From NCBI GenBank assembly GCA_001949185.1, contig BDGG01000001.1, positions 3,427,324 to 3,491,323 on the forward strand: a DNA stretch of 64,000 nt, given 5' to 3'. Each line of letters opens with the position of its first letter. Position 1 is the first letter of the stretch. The position numbers and the translations under genes were made by a program. Of this stretch, positions 1-64,000 are shown in pieces. The DNA comes from Ramazzottius varieornatus. Lineage: Eukaryota > Animalia > Tardigrada. The notes under the pieces were generated by a model. It searched no databases and had not been told where the DNA came from. It saw only the letters and a list, made by a program, of their open reading frames with translations.

Positions 1-800
1 AGATAGACGACACGTTACTTTTTCCCGTGGTAGTCCGGCTGGAAGACCGAGCCACGTTGCGCTCAGCGCCATATCTGTTTTTCGGAGGCTTTACGTAAAC
101 TGCCGTATCCTTTTCGATAGCTATGCAAATACCGGCGAGCGTATCCCTTGTATGCTTTGCCCGGTCTTCCTGCCGACTTTTATCTTGCGATGGACATGTC
201 CAATATGAATTGTCTTATTCTCTTACCCGATAAGTATCCTCTGTTCAAACACTGGCCGACTGTGATGTGGTTGTTCTCCTAGAGTTCTGCTCGGCGTCGC
301 TATAAAATTGTGAAGCCTTGCCGATACAATTGGAGGTCAATCACTTTCAAATCGTCGTTATGGCCTTTTTATCGACCCATTCGCAATCTTTATGACCGCG
401 GTCAACCAATGGTCCTCCTGGCTACCGGATTTACTCAAACGACCGCTCCCAACTACAGAGAACCGTTGCGGACCCATACGTCTGGATGGACCATTGATTG
501 CTTTGAACAGGTGGACTGTAGTATGAGTTGGAAGGCTAGGCTCTAGCACAGGCCATGCCGGTTTCCTCCGTACGGAGTTTACTTCCGTTGCCAGATCTAC
601 CTCTTCCAGCTCATACTGCTTCATCGCCTTCACCACAGTACTTCGTGACGACAGAGGACTTATCACGAGCTGCAGGGTCGCAGAAACTGGTACGCTGGGA
701 CCTCAAGCGTGACTGGCGAGGGGGATTCCGTTCACTAAGATATTGTTCAAGTGAGATTCCTTCCTCCTCAGTGACACTTACCGCAGCAATTGAGCCTATT
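1..800 (-). other. Possible spliced gene of unknown function running off the left edge
   Basis: Open frames at 358-666 and 611-892 and plausible minus-strand splice sites near 225 and 300. No recognisable domain. Confidence 0.2.
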
Positions 801-1212
801 AGCTTGTAATTTGGAGACACAATACTCTCCGGTACGTGTGCACATGGTGAAAGGGAATAAGGTAAGGAGCTCAATCCGACGAACTTTCGCAACGCGCATG
901 CCCGTCACACGAGATGTTTAAATTTTAATTCCACAACTACTTATGTACACTCGGAGTTCTGTCCACTATAGGATATTGCAGAAACCGGGAAAGCTATAGC
1001 ACAACCGGGTACTGGCAAACCGATTAAATGGTAAGGCAGCAAATGACACATTGCTGTATTCTCTTCCGCCTTAAACGGTATACATGAACCCTAATACTAT
1101 TTTTGTGCTAAACGCACTGCAGAATCACAGTTGTACTTTCCAGCCTTCGTCGACAAGCAAACTCAAAAGCGGTTAACTAAAGCTCAAATTACAGCAATCA
1201 AAGAAGAAATCA

Positions 1213-4200
1213 CTATGTCGGTTCCGGTCCAGACTGCGGATTCAACGGTACAACGTCTGGCGTCAGCGAGCGCTTTTCCCTACGAAGAATGCCCAGCTGG
1301 TCTTTCGTATGCAACAGGTCCTTGCGTAGCCGTGCATTCTCGTCCTCACGAAGGCATACCGCTGTCATCAGTGCGGAAAGCCGGCGGTTCAAACTGAGCG
1401 TCAGGTCCTCCAACTGGAACACATCCAGCAACGGCACGAGGATCTTTGTTTGTACCGCCGTGTCACACCTTCCATTCACCGCTTCGCAAGACTCGACCTC
1501 CGAGACCATTCGCGCACTTGTTGCCGGCACTGTGGTGTTTAGCGATGACGTAACCATCGCCGTTAGGCTTTGTACGTTTTCAAGAGCTTCCAGAATCAAA
1601 CCTTTCGGGTCTGTTTGGCTCGTTGTCTGTGACACCGGTTCAGGTGTGGGCTCTTTGGAACTTGCGACAGAGATGCCACCTGGCGGTCTGTCAGGTGAAA
1701 TGCGTAGGATATCGGAGACCAGTCTCTTCTTATCTCGCAGAGCCTCTTCCAGCTTATTGTCACTTCTGCGTACTTGCTCTGCAAAAAAATATGATGTGAA
1801 CAAAAATAAAAGTTTTTCCGGCAACGAAACTGGTTTCGCCATTTTTCCCACGAAACGCCTGTCAAGTTGGTGCCGGGCACGGCCTTGGTAGGTCTTTGTC
1901 CGAAATAGGGCAAAATTATCAAACTGGCGCGCTAAATAGCTCCTGAGTATTTGATACTGCACTGAACGAAGAAGTGTGAGCGTACCGTAAGGTGTTACGA
2001 TGGTTAACGTGTCCATGATTTCGAACTTGACGACCACGACGGCGGAAGGCGAAGTCAGAGCCGCCTTCTTTAGTCTATGTTCTGCCTTTGTTCGTTCAAA
2101 CGGACTGGTCGTAGTTCCTTCTCCCTCGTTCCCGTTTCCTTCTTCGAGCTCGTCCCCACTGAGACCTTCCGTCTCGATATCGGGCGACTCCGAGTCTGTG
2201 ATCGAGGGCGAGCTCGACGTCACACTCAATGTAGCGGTCACGGGGAAGTGGTTCATGATCTCCAGAGTGCCAGACAAACCATCCACTGCAGCGCGGATCT
2301 CCTGCATCCAATGCCTCTGCTGACCAGCTGTGGCGGTCCCCAGCTCGTACATTTGTGGGCCGAAGTCGCTCTGGGCTATGAGGAAGAAAGCCCGTGGGTC
2401 CCCGGCCACTTCTTGAACTTTCATACCGTCCAGGTTGAGCACCGGCCACCAGTAGCGGTTGTACTCGCCGGGTCCGCGTTTGTCTGCTGCGGTCGGATTT
2501 GTGTGGAAGCGAAGAAGGAGCTTGTCATCTTGACGCGTGAGGAAGACCAGGCGCTTATTCAGGAGGAGTACTCGCAGGTCGATAGATTTCTGCTTGGATA
2601 TCCTCCAAGTGAGGTCCCCGTCCAGGAACAACCGATAGTCCAACAAGTCCAGTGGCTGACAAAAATAATAAAACAGCTGGAAGAAATACATATTTTAACC
2701 ACGAATTATTTCCGTTGGTTTACCTTGTATGGAATGCCCATTTTGTTGTGAACTTTCTTGTAATGGGACATGTCAATCTTGTCTTGGAGGTCTCGAAGAC
2801 GGTTAAAGTTCGCGCTTTCTTTCACAGCCTGATTGACGAAGTCTAGAATTTCCTTACTGCCATTCAGAGCAATGACGACCTTCTCGTACTCCCTATCATC
2901 ATCTTGCTCGGCTAAAAGGAGAGAATACCGTACTACGTTGTGATATTTCTACGGCGAAAAGAAAGGGAAAAACAACTCGGTTTCTTACTCGATGTATATT
3001 TCAGCAAGCTCTCTAGCAGTAAAGGGTACTTGGTCATTCGCTGCATGCCAGTCGGCAGAAGGTCTTTTAGCTGCAGCCTGCGACATAGCGGGTTGGCTTC
3101 CGCCTCGGCCAAGAACTGCGCCAGTCGCTGGTCCTTCTTCTGCCGAAGCTTCAACGCCTCCAAGCCAGCTGTCTGGTTCCGACAGAAGGCGGCAGCTGCC
3201 ATTTTGAAGCGGTGTCCAGCCTCACCGTCGAAGCGCGACAGCAAGAGGTTCCCCACATTGCCGATCAGAGGCCGAGACTTTCGCATCGCTCTCATTCCTC
3301 GGTTCAGTTCATTGTGCATGCTAATCATTTCGTCCAAGTTGGCGAATACCTGTGAGGCCAACTCGGGCGGCAAGACGTTGTCCCGCGTCATTGGTATGTA
3401 GAAAACCATCCGCAGCACTTTCAAATTTCGTACCTGAGAAAAAGCACCATTAATCTATTACAAATTCCCCAATCATATGTTTCTTGCAGTAATAAAGCTG
3501 AAGCATGAGACTGGAATTCGTCTTCTTGCTACATTGATGTCAGCTGGCGATAGAACTTTCCTGCGGAGCAGTTTCGCCCTTTTTCCGCGATAGTGCTATT
3601 ACGAAATGGTCGAACTGTCAGTCGAACAGGTCTTCTGAACCGTTTTGTAGGAAAAACGGTAGAGTGAACTCGTCAGTTGATCGAGCTGAATAACTCCCTG
3701 GGACAAGCTAGTAAGAAATTTCTTACATGCGTTCGTTCGGTGTGGAAGAGCTCAGCAATGACTTCCTGTCGTTTCCTATTCCTCGCATCCAGCTTCTCGA
3801 ACAGCTGCGGGTTCGGCAGATAAGCCTGCCAGCTCGGAATGTTGTCCGGGTCGGCTTCAAAGTCCGAGTCTTTCTCGGCCAATGCCAACACCTCGGTCGA
3901 CGTGTTGGGGCTTTCGCTCTTGGGGATTGACGTGGTCGAACCCGAGGAACTTTCCGAAGTGCCCACTAGTCGTCCGTTCTGCTTGTCGCCAACTTCGTCC
4001 AGGCTGGTTGAGTCAGACTTCTTCCGCTTATTTCCCTCTTCAGTCGGTGGTTTCCTGGCTGCAGCTCTCAGCGACTCAGAGCGGACGATAGATGGAGAGG
4101 ACCTGCCTGAGTCCAGTTGGTTCGAAGAAGGTATGTGCGTCAGTCTTCCAATACTTGAGCTGTCCGACGTGAAAAGACTATCGGTCGTCGACAATGCGGG

Positions 4201-7200
4201 CGAGTTTTCTTTCTCGTCATGAAGACGTTTCGCAGCCGTGACTACAAAGGAAATAATATTATCCAAAGGGTATATACTAAGTCATCTTCTTAGTCACGAT
4301 AACTTACTGGCGGCTGGACTCTGGTTGCTTCGTTTCCGGAAGCCAAAAAAGTCTTCGAGGGTTCGAGACTTTTTGCCAACGCAGATCTCTTCGACCTTCT
4401 TGGCGCAACCTCGATGCACCACATAGTCGCAGAAGGCACATTGGTACCCCTGAGGTGCACAACCCCATAATATTTCTTTACAGTGGTTACATGGAAGTAC
4501 GAGCGTGCTCATCATGTGTGAGAACTGATGGTTGCTAATACTAACTGCCTTCTTGGTTCTGTCTCTCAATTTATACCTAAAAAGGAAATTTTATTACCAA
4601 ATGATTGCTTCGAAGTGAAGTTAATGGTAAATTGCGAGCTTACTTATTCTTGTCCTTTTGTAAGAGTAATGGCCACCGATCAATGATTGGTGTACCATCT
4701 GATCGGTCTTTGGTCTTCACTCCATACAACTTCATCAAGGACGCCACAACACACCCAATGGCTGCTTGACGATCCGCGCGGTTCTCCGGGTCTTCCGGGT
4801 TTGCTACTGTGATACTCTCCACTGTCTTCCCCAGAATATCACCCACGATAGATTTAGTCTTGTCCACCGACTTCTCAGCTTCGTCAAGCTCCGCGTCGGA
4901 TGGACCGAGGAGAGGGCTGTGGCCGAGGGACCTGCGGTGCTGGAATTCTGTCAGCTGTGTCTTGATAGTGTCAACGGAACGGTTGCGCACGCTATTGAAC
5001 ATGTCACGAAGTTGTCCCTCGTCGCCTTTTTCCAGCAAGTCGTCAACGTGGCTGACAAGTGAGGGAGTATGCTTCACAGCCTCGATCTCCAGTGGAGCTC
5101 CGGGGACCAGGAAGGTCGACAGAAGCTCGTATGCCCAGCGCTGAAGTTCTTTGGAGGTCCCTTTGGCGTAGTGCTCCGTCAAGACGTGAAACAACAACGA
5201 GCTACGATAAAGAATTTTTAGATAAATAATACTTAATTACGCATTTTTTTTTTTATTTGGAAATAAGCGACGAGGAAATATTCAGAGGCTTCTTTAAAAA
5301 TTTATTAATATGAGACCTATGCAAACCAACTCGTTTTGCTGAGTGGCGCACGCTGTCATTTCATAAGACTTGAGACTTGCGCCACATGGAAAATCAGTCT
5401 TGTCGAGTGGGCTTGAATTTTGAAATTTCCTGCAGCTGAAATCTCACTGCGGATGTTCTTTCTAGAAAACAGATTTTGTTTTCGAGGGTAAAGTGATACC
5501 TGGGCTCGGCGTTACTGATTACGTAGTGGATAAAAGTAGCGAGGTGGGGTATGTGGCGCTGAAGGACGAGGTAGCTTGAGAAGGGCCGCTGGGGAGGACC
5601 ATCAAAAGAAGAGTCTTCCCTGGTTGTAGCCTCTACTTGGGAACCGTGGCCAAGGAAGCTTGAAAGACCACTCGAGGATAATGTACGGGAATGTCGACTT
5701 GCACCTCCCTAAAAGCATGCTCCATTAAAACTCTACCGAGTACTGTACATACGGTCTGGAGTGGTAGGTTCTCCAGTATACAGACTACTCAAAGTGTAAA
5801 GAGGTCCCAACCATTACACTGCTTTTAATTATGTAATATTTACCGAACTTGCACCGGCTAATGCAGCCGAAAAAAATGGCGGAGGCAGGCCTAAGCGTCC
5901 GAAAGTTTTTTCGCCGAAGGACGACGTCTGCAACAAGAATTTGCATTGCATAAGATGTCTGTACTCTGTAGCCAAGCCAAGCGAATGTATCTCGGAAACA
6001 AAGTGAGCTATTATATGTAGTCCAATTCAAATAATATTGGCGAACTTGAGTTTACCCGATGCCTTCCGTCAGGCGGCTTCTTTGCATTTGCAGTTAGGTC
6101 CGCGGCGATTTCCGGTCCAACATTAGTCGGCAGACTTCCCATGGAGTGATTGAAGGCGGAAGTATCGGAAGGTAGCGACAACTGTGCAGCTGCGATTGCC
6201 AAAGGCTCGGGAGTTGAGAGCTGCCTTGCATGGTTACTGACAGTGGAACTCCTTCTCGACACCCGACCAGCTGCCGGAGGCACGACATTCTCCACCGGGA
6301 GTGCGGGCAGTGGTCGATCAGCGAAAGACGAGACGGTGGGTCTCAGAGGCTTGTTAGGTCCACCTGTGGGGGATGACGGAGTACTACCGACAGCGTTCCG
6401 CCTCATGGACAGGACGAAGATTTGTTCCTGTAGCTGCTTGACTCGTTTCAGCGCCACGTCAAGGTCGGCCTGCAAGGTCTCGGTGGGGTTGATAGTGAAT
6501 TCTTTGGTGAGCTGGGAAATGCGCTGCATCTCTTGTTCACGCATCAGATTCATCGTCTGTATGCGACTGTCGATGAACAGTACTTGTCGCTCGGGTTCAC
6601 CGGGCGACTTTGGACCATTGACTGCATTCTCAAATGGTGGCGGGACCGGTGGTGGGTCTCCGCCACCTCCTCCATCCCTTGAAGGGTCCGCCGTTTTGGG
6701 AGCTACCTTTCCCAGCAGCGTTAAAGCCACAAAGTTGTTCGCTACAAATCAAAACCTGCAGTTAAACCTCCAAGCAGAACAATGTGATTTCCCAATAACT
6801 ACTATGTATATTCTGCTTCGAAACACTGTAATGTTAGTGAGCAGGTATCCCGGCTTCCCAATTACCGTTGCTTCTGGTCAGTGAGATGGCGGCATACATA
6901 GACTTTGGTCTCTCTAGCATGTGCGTGTGACTGCTACGATAACGTCGATAGTCCTGCCTTGTAACAACCGCCATTTTAGCAAATCAAGATGATAAGATAT
7001 TAACTAGATTCACAATAATTCAGTCATTTATGGAAATCGATCCAGGTGCGCCAGCTTTGCAATAAAGTTCATTGCAACCACGGACTACTGTAGATCAATG
7101 ATAAAGTGTGCAGCTCTAACCGTCGGTGTCTGCTTCATCTAACTACCGATCTCAAACTAAGGCGTTGCCTTTCCGAATCAAACCTATTTAACAATACTCA

Positions 7201-8677
7201 AAAGTTATTGAAGCGTAACGTTCGCACACGAGCTGACTTTCGACTGACATTCTGACAGCCTACGTATCAAGTCTGTCGAAGGTTCTTCAGGTGCGGCTCA
7301 CACTACTGTATATACTGTGACGTCTAATGTTTCTGTTTTTCTCTAAAGGTATGAAAGGAATGAAAAGTATGGATCGTTGAAGCTTTTTCATCCTCAGCAT
7401 CGAAGCGAACCTATGCAGAATATGATCATGCGAGGATCACAGCGCGATATCATAACCGCGTCGCGTGTCGGCCAAATGGAAAAACCGTAGCGAGCTTATT
7501 TACCTTTAATCAAGCGCACTACTTCCGTGTGGTTACTTTGCGTCACCAGGACTTCGTTCACCTGAAAGACAGTCAAGACTTTGTGACTGACAGTTCAGGC
7601 TGAAAGCTCCATGCAAACAAGAACCATATAGAAACTGTACAGCAGGAGGTCGCTTCCGGTGGGTACTGACCTTGATGATCCGATCGCCTTTCTGCACGCC
7701 AGCACAGTACGCTGGACCACCTGCAGTGAGAACAAAGCACAGTGAAGTAGGTCTTCTGCTTGACAGGAATAAACCACATAACAATTTCTTGAGTGGGAAC
7801 TCTGCAAGATTTTTTCCCAAAGTGGCGCACGTTTGCAGTGCTATTGGCTAGGAGCGCGCGCCCCTTGGAAAACGATCTTATCGTGTTTGTTTTCCTAAAG
7901 TCGCGCAAATCCACAGTGTTTTTGGTCGAAAGGGTGCGCCACTTGGGAGAACGTTCCTGTCGAATTTCTTCATCTTGTTCCCAAAGTAGAAAAGGTTCGT
8001 ACCTTTCTTGATGGACTGAACGAATACAGGGTTATCTCCGGAGACGGTCAGTCCATAGCCTTTCTCATCCCGTTGAAAAACGACAAATCGCTGAACTAGG
8101 CCTGTAGCAACATTGGCGGAAATGATTAATTGTGTCCAGAACTAATTTTGATGACACATTTTAACTTGGATGTGCTCCGCAATGTATCTTGCGACAATCG
8201 ACGAAGCTATTGATATTTATCTAAACCTGTCGTAGGATCAAGTCCTGATGATTCACTAACCCAAAACAAGAAAAAAATTCAAATAGCGATAGGATTAACC
8301 ATTCAAAAACAGAAGTGCGGTACATGGACCCGTAGAGATTTTCACGTACGGTAGAGCAACAATAGACCCAACACATCGCCGTAAAATAGCTTTCGTATAT
8401 AGCGCAAAAGCCTGCAGGGATCATGTGCGGAGTTCGTGCCGCTCCCAGTCCAGATCGAATTATCATCATCACAGTAATTAACATAGTCGCTCACTTTTGT
8501 CGTTCTACCCATACGAGAGCAACATCCAAAAATCAGAAACGGCAACCTGCCTTACCTTCATCGGACTCTGTCAATCCTGATGCGATCAGAGGTTTGATTG
8601 GAAGAACCGCCGGAGGGTCCTTGCCTCTACGCAGTCCATTCTGCTGGTTGTCAGCTTTTCCAGTCAGGTGACTAAAC
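1213..8677 (-). CDS. RhoGEF2: Rho guanine nucleotide exchange factor, RhoGEF2/LARG/PDZ-RhoGEF family (PDZ-RGS-like-C1-DH-PH), multi-exon, 5' end unresolved
   Basis: PDZ exons GLVQRFVVFQRDEKGYGLTVSGDNPVFVQSIKK / GGPAYCAGVQKGDRIIK / VNEVLVTQSNHTEVVRLIK (about 7503-8100); RGS-like LQRWAYELLSTFLVPGAPL (4640-5197); C1 HQF..CNHC..CAFC..HRGC (about 4380-4530); DH RQEVIAELFHTERTHVRNL..CRRLQLKDLLPTGMQRMTKYPLLL; PH LFLDGDLTWR..RAFFLI..QMYEL; C-terminal coiled coil, stop at 1213. Exons are bounded by GT-AG. Confidence 0.93.
5341..5393. repeat. Degenerate copy of the GTGGCGCAC palindromic family (RhoGEF intron)
   Basis: AGTGGCGCAC..TGCGCCACATGGAAAA. Confidence 0.5.
7811..7951. repeat. Two tandem units of an about 60-70-bp palindromic repeat family (RhoGEF intron)
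   Basis: TTTTCCCAAAGTGGCGCAC..GCGCGCCCCTTGGAAAACGATCT then TTTTCCTAAAGTCGCGCA..GTGCGCCACTTGGGAGAA. Confidence 0.7.
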
Positions 8678-11600
8678 CTGGAAAGCAAAGGACATTATCG
8701 AGATGATGATCAAAATTTGGTAGGGGAGTCCCAATGCGAAGGACAAAGACTATTTACCACGTCATAATAGGCGCGTAAGTGTACATGATCGAAACCTCAT
8801 TTGGATAAGTGTAAGGCAAGCACATAAGCTTAGAATCATCACGGCAAAGTTACTGATCTACAAAGTAGACTCAAGGTCCCAATAACGGGACTACGAGAAA
8901 CATTCTTGCCTACGGTGCAAGAAAGTATTACCACACTTCAAAGTTACGGTGAGGACCAAAGGTTTGCAAGATCTGGATATTTTGCAAGAAAGAAAATGGG
9001 TGGTAACCGGAACAGTGTGCCACCATTCATCACTGGAAAGAAAGGTGTTACTTTTAATGAGATAACGCTAGCCAATCATTGTCCCTACTTTATTTCGGGG
9101 ATACGGAAGTACGTTCAGGACTCCTTCCCTAAATTTCTCCTCTCGTTACGTAAAGGACCATTCAAACGACCATGCAGATGTGGTGCGGAAGAAGGCGCGG
9201 TCTTGGAATCATTTTGACGACGCAAGGAAGGCAGCCAGCTAACAACTCCCCATATCAGTGCTGCCTTTACCCAACAAGTTTAACGACGTGCCAACTCAAA
9301 CGGGCATCCCAGAGGAAGACATTATTGTCCTTGTTCAATTACCGTCTCGTGGTTGATGCCTGACATAACCACCACGCAACACATCCTTAGGCAGCACCAC
9401 AAAATCTTTGGGCAAAAATCACTATACGCCGCTCACCGCGCACTCAGTCGATTGAGCACCCTCAATGTGGGTGATCCAGGAAGAACCTTCTGGTTAAGAC
9501 TCTCCGTACTCATCTCTCCAGATTCTTATTACCAATCATAAAAGGCAGCAGTTCGGTCCACAGTTCCTCAGTGGAGAAAAGAAAACAGAATGCTGCAAAA
9601 TTCCGAAAATATATTCCTCGGATAAAATTCTCTCTGAACGGAAGTCACCAACATTTGCAGCTTCAGTGTCATATGATACACTAGCATCTGGGTGAGTTAC
9701 GCGTCAACAGGTCGGCACTTTTCTGGGCTATCTTCATGAAGCTAGAAACTAGGTTCAAGGCAATACAAGGCTCCGAAGAAGGACCCATAGACTGAGTTAA
9801 GTTCGCACGCGGCACTATCGCACTCTCGGCAATTTTACAGACAGTGTCTTCTGAGTTAAATATTTACGATTCAGCGATTGGCGTGTCGATTGGGTGTCAG
9901 CTAACTTATCGAATGTTTAGACTGTGATTTGCGACAGAAACAGTAAACCTGGTCCCCAAAATGCACTGTTTACGATGAGCTCAGGGTTCGTAGTCCACCC
10001 TTAGTCATCGCCATTGCCCTTCTCGGTACACGCTTTGTGTCAGGAAGATAGTAACAACTCACAATGTAACTAAAGTGAGATAAGCAAATGTATTATAGAG
10101 AAAGTTCGTGCAGAGATCTGAAAGAGGGACCGCGGCTCGCAGGTAGACATTTAGGCCAGGTGGCGCCACCTCGGGCTCTCCACAAAGTTGCGCTGAAGGG
10201 CTGAGCAGACCTCATGGCGGAAATACGCGTCCGAATTTCGAAGTTCTAATATTAAACGGACAAAAAATACCAAGAAGTTTGTCCATCATTCTCTTCCGCT
10301 GGTCGAAGAAATAGTAAGGAAGTTTATACTGACATGCCATCCCTCTATTACTCTACGGAAGTGCTTCATGAAGTAAAAGGAGACGAAGCGCGAAGCGGAA
10401 AGCCGATACATTGACAAGAGGCATCCACTTGGTAACAGTCTTCAAACTTCCACAAAACGCTTACATAAGACAAATGCTTGAAAAGATTCGATCAACCCGT
10501 TTCCATCATCATGATCAACCTGATGAGAAGTCAATCGAGCAAACTGTCCTCACCTGAAGAGCACGGAACAAGCTCAAATGCGACATGTCACGTCTAAAAT
10601 CCCAAAGTATTATTACCAAAAAGTAGACTCGAAAAATCCATAACTTACATATTTGGTATTGCATTATGATCTCCAGTTTGCGTACAATCAGCTCTTAGCT
10701 TCCTGCCACAAAGGTACACGGTAGCATGAGGCCCAAGGATGGCCGAATATGGAAAACAGATGAGGAGGTCTCGGTGCAAAGCTCAAGTCTTTCGAACTTT
10801 CGCCCGAGTACGCAATAAAAATAGCAGCGGCAATAAACTTGGAAGTTTATAAATTTGTCGGACTTTCCCGGCAGCTAGCAGATGCAGGACATACGAGATT
10901 ACGACATCATCAAATTGAAAATAAAGGAAGAGGCCTGAATGGCGCTCTTTATGGCACTGCTATTCATTGCACGACATGACTGCAAGGCTACACACCAGTG
11001 TCCGCATCCATCAAGGCAAAATCGATGATCTTGCGACGTTTGTGTCATTTTAAATTTTAAACAGGAACCATTCTGCCGATAAAAAGTGAGTCTTCATACT
11101 TCGCCATCAATCATATGCTAATGGAGTTTGAAACGTCTTCCCGTTTCCCAGTGGAGGCTCCATGGCCATGTGCCATAACCAACAAACCAACTCAAATGTC
11201 TCCGCTCCCCATACCGATGTTTTTCGTATCAAAAACGACATTCAGCTGTGGCGCTTCCGCCTGAGATGATACGAACCAAGTGAACCATTCCCGGCTCCTT
11301 CCGCTACGAGAATCAAGCAATGGCGTTTTCAGTCACCACGCGTACTCCAGACGATAAAATTAGATCGGTCCGGCACTCCAAACACAATTTGTTCCAATTG
11401 GCCGAAGAACATGACAGAATTCAAAAACAGGAAAAACAGCTCAATGCTAATTGCATCTGTCCCAAAACATTTCTTGACAATCCGCCCTGGTGGCTAATCA
11501 CCCTCGAGTTCGTATTTGAATTCAACCCAACGGATCATGAAATAACAATGCCTGATCCCAATACAAAAGGTTGGATTACATAAAACCGATCCAAGAAACC

Positions 11601-14600
11601 TAATTTCCGTACAAAACAATTCGAAAGAAAAGTTGTTTTCACTTACGCGGATCAGTTGGGCAGACTCAGGCTATTATCCACGCAAAACACCCCATGAAAA
11701 TTCAGTTTTCCAACTGCATAGACCCAGGTATACTACTAAAGCGAAGCTCTCGAACCTTTCCCAATACACAAAGACAGGGCGTTGTGTCGGCGTAGAAGAC
11801 CTTAGTTCCGGAAGGGAAATGCTTGTAGAACCTGCCAGTCGGGGTTATGAGAGAAGGGAGGCCATGCAGGGTGGCGTGATGAGTTATCCCGACCTGGATA
11901 CGGACGCTGAAGGTCTCCGAGAGCGGAAGATTACCCGAAAAACACACAGCGGATAATTATTATGAGAAAACTGTCGGAGAAGTCACAGAATCGTTTCGGA
12001 AGACTGGTGAGGACGCTCGTCTGGGTCTCGGCTGTACGACTGGCGAGGTCGTAAAGTGAAGATTGTCATCAACATCTCGCACTAATGGAAAGCGGCAGTA
12101 AGGTCTTGGTGGCGGAGTGTGTTGCGCGCCACTTGTGCGTCTGTACTCTTCGGAGAAAGCTCTAGCCTGTCGATACATCGGTTTGTCGGCAGCCAAAAAA
12201 CCATACGCCTGACTTTTCGAACAGGCTAAAGATGTTGCAAGCTCCGCTGATTTTCTTAATCAGAAAAACTTAGTGTCTCTTTCGTCGTATTGTATATATT
12301 TTGGTTTCTTCTTCCACACGCAATACTGCCAGCAAAGAAAGAGAAGTGTAGCGATGTCAGACAGTAACGATTCTGTAGACCGCGAACAACGCCAGTCGCG
12401 TACTTGACGTGTCGTCCGTGTCGACTAGTGAGGACTAAATCTGCCGCCGCACTTTTGACAAGCGACAAAATAATCATAATTGGCTTTCAGAAGATGTACG
12501 CACTTGAACGACGCGAACAGCCGGTGTTTTTCCAACTGCAACTGGCGAGGTGGAGGAATAAAGAAGGCCAGCTGGTAATCTGCCGCTGTTATACTTCTGT
12601 TTCTTGAAGGTCTCAAAGGAACCAACCCGTGCGTGCCGAAGTCGTACATATGATCAGCAAGATGCTATGCGTTCGTCAAGCATAAAAAACGTTGCTCGTC
12701 GTGCGCAGTTTGCTGGAAATGCCGGCGAGCCAGACTACGCAGCGCGCTGACATAATTACATTCCGAGCTCAGAATAATTTGTTTACTTGATCTCCTCGGC
12801 ATTTGAGGACTTGCACGCGGCGGAAAACCGCCTTGTAGAATCAGAGTCCTAACTTCGACATTGAGAAACCCCGCATTTCAAGCTTGCTCGCCACGTGACC
12901 CTAAAGGCGGGAAGTGATCCTTAAGCTGAAGCCATGAAATGCAATCCATCGTACGTTAACCTTGTGTTACTGAAAATCCGCGTATTGTTCGTAGACGCCG
13001 AGAGTTTGGAAAGCCTGTTAGGTCCAACACAACAATTTCAATCGCAAAGCACCGTGTCGAAAGCGGGAGTATTTGCAAAGAGGACCGGCCACATATTTGT
13101 AGAGACTGGCCTGGAATCATATAAGTTGTCTTAAAAAGATCCCAGTGATACTTCGGGGCCATTCGCTCAAGAAAGACGAGGTGGAGAGAGCCTTCGCCGT
13201 GGACAAGTGGCCCATCCTACAGTTTTCAAACAGAGAAAATGTTCGAAGTGGTACGGCAGACCACCTCACAAGTCCCGGGCTGTAACTTCGACTCCTCCTA
13301 GTCCAGTCACGCGAGAACTCATCAAAGAGGATTTAAATGTTCTGTACGTGCCGAACCGAGAAAAAAATTTCAACGAACGTTCGGGGCACTTCAGGATGGT
13401 GTCAGCCGCTATACGCATGAAGAAAGTGGCGCCCTCTCGCGTTGCTACAGTAGATTGGGTTGCATAAAAACAGAGTGCCGCGCGTTCCAGCATCAACTCA
13501 CGGTATCAAGGACGTCTTTTGGTTCTGAACTTGCAAGTTCCCTAGTACACTACGAGTGCGAAAGACATGCCGTTCCAAAACTAGTCAGCATACTCCACAT
13601 GAACCGAGAAAAATTAGGCCCAAACAAATTTAAGCTGCGCAATGGACCGTGTCCTATTGAAAATTACTGGCCAAATATTCAACTTGACAAGCAACGAACG
13701 CTGTTCGCGGTTTAGGTTATCCACACAATAACACTGACAGCATGGGTCTCTGCCAGCGCATGTCACCACAACACCAGCTTCATACTGTAGCACTTCTAAA
13801 TTAGCCGTAATGAATCTCTGACTTCCTGCCAAGTCCAAAATTGAAGACGTTATCGAGCCTCGTATACGTACTGCATGCTCCAACGAGAAAACTTCACAGA
13901 TTATGATCTTGTGACAAATTCCAGTTGCCCATAAAATATTTTAAGATCTTCCGCGTTACATAACCAGAAACCCATCAGCATACAGTACAATCGACACAGA
14001 GTTTCCTCTATTGCAACAACTTCCTCCAACCTGCGATCTGAAGTTTAGTCCGGATGGCAGTTTCGTGTGGACTGCTAGAAATTCTCTTGTCAGAGCAATC
14101 GGGGCTAAAGAATAAAAAGAACTGATTTGAATGCCAGAGATCCTGCCCTGGTTCCCGAAATCGCCGCGCCGATCTTATAGATCTGGCGACCTGTCCTCTG
14201 CGAAGCCGTCAATGGCTCCCATTACTAAATGATCTAGCGATTCAAAGATAAGCTTAGATCTGCAGAAAAACTTCAAACCGGTTGTACACTAATTGTACCC
14301 TGTTGTCACTGGCCGTTTACTCTAATAAGCATACTGTAATGGCTGTAATCATGCAACCCGCAACCGCGAAAACCTCAAGGTCGCGGATCAATCGACTCCG
14401 CGCGTTAACTGAGCGCATACAAAGATTTCTGTCGTATTGTCGAAAACACACTCACCCGTAACTGGAAGAAGCCTTGAGGTTTCCCCGACGATAATCCATT
14501 CGCAACACTATTCTGCGTATCAAACACACATCTAAGCTGCTCTTCGACCGATAAAAGTTCCTCGGTCTTGAAAAGACCGCTGTCACAACTCATGAAGTGC

Positions 14601-16411
14601 GAAGTACGGAAGTCCAAGAACCCATACTTCCTCCGCGACCATATCAGTTACTGGAGAGATTGCATAAGTGCCGCCGGATGCGAGAATGGTGCTTGAATAG
14701 TGCGCTGCCTTCAGGAGTTCCCCAGCGCAGTCGCAAAATTACTGCATACCAATACCCAGCACTTCAATATGTAGAAAGAAGCTCCAAGAGCAATGAGAGT
14801 GATGAATAGCGAGCAACAAGCGTTGAGCAATTGACAAGCATGCAAATTACACGGCGGGTGTTGCATCGGAAGTGTGGCATATTACATTGATCATAGCCGA
14901 ATGTTTCCAGCGTATCATCGCCTGGAGTAATCAAGCCACAAAACCACACAATTATCAGGTATTATAGTTTTGTCAGAAGAAAAAAGGGCCTGCAAATGCA
15001 AAACCAGATGGTGACTTATGAATTGGAGCCCCGATTATGACAGCGCACTGTTATGAACTGCATTCACTTGTTTCGACATCTCACAACGATCCGACCACTT
15101 TAGAGAGCCTGATCGGTTTCCTTCAATACAAAATGTCGGCGCTTGTGTATACGGAGGCTTTTAATCGCAGCCATCCTGACAGCCAAAGCAAGCTAAAGCA
15201 AACAACGCCGCTACAGTCCGCTGGCGGCATTGACGCTATTAAACCGTGAAGACTGGCCTTACTGCTTGGTTTCCTCTCACAGATCCTCTGTTTAACAAGC
15301 ACACAGAATTTGCGACACTAGATGTAAACTCCCATCAATCAAAAATTTAGTTCCATATTCATGAAAGCTAACCGCTGACGCCAGCAACAAACGCACCAAA
15401 AGGCCTTACCCACTTTTGTAACAGATTCCAGTGCCAACATAATATGAAAAAACTGTCCCTGCTTCTAAGCCACATCAGTGGAAGGACGACTCAGTGACCA
15501 AAAAACAGTAGATAGTCGAATAACAGAATCTACCTCACGGACCTTCCCCTCCGCAGACCGTCGCGAGGTGAAGACAACATTCAAGTTCCCCGCAACCTTC
15601 CACCACAGTAGTCTATCCGCACTTATGACTTACCTCAATTAGAGGCCAGTGGTCACGGGCACGATAAGTCGCGGGGAGCCGGATCCATTGCAACGAAGTC
15701 GCTATTGGTTTCTAGTAGTCGTGTCCAGCGCCATCTGTATTGCAGTTTCCGAAATCTTTCCTACAAACAAAGCGACGATGTCAGTTGAACCAGTTCAAGT
15801 CCCAACAGAAATTTGTTTGATTATTTTAATTGAAAATAGCGACAGATATCATGAAAGACCTGGGTTGCGGCTTTCGTGTATGAATAGGCATTCCGAGCGA
15901 CGACCCACTCCAGGAGCCACGTGCTCAGGAGGAGCTCGGTGCTTTCTTCCATGGTATCCCTCAATGCGAACTATTTCTACATTATCCTTCCTTGCTCGTC
16001 ATATCCGATGAGAACTACAAAGAAAACATAAAGACCAGTTTTATCTTTCTGTATAACTGTGGAATGAAGTTGTTCGCAAAGCTGACTCGTGAACTTGATG
16101 GTGGTCCGTCGGTCGAGGTTTCCACTCCAAGCTTCTTTCTACTTGATACCTCCATAAGCGACTGTTTCGTTGCAATGCGGCAAAACACAGCGGCACTATT
16201 CAAAGTTTCGGGTTTGCGTTACACTGTTAAGAAAAAGGCAACATCAGATCATTTTTAGGTACGCAAAAAGACCTCCCAGACTTCTAGGGAAAGTCGCGAA
16301 TCCATTGGGAACATTTAAAACTGATAAAACATAAGACGGAATAATTCGTACGGGAAATACAAAGGGCAATAAGAGAGACAGAAACTTTGCTTCAAAGTTT
16401 GGGAAAGCCTT

Positions 16412-17389
16412 TCATGAGACGTCGTGGTTCGCTGTGACAGTCTGACCTTCCACGAGCTGATCAGAAGGGCGAGCCAATACAACGAATTTCTCGTAAAAGT
16501 CTAGTAGCACACGCTTGTATTCGTCTTTCATCATCAGTACAGATCGCGGGACAATCTGGGCGAAGGGCTCCCTCTCCCTGAGACGACACCATTGGTTAAG
16601 AAATCATAAACTACTGTAAATATTCGCTACGTCCGCGCAGTACGTACACGCACGCGACGATGCACCCCCGTAGGGGGTTGCGCAATTCGTGAAACTGGAC
16701 CGGGGCTGTACTTCACTTGTACGATGACATACTGCGCGGACGCAGCGAATATTTACAGTATCTATTCACAAAAGGGAAAATACGAAGACGAGCTTGCTAT
16801 CTTACCATACGCAGAGGAACTCGAGATTTCCATCTTTCAGGCGAATCGACTTTATCGAAGTCAGTCTTCTCGACAGCAAGTCGTCCACCCTTCGACGTTT
16901 TCTTGCTTGCCAGGTACTGATAACTCGTCGGTCGCTTGAAGGAGGAATTTCGGGACAGGAGAAGGCCGACGCTCTTCGTCCCTTAGACTTCTTTGAGTTC
17001 TTACAACAACGAGAAGATTCTTTATCCGCTTGTCCAGCAAGCTTTTCCAGTTCCCACATGTCCTCTTCGAACTCTCGAATACAGATTCTTGGGAGGTTAG
17101 CTTCCGGTTCCCATGTACACTCATCTCTACGAGCAGCGCAAAACCATCCATCATAATATAAAGTTACCAAGAACTGGAACAACTTATGGTGAACACCATT
17201 CCGACGAACGTACTTGCTGAATCCCCACCACTTGACGAGGAATTCCACAGAGCCTGCCGCGTCCACTACCCGTTTATCCTGAATTTCTTCCACGATGTAG
17301 GGATAGTCGTCCATGTCGATGGTTAAGGGATGCTCGTCGATCTGGCCGCGTAGGAGAGATGCTTCCACAGGTCCTGGAGAGTTGGTCAT
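16412..17389 (-). CDS. HP1-like protein (chromodomain + basic hinge + chromoshadow domain), 3 coding exons
   Basis: Chromo YIVEEIQDKRV..VEFLVKWWGFSK|DECTWEPEANL (intron 17127-17213); hinge KKSKGRR..RKRRR; chromoshadow-like LTSIKSIRLKDGNLEFLCVW|EREPFAQIVPRSVLMMKDEYKRVLLDFYEKF (intron 16578-16805); stop at 16412. Start codon uncertain. Confidence 0.85.
16612..16760. mobile_element. About 149-bp MITE-like hairpin element, copy 1 (inside HP1-like intron)
   Basis: 31-bp terminal inverted repeat TACTGTAAATATTCGCTACGTCCGCGCAGTA / TACTGCGCGGACGCAGCGAATATTTACAGTA (1 mismatch), TA at both ends; homologous copy at 28635-28778. Confidence 0.8.
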
Positions 17390-18424
17390 CTTGCTCGGTG
17401 CAAGGCTGTCTCCCTTCACACCATTCCTAGCAATCTCACGTGGATGAAGTCTTCGGTGATCCCAAAGCCACGTAGCCTTAGATGTCACAAAGCTCGATGG
17501 ATAGGGCAGATGATGAGATCCGGGACCCTGGATGATGGATCCACAAGCGAAAAACACAAACCTGCTAGAGAAAATTAGAATCAATTCAATCGAATTTTCC
17601 AATGCCCGGTTCAGCCCTGTCGGTCCAGCGGGGGCACCCCCAGTGTCAAAGTGTGACATCGACAAAGTTCAGCCCGAGTACCCCGACCCAACCCGGAAGT
17701 TGTAAATTTTCGGACAGGACTCACAGGAGACCAGAGCCCAGAGCCAGTTTTTAAGCTTGGAGGTTCCATATGGAAATTAAAGACAGGCACAGGCTGTCGA
17801 TCTTGTCGACCTTAACTGGGATAGGATTTGAGGGAACCGAACGAACAAGATTTTAAGATTACAAGAAGTCACGTCGCTATCTAATCTCCTGCTGTACAAC
17901 TATTCATTTCATTTGTAAACTCCAAAATTGATCTCTATTCTCCGTGGTCGTCCTTTGCCTCCTTCCCGGTTTTGTCTTCGTTCCTGGCGAGGATCAAAAA
18001 TAGGGATATTTTAGTTCTGGTCCACTTGATCTTGTTATGACAGAATTTGCGGGGCAAGTCTTGCTCACACATTTTCTTCTGGTAACGTTCAGCGGATGAC
18101 GTCAGCACTTATATTACATCTGGTGACATCATGAGTTTTGGAGCGCCTGATGAGTATGACGGACAATGAAGTCAGCGGGCGCCCCTCCCTCGCCCACGTT
18201 TAGTCGACGTGTATGCCAAAGGGTATGACGAGTGTTTTCGTCGATGCTGTCCTGATCTAGTTTGACTGTTTGACTTTTTCCAGTTTCCGATCGAAGAAGT
18301 TTCCATATGGTGAGAGTTCAAGTCGATCTGGCCACGTTTCTCTGTTGACTTCTAGAGTTATCGAGTGATCCCTTACAAGGCCTGGATTCCTCTTCAACTC
18401 CTTGGAAGATAACCGCTTGAAGCC

Positions 18425-19640
18425 ATGGCAGAACTAACCTCCAGAGGAATCAAATGGTTCATGATCTCGTTCAACCTCCTGTTGTTCGTAAGTGCCGTCC
18501 ATTGATTGACCACTGTTTCTTGCTTGTGCCCACTTGTTGCTTCTTCCAGCTCTGCTCGGGGAAGACTCTCGAATGGGCAGCCCTTTTGTCACCGAACGTT
18601 TGCCTTAACTTTTAGTTTTGTAGATCTTCGGGATCGTTCTGATAGCGTTGGGAGCAGCAGCCAAAGCTCAGTACTATGACCTGTCGAACTATTTCGACCA
18701 TAACACGGGACTGGGTGGCACCATTAGTCCAGCTGCGCTCCTGATCGCTGTCGGAGTCTTCATCGCAGCCCTGTCCTTTTTGGGATGTTTCACGGCTGTG
18801 AAAGAAACATATGGCTTGCTGGTTACGGTGAGTCAGCAGTGATGGTAGCAAAGTTGCTCCATTTGTTCGTTTCATTTCCACCTTTACCATGCAGTCGTGC
18901 TTTTCTCTGTGTAGTTTGCCGTACTTCTGGGTATCCTGTTCATCATCCAGTTTGCCGGAGCCATCGCTATGTACGTCCAGAAAGACAATGTAAGAACTTT
19001 GCTCGTCTAAGGTTACATACGGTTTGTTAGATGGCCTTGCGCTCGGTGATAACTTACTGTGTTCTTGTGATCATCAGATGACGCGTCAAGTGGGACCGGC
19101 ACTGAGCGACATGATGAAACACTACAACGCCAGCGCTACCCAGGAGGGGTACAACAGCACGACCACTATGGATAACCTACAGAAAAGCGTAAGTGACACG
19201 CAATAACGGCAAATTTATCTGAATTCTGAAACGATTGGTTCTCTTTGATTTCGTCAGTGGAGCTGCTGTGGAGTTAATGGCTATACCGACTGGTACGGAC
19301 AGCTCAAGGGGGTTCCGCAGTCCTGCTGCATTCAGCCAAACTGCAGTGGAACAAGTGAGGGCGAACTAACCCCTGTGTGTGGTGGTAAACTTCCCAGTTG
19401 CCCAGTCTACATCCACGGCTGCAAGGCTCCGTTTGAGAATGCCTTGGAAAAAGGTCTGAAAGGAGTTGCTGGAGCAGGCATCGCGTTCGCAATAATTGAG
19501 GTACCGTACTATCCTTCTGTGATGTGCCGTGTTCAAAGTGTTCTGTAGGATCTGTACCATACGGTGGGTTACAGCTGATTGGACTTGGATTCACCGCGTA
19601 CCTGGCCAAACGTATTCGAAGTGGATACACCTACGCTTGA
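18425..19640 (+). CDS. Tetraspanin, CD63-like, 6 exons
   Basis: MAELTSRGIKWFMISFNLLLF|IFGIVLIALG..SFLGCFTAVKE..|FAVLLGILFIIQFAGAI..|..|WSCCGVNGYTDW..VPQSCC..GC..|LIGLGFTAYLAKRIRSGYTYA*. Four TM segments, CCG and PxSCC motifs; AATAAA near 19985. Confidence 0.93.
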
Positions 19641-20083
19641 AGACTGTCAGCCTTATAACGGCTCAATAACGTCCGTCACATTGTAAGCCCCTTCTTACTC
19701 GTTTCCAGTTGACAATGCACTATTCTACATGAAACTTAGCATTTTGTGCCAGTAACCGTAACAGTAGCAGTCTTTCTGCGTTGTGCCTTTTCAGTTTCCA
19801 AAATCTTGAGATTTTCTGCTACCCACGCGCAATTATTGCATTTATCAGCTGAATCAACCCTCTTACGCTCACGTTTTCACCAGGCAGATGACCCTCTTTC
19901 GGTCTGTTCACTTGAAATTCAGTCCCCTTTTCCACAATGGTTTTTTCACTCAAAATTCGTTTTACTTTCTTTCCGTGAATCACCAATAAAATTTCCCTGT
20001 TGTAACAGTATTTGAATCAAACTTCAACAAAATAATTATGGAGACTTTGAAAAACTTCCTAGCAAAATTCTGCACTTAGGCTT

Positions 20084-20671
20084 TCAAACCGAAGTCCCTT
20101 TCTGGAATGATGGGAATGGCTGGTTGATGTCCGCTCGTTGGCCATACCTGAGTATATTTCCGCGATTCAGAATTTCGACGATCACTGTAAGCGGAAATTT
20201 TTTAGGTCCGTCTGAAATACTTGAGAAGAAGTGCGTACAATGCAGCTTTATTGCCGTTTTCTTACTTCTGAGGGTGGGTTCGATGAATTTCATTAACATC
20301 TGCACTACTGTTTGCTCGTCGAGTAGCAGGTCGTTCAGAATAGGAGTTTGCATAGCGGGATTGGTCTGAGGGTTGGGTTGATGGAATACTGGAGGACTAG
20401 GGAGTGTCGGAAGGCGATCAGTCATTGGCATGACTGGACGGAAGAAGGAAGTGGTCTTGGGTGGTGGAGTTGGACTTTCTCCGTTCCACGGACTGTGGAG
20501 GAACTTGTCGAATAGGATGTTTCGGAAAGTGGTTGTTCCTGGTGGCGGTGGCGCCGTAGGTCTCGGTGGCGTTGGCTGAGGAGGCTGTGGTGGCGGTTGT
20601 TGCAGGAGAGGTTGCGGCTCGGGCATCGCCAGGTTGTCGAGCGGTGCAATCACAATAGCGTCGTTGGACAT
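20084..20671 (-). CDS. Proline-rich protein of unknown function (single exon)
   Basis: About 195-aa ORF from MSNDAIV; Pro/Gln-rich N-half, globular-looking C-half. No family recognised. Confidence 0.5.
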   Translation of the reverse strand: MSNDAIVIAPLDNLAMPEPQPLLQQPPPQPPQPTPPRPTAPPPPGTTTFRNILFDKFLHSPWNGESPTPPPKTTSFFRPVMPMTDRLPTLPSPPVFHQPNPQTNPAMQTPILNDLLLDEQTVVQMLMKFIEPTLRSKKTAIKLHCTHFFSSISDGPKKFPLTVIVEILNRGNILRYGQRADINQPFPSFQKGTSV

Positions 20672-20821
20672 GCTTGGTCTTGTGAAGTGCTGACGGAGCG
20701 TCGCTGAATAACAACGAAGTATGACTTGAGGATATTTCCGTAACAAAAATCAGAACTCATGAAAACGAACATCAAAATTAGATTTTGCTGGTTTGAGACG
20801 TCGGCAAATGAATATTGACAT

Positions 20822-20891
20822 GATCGTTGTCTGAAGTGGCGCACGCCTTCGTTGTTATCGGCTGAAAGTGTGCGCCACTGGGGAAACTATC
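20822..20891. repeat. Copy of the GTGGCGCAC palindromic family (intergenic)
   Basis: GATCGTTGTCTGAAGTGGCGCAC..GTGCGCCACTGGGGAAACTATC. Confidence 0.7.
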
Positions 20892-21106
20892 ACCTTCTAG
20901 TCGTTAGCCAACGTTCAATTTTTCCAGATTTTCTTAGGTTAACTTCAGTTTGGTACTGGAAAAGCCCACCGTCCCAAGGGTAAAAGAAACAGTGAGGGGA
21001 GAAACTGAGAGGTCAAACTGGGAATTTGATTGTATTTTGAAAATTCCATTTCCGGTGTTCGACTTGACATATTTAGTGTTCAGGTCTACGATAAATTTAC
21101 ATCATA

Positions 21107-21892
21107 CTACTCTAGGTAATTAGAGTGGGGCTTAGTCACGGTTGTCTGTGTCAAAGAAGCGGAGCTGAGCTCATCTCGCGCGACTATGGCGGAAGTTACG
21201 TAAGAGATGCCTCGTGCAAGCGGTATTGTTGCAGTCTTACTTACATCCCATCGCCGGACCGGTTGCGGCGATGATGTAAAATGGCTGTGCAAGGTCGTAA
21301 GTGAATTCATTTACGTTACGCACTCTTGAGAGGACGAACGAACACGCTAGGATACCATCATGCAGAGACCCATTTCCGGGAGTGACTCCCGTTAGAAGTA
21401 AGCGCTGGTTGGCGTGACCGTTTGGGATGTTCCTCGAAGAGAAGACTCCGGCTGCTCCGTTGTTGTACACACACTCTGTCACCAGAGCTCCTCCCTGTGA
21501 AGAATTCCTCTCAGTACAGTGAGCGTAGAAGTTCATTCGTACAGCGAACACACAAGAATTTATGAGTGGAAAATCCGTACCATTTTGTTAGGTTCTGGGT
21601 TGAAGCCAACCGCAATCCAAAAGTTTTGTGGGCGAAAGGGTGGGACGCTCCCATAGATTTCCACTGGTACGCGCTCCTTGAAGGCAGGATCAAAGGCGAA
21701 CTTCAGTAGGATACTGCACTGTCCAGAAGCCAGGCAGCTGTCTTCCGGAAACCCGATGCATCCAAAGGTCGCGCCACAGTCGCTGGTTGGGAAACCAGGC
21801 ACGACATTTTGGGCGGTTGCGTAACGAGGCCAGAGGGAGATAACGTCTAATAGGATGGATGCTGTCAGGATCACTTGAGGGAAGCCGGCCAT
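21107..21892 (-). CDS. Secreted stand-alone DOMON domain protein (SDR2/FRRS1-type), 3 exons
   Basis: Signal peptide MAGFPQVILTASILL..; CGATFGCIGFPEDSC..C; WIAVGFNPEPNKM; VTECV; DGILACSF; YDLAQPFYIIAATGP; terminal exon ending KPHSNYLE*. Confidence 0.8.
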
Positions 21893-22212
21893 GGTGAAGA
21901 GATAAGTTTGGATGGATGTCTGATCTAAACTACCGACAGAGAAACGTGCGACGAATGCCGCATTATGACGAGGAGCGCATTTGCATGCCGCGACCGAAAA
22001 TGTACAATGACCAGTGCGAGAAAAAATGACACGCTCTATATTGCTTGCCTTTATCATCGTGGGTGGCTAAGATTGCTATGGTGCTTGTTGTTTATGTGGT
22101 TAGGAGCTCGAATAAACATTTTGCATAAGCTTGACGGATTCTGTAACACGTTGCTCCGACCAAGTGCCTCCCTGCATCATCATTGTACTGTACCGGTATC
22201 TCTTCTGATGTA

Positions 22213-22817
22213 CACGCACAACGAGATATAACGGGCCAGTAAAAATTACGGGCCAGGCAGAATTACGGGCATGCGGAAAAGACGGCCAATTTACCATTTG
22301 TATGGAAGTCGGAAACAGAAATCGGACAAATGACGTAACGTAGTAAAATTCAACCGTAGAAAATTGCCATGCACAGTGGCAGTCAGCTAATCAGCTGTTT
22401 CACTGTGCACAGCCATTCAACTTTCTCTCGGAGAAGCTCTGGACTCCTTGTCCCGATGTCCTTTCCGTGAGCCTTTCTGAAAATGTCCCAGCCCTTCAAG
22501 ACCAAACGTTATCGACGATACACCGAAGAAGGCCTGAAGGATGCTCTATCTGCTGTCGGGAATGGAATAGCACTACGCGAAGCAGCTCCAGTCTTCAAAC
22601 TTCCGCGCAGCACCGTCCTACGTTATGTCGAAGATACCACACAATAAATATTAATATGACATGTTTTAGCTCTTCGGCCCAATGTCCAGCACGTACGTAC
22701 AGCAGTGCAGCCTCCGATGCCGGTTTTTACTTGCAGCGAGAATCACCTACACGTGCCGCCGTGGCGAAAGGGCCTGGCCCGAAATTTTTACTGGCCCGTA
22801 ATATCTCGTCGTGCGTG
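22213..22817 (+). mobile_element. Non-autonomous pogo/Tigger-like (Tc1-mariner superfamily) DNA transposon, about 605 bp
   Basis: About 46-bp TIRs CACGCACAACGAGATATAACGGGCCAGTAAAAATTACGGGCCAGGC / GCCTGGCCCGAAATTTTTACTGGCCCGTAATATCTCGTCGTGCGTG (3 mismatches), flanked by TA at 22211-12 and 22818-19; internal psq-type HTH ORF. Confidence 0.85.
22483..22647 (+). CDS. 54-aa pipsqueak/CENP-B-type HTH (truncated transposase N-terminus)
   Basis: MSQPFKTKRYRRYTEEGLKDALSAVGNGIALREAAPVFKLPRSTVLRYVEDTTQ* fits the HTH_psq pattern; no DDE domain follows. Confidence 0.7.
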   Translation: MSQPFKTKRYRRYTEEGLKDALSAVGNGIALREAAPVFKLPRSTVLRYVEDTTQ

Positions 22818-24067
22818 TACAGACCAGCAGGTAGAAGGAGTTTCACTGCAAAATAACCGAGACGAAAAATTAATGATATTTAATCTGTGTGTTATGTAGT
22901 TTTCCCCGAATATGATTGAGCTCAATAGATCTGGGCTGGCCTTCTTCTAGCTCCCGGATGTCTAGGTTATGAACTTCGATCATGCCTTCGCGTAAAATAT
23001 ACCGAAAAGGTGGAACAGGGCTCACTGTAGCCAATGGATCAAACATGTTTCCTACTTTATCCGCTTAGCACTGAAGTGAATAGTTCAAGGTCGCGTCAAA
23101 GGTTAGTATGAGTTTCACGCTGTGCTACGAGAGACATCCAGGGAGTATCTGTCGTCAGTGCGTGACATGATCGTGTGAGGGGTTCCCGCTCGTGTGGAAA
23201 GTATGAGCCCAGCGACATTTTGTTTTAACAGTTTTGTCAATTCCGACAGTTTAAATTTCTCATCTGAAGGTAGAATTAACGAGTCGCTTGAGGGACCTAG
23301 TGGCTGAGTTGCGCACCACTAATTGGAAAGCTCACGCGCAGAACTCTTTTGGGTGTGGTTGGTTGAGAGTCCAGACAGGGACCGCCAGGTAAAAAGTAGT
23401 CATACAAAAGTTTACGTGACACCACGGGGATGCGCAGCGGTTGATGCAGATATAAAAGGGCTCTTTTTGAGCTTCCTACTTTCATGGCTTACAGGGGACT
23501 CCTTTTTTGTCTTCACGACCTTGATTTGAACGAATCTCCAAGCAGTGAATCATCCGGACAATGTCCGAAGGTTTTTTTTTCTCGATTTACTGAAGACGAC
23601 AGGAGGTATCTGTCAACGATAAGTTTGCCACCTCGCACTCAATCGGAACCATCCGAGCTGTTTGACCACAAAAAAGTATCAGAACTGACACCGTGACGCG
23701 CTTTTTCTTCGCCGTGATTGAGGAGCAAGCACCGGTAAAGTGGCAATATTTTAAGAAGTGCTGTGAACACTCGCGACTCGCGCACCCTTTTTGTCTATAA
23801 TTACAATACCATCATCTTCGACCATCATCGGCATGTTATCAACACTGCCACTTGCTCATTCTCCTATTCTTTGAGCCCACGCGAACTGCCGGCGTTCTTT
23901 GTCACATCTGTATTCTTCGGAAAATCATAGTCTTGGTTACCTCAAGAAATTTTAGTACTAGGCTCTTCGCTGGGTTTCTGGGTACCCGAGGTGTTTCGGA
24001 GTTCGAGCTGCGAACTTCTGATCTGTGTTCACTTCGCCGATCTCTGCCTAGGTCCATGCTCTGCGAA

Positions 24068-27000
24068 ATGGATTTTCACATCATCTTTAAATTCTTGGCT
24101 TTCTTTTCCTACAGTAAAAGTCTTTCGGGCCACGATCACATGGTAAGACAGACTCGTAATTATCGGTAAAAGTTGTATAACTGGAGAAAACATTCGAAAA
24201 GTTTGTTTGACGTATCGTGAAAGAAGAGTTGGTTGAAGTCGTTTTTTAGTTTGTGTCATATTCAACATCATCAAACTAACGTTACGGTATTTGCAGATTG
24301 TCAAGCGTCAGATGCCGACCATGGCGCCTTTCCCCATGAATCCCTTCAACCAAGGCATTCAACAGTCCGCCAGCTCCCTGATCAACAGAGTGCAGTCGAA
24401 CCTCAACCATAACCTCTTCGGACTACCTGCTCCAGCCAACCCGAACCCGACTTCTTCCTTCATATTTTCGACCTTGGCCACCCAGCCCACTCAGCGCTCC
24501 ACGACCACTCGGCCCACCGGGGTTTCGGGAGCCGCTCGCAATACCAGGATCACTACCAGCGCCGCAGTCACTCGTGGCAGACGCGAACTCCCAGAAGGCG
24601 GACTTGTCGATAGTGAAAACACGACTGCACTACCGGATCCCGAAGCTGAAACTGAAACTGCCACCGAGGCGACCTCTCCTGAAAGCCAAACCAACGAGAC
24701 GGAAGTGGTCGATGAAGCAGCGACGACAGAACCAGGCGTTTCGGAGGCGCAGACTGACGATGACCAATCGACCACTGAAACCACCGAAGAAACCACAACG
24801 GAAAACTCGGACGATATCCCAGTGTTGGATATTCCGGACAGATCGGGCTTCCCGAATGCTTTCCGAGCTAGCAGTTTCGGTCCGCTGACACCCAACTCGC
24901 TTCCCCTCGTCCTTGGGTCTAACATACGCGCCAATGGTGCGGAAAGCAGGGCGGTGGACCCATCACGCTCTGCCAATGTTTCGGTTACTGCCGTCAACTC
25001 CACCGTACCTTCGACGACTCTCTCTTCTACGACGACGAACTTCAGTTTGAGCATGACCAGGACTTCAGCGAATCCCGCGACAACAACGATAGCTGAAGAA
25101 ACGACGCGGTCTTCGACGAGGGGGCCACTGCCTTCTTCTCAAAGCAATATAACGCTGCCTCAGTTTGGCTCTACAACTAGCAATGGGTCCGGCTTGACCT
25201 TGCCGAGCACTTCAGCGTCTACGACAGAGTTATCAGTCTTCGAACAAAATAACTCGAATGACCAATCGAATACTACAAGTGCGTTGCTACAAATCACTGT
25301 TCAAACTATAAAGTAATCAGATATTCGGGGTATTTCTACATACGTTTTTCTCGGTAGACTTTTTGCGCATTGGCTTCACACAAGAACCCATCACCGGCGT
25401 GTATCCCACCAACACGACCCGACTCACTGTCTTCGGCCTTTTCAATCGAACACAGAATGCTACTGACGTTCCTGCACCAACCACCACTGATTTCCCTATT
25501 GACGGGTCTTCCACCTCACCTGATGAGGTCAACACCGGCACTTTATCCACTACCGAAGAACCTTTCAGCTCCATCGTCTCCGACGACTTTAGTGGTTCCT
25601 TCAACGTGACCAGCGACGACCTCAGTCTGGTCAATGAGGTAGACAACAGCACAATCCCGACGAGCACTGCGTTCTCCCGGGAACCTATCACCGGACTGTA
25701 CCCCAACACCACCCGGATGACCGTCTTCAACCTAGGCCTGAATGGTACTGATGAGGGCAACTTTACAGTAGAGAACACCACGTCGTATGAAAGCTTGTTC
25801 GGCGTCACTGAAGCCCAGCCGGCGAACTACTCCGTCCCTCCGCGACGTGGCCACTATGTCAATGGAGAGTGGCAGTGGTTTGGTATCGAAGAACAGTCGA
25901 ATGCCACAGGAAGTCCTTCGCTGGGAAACGTGACGCTTCTCAGCCAGCTAACGCAAGAAGACAACGACATGCTGGAGAATAAGACGTCCGGTTCCAGTCA
26001 AAACCTGAAACAGTCGCAAATTCAGCAAGACCTAACCGACGACGATATCCTTACGAGACTGAACACTTCGCTCGGAAACACGCCTACAAACAATACGGCG
26101 AATTTCTCGAGCTCAGCCTATGGAAACGTTTTCGAAGACTTCAACGAGATGTTCAACGAGAACTTACCGCAGGCGAGTACCTCAAAAAACTTCTCCTTCC
26201 TCAACGCGACGTCGAGCACAACCACCATTCCTCCGGTAGACTTCCTCCCAGCAGATCGCTTTGAGGGCAACCCGTTTCCCGTATTGTCTGCACAAAATCA
26301 TACGAGCATCAGCCTCGTCAAGTCTTTCAGTACTACTGCAAGTACCGCAAGTACCACCGTGACTAACAGTAGACCATCTGTATCGACGAGTGCCGCCACC
26401 AGTAGATCGTCCCCATCTTCGACTACACAACGGTCAACGTCGAACAGTCAGAGTACTTCGGTCCGTCCCGTCTCATCGTCCACCACAGTAGAATCCACAG
26501 CGAATACGACTCCCAAGTCGAGCGGCGCGCAGGATGAAGACGCCTTTGCCCCTTGGGCTTGGAGCTTTGACTGGTCCGCACCCCAGACAAATCCGACTGC
26601 AGTATCAGCTACCAGGACCGCTAGTACCTCACGAGGATCGGTAGGCAGTACCAAAAACCCTGTTACAGCTGTCTCGACGCTGAAAAGGAGTAGTATAGCG
26701 ACCACAGAGAGAACTGTGTCTCTTTCCGGACAAAGCGGGTCCGCCCGTCAGAGTTCTCCGTCAGCTTCCTCCTTTAGTACTCCCTTCCTGTCTTCAACGA
26801 CTCAAGCTAGGAGAGACGCATCGTCCCTTAGGCCTTTAGACCAGAAGATCAACAGGAATGCTGACGGGTTCGCTGCCCAACAGTCGGATGATGCCTTTGA
26901 GTTCTCGCAACGCAGCCTGCTGATACCAGTTCTTGCGAACGGTAAGTGCTGCCACCTGGTAAAATGTGAAGCAACATAGAAGTCTCAAAAGTTTTATGTT

Positions 27001-28023
27001 AATCGCGAAAAAAACCACTACAAAGTGAAAAATCTGAAATAAGGTTTTGGGTCTGGCAGGGACCGAATGGGGAACAGAACAAAAACCGCAGTTGGAAATC
27101 CTGGCCCCTCCTACGGTCCGACCAGTGCCTCGGTACGCAGCAACCTCTTCATACGTCCCAGCTGATCCTGCCGATGAGAAACTATTCTGGAGCTTGGTTC
27201 CAAAACCTTTGAACGCAGCTCAAGTCGCAAGGCTGAAGTCGACTACGAATCGCCTAAAACAGTACCCAACGTTCACTCAGCCCCAGCGAACTTCGTTCAG
27301 CTGCCGCAATGTGAAGCCTGGCTGGTAAGAAATGTCTTTCATGGTGCTGGTACTTTGCAAAATGTATTCGTTTTCCATGCTGTAAGGTTTCTTCTTTCAG
27401 GTACGCCGATCCGGAAACTGGATGTCAAGGTTTCACTCGATGTGATATCCACGGCGGACAGTACAGGTTTGTTTGCGCTCCTGGAACCCTCTTCAGCCAG
27501 ATAACCCAGGTCTGCGATTACTGGTATAACGTGGACTGTTTAGAGTAAGTTACACTTCGTATCACGGGTTTTTCTGATTTCGGGGTAAGAGAGACGAAAC
27601 CGGGACGGGTTTGGTTTTAGCCAAGTGAGGTACGCGGATTATATAAACTCCCGGCTGTATCGCAACTTCGGTCGGAGTGAACAGAGTGCGCCAGCTGAAC
27701 GATCAGGTCCTGTATTAACGAGCGCTAGTGACGGAAACGGGCCAAGTTCAACTTTGCAGCCCATCAAAACCTCTGTGAGCTCAACACTCACAGTCAGTTC
27801 CACCACGCTGCGTCCAACGACCAGCCAAGCATTCACCACGACGTCCGGATCGCCAAAGATAATCACCTCTTCGACACGCATCCCAGAGTTGATTCGACCC
27901 GTCAATGTCACGACTGTTGCCAACCTATTAACCGCGAATTCTACCGTAAGTTCGACGACGGTCGTACCGGGTACTTCGGCTGTCACAACAACTCTTGATA
28001 CTGCCGGTATCGAAGAACCTTAA
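24068..28023 (+). CDS. Secreted mucin-like Ser/Thr-rich protein with one peritrophin-A (CBM14) chitin-binding domain, 6 exons
   Basis: Signal-like exon MDFHIIFKFLAFFSYSKSLSG; long S/T/N-rich exons (about 24297-25278 and 25358-26941); CBM14 TSFSCRNVKPGW|YADPETGCQGFTRCDIHGGQYRFVCAPGTLFSQITQVCDYWYNVDC (about 27290-27545); Thr-rich tail ending at 28023. Confidence 0.88.
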
Positions 28024-28453
28024 ATACTGTGAAACCTAACGAAGTCTTGCATCAAAAGTCCCACCATAACCTCAATCCTTGCAATCGAAGACCTTCTCTA
28101 CCGGTTACTTCTTTCATTCGGTCTTCCGTTTGTTACTCTGTTCCGTCCGTTCACATTGACATAAGTTATTGTTAAAGGTTTGAAAGTTTGAGACAAAACT
28201 ACTTGTTCTATCTCGGTGGTGAACAACTAACAACCGAAAACCCGATAAGTTGAATACAGTGTACGACAAGATTAACCGTTAGAAATGGGCGTAACACTCC
28301 AGCTGAGCTTACTTACGAGTCAGCCAATGAGAATTAGGTTTTGCTGCAAGCGCAAATTTCCTTGGCTTTGACCATCTGGCTCCATACACCCATTTTTAAC
28401 GGTTTATTCTGTCGTACACTGTACCAAGTTATTCTTGTCAGTAAGTGGAAGAA

Positions 28454-29428
28454 CTAGTTGTCTAAGTCTAAGTCTATCTCGCACCAAGGCGATCCCTTTT
28501 GGGGCTCGCTGGAAAATGTGTCTTGACCACCACAGTCCCAAAAGCCGAAACCACCGCCTCGTCTGTTGAGTCCGCCACACCGACCGGTGTCTCTTAGAGC
28601 TGCCGCGTCTATCACTGGAAGAACAAGCCAAAACACTGTGAAAATTCGCTGAGTCCGCGCAGTATGTACACGCATGACGATGCACTCCCGTAGGGGGTTG
28701 AACAGGCAGTAAAGCCGGACCGGGGCTTTACTTCACGTGTACGATGACCTGTGCGCGGACGCAGCGAGTTTTCACAGTACTCTAATTTCATTCAGCACGA
28801 AATCAACTCTAAATGCTGAAAAAAAACCACGGACGGCAGACCTACCTCTGTTCAGATCAGAATCTTTGGTAACAGCCTGCGTGCTGGGCAGAATCCAGCT
28901 CTTGTCGTAGCCATCAAACGGCTTGAGCATACCGATCCAAGGTCCATTCCACCACGGGTAGTTCATGGCTAAACGATACCGATTCGATCGAAATATTCGT
29001 CTAGATCTGTTATTAATATTATTTTTTGGTATGAATGTTAGTGGGTTGATGCAATCTGGATCGTACCTTTACCTGTGGCTGTAATGTATTTGTACTCCGA
29101 TAGTGTATTAAACTCTACAAGGTGGGCCTTTAAACTATGGCAAAAAGCTATCGCATCGTAGTATGTCAGTCTGCAAAAGCAAGTTTAGTCGTTGCAGTAT
29201 TTTCATCATGTATTTATCCCTGAAGGAAACGAGTTCGTAGTAAATAACACGCGCACGAAAGTACCTGGTCCATGCGGTTCCCGCAAAATAGCAGCTCTTA
29301 CTGTGTTTGACCCAGCCATAAGGACAGGCTCTATCACCCCGAACCAGGAAGAAGTTACCGCAAAAGACAAGGAAGACTCCAGCCAAAATATGGGTTTTCA
29401 GAGAGCTGGACCGGGCTGCTGACGTCAT
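28454..29428 (-). CDS. Secreted C-type lectin-like domain protein A, 4 exons
   Basis: Signal peptide; CPYGWVKHSKSCYF..|LTYYDAIAFCHSLKAHLVEFNTLSEY..|..PWIGM..|..CGGLNRRGGGFGFWDC..GSPWCEIDL. Confidence 0.88.
28635..28778. mobile_element. MITE-like hairpin element, copy 2 (inside lectin A intron 3)
   Basis: TIR ACTGTGAAAATTCGCTGAGTCCGCGCA / TGCGCGGACGCAGCGAGTTTTCACAGT; internal sequence (CCCGTAGGGGGTTG, GGACCGGGGCT..TACTTCAC..TGTACGATGAC) shared with 16612-16760. Confidence 0.8.
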
Positions 29429-30488
29429 AATGTTTTACGGGTTGCGAAGGACAACGCCAAATAATATTTACAGTATTCAAATAACGGCTGTAAAAACTGT
29501 ACTATCCGAGCAAAGATATAACTGAACCAACATTCTTCCAGATCGAAAGATTTTACGATAAGGACATCGTACTTCTACTGTACGCTGTAAGAACAGCCGC
29601 GTTCAAAATGACGTACAGGAAAACACTCCACGGCAGACTAGTTTGGAAATTTCATATTCTGTTTTAGTATACCACATACATCCGTCGAGTTCTATTTTTA
29701 AACTTCAGTTTGCAGTACGAGACTTTGCGAGTCATCAGACATGATAAGAACGGAAGTCAAGCAGAAAACTTTGAATCGATATCTGTCTTTCTCTGTGGTT
29801 CGCACAATCGTGCCCATCGTCTTCGACAAGGAGCCATCCGTCACGTGCGCGGAGCATTGTGAGGTAAAACTGCGTCCATCGCTCCAAAGATCCTCTTTTC
29901 AGATGCCGAGTTTTTGTAAAGATTTTGTCTCAAAACTGCCTAAAAGACCCGAACGCGAGCAGCGGTGCTCACATCCTGTGATCTTTCGCCAACCCTAGCG
30001 AGTTCCTATAGATCAAGTACCTGATGCTGACCGTCTTGTTGAATGTTGATACCATGTACTGCAAACAGATGACCGCGAAGAAGAACAATAATTTGTATGC
30101 ACTTAGCAGATAAAACAAGCTCGCTTAAGTGCTCGCTCGGAGGATTAGCGCCAAGAATATTATAACGCGTCTAACTAGAATAAAACGATTGAACCGTGAT
30201 AAACCGCCACAGCTTAGCTTCACCTTCATGAGGCAAAACTCATGATCGGAAATTCTGCCAAGAAAACAACGACCGAAGTAAATTGTGGATAAAGTAAATA
30301 CGACCATGTGAGGTAAACATGATACCATCAACATCTTGGTCTAAAAGAAACAAACGCTGCTCCTCTTGCGGCTTATTTTCTTTCCGAAGTATTGCACAAG
30401 TGAGAATACTGTGCTGCCCTCTAGCGCCGCCCATGCGTTTACCAATTTTGGATTATTGATCTCAAGAATTCTTTTGTACTTTAGAACA

Positions 30489-32229
30489 ATGGACAAATCG
30501 TCTCTCATATTTAGATATCTGTTTCTTTTGTCCCCGTTGTTCTTGTCGATCGTTCAGGGCATTGAAATACATCATGCTGGTCGAAACGCACCTGCTGTAA
30601 CCGTATCAAACAATTCAAGGACCTCCGCGCTGCTTCAGAATAGTGCTCCGCAGGATGTCCACTGGACTTACAAAGGAGAGAGCGGTGAGTAGCGTTTCCC
30701 AGTGAGAATGTGAGAGAAGACTAGTCTTTTTCTTCTAACGGTTAGGATATTCTTGTCTGCAACAAGCGTCCCCTCTTTGCAGAGCACGAACTTCCGGTCG
30801 CCCAATGGGCATCGAAGTACCCGAAGTGCGACGGAAGAAGGCAATCGCCAATCATGTTCGACATGAAGTATGCCTTCAAGGATACCGACTTGAGGAGGTT
30901 AACTCTGGTCGACTACGATGACGCACCAGTTAAGGATCAGTGGTCCGTCACCAACAATGGCCACGTTGGTAAGTTCCTGTTTGGCTCCTTGATGCCCTCT
31001 TCCGGTAGAAGAATGAGGCTTACTTTACTACGGGGAACACTATTTTTCCTTATCTTAAGCTTGTTTCTGTTTGTAGTTCAGTTTTCGGGGTATTTCAGGA
31101 CTCCTCCACAACTTCAAGGAGGTAATCTTCCTGGCAAGTACATATTCGAGCAGATGCACTTCCACTGGGGATCCAACGCAACGCTCGGATCAGAACATCT
31201 GGTCGACCAGAAGAGCTTTCCACTAGAGGTCAGTCACATGGGCCACGGGCCTTTTTTGCTTTCCTTTTATCCGGATATCCCGAGATTATCCCACCAAAAT
31301 TATAGCCATTCTTCGAAGTATTTTTCTGAATGGGTACTTCACCACGTACGTAGGTTCACCTGGTCCACCGGAGGAAGAACGAGACGATGGAGGAAGCAGT
31401 AGAGAATGCCGTAGGCCTAGCCGTTATTGGCGTCATGTTCGAAGTAGCAAAGACCCGGGAAGCTCCCAGTCGCCATATGGAAGGTATGATTAAAGACTAA
31501 TAACCCGACAGAAAAACAAAATCCGGAAGCAATTTAGAAGACAGTTTAGCAATTATTTATGGTGTTGCAGATATTGTCAACGCGGTCAGAAAGGTCACAC
31601 AACCAGGTTGGTTTTACCGGTGACGTAACCATCACCGATTTTTATTTCTCTGATTTATTATCGTCTACGGTTAATTCTTGTCAGGAACGACACTAAATGT
31701 CACATTGCCGTACTTCTCTCTAAACGAGCTGGTACCGAACGCCAATCAGTCCTACTTCCGGTACCTGGGTTCGCTAACGACTCCTCCCTGTCACGAAGCG
31801 GTACTGTGGACTGTAATGATGGAACCCCTGAAGGTGACCGAGAGCCAGATGAACGTCTTCCGGTCAGTCCTACGCACCAGCACGGGTGAATCAGGCTCTC
31901 GAGCCACGGCCAGGTTCCTCACCGACAACTTCCGCCCTGTACAGCCTCTGTACGACAGGAATATTACCTACTACACTCCTCCAGAGGACGAAGAAGGCAT
32001 ACTGCGGGAAGCAGGAATCAACAGGATTAACATACAACGAGTAATCAAGCCTAACCCGGAGAACACTCGAATGGCCACGGATACTCATGGCATAGCGGGC
32101 CCAGCTGCTGTTGCTGCCGGTCCGACCACAAGACGAAGAGGAAGAAATTCCGCAGAAAATATCCACTCCAAAGCTGCATTCAAAGCTCTTATCCTGGCAG
32201 CTATAGCCGGTCTGATTATTTGCCTGTGA
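30489..32229 (+). CDS. Alpha carbonic anhydrase, secreted and probably GPI-anchored
   Basis: Signal peptide; HWTY; RQSPI; NNGH; QMHFHWG..GSEH..FPLE|VHLVH (three Zn-binding His intact); YFRYLGSLTTPPCHEAVLWTV; DNFRPVQPL; hydrophobic C-terminus. Confidence 0.93.
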
Positions 32230-32640
32230 CGCAGATGTGTGATTTAGAGTGGAAGCTCGGCTTTGTGTTTCAAGTGCGCATAGTCAACGCGTAATTTACT
32301 ACCCAATAATTCGCTATCGGCAAGGTACAAACTCCTACCGCCTCGTTCACCGGGAGTACACAGAGTGCCCAAGTTAGTATTCTAATCGATAGCTGACCAT
32401 AAATTGGTTCTCAGAAGTTTCCTCCCATATTGCTCTGACCACAAAAGGATATTAAAACAAGATCTGCCAGTAATAACTCAATTCACCCATTCATGATACT
32501 ATGTATTACTTATAACAAGATAATAGGAATAACCGAAAAATCCGGCAAATGGCAAATGACGGACTACGGATCGTTTAGGAGGTGAGTTGATCAAAACGAT
32601 CGTTACTGTGTCAAAAGAACAGATCAATTTTCGCAGGAGA

Positions 32641-34269
32641 TCATTCGTAATTTGAGGCCGGCTGGGATCGAGCCATGCAAGTTTGCTGTCGGCCTCCGGA
32701 CCTGTCCAGCTTCCCGTGTTTTACCGCAACGATGTTGTCGTACCTTCCGCTTGAGACCATTCGAACAACGGTTGTTTCACAGGCGACTTGAACCAGCTCT
32801 AGAAGAATAAAAATGACCAAAATCTAGGCGTATCCAAGAGCCGAGCTTTATAACGGTTCGACACACCTGTTGATTTCTTTATTCCACAGAATCGATGATG
32901 GTATGGGCTCATTTTGTGCAATGACCATGTGGCTCCTCCAAGAACTATAAATGGAACTTTCTTTTACGACCGATCGCAACCTAACGTTTCGTACAGTCAG
33001 ATCGTCATAATCGTTTGAGGCAACTACCTTCGATATAATCGCCGATGGGACACTGCGAATTCTCCCGGCTCTGTAATTAAGAACAACGGGGATGGTAGCT
33101 AGTTCAGTGTTGTTGACCTTGTGATATGTACAGCAGAGATAGTTACCTGTAAGAGCTTCTGAAGGAGAGATAATTTCTTTGGGCGAGGCAAGCGTGACTG
33201 CAAAGCCCGACGCCGGTTCATCCTTCGACTGTTTCCGACACTCATGTAGGGCAGGAAGATATTCTGGGGATGGATTATCATGACACTACAATTTAGGCGC
33301 TGCCGAAAATTACGCATCACGAAGAAGCCCTCATCTCCCTGCGCGACTTGGTTGCATGCTACAAAAAATAGGGAAGGGTGTTATGGTAAATTAGTTCGAA
33401 TTTTCCGAACCTGAGTCGGTCATTAGAATGGGCCAAATGATCCAAAGACTTACGTCGGGGATTTCTTTGAAATGTAACTCGGACTGTGAATCGGTCTCCT
33501 GGCGCAAGCTTGTACTGGATAAGGGCGAAATTGCCCGAAGAAACAAAGGAAAGCAGCGGGTGAGACTCACCGCAGTAGGTGTTGTACTGGTTCTTGGCGT
33601 CTTCAGCAGAAAGGTCGCTGGCAGCAGGGAAGGTACTTCCCGCTTGTTCCCATCCGTCTAGAACCTATTATATCCGCGAAAACTGTTCGTGGAAATTTTC
33701 AAGAGTCTTCCGAATGTCATGCGGCAGGAAGGGCCGGAAAATGTCAAGGGCTTGAGGTGTTCTTACCGCAACAAGGCTTCCTTTGTCGCAATGTGCCTCG
33801 AACTGCACAAACTCCACAGTAATACGGGTGTCGAGCTCCCCGATTAGGTAAAGGCCACATGTGGTATCAGAAGTTCCCTTGATGCCGGCTGTTAGCACTC
33901 CTTCTTCTGACTGGAAATGTATACAATCCAAACCTAAAACAAAAGACGAACTATTATAAGGGTCCTAAGAGGGAATAGTCTCCCCCCAAATATTATCTGG
34001 ACGATCCTTACTTTCTACCGGTGGCAAAACTAAACGGTCCAGATCTATCACCTCTCCTTTTCCGATGACTGTCTACTCAACAAAAGTAACAGTCTTAACA
34101 TGAGTCTTGTTCAACGACAACTTTGAGACAGGCTCGACCCTTGAACTTATGTTTGCCAGAGCACCAAGGATTACTTTACCTGGTTCGAAAGGTCGAGAAG
34201 CCATAAGAACAGAAAGGTCACGAGCAAGCACAAGGACCGTGAAGTTCGTGAATTAAGGAAAACACTCAT
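32641..34269 (-). CDS. CRHBP: Corticotropin-releasing factor-binding protein homolog
   Basis: Signal MSVFLNSRTSRSLCLLVTFLFLW; DCIHFQSEEG..CGLYLIGELD..C; VLDGWEQAGSTFP..YCG..SSGNFALIQY; PCN..NCSVMIIHP; ACETTVVRMVSSGRYDN. These follow the recalled CRF-BP motifs DGW, PCN and CDNTVVRMVSSG. Confidence 0.9.
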
Positions 34270-35390
34270 AGCACAAGCGAAGTCACACTTATCCCAGCAA
34301 AAACCACTTGATGATCAACAATCGGTGCCAGTGGAACTTTTGTGTAGGAGTTAACTGTGGAACCGAAACAGACTGTAACAACAGTTGGGTCTCGAAAGGG
34401 CTATGCCGTTCTCGATACGGGGAGGTTGAATTTCTATTGAAAAAACTGTAGATTATCGAGGTTTTCAAAACGTAGTGGAGTCTCAGGAAGCAAAACGTAA
34501 CGTCCAGTTATCATTTCTTCCTGATACCAAATATGAGTGTACATACCTCAGTCGTCGCGTCGGCCAGGGCTTATAACGTGTTTCTGCAGAGTGGGAAGGA
34601 ACTGGTGCTCCTGTGCGGCATCAGTTGGGGGGTGAGACCCGATGTGTGCACGGGATGATAATTACGTAGGCGCGGAGTGTACGGTCGCCGAATCATATGT
34701 ACAGTTCAAACTCGATTGTACGTAGTAAGAAGGAACACAGTGCTAAGATCTTCCCACTCTGGCTTCTTCAGGCCCGCCTAACTATATCTTACGTGTACGA
34801 CTCCCTGCGATCTTCTGGTCCGTAACAATCTAACTAATGTACAGCCATGAAAAAGTCCCCTGCAGCGGCGGACCCGTGAGAAACGTGAGCCGAGCACGGA
34901 TCTCTGACGCAGGTCGCTACCAGAACGCTGGGACTTCCGTATGTGGACGAAATAGGTCAGTCGGAAGATGATACAATTACGACGCACAAAATGTCACTGG
35001 TTACGGAGACGATCAGCGGTTGCACGTCTTATCCCCAGTAGAAAAATGTAACCGGGGCGCATCCGTAGTGACGTGAACATTTCAAAATGAAAGAGACGGC
35101 TTAAGATACTGGAGGACAGGGTGGAAACCAAGTTTCTGTCTGCAGCAGCGCCATCTATGGGTGTGAGATGTGGGCAAATAGATTGAACCAGACACTCTTC
35201 CCAAGTGGCGCATAGTGCACCATCCAGCTGCTAACCACGAAAGAGGATATTCTGGTTCAGTTCCTTTTTCACGTTATTTTCGGGATTGCTCGTTATCGAT
35301 GCGTGTACACGAGTCCGAGAGCTCGAGAACCCGAGAAGTACCAGTTGATGTTGAATATACAAGGAGGCCGGCACGGAAATATCCACCGCC

Positions 35391-35455
35391 CATGGAGATA
35401 TCCACCGGGTCCTTATCTCATTTTTCAACGTAGAGACCCGGTGGATATCTCCATG
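35391..35455. repeat. Perfect 21-bp inverted repeat with 23-nt loop
   Basis: CATGGAGATATCCACCGGGTC (35391-35411) and GACCCGGTGGATATCTCCATG (35435-35455); partial extra copy GGAAATATCCACCG just upstream. Confidence 0.85.
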
Positions 35456-35975
35456 TCCGGTGTACACTTCCTTTCCGACCACCTCGACTAGCTGGCGTCA
35501 GTTTATGAGGCTATTCAGATTGAGGTATTTCCTACGATGGCCGGTGCAGTTGACCGCAAGCCGGCCGCCACATTACCTACACACGCATAACAAGGCTATC
35601 ATATTTCGTCTTCAGTGACAAAAAACGATATGTGGCTCGAGTGGCTCTTTTCTTTGAGAGTTCAAGAAACCGGCTGTCACGTTAATGCTGTAGGTTCTCT
35701 CTATTTTCATGCAGCAATAATACGAGGCCGTGGAACAAACTCATAACCATAATTGTAAGACACGGTCAGTGAACAAGTGATCTTCGTTCTAAAGATGCTG
35801 AATGATCAACTTGCCTTTGTGTCTCAGCACTTTGTTTCTGATTGCATAAACGCTTGATCTATCTACCATTGTAGCTGGCTGACGTTCCTCTAAATATAAC
35901 AACAGATCACGCGTACTTCGCAAAACTTCTGTCCCCAGATTAAGGTGTAGTTATTATACAGAAAACCTAGCAAAG

Positions 35976-36829
35976 ATGTATCCATGGATAACGGTGATCG
36001 CTGTTTTTGGTGGACTGATATTCGTGGAAGCGAAAGGTACATTTGGTCCACTGGTTATTCAGTCCTTGATGTTTGACTTCAGTATTTTTCTACGTAGAGC
36101 CATTAAACATCACCTGTAAAATGGACGCACGGGCAATCACTGTAGAAATCTATACCACGAGACCGCTCTACGACGTCCAGCTGAAAAACTCGGATCAAGG
36201 TACTGGAATATATACTGTATGAACCTGATTGTCTTATCTGGCACCAGGGCTTCCTATTACCTATTTTCCTTATAGCCTGTGACCCGCAAGAGTTCACAGA
36301 GAATTCCATCCGGTTCGTGATTCAAAACTACCAGCTCGGACGTTGCGGCTTCTCTCGCTCCACTGATTCACAAAACGGCTTGGACGGAACCTTCTGGAAC
36401 AACCTTCTATGGAAAGAGAAACCTCACTCAACCAAGACTAGCATAACTAAAATCAAGTGTGCCCACAAACTAAGCGAAATTCTTAAGAACGTTTCGCCGG
36501 TTATCCATATCCAGCTAGTCCCCATCCCAATGCCTTTCGGTGCCTTCCCCAATGCCTTCGGTCCTGGAGGCCCTGGCGCTTTTGGCTCCGGAGGACCAGG
36601 CGGAATGCCGCCCATGCCAGGTCCGGAACAGCTGGAAGGAGCTCCACCATCGCCTGGACTTGAAGCGTCCCATTCCGGTATGCCTTCCGGAATGATGTCT
36701 CCGTTCCCACCTGGCATCTCGGGAATGCCAGGAGGAATGGGTCCACGAATCATTTTCCTGCGGGGAGGTCCGCCACCCACAATGACCGGCGCGGCACCAG
36801 CCCCAGCTGAACTTCCCGTTGTTCAGTAG
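35976..36829 (+). CDS. Secreted protein with a single ZP-N-like 4-Cys domain and Gly/Pro/Met-rich tail, 3 exons
   Basis: MYPWITVIAVFGGLIFVEAK|EPLNITCKMDARAITVEIYT..|ACDP..IRFVIQNYQLGRCG..FWNNLLW..KIKCAH then PFGAFPNAFGPGGPGAFGSGGPGGMPPMPGP. Confidence 0.75.
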
Positions 36830-37664
36830 AGTCGAGTGATACGAATTTCATGAATAATGAATATTCAGATGCATGTGTGGCTGCTTTTTTTCTGGTGCGA
36901 GAGTTTTTTACTATCCATAGTAGCAACAGTGATATTTGACATGACTAATAGCTCAAATAAAACGTGCACAAAAAACGGCTGTTTGACGAAGAGGCGTTTG
37001 TGGGTGCGGGCTTTCGGAAGAAACAACTGGCCAAGCGGAACCCTCGCCTTTGTTGAAAGTCATCGATATGCAGCGCTGTGCAAGCAGACCCCTCACAACC
37101 TCATAATGCCCGCATTCTTTGAACGAGAAAAAAGTCAGTCGAGCAGCGTAAACATGGTGGCATGTGAGAAGAATTGTTCCAAGACAATAGCGAAAATCTG
37201 CCAGGAAAAAGTTGGTAGCACCTATTGGGGTCTAAGTTACCGTACGTACGCGGTTGGGTTGATAGCTTATGACGGAGAGTTCCGAGTCAGAACCTGTTAA
37301 GTATTCTCCGGTCGATGAGCCATCGATCATTTTGAGATACTTGCTTTTAGCGCATTTGTCAACTGTTTTGTTTGTCCTCAGTAGCAGTTTTTGACAGATA
37401 CTTCGTTCTAAACCATTCAGCCACAGATCTGCCATTCGATCGACCAGATTTTGTTTATTTTTTGCGGTGAGTCGTGTAATTTGCCCAGTTACTCAAAACG
37501 GTCAAGATCAACATCCGGGTCCGTATGATACTATTGATACAAGTACTTTTTCACCATCGATACCTCAGGAATTTACCAACTTGATGGAGTTTTCTATTGC
37601 TCTAATAACCCTTTTCGTCAATATATTTTAGGATCTTAGATTGATCGAAGATCGCAGTCCAAAA

Positions 37665-38460
37665 ATGGAGACGATTACTTTGATGATTACCGCAATACTC
37701 GGTATGGCTACGGCACAACAGATTGGCACTTCGGCCCCGAAAGATTGCCCACTAGGATGGACGAGGATTCGGAATAGCTGCTATCTCACCGGGGAACGTT
37801 TCAATGGGTAATTTTAGGAAATGTCAACATCGCACTTTCCGGCAGTAATTTTCAATATAATCAAACCTTTTCGAGACGCCGAACTCAAGACTTGATTCCT
37901 GTTTGCCTCCATGCAGACAAACGTGGTACTCTGCTGCCGCCTTCTGCCAGAGCCTGGGAGCACATCTCATCGAGATAAACGACATGGAGGAATTCCATTA
38001 CGCGGACGCTGCAGGTACAATAATACAAGAATCCTTTGATCCTCAGCTCTCAAACCAGGGAACCAAAGAATGCGTTCGCGGTTCTAAATGTAAGGAACAA
38101 GTATCAAACGATGATTTTATTCGCAGCGAAACAAGTCGGCTGGGTGGACGGGCCTTGGCTCGGAATACTGCGTCCTTTTGGTGACAACCGTTGGGTTCTT
38201 CCTTCACTGCGCAGCGAGTCTGTGGATAACGACTTTAACAAACGTAAGCTCGGATGCATCATTTAACCTGCTACTGAACTACCAGTTTAATACTTGTACT
38301 ACACCTTACAGTGATGGAAGATATCGCACAAGGCAGTTCTCACGATTGCGGCGGGATGGACAAGCGAGGAAAATTGTTTGGATTCTGGAGATGTCGAAAT
38401 GGAGGTTCCCCGTGGTGTGAAATCGACCTTCAAGTCCAATCGAATCAAATAGCTACCTAA
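37665..38460 (+). CDS. Secreted C-type lectin-like domain protein B, 4 exons, paralog of lectin A
   Basis: METITLMITAILGMATA..CPLGWTRIRNSCYL..|QTWYSAAAFCQSLGAHLIEIND..|..GPWLGILRPF..|..CGGMDKRGKLFGFWRCRNGGSPWCEIDL. Confidence 0.88.
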
Positions 38461-39014
38461 TTCCGGCTCACTGCTGTCCCCATCGAGCAGTGTCGCCCCT
38501 TCTGGAATATTCCCATACTTTTCTTCTCCAGAGTTTTTGTCGCGAGATGATTTTGTTACGAGTGTGCCAAAGTATTTATACAGCGTCACTCGTTCTCAAA
38601 AATTGGATCAAAGACTGACCACTGGCGTTCGAATCGTACAGGCAGAACTACTCACTACCCTATAATATCCTCGAATACATTAGTTTCACCATACAGACGA
38701 GAAAAAATACAAGACATATTTTCACCAGGTGAAGAACGAAATGCGGCTACCGGCGCTGTTTTAGTTCTACGCTCCCAGTTTGGCGGACTGCTGGTTATTA
38801 TCGAACAAGTTTCGTCTGATCGCTTCCAGATAACATCGAGCGGAAGATTCCGACCCAAGTTAGGACCTCATTTCGAAAACCAACATTTAACAAAAGTTTT
38901 CGTGTTCGCTGTCTTGCAGGCACGCTGGATGTTACTGACAAAACACAAAGTGGTTTGTTTTCGTGCCTATTTTCTTGGGCATTTGAAAATGTCTGGTCTT
39001 CGATTTTCAACCCC

Positions 39015-39835
39015 CACCCTACGTTGGATCGGGAAGCGGAAGTTGGCCGGAACTACCACCTCTGGCTACTCAACCTGATCCGTGTCAGGGAACTCCTTGC
39101 CTGAACAACGGATACTGTTACCCTCCGGGCCGATCCTGGCTTCGATAACGCAAAAATGATCTACGAATGCCAGCCGAGTTTCGTAGGCGATCACCGTCAG
39201 TTCCAAGATCCATGCACGGTGGAACCTTTGCAACCGCGTCGCTCCTCTAACAAAAGAAGCTGAAGGGCGGTTATCCCCCGTGCAAACGAAACCGCGGATG
39301 TGGATTCGGTTCAGCCGAGCTATGAGTGTTTTTGCGAACGTGGGATATCTTGGTCCTAACTGTACTACAGTCAACTGAATTCTCGCGGCGGTCAGGGGCG
39401 TGGTAACTCAGTATCCGTAACTTGCAATACGGGTACGCATGTGAGTGTCGGAAGGGATATCGCTCATTAGGATGCAACATCGATATTGACGAATGCACTA
39501 TCCAAGAACCCTGTGCTAACGTTCATATCAATGCAGTCGCTGTATCTGCCAAAACAGATTCAGAGTTGAAAGTGTATCGAACTCCATGGTTCATGTGCGG
39601 AGAACCCCTGCAAGAACGGTGGTCGCTGCCAACCCGGTTCCGCTGCGAACTTTCCCGACTACTAAGTGCAATGTGCTTGAGGATACTCGGGAAGTCATTG
39701 CGAAGTCAACAGCGACAACATGCTTGTCAGAATGGTGAGATCTGTCGAGGTCAGGTAAACGGATACACTTGCGAGTGTGGAGGACAGTAAGGGGTACGTA
39801 CAGTATGGAGGACAGTACTGTGCAGAAGAGATCGT
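39015..39835 (+). pseudogene. Degenerate copy of the 6-EGF gene at 41456-42343
   Basis: Collinear fragments DPCQGTPCLNNGYCY, FVGDHRQFQDPC, GYLGPNCTTV, YACECRKGYRSLGCNIDIDECTIQEPCAN, CAENPCKNGGRC, ACQNGEICRGQVNGYTCEC, broken by frameshifts and stops. Confidence 0.88.
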
Positions 39836-40325
39836 GAGTCCGTGATTTCGAATAAAACATCGTTCAGCCGGACAGTAACACCCTTTGGTAGCACCGCAGA
39901 CTGTTTATTCAGTGCTTGCTGTGAAAAGGGTACAAGATGTCGATAGCATCATCAAGGCAAGACCAGGTCGTTGCTGTGTATCGCGTGGGATTTCTGGTCA
40001 TTAGATTACGTGCATATGTATTATACCGCCACTTATTTTTAAAATTATCAAATGGATGTTGAAATAACCTGCACATATGATAACTCATTAACTGCATATA
40101 ACTGCACATATGATCTGAACGTACCTCTGCCTCTCGCAGGCTTTTCAAGACTCGTTTAGAACATCCAAGAGCCGTGCTTGCGAGATCAGTCGGCAAGGTT
40201 GACAGAATTGTTAAATGCTAAAGCGGAAGGCCATTGATTTGGAATTTGCTCGCCGTGGAACGACTGCGGACACGCATGACTATACAGTAGCTCTGTTATT
40301 TACTTTCGACGAGACTTGGAATTGC

Positions 40326-40480
40326 TACCGCACTTTTACGAAAAAGGAGACGAGAAGAGAGGGAATTATGGCGATCCGTAGCAGTGAAAGTTCGGTCTTC
40401 ACGGAAGCAGATACCGATGCGAAGACTGGAGCGTTTGGCTTGACGTCTGTCGGCAGCACTGGATTCGCCACTTCGGTTAA
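40326..40480 (-). pseudogene. Remnant of the chitinase last exon (duplicated tail)
   Basis: Translates to KPNAPVFASVSASVKTELSLLRIAIIPSLLVSFFVKVR*, versus chitinase KPVAPVVASASAKTGLSQLQLFMVPSLIVIPFFLKL*. DNA match GTGAAAGT(T/C)CGGTCTT..CGGAAGCAGAT with about 42580-42610. Confidence 0.75.
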
Positions 40481-41455
40481 CACCTTGAGCACGGGGCGGG
40501 AAACTCACTTTCTCGGCGCACACCCATTTGTGCGTAGCGAGTTTCCAGTTTATCTTTTGCTCCCCGTTTTTTTCCGTTTGCCCGGACAATAAACCTTGCT
40601 TAGAACTAAAACTAGCGGCTACTGGACACTGGCTCTGCAAACCTGTGTGAATTGTTTTCCTTTCTTGACACGATTTCGGCGTAGCCAGCAAATTATTTTC
40701 CAGCCAGGCTCTCAGTTAGCTCAGAGTCACCAAAACAATTGTTATGCGAGCCCAAACATTTTAGTATCTTGCGACAGTTTCAGATTTGTAAAAAGATCTG
40801 CCCAGTGGCCATTAAAAAAACCTTGAGGCCTGGTCGTTTTGAGTTGGCAGGTGGCGCACTCTACATCACATTCCAAAATTTTGGCCAATCAATGAGGTGG
40901 TGATTGGTCTAATCTGGCACCGCCCCCAAGTTTTAACCAGTCAAAACAAGGCGAAAGTGACTTTCCCGCATCGTATTCTAAAAGCAAGCAATCGCGGAGT
41001 GCTTAAAGTATTAAATGGTCGGGAGGAATAGGTCTCCCAAGAGTCTCCCGCACGATCTTAGAGCGACATATAACCACTAGCGAAGGTGTATCTACCTGGT
41101 AAGCTTGCTCACTTAGGTTCTGATTCAGTTCGACGACTGAAACGAGGAAGCTCGCGGCATATTTTATTGCAGTCTCATAAGAGAGAAGTTACAGAACCGA
41201 AAACGACGAGAGGGGCATTGTTCCAGTTCGCGCTTCTCGCTGGTGGTGGTTCTCGGCGTCGAACTCGGTTCTCTAATTAGCAATCGCCACACGCTGATCG
41301 TTTCCAAATACACGTAGCACACACTACAGCTTTTTCGATCCTTGCGTGAAATTTATCAAGGTTTAATCACGGACAATGTCGTTTGTTCGCTGACAGTGAC
41401 ACACCACCTCGCTATAGCTGTAGTTTCGCTGATTCTCAAACGATGGAAACCGAAC

Positions 41456-42343
41456 ATGGCGCGTTCCTTAATTACGCTCGTAATTTTAGTATTGAGCATT
41501 GGACAAACTTCCCCTTCGACCCGCCCGATGGGATCTGAGAGCCGGCTCGGACTACCTTTGCCGACTGCGGAGTCTGATTCATGCCAGGAAAGTCCTTGCT
41601 TCAACGGCGGACGCTGTTATTCTCCAGGAATAAACGACGCAATGCTGGCCTGTGACTGCCGCCCTGGGTTCGTTGGCAATCACTGCCAGTTCCGCGATCC
41701 CTGTGTAATACAGCCGCGTCGTTGCTCCAACGGAGGGACTTGCCGAGCTGTCTTTCTGGCTCTGAACGGAACAACAAGTTCGGATTCGGTCGAGCCCACG
41801 TTTGAGTGCCTATGTAAACGCGGATATCTTGGTCCTAACTGTACAACGGTCGATTTTTGTGCTGCATATCCTTGCGACTGCCAAGGACACAGCAACTCTG
41901 TATGCCGGAATTTGGAGAACGGTTACGCTTGTGAATGTCGGAAAGGATATCGCGGGCTGTGGTGTAACATCGACATTGACGAATGCACGCTTGAAGAGCC
42001 CTGCGCTAACGGAGGAACCTGCATCAACACGATCGGCTCTTATCGCTGCGTTTGCCGAAATGGCTTTAAAGGACAAAAGTGTACCGAAGTACACGTTCCG
42101 TGCGCGGAGAACCCCTGCCAGAATGGCGGTCGCTGCCACCCCGGTTCCAGTGTGAGCTTTCCCGACTTTTGTGAATGTGCCTCAGGATTCTCCGGAAGTC
42201 ATTGCGAAGTGAATATTGACGACTGTATCGACAATGCTTGTCAGAATGGCGGGACATGCCAAGATCAAGTCAATGGATACACCTGCCAATGTTCAAGACC
42301 TTACGGAGGGCGTTACTGCAATGAAGAGATCGGATACGAGTGA
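41456..42343 (+). CDS. Intronless secreted protein of six Notch-like EGF repeats
   Basis: Signal MARSLITLVILVLSIGQTSP; six EGF modules including Ca-binding type DIDEC and NIDDC; stop directly after the last repeat; no TM, DSL, LNR or ankyrin region. Confidence 0.9.
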   Translation: MARSLITLVILVLSIGQTSPSTRPMGSESRLGLPLPTAESDSCQESPCFNGGRCYSPGINDAMLACDCRPGFVGNHCQFRDPCVIQPRRCSNGGTCRAVFLALNGTTSSDSVEPTFECLCKRGYLGPNCTTVDFCAAYPCDCQGHSNSVCRNLENGYACECRKGYRGLWCNIDIDECTLEEPCANGGTCINTIGSYRCVCRNGFKGQKCTEVHVPCAENPCQNGGRCHPGSSVSFPDFCECASGFSGSHCEVNIDDCIDNACQNGGTCQDQVNGYTCQCSRPYGGRYCNEEIGYE

Positions 42344-42521
42344 AGCGGTTGATGGCGTAAGAGAAAATCCTACAGCACTTTTTGCTCAAGACCAACTGGT
42401 TTGCTTTATAGACCGACCAATGTCGTTAACGTTACCTGTTGCAGTATTGCAAAATAACTGCATGCCATGGCCATAAAGGATGAAAAAGAATCAAAAGACC
42501 GATGGCTATGTTACTCATGTA

Positions 42522-44607
42522 TCACAGTTTCAGAAAAAAGGGAATGACAATCAAAGAAGGCACCATGAATAGTTGCAGCTGTGAAAGTCCGGTCTTGGCG
42601 GAAGCAGATGCAACGACTGGGGCAACTGGTTTGACGTATGGTGGCGCCACCGGTTTGGGTGGCAATGTTGGAATGACGTTAGGTCGGCCAAGAATCTCAC
42701 TCACTGATTTCAGCAGCGGGAACTTTGGTCCGCAGTAGCCTTGCAAGTCGTCTGAGCCGATGTGCCAAATGAATACACCTTGCAGTCTGTTATTCTGCGC
42801 CCATTGCACCTACGAGCATAGAGAACACATATTCATGAATAAAATCGAAAAGTAGGACATCGGCACCAAACTCGGCAAGATTATTTACTCGACTGGCGCA
42901 TGCTTCCAGCCAAAAACACCGAAAACGTACACCACTTGGGAAAACAACCTTGTTGGGTTTGCTCCTCTAGCTACAAAAACTGGCGACAAATGTACAAACC
43001 TTTTTCTCGAGACTTTGGCTATCGTCATAGCTGACCCACTGATTTCCGAAGAAAGCGTAAGGCGTATGTGTTACCGGGTCCATCTTCCGGGTCCAGCCAG
43101 CTTTCAGGCCGCTGCAGATCTCGCCATACGACAGCGTACCATTCTCGTGAGTGAGGAATCCGCCAGTCCCGACACCCAGGGCGGAATTACCTACGCGTTC
43201 GGTACGGTTTTCTACTTCGGGAGTAGACAGGGTCCAGGTTCGTCCATAAAAGGCCAAACCCATTGAAAGACTTTCCCGCGGAACACCGGCGGCTATCCAG
43301 TCCAGCATAGATTTCTCCTGTGATATTCAGCATGCTCACTTAAACGTGTAACCTCGCGAAATGCCGACAATGATGACTGTGATCTTACCACATCGGGGAA
43401 GCCCGCGTTAGATCCCGTCTTGAGAAGTTCGGCTCCCCACATTCCGTGATAGTCGTAAGTCATTACATTGATACAATCCAAGTACCTGCAACCACAAGTT
43501 CACACCGGTCTACAACAGCCACAGAACTCAAAAGTACAGTCGTTTACTCGGTTATGCAAGTCTTATTTTCTGTGTGGGTCTCAACGCACTTGGCCATTTC
43601 CGCTGCTTTGTAGCCGGGACGAACGGTGTTTCCCACTGCAGCTGTTAGAATCAACCTCGGTCTTTTAGTTCTTTCTGCATCTGCGACAATGGCTGCTTTC
43701 AGGTCCTAAAAAAGAAAAGAACGTATGATGGTCAAAGTTACGGCTCCTGGTGTGCTGATATTCAAAATTAAAAATATTAATATTATTTTCCATATTCAAA
43801 TATTATTGCATATATTCCATATTCAAAATATTACGGCATGTCAGTTGCTTTATCTGAGTCAAAAAGAGTTCCGGTTTCTCAATAAGAACAAGATGACAGC
43901 CGTGTACGGTATGCATTGCTGCACGCAATTATGAAGGCCTCCGGCATACACACAGAATTAGGAGTGTCAAACTTGACGGTTTGAGTTTCCGTACCTGAAG
44001 CAAGGACAGGTAGTCCTGAGCATTCTCCGGTTCAGGATATTCCCAATCGATGTCCACACCATCGAAGCTCCACTTTCGGAGGTCCGCCACAATGGACGCG
44101 GCGAACAGGGAGCGGCTTGCACCATTCTTTGCCATTGCGACGAACTCATCGCTGTTGTTCCATCCACCCACGCTAAGGACCAACTTCAGCTCTGGATTTA
44201 TTTCTTTGAGACTGTACAACTGAGCAAAATGTCCTGTAGAAAAAGGCCAAGAGCTCAAACATAAGAACGTTCACACAGTAAAGTAAGCTGAGCTGTTTTA
44301 CGGACCTCGATACTTATTTCCGTCTGGTGGCGATATTCTGGTCTGGTTGACGTTGAAGAAGGCATAGACGATAATATCGCATGGTCCGTAGGGATTGATG
44401 TCCGCCACTTTGAAAGGATTGTACATTCCGTTGTTCAAGGTCCATCCAGGAAGATAACATTGGACCTCGAATTTACCTGTGGACGAAAACGAGTCACATT
44501 ATGCCGACATTGCCATCTTGATGTAAGATACATTACATATATTTTACCTTCAACGACAACCCCACAGAAACCGGCAAGCAGGAGCAGAATAAGATGGCGC
44601 AAACCCA
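42522..44607 (-). CDS. GH18 chitinase with hydrophobic (GPI-like) C-terminus
   Basis: Signal MGLRHLILLLLAGFCGVVVE; CDIIVYAF; LKLVLSVGGW; catalytic FDGVDIDWEYP; INVMTYDYHG; MGLAFYGRTWTL; LSYGEIC; WVSYDD; GVFIW. Confidence 0.93.
42890..42950. repeat. Copy of the GTGGCGCAC palindromic family (chitinase last intron)
   Basis: TGGCGCATGCTTCCAGCCAAAAACACCGAAAACGTACACCACTTGGGAAAAC. Confidence 0.65.
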
Positions 44608-46887
44608 TTCTTGGCAGCGGTGGATTTACACAGTGTACATTTGCCCAATGGCGTGATAAAACGGATGGCCAAGATTGGTGTGGCCCACTTCCATCTTGAT
44701 CCGTCTCGCGAGCGCAGATCTATCTTTTCAGATTTTGGTCATTACGAAAACAGTTACAGTTCATGACCGAACAGATAGAAGAACAGTTGGAAGTCACAAC
44801 AGGGAAATGTTGAAATCAAACAAAACAGTATATCAGGCCTGAGAGGACAAACCCAGACTCTGGCGATACAGTCGATGATACTCGTACTCTGAAAACCTTT
44901 TCACACGCACTCAGATTTATCTCGGGTAAAAAGTGGAAAAGAAAGAAAGCACTTTCCATTGTCAAACTCTAGGTCCAACTAAAACAACCATTGCGTAACA
45001 GCATGTGGGTCAATGATGTCATGTACGAGTACCGGTACAACATCACACTCAATTCGCAGTTGCGGATCACAGCCTACTGCCTGCAGTTCACCGGCGCCAA
45101 AATCTTGAAAGACTGTCGGCAGAGTTGCCTCGATCGCAGAGTTGCCTCGATCTTGAAGCAATCACTAATACGCTATGCGCTCACATCGCTATTGAGCTGT
45201 GAGCAAAGTTTTATAGAAAAAACAGTCAACTCGTTTCGAGTGATTTCCAGTGTGACTGCATACCATCAAGAACACGTTAGAGAACTGGAGACCTCGCCCA
45301 GCATGCCGTCCAAACCGCTCCAGGTTGTGCAGACTCCACGTACCTGAGCACGCTGATTATTCATCCATACACCACAGTCTTTACTATCTGACGCAGTCAG
45401 AATGGCACTGTAGAACGCAAATCAAAATCCCGTTTATATTGGGTTATTTTACCGCACGATTTATTCTGCGTCTGGTGTGCGGTACCTGGCGTTACAATCC
45501 TGTAGCGTTTGTTTCTTCCTTTCCTTCGCCAATTCGAAATTTCACTTGTGCGCGGTGGTGCCCCCTGGAGAACGGTGCTTCACAGATTTTCGGCGGCAGG
45601 ATTATCAGTCCCCTGATAAGTATGACCGTCTGTTAATTCACTGCTGTAAGGAATAAAAGCTGCGGAAGTTTCTACGCTTCACCCTTTATGCTTCATCGGT
45701 CGAATGTACTTCCTTGTTCGCATCTAGACTTTATGAACATCGCTCAAGTCATTCTGAGTTTAGCCTCCATCCGAACTGTTCTCTCCCCTTGGACTTTCTT
45801 GTCCAGACCTAGCCCCATATCGAATACCGTGTCTTCCTGTTCCCTGGCCTTTCTTTCTTTCACGCAGAATTAATCATATCATTCAGTCTAATTAGTCTAT
45901 CCCCTGGCTGGCTGGCTGGCTCGCGTATTTCATTTAGATCTAACAAGATTCGCCGATCTCACCAGTCTTAATTTTTTGTACTGTAGTAGATGCAGAGCTC
46001 TGCCTGACCACAGAGCGCAGTAAGGTCCGATTTCGAAAAGGCACACAAAATTTGCAAGAACCAGTTCACTAATTTCAGCTCGAGAAGAGCTGAAAATTAA
46101 AACCCTGCCCGAGTTGCGCACAATCGTGCGTGCTACAGCCATGAGAGAGCTTGCAGAAGACAGACTCAACGTTGACGTACGTTGAGAGTAAGTGGTAAAT
46201 TGGAAGGGCTCGGCATTCATTTCGGTTAATTGACGAAGACGGAAGTAGGGCCTTACATGCACAGCTTACAGCGAACCTCAGAACTGTACCGGGAAAACGG
46301 CATCAGTTATGGGTTCCACAATTTCCCGCTAACACGAACTAGATTGAATTGGATGCAACGCTAGACAGAAATCGGCAGGAATGGGTCTTTCAAGGCAGGG
46401 ACAAATGCCAACTGGTCTTCTTTCCCTTCCCACTAGGTGCATCAGATTAATTTGCCAGGAGTCTGAACACACAGAAAGCTTTTGAGGCCACGCTGACGGC
46501 ACAAGGGACGACTAGGTGAGCTTATCGATCTATCGAGCCAACCCTAACCAGGCTCCTCATGCAGATTCACATGGGATCTCTCCTACCTTCAATCCATAAA
46601 GCTGCTTTGTCGATTTGTGGAAAGTGTACGTCTTAGCGCCGATCGATTGTGCCATATTAGAGCCTATCGTTCACCGTCAACAACAGAACCGGCCCGGTAG
46701 TACTGTAGGAAGCCCTGCATAAGATGGCTTTTCATTAGAGTGTGAGAAGTGGTTCGCGATTTCTCCAGACTTCAAGCCATCGGAGACGACCATTATGTGA
46801 TACAGTGACCCCGAAGACTTTCCTCAAGCTGTTTTCGGTCGCTTCATTTGCTTTCTGCCCAGTCTGCTTCTGCGCACCTGGATATGA

Positions 46888-49800
46888 ATGGCTATTGGAT
46901 ACGAGCTCGAAAGAGCTAATGGGACCAATATGTCGATACTCAATGGAGGACTTTCTACAAGTCTTCATGTGGACTCACTGAGGGAACGAGGAAGTTCCAG
47001 CGAGAACGAGAACATGGTCAAGTCGGAATCCAACAGGGACCCCAGGTCTCCGAGCTTATCGCCAGCACCAAACGCGGATCGCCTAGCGGAGTACGAACTG
47101 GCCATACAGTTAGGGGACGGAGCTTACGGAACCGTCACCTCGGCCATCCACAAGAAAACTGGCCAGACAGTGGCGGTTAAAAGGTACGAAACTTTCTGGC
47201 CTAATATTGACAGAGTGTGTTTGTCTGAAGTTCCGCACTCGACACCACCTGGCGACCTTTCAATCCAGTCGTTACCTGGATGTCAGTAGACGAATTTATA
47301 GATTAGAGTCTTGTCTTGAAGATATTTAGAAACGGCAGAAAACCTTGTGGATATTTTCTTATCGCCACGCTGTACAACCAGGAAGAACAAAGTGTCTGAC
47401 GATGACAGTCATCATAATCGATCATTATGCCTGGCAATCATGACTCGATAACAGGGAATGCATGCTTGAGCGCAACGCAACACGCAAGTCTTTTTCATCA
47501 CGGTAACCGTCAGCTAATTGTTTCCAGGGCGATTTTCCAGTTAGGAGAGTCATTTGCCGGGACGTTTGCGATCGACAGAGCTGGACGTCAAAGCCAGTGT
47601 CCCGGAACTCGAATCACTATGACAATTCCTACGGATTCTAATTTCCTGACATTAGTGCTCTGTCACCTGGCAGATCAACAAGGAAGAACAGTGCGAGTAC
47701 ACAGGCAAAATTTTGCAAGTAATCTTAACGAGCAACCCCGCATGATTCGAGAACTCAATCGATGACGTGCCCTTGACAAAGTAGACTCCAGAGCCAACCC
47801 AAATTTCACGAAATCTTTTAAAAACCCGAATACTTGGATTATTCCATAAAATGGTCGCACGGAACCAGGAAGCCTGTCAGTGCTAGTACTTAAAACGACT
47901 GATACCATCGGAGACCCCAACATCATTCAACTATTTTCTGCAACTCATTGGGATGGTTTCTTGTTATGTCAAACTGGATGATATTTCTTGTGGAAGGACC
48001 AATGCGATGACTGAGAAGAGACTTGATGCGTTGTTGTGCGCCCGATCTTGACGAATTGAAAGCCAAGACCAGGGACCTCAAGAAAAAAGAGAGACATGGC
48101 CTGGAATGGCTAAAAGGGATGGTTGGTCAAGCACAGGTGGCCGTCCCGTCCAAATTTAGTCACTTTGGTGGTGGATATGAAAAAAGCCAAGCCCGGGGTG
48201 CTCTGGAAAAAGCCAGGTTTCAATTTCTGAATCAAGTGGGTGATGGGACTTATGGCCGCGTTTATTTGGCCAAGGCTCTTGACGCAAAGGGGAAGCTGCA
48301 GTCTTACGCCATCAAAATGTACAGTAGGTGTAACATGGGACCTTCATGACGCCTACTTCATATTTTACGGTTATTTGCAGAATGAAGAGCACTTATCTCT
48401 CCTGGAAGGACGCTCTGAAAGAAATGGAGATCGTGGTGGCTACCGAACTGAAACGTCATCCAAATATCATCCACATGTTGGAGGCCTTCCGGGAAGCCCA
48501 GCAGCTCTACATGGTCTTCGAATTCATGCAGTGTAATCTGTACCAGCTGATGAAGGAGCGCGCCACCAAACGCTTTTCCGAGGATGAGACACGTAGCATT
48601 TCGGGCCAAGTACTTTACGGATTACAGTACTTACACGAAAAAGGTACTGTAAGCTTGAACTGAAAACAGTATGGAAAAACTGAATGTCCTATACTGCGTC
48701 GCTTTCCCGTACGTAAAGTGTATCTGTCCCAGAATCTTGCCTTCAACATTTGACCTTTTGAAAACCCGATTAGTCAAAGTGGACGTTAAAATCGATGGCT
48801 TTTAACTAGATTCATGATGCATTGACTAATGAAATATCACTTCGTTTTCTATTTGACTAGTATTTAGTTTGCAAACAAATTTCAAATATCTACGTAATGC
48901 TGGACGACACACCCAGGACTATTTCGAAGCAAGCTAAGCTGTTCAACCATTGCTGATGCATCCTCTAATTAACTTAGGATTTTTCCATCGCGACCTGAAG
49001 CCCGAGAACATCCTGTGCAATGGAACGGAAGTGGTGAAGATTGCGGATTTTGGACAGGCTCGACTCATTCGCTCGCGACCTCCGTATACCGAATACGTGT
49101 CAACAAGATGGTACGTCAGATATATTCATCCAATTACCCCTTACTTCGACGGCCATGAAATAATCTCAGTCAAACTTGCGCAGGTATCGCGCACCGGAAC
49201 TCGTCCTATCCTCCAGAGTTTACAGCGTTGGAGTGGACATCTGGGCTATAGGCTGTATAGTGGCGGAAATCGTAACACTGAGACCTCTCTTCGACGGTTC
49301 CACAGCCGCCGATCAGCTCTTTAAAATCGTAAAGCTACTTGGAACACCAAAAAGGGTAAGCCTTTTTGCCGACTGCTTCTGGCTTCATTCCACAAGATAG
49401 TTTTCCCCTTCCAGGAAGAATGGCCACAAGGTTACGAGATGGCCGATCGCATTAAAATGTCTTTCCCTCCGGGCTTCGAACGTCAAAAGATGAGTCTTTT
49501 CATCAAGCCAGCCAGCTCACAATGCGAAGAAGTGATAGTTTCTGCTCTGCAATACAATCCTCAAGCAAGACCTTCTGCCAAAGCGGTACGAATGAAATCA
49601 TACTTTGGAAAGAAACGTAAACCATACAGTAATCCCAGCCAAACTACAGTATGGCTGGTTTCAGTGTCTTCAAATGCCATTCTTTTCAAAATCTTCAGCG
49701 GTGAAGAAGTCATGGGATCCAAACAGCGGAGAAACTTTAACATGGAAGAGACAACTGCCAGCCGGTCCAGTAAAGCAGAAAACCGAAGTCCTGCTCAACG

Positions 49801-50642
49801 TTCAGCCAAGCGAACGCTCCGCGTCCGATCCCTTATCGCTTTCACCAAAGCAGACCTTGCCAGAACCTACGGCAACGACATCCCAACCTTTCATCCCCAC
49901 CACCGTACAAAACCCACTACCGTCCCGTCGACCGATGGGACCATCCGGACAGATCAGCCAGCCTTTAAAGCAAGACAGCTCATCCATCATCGCCAAAGCG
50001 AAAGACCCTAACCACGCACACCTATTCCGTCGTTACGAGAGCCAAAACTCGATCCCTGTGTCCAAACTACCGCTCGGAGCAAGTGGTATAGACAAGAACA
50101 ATCTCCAGAAGTTCGCTCTGCAGATGGAGAAAGTGACAAAGTCCTCCACCATACCCGATATGCTCAACATACATGTGGCGCCAGCTGGCGACCAAAAGAA
50201 GCCGCGTTTCCGGACAGACAAAGCGCCACTGCAGCCCGCGAAGTTCGGTCACATGCAGCGGATTTTACTTCCTCGTGGAGATTCGCAGAAAACACTCGAC
50301 GTAAACTCCCAAAACGAACCTTCAACCTTGAATGTAAATAGAAAGAATGGTGGTGATGGGAGTCATTCCGACGGGGAATTCCCGGACTCTTTCAAGAAGG
50401 ACACAAAGTTCGAAGATACTGTAAGTGCGAAAGCAGAGAACCAACTAGACCAGTTATGGGCGAGTCATGCTCGGAATTTAGCATTGAAGCCCCCACGGTT
50501 TACAATATCACGCAAAGCGTCCATGGCTTCCTCCCTGAGTCGTCCTCCTGCTGCACATTCCAGCCGAACAGTTCCCCAGGCAGCACCTGCTGGTGACACA
50601 CTTCAGCGCCGGTCTCACGAACCCTCCTGGTGGGATAAGTGA
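46888..50642 (+). CDS. MAK/ICK (RCK family) serine/threonine kinase with long disordered C-tail
   Basis: GDGAYG..VAVK (exon A) or GDGTYG..YAIK (exon B); HPNII; [17 protein letters not shown]; [13 protein letters not shown]; [22 protein letters not shown]|YRAPE; DIWAIGCI. Start codon of exon A uncertain. Confidence 0.92.
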
Positions 50643-53600
50643 ATTATCGATTCCATGCATCCAGAAAAACCCAGATGACATACCGACATTCCTAGGACTG
50701 CTATCAACTTTTCAGCTTTTTAGGAACTTTTATCGGAAAGGAAACCGGAAGTCCTTGCAAACCGGTTTTATACTTGAGTTCCCGATGTACCTTACTTGTT
50801 GAAGAAGATTTCTTCTGCTCCTTTTCTATTAGCTTGTTTCAAAGCTGGATGTACAGAGAACTATCAATGTGTGTTATATTTTTGTGTATTAAATACTTTT
50901 GACTATAATCGATCGAAGATGAGTTTCGTCTGAAATTTGGAACCGGATATTGTCCGCTAGAGTGTGATTATCAAGCGACAGAAAAAACCATTTACGATCA
51001 ATGTATGTCGCAGTTTCTCTCGATTAGCCAGAGCACTTTCCAGCCCCGGCACCCAAAGGCCCAAAAGCGCAGAAAACGTTCAACCGGAAGTGAATGCTGT
51101 GCAGTGTATTACAGCGACATCAACTTGATACCGCCAAGGGCGTTCAGTATACATCCGCGCGGCGTCTATACAGGTAATTATTCGAGTACTAGCATCCACC
51201 AAAAAATCAAGCAAGAATGTACAGAGTGCCATGTTCGAAGTACGACCAGCGTTTGTGCGGAAGGAACGAAGAAAATCGATCAACGGCATCTCCGGCACGA
51301 CAGTTTCTCAACAAACTCTCCATGTTGCGCGCAGTTCTTCACCCAGGAAGGAACCTGCCGACAGCTGCTGCAGGGTAACTGATAGTACTTCAACACAAGT
51401 CAGGAAAAGAAGTATGAGCGGGATCGAAGAGCACACCCAACGGTGACGCGCCTGTCGAAACTATCCAACACTAATATCGATACAAACTTTGTACGAGGCA
51501 TTGAAAGCGACAACGACACTTCCACCCGGGAACCCAGCTGAAGCACGTAGTGAGTGTGAATGGCATGTGCACTTCTCTAGCGTTCCCTGTTCCACATACC
51601 ACCAAGGATGCGGCAGCTCTTGATTCTCTTTCAATGCCTCACGTGAGTCTAAATAGATTTTCTCAACTTTGAATGCTCAGTCGTCTCGACAAAGAGTACC
51701 GAAGTCGTCGCACTTGTGAGCATATAAACAAGGACGGATGGACCTCATCATATCCAACAACAATAATCCTGTTGGACTTCCGGCTCTCTAAATCTTGTTG
51801 CTTCTTCCGGAGGCCTATGCTGATTCCGCAGAGACTATCGTTTTGCTGCGTGAGGGTAAGCGGAACAGAAAGTAGTACTTGAAAACATATGCTCTTATGT
51901 AGGTGCAAACCAACACGAGGAGGAAGCAGGACCTATGAAACAACCTTTTTGCTGCACCGGAAGTAATGACATTCAGTGAGATGAATATTCGAAAGCCCGA
52001 AGAGCTTGAGGTATCACGTCCATAATGTCTACGATGACCGTCCTTGTCTGCGTCATTGGTCCTCAAACTGCAAAGAAACAGTTGAAGCTGGATGAAGAGT
52101 TACTTTGAAGTCATCTTGGGAATGATTGTATATGACAAGCAGCTTGGGTTAGCCAGACTGGAGGAAGTGCAGTAACAGGATTTCACGTGAGCAAGAGCCT
52201 TACCCTTGATATCAGCCGAGCCAGTTCCGACAAGCAAGTCAATAAGAGCGGATGGCCAAACTTAATCAAACGCTTAAGAAAGGCCGCAGGAAGTTTATGT
52301 AGCGTAATTGGCTAGACCTATCAGCCGAAGGAAGTGATTTTGTTGGTCTATCGAACAGGGTTCCTCGCCCGTCAATTCAAACCAAGTTATTCTTGATCCG
52401 TAGTAAGCCGCAACAAGATAGTTGTACTGGTGCTTCTTGGTGTCACAGGCACGGAAAACTGAATCCGAGTTGGCAGCTGAGATGAAAGAAGTATAAAAAG
52501 CTACGAGCTTCTACGCTGTAGCAGGAATGATATCGAAACCATTATGCGGGAATCCCTGGACGCGAACTCCGCCTCTCAGACCATTATATCCATGTCAAAA
52601 TGATGCACGGCTTGATCCAAGCTAGCCAAGATAGCGACGCCGGGATGGCAAAGCGTAAATTTGGGTGATAACTAGTCTACATAAAATCGATTATTGCTCG
52701 ATCCATTCAAGCATAAGCACACAATGCAGGGATGAGAAATCATTGCATTTACATCCTTCCGAAAATTCTGGCCATCCTGTGAAGCCTTTTTTGGAATGCT
52801 GAGAAACCTCAGGGATTATTCTCCCGCATGCACAGCATTCCCTCATCCTGGAATTTAATTGACTAAACCAAGCAAACAGGCAAGCTAAACCACAATCAGG
52901 CGGAACATTTGGGTGCTTTAGCATATTACGATGGGCTATTAGGGACGATACCGCTGGATGATGTCGGGCTATTAAACGCCCACACGCTTCTCTCCCCGGG
53001 AAAATTTTGCAAGCTTAGAGCCTCAATGTCTGTAGAGGAAGCCCACAACTACGATTCCTTAAACTTCCCATGTCTTCCCATCCTGTTTCAAGAACTCCTA
53101 AACTCCTTTTCTGGGTGTTTAGGCCGGTGCGATATTTCTGTAATTCCATATCTATTTTTCAGGTTGACCTCCACCCGGAAGTGCCTGGCTCTGCATATTG
53201 AAGTTCTAGATGATGGAACCGGATTGCTGAATCATTCCACAGCAACGTTTCATCATTCCTTTCCTGTAATAAAGTCAGCCCAGGATATTTCCACTCATTG
53301 TGGGACACATATCCAGACTTACTCGTACACGCGCCATAACCTTCCATCATCTTTGCGCGCCCACGTGACTTTGTCGTCACTGCCGCTTGACTGCACCTGC
53401 ATACCATGAATCCCGGCGAATATACAGGACTACACGTTCCCTCTCGAACAAGGATCGACTGAGCCAGACAACTAATTGACTTATTGCGTAGACGATCTGC
53501 TCATTGGGCAAGAATCTACCGCCCGGAAAATATATTCCTTGCAGAATACCTTGAGTCGTCATCCCCAGTGTGTGGCGATATATTCGGATACTCGCGGAAA

Positions 53601-53671
53601 AACTCGGAAAACTCCGAACAACCACAAGGGAAGACGAACCTCGGAAATCCCCTGAAGACAACTGGGCGAAT

Positions 53672-53973
53672 ATGGCAGCCCGGAACTCTGACGGCGCGAC
53701 CGGAAACGGAAACACTGCACCTCCACAGAGCAAACCGTCACTTCCGGATTCGTTCTACGACATGCTATTGAAAGTACAGGTAAGAAATCAATTAAGATGG
53801 ATTGTTGAACAAGCGGAATATCAAAGATGGATTTGTGTCTGCAGGGTTCCAGAATGGATGATCAACGTGCGTCGATATCGATACCGTTAACACGGTCCAA
53901 CACAGCGCCCTCTGCCAACTCTGAGTCAAGCCACACTTTGACCGATGCATCAAACAGATCCCGGAAAACTTGA
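53672..53973 (+). CDS. Small single-GoLoco (GPR) motif protein, 2 exons, 78 aa
   Basis: Splicing intron 53780-53844 (GTAAG..CTGCAG) yields DSFYDMLLKVQ|GSRMDDQRASI, the GoLoco consensus with the DQR triad. Upstream exons are not excluded. Confidence 0.78.
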
Positions 53974-54564
53974 CAAAACCTTTGCCAACTTGCTTAGCCC
54001 TACGAGGGTCTCGAACAAAGGTTCTTCCATCCCCTGCAGCTTTCACTTGACGAAGAGCTATGCCATACTGTCAACTGGCTGTATATCTGACCTACCGACC
54101 CTTTTTCTAGTCGAAAGTCTATCCATCGATCAGCTCATGGTTTATGACATTGAATAGCGTATTTCAGTGATGAGCCTACTTCCTGAAACCCGATTAGAAG
54201 TTTCGATGCAACGTGCTTTGAAACTATTTCGAGACTGTTTCAGTGTTTCTGCCAAAAACGTATTGATCCATTGTTCTGATATTACTGTAACGCTGTCTGC
54301 AGACCCAGTCCCGCGGCGCTTGGCCTTTGTCCGTCTTTGCTTTCACCCCAACAGGGACCAGGCGGCCCCATACGTACATAATGTGTAAGCACAGTCAGTG
54401 AAAGCAAAGCTGAAGCCTGAGACTAACTCAGGAGTTTTTCCTTCCCTTCAAATTCGAGATCCAGTTATTTCATCGGAGAACATTTCATAAAGATAGTAGC
54501 TGTATCTGTAAGGCGTATGGTCTAAGACATCGTGGCCCTCGGTGTTCGGAAGCCTTGATGCGAT

Positions 54565-55518
54565 ATGGAGAGTCCGGACGTCCTTTACACCGTTTACTAT
54601 CTTCCTCCGGAGATACTTCACGAAATCCTTCAAGAACTGGACACGCTGACCCAAATCAAACTATCCCGGTAAACAACATTTATGTTTCGCTATGCTGTAA
54701 TTTTAACGTTGTAACGGTTACCGTGTTGACTCTGCAGTGTCTCGTCAGAATGGAAAGCCGCTCTGAGCAATCCCCGTTTGCGGAAGTCCTGTTTTCTGGA
54801 CATCAAACTCTTCCACGGAACCCTGCACAACAGCTTACTCACACCCTTCTGGTACCGCCTAGCCTTCTGTACGGGACAAGCAACGCGCGCGATTGCCTTG
54901 AACCGCGAAAGGATCGAGGACCTATTGTACAATTGCATTTCGGAAAGAACCAAGATTCTTCACGTGAAGCTGGATGTCGACAGACCCGACCACGTACCAG
55001 AGCAAATCTGGTCAGACTTCTGTCTCCACTTCATTTGGCATCTTCTACGAATTGGCAAAAATATCACGCATTTCTTGCTGGAAGACGCCTGGGTGGACGG
55101 ATCTGTCGAACTGTGGAAGTACTTCATGGTGCCTGGTAGGCTGCCTGCTCGCTTCGACGGAACAGCGACACCTCACTCTCTGCGCGTTGTTTCATTCAAG
55201 AACGGCCTGTTCAGCACTCAGAGACGGTTCTTTCCCACGTTGGTCTGGTTTCCCAACGGAAGATGCGCCACGTACGGTGGTAAACCGGTCAATGATTGCG
55301 TCTACGACAAGCTGCCAGATGGATGTAGTCCATACACAAAAATACCCCTCTTAACCTTCGATCTTCGAAACCCATCCCAGGCAGAGCAAGATATGGTGCT
55401 TTCTCTGGACTGTCACAGCGAGGAAGTGCCACCGGGAGTCCTGCAAACTCTGACGGACAAAGTCCGAAACTTGCCTGAAGACGCTCGTACCAGATGGAAG
55501 GCCGAGCTCCACCTGTAA
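54565..55518 (+). CDS. F-box protein, 2 exons
   Basis: Splicing intron 54669-54737 gives MESPDVLYTVYYLPPEILHEILQELDTLTQIKLSR|VSSEWKAALSNPRL (F-box), followed by an unrecognised C-terminal domain of about 245 aa. Confidence 0.82.
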
Positions 55519-56100
55519 GAATATTGCAGGCTATCAAAAGCTCAAGAAGGAAACCCAGTCAAACTAAGATAATTTTATTGTACGTTTTCTTCTCAGAAAC
55601 GAGCCTCAGTATCGAGGTGTCGAAGCCAAGGAAATAGATCTCAACTCCGTCAACTGGTCGACACTGCGCAAAACCACCCAGCACTTCTTCCTCTGCTTCA
55701 AAGCCGTGTATGATCCTCAGGTTCATCACTATGATCCTTTCCATGGATATGTTTAAGACATTGGACAAAACCTTTCTGGACAGAGACTTGTCCCGCAAAA
55801 CATAAAGCTGCCGCCCAGAATTTGGTCCTGCTGTTATACTTGATTGTTGGATAGTTTTGCCGTATAACTTCCCTATTTTGAACTGTAGCGAGAGCTTCTG
55901 CAGTCTCCATCTGTTTTTTTGGATCAAAGTTGTTCATTTAGCCTTAAAACTACCATATTACGAATGGTAGTACGCAATTAACGACAAGAAAAAGTAATCA
56001 CAGGTTTGCCAGTCAACTGGTACGTTTTTGACTGAGCAACGTAATCACGAGGCGATCAAAGCGATCGAGACAATACTGAGGACCTGCTTGACTGAAAAGA

Positions 56101-59100
56101 CTACCAGTGGTTCTTCAACGACACCACCGTTAATCCCCGACGTAGGCTTTCAACTGTCGTGGTACCTCTAGCGAAAAATTGTACCTGCTCTTGAGGTCGA
56201 TACTGAAGAAATCCGTTCTTTGAAAAGCGTCCCGGTGTTCCGATGGCTTCAATCCATACGAAGAGTGCGATCTTGTCCGTTTTGATGGTGATATCGAAGG
56301 TGCTTCCAGTGTCATCAGAAGCGTGCACATCGGCTACCTGAAAATACACTCGCAATGAACCATGTTCTGTTTTGGACACTTGCAAGGCTTTCGGCAATCT
56401 TTACAAACCGATAGGTTAGCTAAAGGCAAAGGACAGTGTTTCGGAGGCGCGAAGAAGTGCACATTGGGTGCCGACTGGAAATCTTTGCCTTCCAACGACA
56501 CTACTAGAAAGCAGTCCTCTCGACGCGCACAGTCACCATTGTCTAAAAGTCCCGTCACGTTACGTTGATACACTGTTTCCGCGCTTTGTGCTGCTGGCCA
56601 CTTTTTGTCACTGTTTTTAAACCTTGGTTCGAAGGACTGCCATGCGAATAATTGAATGGTCATCCCCACTTCCACTTCTGTCAAAAGATCGTTCACCAAC
56701 GAAATGCACAGATACCCGTCTTGTTCATACGGCGAGGCTAGGACTGGCTTGAAGAAGTCTTTGGCGTAGTAGTGGCTCATCTTCCACTTGCCACCGAACT
56801 CCACCGACGACCAGGAAGGGCTTGGCCAGATACTGTTCAGCTGCCAGTACAGAGCACCTTTTGAGAACCCTGCTGAGTTTGCAAGGATCGTCGACTGCAT
56901 TCGGCGGTAGAACTCGGTTTCCGTCTTCAGAGCCATCGCTTGGTTTATCTTGAAAAACAAAACCGTTTTGCCAGAAAACACTCATTTAGTGACCGGAAGT
57001 AGAACCGGTTGAGTTCACCTGGGTCAAGTACACCATGGTAGGAAAGGCCTTGGCTCTTTCCAAGAGATTCGGAAGCTTGAAGTTTTGAGCGATTTCATAC
57101 AGCACCTCCGTTTGACCTAATGGATGATGCTGTCGATGGTTGGCCCATCTGCTGTAGTAAGACAGATCTTCTGGCTTCGTGAAGTTCTTCAGAGTTTCGA
57201 TAGACTCCCACGACTGGAAACCGTACTCCGAAGCGAACCTTGTTGCCGGATAAATTGTCCAGTTCCACGGATTCACATTGTACGCGTAAAAATGCGCTGA
57301 ACGATACCACTATACTTCGTAAACAGGAACATTATATGTGTTGGAGTTCTGCGCTTGACTCACCGTCGCCGTAAAGGTTACTGCGTGGGTCCTTCGCTAT
57401 CCATCCTTCTTCCTCAGTCAACTTCCCGTTCGTTGGACTTGACGGAATCCAAGGTCGACTATCGATCTCGTACTTCGAGTACTCGTCTCGAATGGTATCG
57501 ACATAAAGTTTGATGTAATCGCGTTTATACACATCCGATTTTGACTGTGTAAAGTACCAGTTTTCCACAAACGCTACTTCGTTCTCGTTGTTACCACTCC
57601 ATAGCGCGATGGAAGGATGATGCTGGAGTCGCAGCACGTTGGACCGAACTTCCTGCCGGACGGAAGCGAGGAAGTCTTCGGTGGTCGGGTACATGGCGCA
57701 CGCGAACATGAAGTCCTGCCAGATGAGGATGCCCAGTTCGTCGCACTTCCGGTAGAAGAAGTCTGACTCGTAGAAGCCACCACCCCACACCCGGAGCATG
57801 TTCATGTTGGCATCCACGGTTGATTGTAGGAGCCACGTAACGTAGTCTTCCGTCACTTCATTCTGGAAAGAGTGAGCGGGAATCCAGTTCGAACCTGTTA
57901 AAATCACAATGCAGCATAAGAACAGTTAAATGAGTACAGGGGGCAAAGCGACCGATCAACCAACTCCCGAAAGCGATGGGATTTCTAGAGGTGTGACCCC
58001 GGGTGCCCGACTCAGCTTCCTTGGTCCGTTCGCTTTTCTGCCTTTTATAGACAGCCGCAATATAAAACCTAGAACTATCGAAATAAAGCCAGATCCTACC
58101 TTTAGCCCAGATGTTCACTCCGTTGACGCGAAAGTAGAACGTCAGTCCCGTTACATTTGGTTTCGCTAACGGTTCTTGGACCAGTTCCACTGTCCGGAAG
58201 GCAATCCGCAGCTCCTTCTTTGAAGTTTCACCAGTTCTGTTGGAGCTCGTGGTCACCGTCACGCTGTACAGTTTCTGCTTGCCGTATCCATTCGGCCACC
58301 ACTTCTCAGTGACTTTCCCGTCAAGCTCGTAAGTAAACGTGAAATTCTCAGAGGACGAACTAATGGTTATGTTCTCTGTTCTGCTAACATTCAACTGGGG
58401 ACCATCTATTGTCAAGTCGATATTTTGTGGAGTCTTTCTAGGTGTGCCTAACAAGTACACGACAAGCTTCAACGACCAGTTGCCGGTTGACTGTGAGAAA
58501 ACTGTGCTGGTCGTGACTGCTTCGATGACGCTGGTGTTGAAAGCGATAACGCTGATGTTCCTCCATATTCCCACGGTGGGGTAGGCAGGTCCCCAGTCCC
58601 AGGCAAAGGAGTGTTGAGCTTTGCGGATGAAGTTCGGGTGGCATTCGCCATGAAGTTCCGGAGGTGGACAGGCTGGCGGGACGACGTAGCCGCGCTTGCG
58701 AAGATGGTTGTTGTACTGGTCGGAGGCGTAGTTAACGGGAGACTGGAAGTCTACAAGGATAATATTTGAGTTTCCTACCTACGATCGACAAATGGAAGCT
58801 AAAGCATCTCGCAATGCATAATCAACTTCGCTGCTAAGGCGAAAGCACCAAGTATGCTTCTTACTTTTATAGCGTGCTTGATGTCGAAGTAGTAAGTGAC
58901 GAACTGGTTGTCGAATGTTCCAACGGAAATGTCGTTGACGAAGACTTCTCCAACAGTGTCTAAGCCTTCACACTTGAGAAGCACGGCTTCGTGGCGATAC
59001 TCGAAGAAATCCGGAGCTAAAAGTTAGAGCGTTAATCCCGATCATCGGGATGGTTATGGATGCTGTGAGAAGCATACACCGTACCATCGAATGTATTCCA

Positions 59101-59478
59101 AAACGTCCAGTTCCTTTTGCTGACCCACCGGAACTCTTCGTCGTTGAAACGATAGTACGCATCTCCTACCAGAGTTCCGTTACGCATCAAATCGGAGTAC
59201 ACGTTGCCCGGAACTTTCGCTGGATACAGATCGTTTTCCATCCGAGCGGCATCTGAAAGCACAGTAGATCGAGGTACATGGTTCCATGAGGGAGGCAGGA
59301 AAAAGTTCGGCCAACGGGTTGTACAGTGTATATAATTATATAAATCAGCGTCTGTTAGCTTACCTCTGCTACGTCCTTTGCCGCTCCAGACGAGCCATTC
59401 CCCATTCAAATCCAGCACAGTTTCCGTCAGTGCTAAAGTGAACTCCAGCAAGACCAGGAGAGCTATGGATTTGCCCAT
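56101..59478 (-). CDS. MANBA: Lysosomal beta-mannosidase (GH2)
   Basis: Signal MGKSIALLVLL; AKVPGNVYSDL; CEGLDTV; FIRKAQHSFAWDWGP; GSNWIPA; ANMNMLRVWGGGFYE; IWQDFMFAC; WSGNNENE (acid/base); RFASEYGFQS (nucleophile); GALYWQLN. Confidence 0.95.
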
Positions 59479-60156
59479 CTCACATGAGAATCTCGAAGGA
59501 GACATCGAAAAAGAGAAATCCACCGGAGTCTGCGAGAAATCTTTTTTGTTTTGGTTTTCTCGCACTTCCGGTGGAATCAATTCAGAAACTGCGATACTTA
59601 GATTTCCAGACGAGCCACGCGTACGCAGCGCAGTTTGTCTCCACCCCTGAGCCCAAAGATTTAGAATTTTAGATTGCCGCGTTTTCCCTTTATCATACGA
59701 GTGAGCACAGGAAGTCCTGCTGGGACAGTTTACCGCCTGTTTAGATTTCTACTTCCTAGTTTTCGTAACTAGTACTTTTCGATCATTTTGTTCGGGACTT
59801 CCGATTCCGAACTAATTCGTAGTGGGTTTTGGAATTCGTAGTTGTTCGACGTTCAGGGAAGTTCAGTGGTTTCCACACGAACAGTTTTTTTCTTTATGTG
59901 CATTATTCAGAACTTGGTATTCGATGGAATGAACAAAACAGAGCAAGACTTGGGTGAATTACAGTGAACATCACAAGTCGACGTGGCTCAAAATAAAATT
60001 CAGTGCGGCGCTTGACTAGAAAAGAGAACGAAAAGGGACCCAGATAACGTTAGCATAAAAACTAAAAATCAGGTGTCACAATGGGAATGTAAACAGAATC
60101 ACCGAAATGAAAAGACCAACACGGAAGATGAAGTTCCGTGTTGGTGCTACCGAAAA

Positions 60157-63100
60157 CTAGTGCGACTCTGTGTGACGGTGGCTCTTCTTTGGTGTGAGAT
60201 TGTTCACCGACAGTCGTTGCATTCTGGCTCTGTTCGGCAAGTTGTCGGTACTTCCGTACATACTGACAATGTTGGCTTGCGAAACAGCGCCAGCTTCGTC
60301 TTGGGAAAAAGCGTACCCACGAGGATGGCCACCTTGGCTGGTGCTGGGTCCCGCGAGAGCGTTCAATGGAGTGTCGTTCTGTATCAAAGGTCGGGGTTTG
60401 ACCACACTGAGGAAGACATCCAAGTCATGAATGCCCATACTTTCCATCCGGCGCACCGTATCCACCACGTTACTGTACCCGGTGTTGGTCCACGCTTTGT
60501 AGAGGATGTCAAACATCAGCGTGATCACTGGGACGAGAACGAGACCGAACCAGAACGACGCGGAACTGTAGAGCGCTTCGGCCTACGTAACAAACAAGAC
60601 TTCCGGTTACATTTCCGGTTTCAACGAAGATCATAATATTTTCCTACTTTCTACTTCCCATTCTTAAAAACAAAATAAATTACTACATTCAGGAGCTCGG
60701 CAGGTTGCTACATTCAGGAGCAACCTAAACCAGATCCCTGTCCCATTTGGCGCAGGCTTCCAGCTGAAACCACTAAAGACGGTCCTAACTTGGGAAAACG
60801 ATCTGGCTAAGTTTGTAAACCGAGCTCCGATTTTCAAAACGAATACTTGCAAAATACTTTTAGCGTACCATCAGTGTATTTCAAAATACTCTCCATCAGT
60901 CAAATTCATTCCGAAAATAATGGCGATTGATAATATTAATATTACCGGTTCCAAAGAGTTTAGGTGCCATATCGTCAAATTGGTGCAGTAATACTTACAA
61001 TTCCGACGAAGTCTTCCCCAAAGTACAGCATGTGCGGCCACACATTCGAGTAGATCGGCATGAAGATGAACCAGGACAGGATGCTAAACCAGATACCAAA
61101 GTGAGTCCACACCGTCCACGAGGACGTCTCCAACCCCGCCTTCAGCGTCACTATCACCACGACATACGTGAACGCCGCGGCACCGAACAAGAAGCCTCCC
61201 TCATTTTGACCATTCGTCCACAAAGTGTTATGCCAAAAGATGGCATAAGTCAAGTAGAAAATGACGGCCGAATGCGCCAGTGCCAAGAAGATCCATCTCC
61301 AGAAGACGGCGTAGTTGAAAAGCTCGCCGCGTTGGCTGGAGCCGTACAGCACTGGGTAGCGCATTCGACTTTCGCTACTGCAACTTCGCTCGAAGATACC
61401 AATGACGAAGGGTGGAAGGGCCGTGAACCAGATGTTGTATAGACCAATCGTCCAGCGTTCGAAGAGAGTCTGCCCGGAGAAGCCGTTACCTAGCGTGAAG
61501 TAGAACTGCATGACGTAAAGGGTGATGTTCTTGTAGTAGCAGTATAGGATCAGCTTGGAGATCCGCTCGTAGGACCAGGCACCGTGCACAAACAGTAGTT
61601 TCTGAAAACAGCCATTGAAAGACATTCAGTATTTCGCCTCTAGCTCGACACGGAAACAACTCACAATGACCTTTTTGCCGGAAAACGTCATTCGGAAATT
61701 TCAAGTTCTGCACTGATAATCTTACTCAACCGAAGCTCGGCATACAAACTCGACAACATCGTCTTCCCAAGTGACGTACATCTTGAGGTTACTGGCTGGA
61801 CACGTGCGCCACTTAGGAAAGCGATCTCGTCAGATATTTTGCCACTTCCGATACCGACTCGGTCCACATTTCTTCACATCAGTTAATAGAAACATACACG
61901 GAACGGAATGAACTAAACTCAAAAACTGAGTTCGTGGTTGTACCTGTAAGAATCGGAACTGTCCAATGGCATAGTCTGACGCGCACACTGCCTGCATGCC
62001 TTCCTTCCCACTGATGCCCACCCCGATATGCGCAGTCTGAATCATGGCCACATCATTAGCGCCATCTCCAATCGCCAACGTGATGTCTTTCGGATAATGA
62101 GTCTTGACTAGCGAAACCACATCAGCTTTCTGCATAGGAGACACTCTGCAGCAAATCACGGCGTCACAGAGGGTGGCCAGATCCAAGAAATCCTTCCTCA
62201 GATCCATCGCTAACGCGTACGTCAACGCTCGCCCGTCGACTATCAACCCCGCGCCGTTCTCCGGGTGCAGCATCTCCTTGATGTCATTCTTGAACTTGAA
62301 CAAGACTTCCCGCACTCGATCTAGAGAGGTCTCGTTGACCGTAAACAGTGTCATGTCTCTGTTCAACAAGTTGCAACTATGGCCAATGTTGATTGCTGTC
62401 TCCATTTTGTCGCCTGTTAAAACCCAAATCTTGATGTTAGCTTTTCTCAAAGCGGCAATGCAGTGAGAAACGCCTTCTTGGAGGCGGTCTTCGATCGCGG
62501 TGGCGCCAAGGAGCTGCAGGTTCCTCTCGATCGCGTTACAGGCTTCGGACACCTTCAAAACATGAACCACAATAAAGTAAGACAATCATAATTTGGTATT
62601 AACTGATAAAAAAATGAGTAAAATCCACTAAATAATTAATTTAAGATCGATAAAAGTACTCGCCTGTTCTCTTCGTCGGTCCATGCTGGTCGAAGCTCTA
62701 TGATAGTTCTTCTTCCATTCGTTGTAGAAGTCTGGCATGATTTCCGCTGTGGCAACGCACAACGTACGGAAACCTCTTTCGGCGAACCTTTCTAGCTGCT
62801 GCATGGTCTGCTCCAGATACGGCTGATGAGGAGCCAATCGATCACAGATGACTGTGTCCGCTCCCTTACACGTCAAAAGGATGCGCCCTTCCGGAGTTCG
62901 CACCAAAACCGACATTCGCTTCCGATCACTGGTAAACTCGAGAATCTCCAGCAGCTCGTACTGTAACATGTCGTGCCTAAAAACAGAGCAAAGAATTTCT
63001 AAGCGGAGTCGTCTCCTTGCTTATCAAACAAAGGCGGAAACTCGTACTCGCGCTTACACACACCTGCATACAGTGAACCCCCATACACACTACAACGCTC

Positions 63101-63632
63101 AGGTATGCAGGTGCTTGATTTTCTGTACTTCCCCATTATCCATACACCTGCACTCAGCGACCCCATCTTGACTGTAGTGTATCAGCATGTAGGTGTGTGA
63201 TTTTGTGTATTACTCATTCCACTACATTCCTATCTTCACGTACTTGATTTCGCCTTTGCTGTTGTCACCACGAGATCGCGCCCGGATAGTCAGGTGATGA
63301 GGCTCGCGTTTAATGAACGTGTAGTCCAAGTTCGCCGCTGCCTTGACCAGTGCGGCTTCGTCCGGTGAGGCCGCCAAATAAACTGGTTGGTTCGGGTTGT
63401 CGGGATTCGGCTCGGTGACGACGGTATGACAGATGCTCAAGGCCAGGAGGAAGTCGTTAATCGGTTTTGCCACGGGCGTATTCCCTCTTAGAGTTTCACT
63501 CAGGTTTGTGTCTACAAAGTCTTCGGAAGTAGCTAGAGCGTCTCCGTACACCACCCCACCAACACTGCACTGCCGGAAAATCATCTTATTTTCTGTCAGC
63601 GTGCCGGTCTTGTCCGAGAAGACGTACTTCAC
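60157..63632 (-). CDS. ATP8A: P4-ATPase phospholipid flippase, ATP8A-type (3' part; 5' exons outside the window)
   Basis: FSDKTGTLT; [10 protein letters not shown]; [11 protein letters not shown]; KGAD; [12 protein letters not shown]; [14 protein letters not shown]; [10 protein letters not shown]; [11 protein letters not shown]; C-terminal GYAFSQ motif typical of ATP8A. Confidence 0.95.
60732..60804. repeat. Copy of the GTGGCGCAC palindromic family (ATP8A last intron)
   Basis: AGATCCCTGTCCCATTTGGCGCAGGCTTCCAGCTGAAACCACTAAAGACGGTCCTAACTTGGGAAAACGATCT. Confidence 0.6.
61758..61827. repeat. Copy of the GTGGCGCAC palindromic family (ATP8A intron)
   Basis: ATCGTCTTCCCAAGTGACGTAC..GTGCGCCACTTAGGAAAGCGATCT. 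Confidence 0.7.
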
Positions 63633-64000
63633 CTGCAGAAACGACAGTTTATGGTATTCTTGTGGCTTTCTTGTTATTTTTCCTCCCTTAGCCCTTTTTT
63701 TATGGACAACGTCACCCAAGGGACTGAAAATAGTCTCTGTTGCGTATGGGCACCTAATTTCCAGCTACAACTGTCCTTGACCGGAAGTGCAACAAGTAAC
63801 TGATACTGCATCACGACCGGCTACCATGGGCATCCGTCACTCGGCTAAACATAACGCCCTCTAACCGCTGCACATAGAGGAAAGTGCAAAGCTGTAGCGA
63901 CGAAAAAGAAAATCGATAGGGAACCAACTTAGGAGAGTACCGCAACGTTATACGCGTCGGCGGTGACATGGTCCTTCGGTTTACCGCTCTGCAAGTCAAA

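Follow-up and report, generated by a model that had tools for sequence, protein, structure and literature searches.

We found that a 64-kb stretch of the Ramazzottius varieornatus genome (contig 1, positions 3427324-3491323; hereafter the window, in whose numbering gene positions are given) carries a single-exon gene, which probably encodes a soluble protein of about 29 kDa with six EGF repeats. The gene belongs to a small family seen only in Ramazzottius, which probably goes back to an ancient duplication of part of Notch, namely its 5′ EGF-coding region. The likeness to Notch is real over four repeats, although it is not proof of origin or function. The features discussed below are collected in Table 1.

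Translation of the plus strand gave 295 uninterrupted codons followed by TGA, within an enclosing open frame of 333 codons in which the first ATG is that of the gene. Strong hydrophobicity was confined to residues 1-19, with a 12-residue core after Met-Ala-Arg, so that the signal peptide was called from hydrophobic 12-mers only and not with a dedicated predictor. The Pfam search returned EGF families only, namely EGF (PF00008; E-value 1.4e-28, 99.2 bits, cut-off 21.5), hEGF (PF12661; 1.3e-20, 73.5 bits, cut-off 29.3) and, on residues 173-207, EGF_CA (PF07645; 1.6e-10, 41.5 bits, cut-off 27), while the cysteine spacing resolved six EGF units. The mature part carries 37 cysteines, of which 36 are canonical positions, all kept, and one is the extra Cys140 of EGF3. 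Reading the translation, we identified the C2-x4-T-C3 O-fucose consensus in EGF2, EGF4 and EGF6, and the calcium-binding consensus in EGF4 and EGF6. These results bear out the original prediction in its description of the gene: a signal peptide, six EGF repeats and a stop within 888 bp without an intron, three repeats with the O-fucose consensus, and no repeats corresponding to the ligand-binding EGF11-12 pair, since the protein consists of six repeats only. No LNR, NOD, transmembrane or ankyrin part follows EGF6, where the protein ends, and Pfam gave no match to the DSL (PF01414) and MNNL (PF07657) domains of DSL ligands. The AlphaFold single-sequence model of the protein reached a mean pLDDT of only 38.5. 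Cys140 and Cys142 of EGF3 lie at window positions 41873-41881, and EGF3 of the paralogue described below has six cysteines; as a speculation, the odd cysteine, as a free thiol, could permit disulfide-linked dimers.

Table 1. Features of the six-EGF gene and its surroundings (window numbering).
Feature	Position	Strand	Basis
Complete CDS, 295 codons and TGA, intronless	41456..42343	+	ORF; Pfam EGF families only; purifying selection versus paralogue
N-terminus resembling a signal peptide (residues 1-19), probably cleaved near residue 16-19	41456..41512	+	Hydrophobicity
EGF1, residues 43-77, not calcium-binding	41582..41686	+	Cysteine pattern; no stable tree placement
EGF2, residues 83-129, long C3-C4 loop, O-fucose consensus	41702..41842	+	Cysteine pattern; two registers versus tardigrade Notch
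EGF3, residues 135-170, seven cysteines (extra Cys140)	41858..41965	+	Tree, weakly with windows of Notch EGF4-5 (57/78)
EGF4, residues 177-209, with O-fucose consensus, of calcium-binding type; corresponds to Notch EGF5	41984..42082	+	Pfam EGF_CA; tree 99/97
EGF5, residues 216-250, not calcium-binding, without O-fucose site, counterpart of Notch EGF6	42101..42205	+	Sequence comparison, tree
EGF6, residues 257-288, with O-fucose consensus, of calcium-binding type; resembles Notch EGF7 or SVEP1	42224..42319	+	Tree 62/88, 55/85
Decayed tandem copy, matching query residues 26-292	39032..39833	+	Several frameshifts, seven stops, about 71% nucleotide identity
Decayed copy of GH18 gene 3′ end, same tandem duplication	40349..40465		Repeat family D4; blastn
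GH18 chitinase-like gene, convergent with the EGF gene, interrupted by short introns	42522..44258	-	ORF pieces; Pfam Glyco_hydro_18

The protein deposited for this locus (NCBI/UniRef) has 233 aa and starts at Met63, so that the signal peptide and the first half of EGF1 (41456-41641) are missing from what looks like an N-terminally truncated public gene model. The 295-codon ORF is the better gene model, because its N-terminal extension is conserved in the paralogue and is evolving under constraint.

We then compared the members of the family, which has three copies in the R. varieornatus genome. Besides the intact window gene, these are a decayed tandem copy 2.4 kb upstream of it and a distant paralogue at the RvY_00075 locus (contig 1, 202298-203136, minus strand). 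In the paralogue, the two halves are out of frame because 9 bp and 1 bp have been deleted between EGF2 and EGF3, and the deposited RvY_00075 model fuses the C-terminal half to unrelated upstream exons, its N-terminus being a Gly/Pro-rich segment; this copy may have been re-modelled, may be a pseudogene, or may reflect a mistake in the assembly. Between the window gene and the paralogue, dN/dS was 0.09 in the C-terminal half (164 codons) and 0.30 in the N-terminal half (96 codons), at dS of 1.2-1.3, and the two stops lie at most three codons apart. Because of these ratios, the high dS and the nearly common stop, we conclude that the window gene is old, is subject to purifying selection and does not extend past the end of the ORF. 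A recent duplication was ruled out by dS above 1 between the paralogues. The later spread of the family was DNA-based, because the tandem duplication carried along part of the neighbouring GH18 gene, as reflected by the blastn match of 42577-42656 to 40380-40465 at 72% (the GH18 3′ end and its decayed copy). Outside Ramazzottius, neither the protein databases nor the metagenome scan yielded an orthologue or any relative closer than generic EGF proteins: with residues 1-150 as the query, the protein library returned the window's own protein as the sole match, and the metagenome scan returned one generic EGF locus at 34% identity.

Two readings would deny the ORF the status of a functional gene of its own, and we consider both very unlikely. 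The ORF might be one exon of a larger gene, for example of a membrane protein, with the stop bypassed by splicing; a weak GT site does overlap the last codons, another lies 12 bp past the stop, and the deposited RvY_00075 model joins its C-terminal half to other exons. Against this, the stop position has been held in common with the paralogue to within three codons despite dS above 1, the ORF begins with a Met and signal peptide of its own, 178 bp separate its stop from that of the convergent GH18 gene, and the 64-kb window contains no further EGF-coding sequence matching the query except the decayed copy. Alternatively, the ORF might be recently silenced or never expressed, that is, a pseudogene intact by chance, in line with the damage to two of the three family copies and with the odd cysteine number. 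An open frame of 888 bp with all 36 canonical cysteines, and dN/dS of 0.09-0.30 at such a dS, argue otherwise. Taken together, these results support a real stand-alone gene for an EGF-only protein, which is predicted from its N-terminus to be secreted.

The surroundings of the gene were also inspected. Three pieces of the GH18 gene were confirmed by Pfam, covering different parts of the profile, and a fourth is C-terminal; at its end, a Pro-rich linker is followed by a hydrophobic C-terminal tail that may serve as a membrane or GPI anchor. ORF pieces on the plus strand at 37641-38266 gave a weak C-type lectin match (E-value 0.0037, below the Pfam cut-off). The EGF gene, the GH18 gene and the C-type-lectin-like pieces look like a small neighbourhood of secreted-protein genes.

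To place the six repeats, the Notch gene of R. varieornatus was located through LNR and NOD matches on contig 15 (about 1105200-1113660, minus strand). In the genome profile search, LNR matches fell on contigs 15 and 6, and the NOD match on contig 15 only. The contig 6 match (333984-334486, plus strand) consists of two Notch-type LNR repeats, with no NOD match and, in the six-frame reading, no EGF array nearby, and appears to be a non-Notch LNR protein. Six-frame reading of the Notch locus showed about 15-16 EGF repeats followed by LNR, NOD, a transmembrane segment and ankyrin repeats. Fly Notch and vertebrate NOTCH1 have 36 EGF repeats, and the tardigrade number is thus far below theirs. One intron of the tardigrade gene lies in EGF1, just before the fifth cysteine, with the likely first coding exons about 2.8 kb upstream, and a phase-1 intron lies within a Gly codon of EGF5; an exon of about 850 bp runs intron-free from EGF5 to EGF12. 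Moreover, we identified a very large SVEP1-like gene on contig 7 (about 879000-891000, minus strand), in which sushi modules, many EGF repeats and cysteine-rich repeats were seen by eye, and a Delta-like EGF array on contig 11 with typical first two repeats. Genes of the O-fucosyltransferase family, Notch and the Delta-like gene were all found in the genome. When the transmembrane-ankyrin exon of tardigrade Notch was used to query a library of 1.84 billion proteins, the 150 matches listed were all ankyrin-repeat proteins, none of them with EGF arrays.

Several lines of evidence connect the protein with the N-terminal part of Notch. The database matches best by identity and coverage were N-terminal Notch fragments, EGF1 to EGF7, from fish, sea spider and lizard (38-42% identity over 81-86% of the query). 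Within the genome, two collinear matches to tardigrade Notch exons, at residues 115-204 and 197-292, scored 73 and 78 bits; the next gene after their sum was the SVEP1-like locus with 94.5 bits at 49% identity, a match that spans residues 166-289 only. Among solved structures, human NOTCH1 EGF4-7 was the best single stretch (118.7 bits), ahead of other Notch fragments (at most 97 bits), EGF11-13 fragments (at most 83) and DLL1 (82). On a profile built from three Notch N-terminal fragments, the six-EGF protein scored 170.5 bits (profile positions 69-243) and the tardigrade Notch exon 169.2, but generic EGF arrays reached 155-160 bits on the same profile, which leaves the six-EGF protein a margin of only about 10 bits. 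The nearest ESM Atlas cluster contained a 274-aa form named 'notch homolog 2' (score 0.92), which we take as a lead only.

The careful maximum-likelihood tree of 110 two-repeat windows, on which our conclusions rest because quick two-window trees were mostly unresolved, placed family EGF4-5 with Notch EGF5-6 of fish and sea spider at 99/97 (paired values are bootstrap and SH-aLRT), although a nine-EGF protein (P0007) fell inside this clade too. Family EGF3-4 grouped weakly with Notch EGF4-5 (57/78). The comparison pool consisted of proteins of 162-516 aa, too short a range for complete Crumbs, Serrate, SVEP1 and comparable proteins from other animals, and the tree lacks tardigrade Notch EGF1 and EGF5, both split by introns in the unspliced Notch model. 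In the comparison of repeat junctions, the EGF2/EGF3 junction of the family found the tardigrade Notch EGF3/4 junction second among 1071, with three further Notch N-terminal-type fragments in the top ten. In addition, family EGF4-6 show the O-fucose series yes/no/yes and the calcium-binding pattern of tardigrade Notch EGF5-7.

Other results blur this picture. The original prediction had the repeats collinear with Notch EGF1-7; we found EGF3-6 in register with Notch EGF4-7, strongly only at EGF4-5, whereas neither trees nor linker comparison assigned EGF1 and EGF2 to Notch EGF1-3, and the EGF1-2 and EGF2-3 windows joined no Notch window in the 110-window tree. The idea that Notch EGF2 and EGF3 had collapsed into one repeat fits an alignment of EGF2 to tardigrade Notch in two registers, with its head and long loop resembling Notch EGF2 and its tail and linker resembling Notch EGF3, so that EGF2 is possibly a hybrid of the two. 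An AU test found a grouping of EGF2-3 with Notch EGF3-4 compatible with the data (p 0.32), which does not demonstrate a clade and is no proof of the collapse. Family EGF5-6 had the SVEP1-like pair as its sister (62/88); the surrounding clade, itself weak (55/85), also includes Notch EGF6-7 together with one Crumbs-like and one Eys pair. The scores of family EGF5-6 were close, 242 against the SVEP1-like pair and 238 against Notch. Identity to tardigrade Notch was 37-42%, no closer than to fish Notch2-like sequences. Best matches of single repeats were spread over many EGF proteins, and those of junctions over fibropellin-, Delta-, Jagged- and unnamed EGF proteins, and neither comparison discriminates.

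These observations lend some weight to a different history, in which the protein is a lineage-specific secreted matrix or adhesion protein whose likeness to Notch reflects constraints shared by hEGF and calcium-binding EGF repeats, or an origin from some other EGF-rich gene, for example the SVEP1-like one on contig 7. We regard this as possible, if less probable than a Notch origin. It would account for the dispersed matches, for the SVEP1-like locus being both the best single non-family match in the genome and sister to EGF5-6, for the generic arrays that come so near on the Notch profile, and for the two unplaced N-terminal repeats; the other secreted-type genes nearby, GH18 and the weak C-type-lectin-like match, also suit it. 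It does not readily explain the 99/97 clade with Notch EGF5-6, the summed collinear Notch match exceeding the SVEP1-like match, which is moreover confined to the C-terminal part, or the lead of human NOTCH1 EGF4-7 over all other solved EGF arrays. On balance, the sequence comparisons tilt modestly towards a Notch origin of the family.

The mode of such a duplication was then considered. Both Notch introns that fall in this region, those of EGF1 and EGF5 (phase 1, Gly codon), are missing from the window gene and from the paralogue; the loss of two parental introns fits a processed copy and equally fits intron loss. The original prediction had taken the lack of introns as notable in itself and had suggested a retroposed copy. 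We rejected intronlessness as evidence in its own right, because tardigrade Notch itself has the intron-free exon of about 850 bp, next to which 888 bp without an intron is unremarkable. Classical retrocopies retain the 3′ end of their parent. The window gene corresponds to the 5′ end of Notch, and downstream of its stop there is no A-tract, nor is there any other trace of retroposition at the gene, although the age of the family would have wiped out poly-A and target-site traces anyway. Classical retroposition was therefore rejected, on the 5′ coverage of the parent and the lack of any positive trace.

Based on the above results, we propose that the family was probably founded by an old duplication of the 5′ EGF-coding part of Notch. 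Family EGF3-6 would then derive from Notch EGF4-7, an N-terminal repeat would have disappeared or been fused, and the two introns of the parent would have been lost. The product would enter the secretory pathway, bind calcium at EGF4 and EGF6, and be O-fucosylated at three sites, and would leave the cell as a soluble, rod-like glycoprotein built from six EGF domains with disulfide bonds. Because it has no membrane anchor, no LNR/NOD part and no EGF11-12, the six-EGF protein cannot be a receptor and cannot itself signal. If it behaves like NOTCH2NL and engineered Notch decoys, it would act outside the cell, its EGF repeats binding those of partners in the Notch pathway or the matrix; binding to Notch-pathway EGF proteins and a generic role in matrix or adhesion may be about equally likely. 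Any effect on Notch signalling would be pure analogy. We consider it rather unlikely that tardigrades independently evolved a soluble decoy from Notch N-terminal EGFs that has long been under selection and would tune Notch/Delta from outside the cell. Were that so, it would be a second and much older solution of the NOTCH2NL type, in an animal whose Notch is reduced to about 15-16 EGF repeats. If both the Notch origin and a signalling role hold, truncated secreted Notch fragments would be shown to be capable of arising more than once and persisting as regulators, and not to be just a recent human peculiarity; Notch signalling in tardigrades, with their much shortened receptor, would also become more accessible to study. 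The practical gains are a corrected gene model, the description of a three-copy family and a real four-repeat likeness to Notch.

Human NOTCH2NL arose a few million years ago by DNA-level duplication of NOTCH2 exons 1-4; it keeps introns and promoter, is nearly identical to its parent and has an intron-derived tail. Its product can be found outside the cell as a secreted protein, co-precipitates with NOTCH2 and increases the activity of a reporter (Fiddes et al., bioRxiv 10.1101/221226). The tardigrade protein shares with it the short length, N-terminal-type EGF repeats, the lack of transmembrane and intracellular parts, O-fucose sites and possible secretion; NOTCH2NL has a signal peptide in its long forms, and the tardigrade protein has a signal-peptide-like start. 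The parallel with NOTCH2NL drawn in the original prediction thus holds for architecture, that is, a signal peptide (by hydrophobicity) and six EGF repeats without an anchor, and fails for age, the tardigrade gene being an old copy. Unlike NOTCH2NL, it shows dS of about 1.3 between paralogues, is 37-42% identical to its presumed parent, is intronless, and lacks one N-terminal repeat, its first two repeats being untraceable to Notch; the signalling effect of NOTCH2NL was measured, whereas the tardigrade protein is known from sequence alone. Compared with tardigrade Notch, EGF3-6 of the window gene stand in register with EGF4-7 and the last three share the calcium-binding and O-fucose pattern, while the long EGF array, LNR, NOD, transmembrane and ankyrin parts and the introns in EGF1 and EGF5 of the receptor gene are all missing. 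The SVEP1-like gene resembles the window gene in one EGF pair, with the likeness limited to the last two and a half repeats, but it is very large and combines many domains, among them sushi modules. Fibropellins and DLK1, which are among the database matches, also combine hEGF and calcium-binding EGF arrays with a signal peptide, but they differ in repeat number, carry additional domains or are anchored in the membrane. None of them runs collinear with the six-EGF protein over its full length, and in identity and coverage they fall behind the Notch N-terminal fragments. The protein, of a small family seen only in Ramazzottius, thus adds to the known small secreted EGF-repeat proteins.
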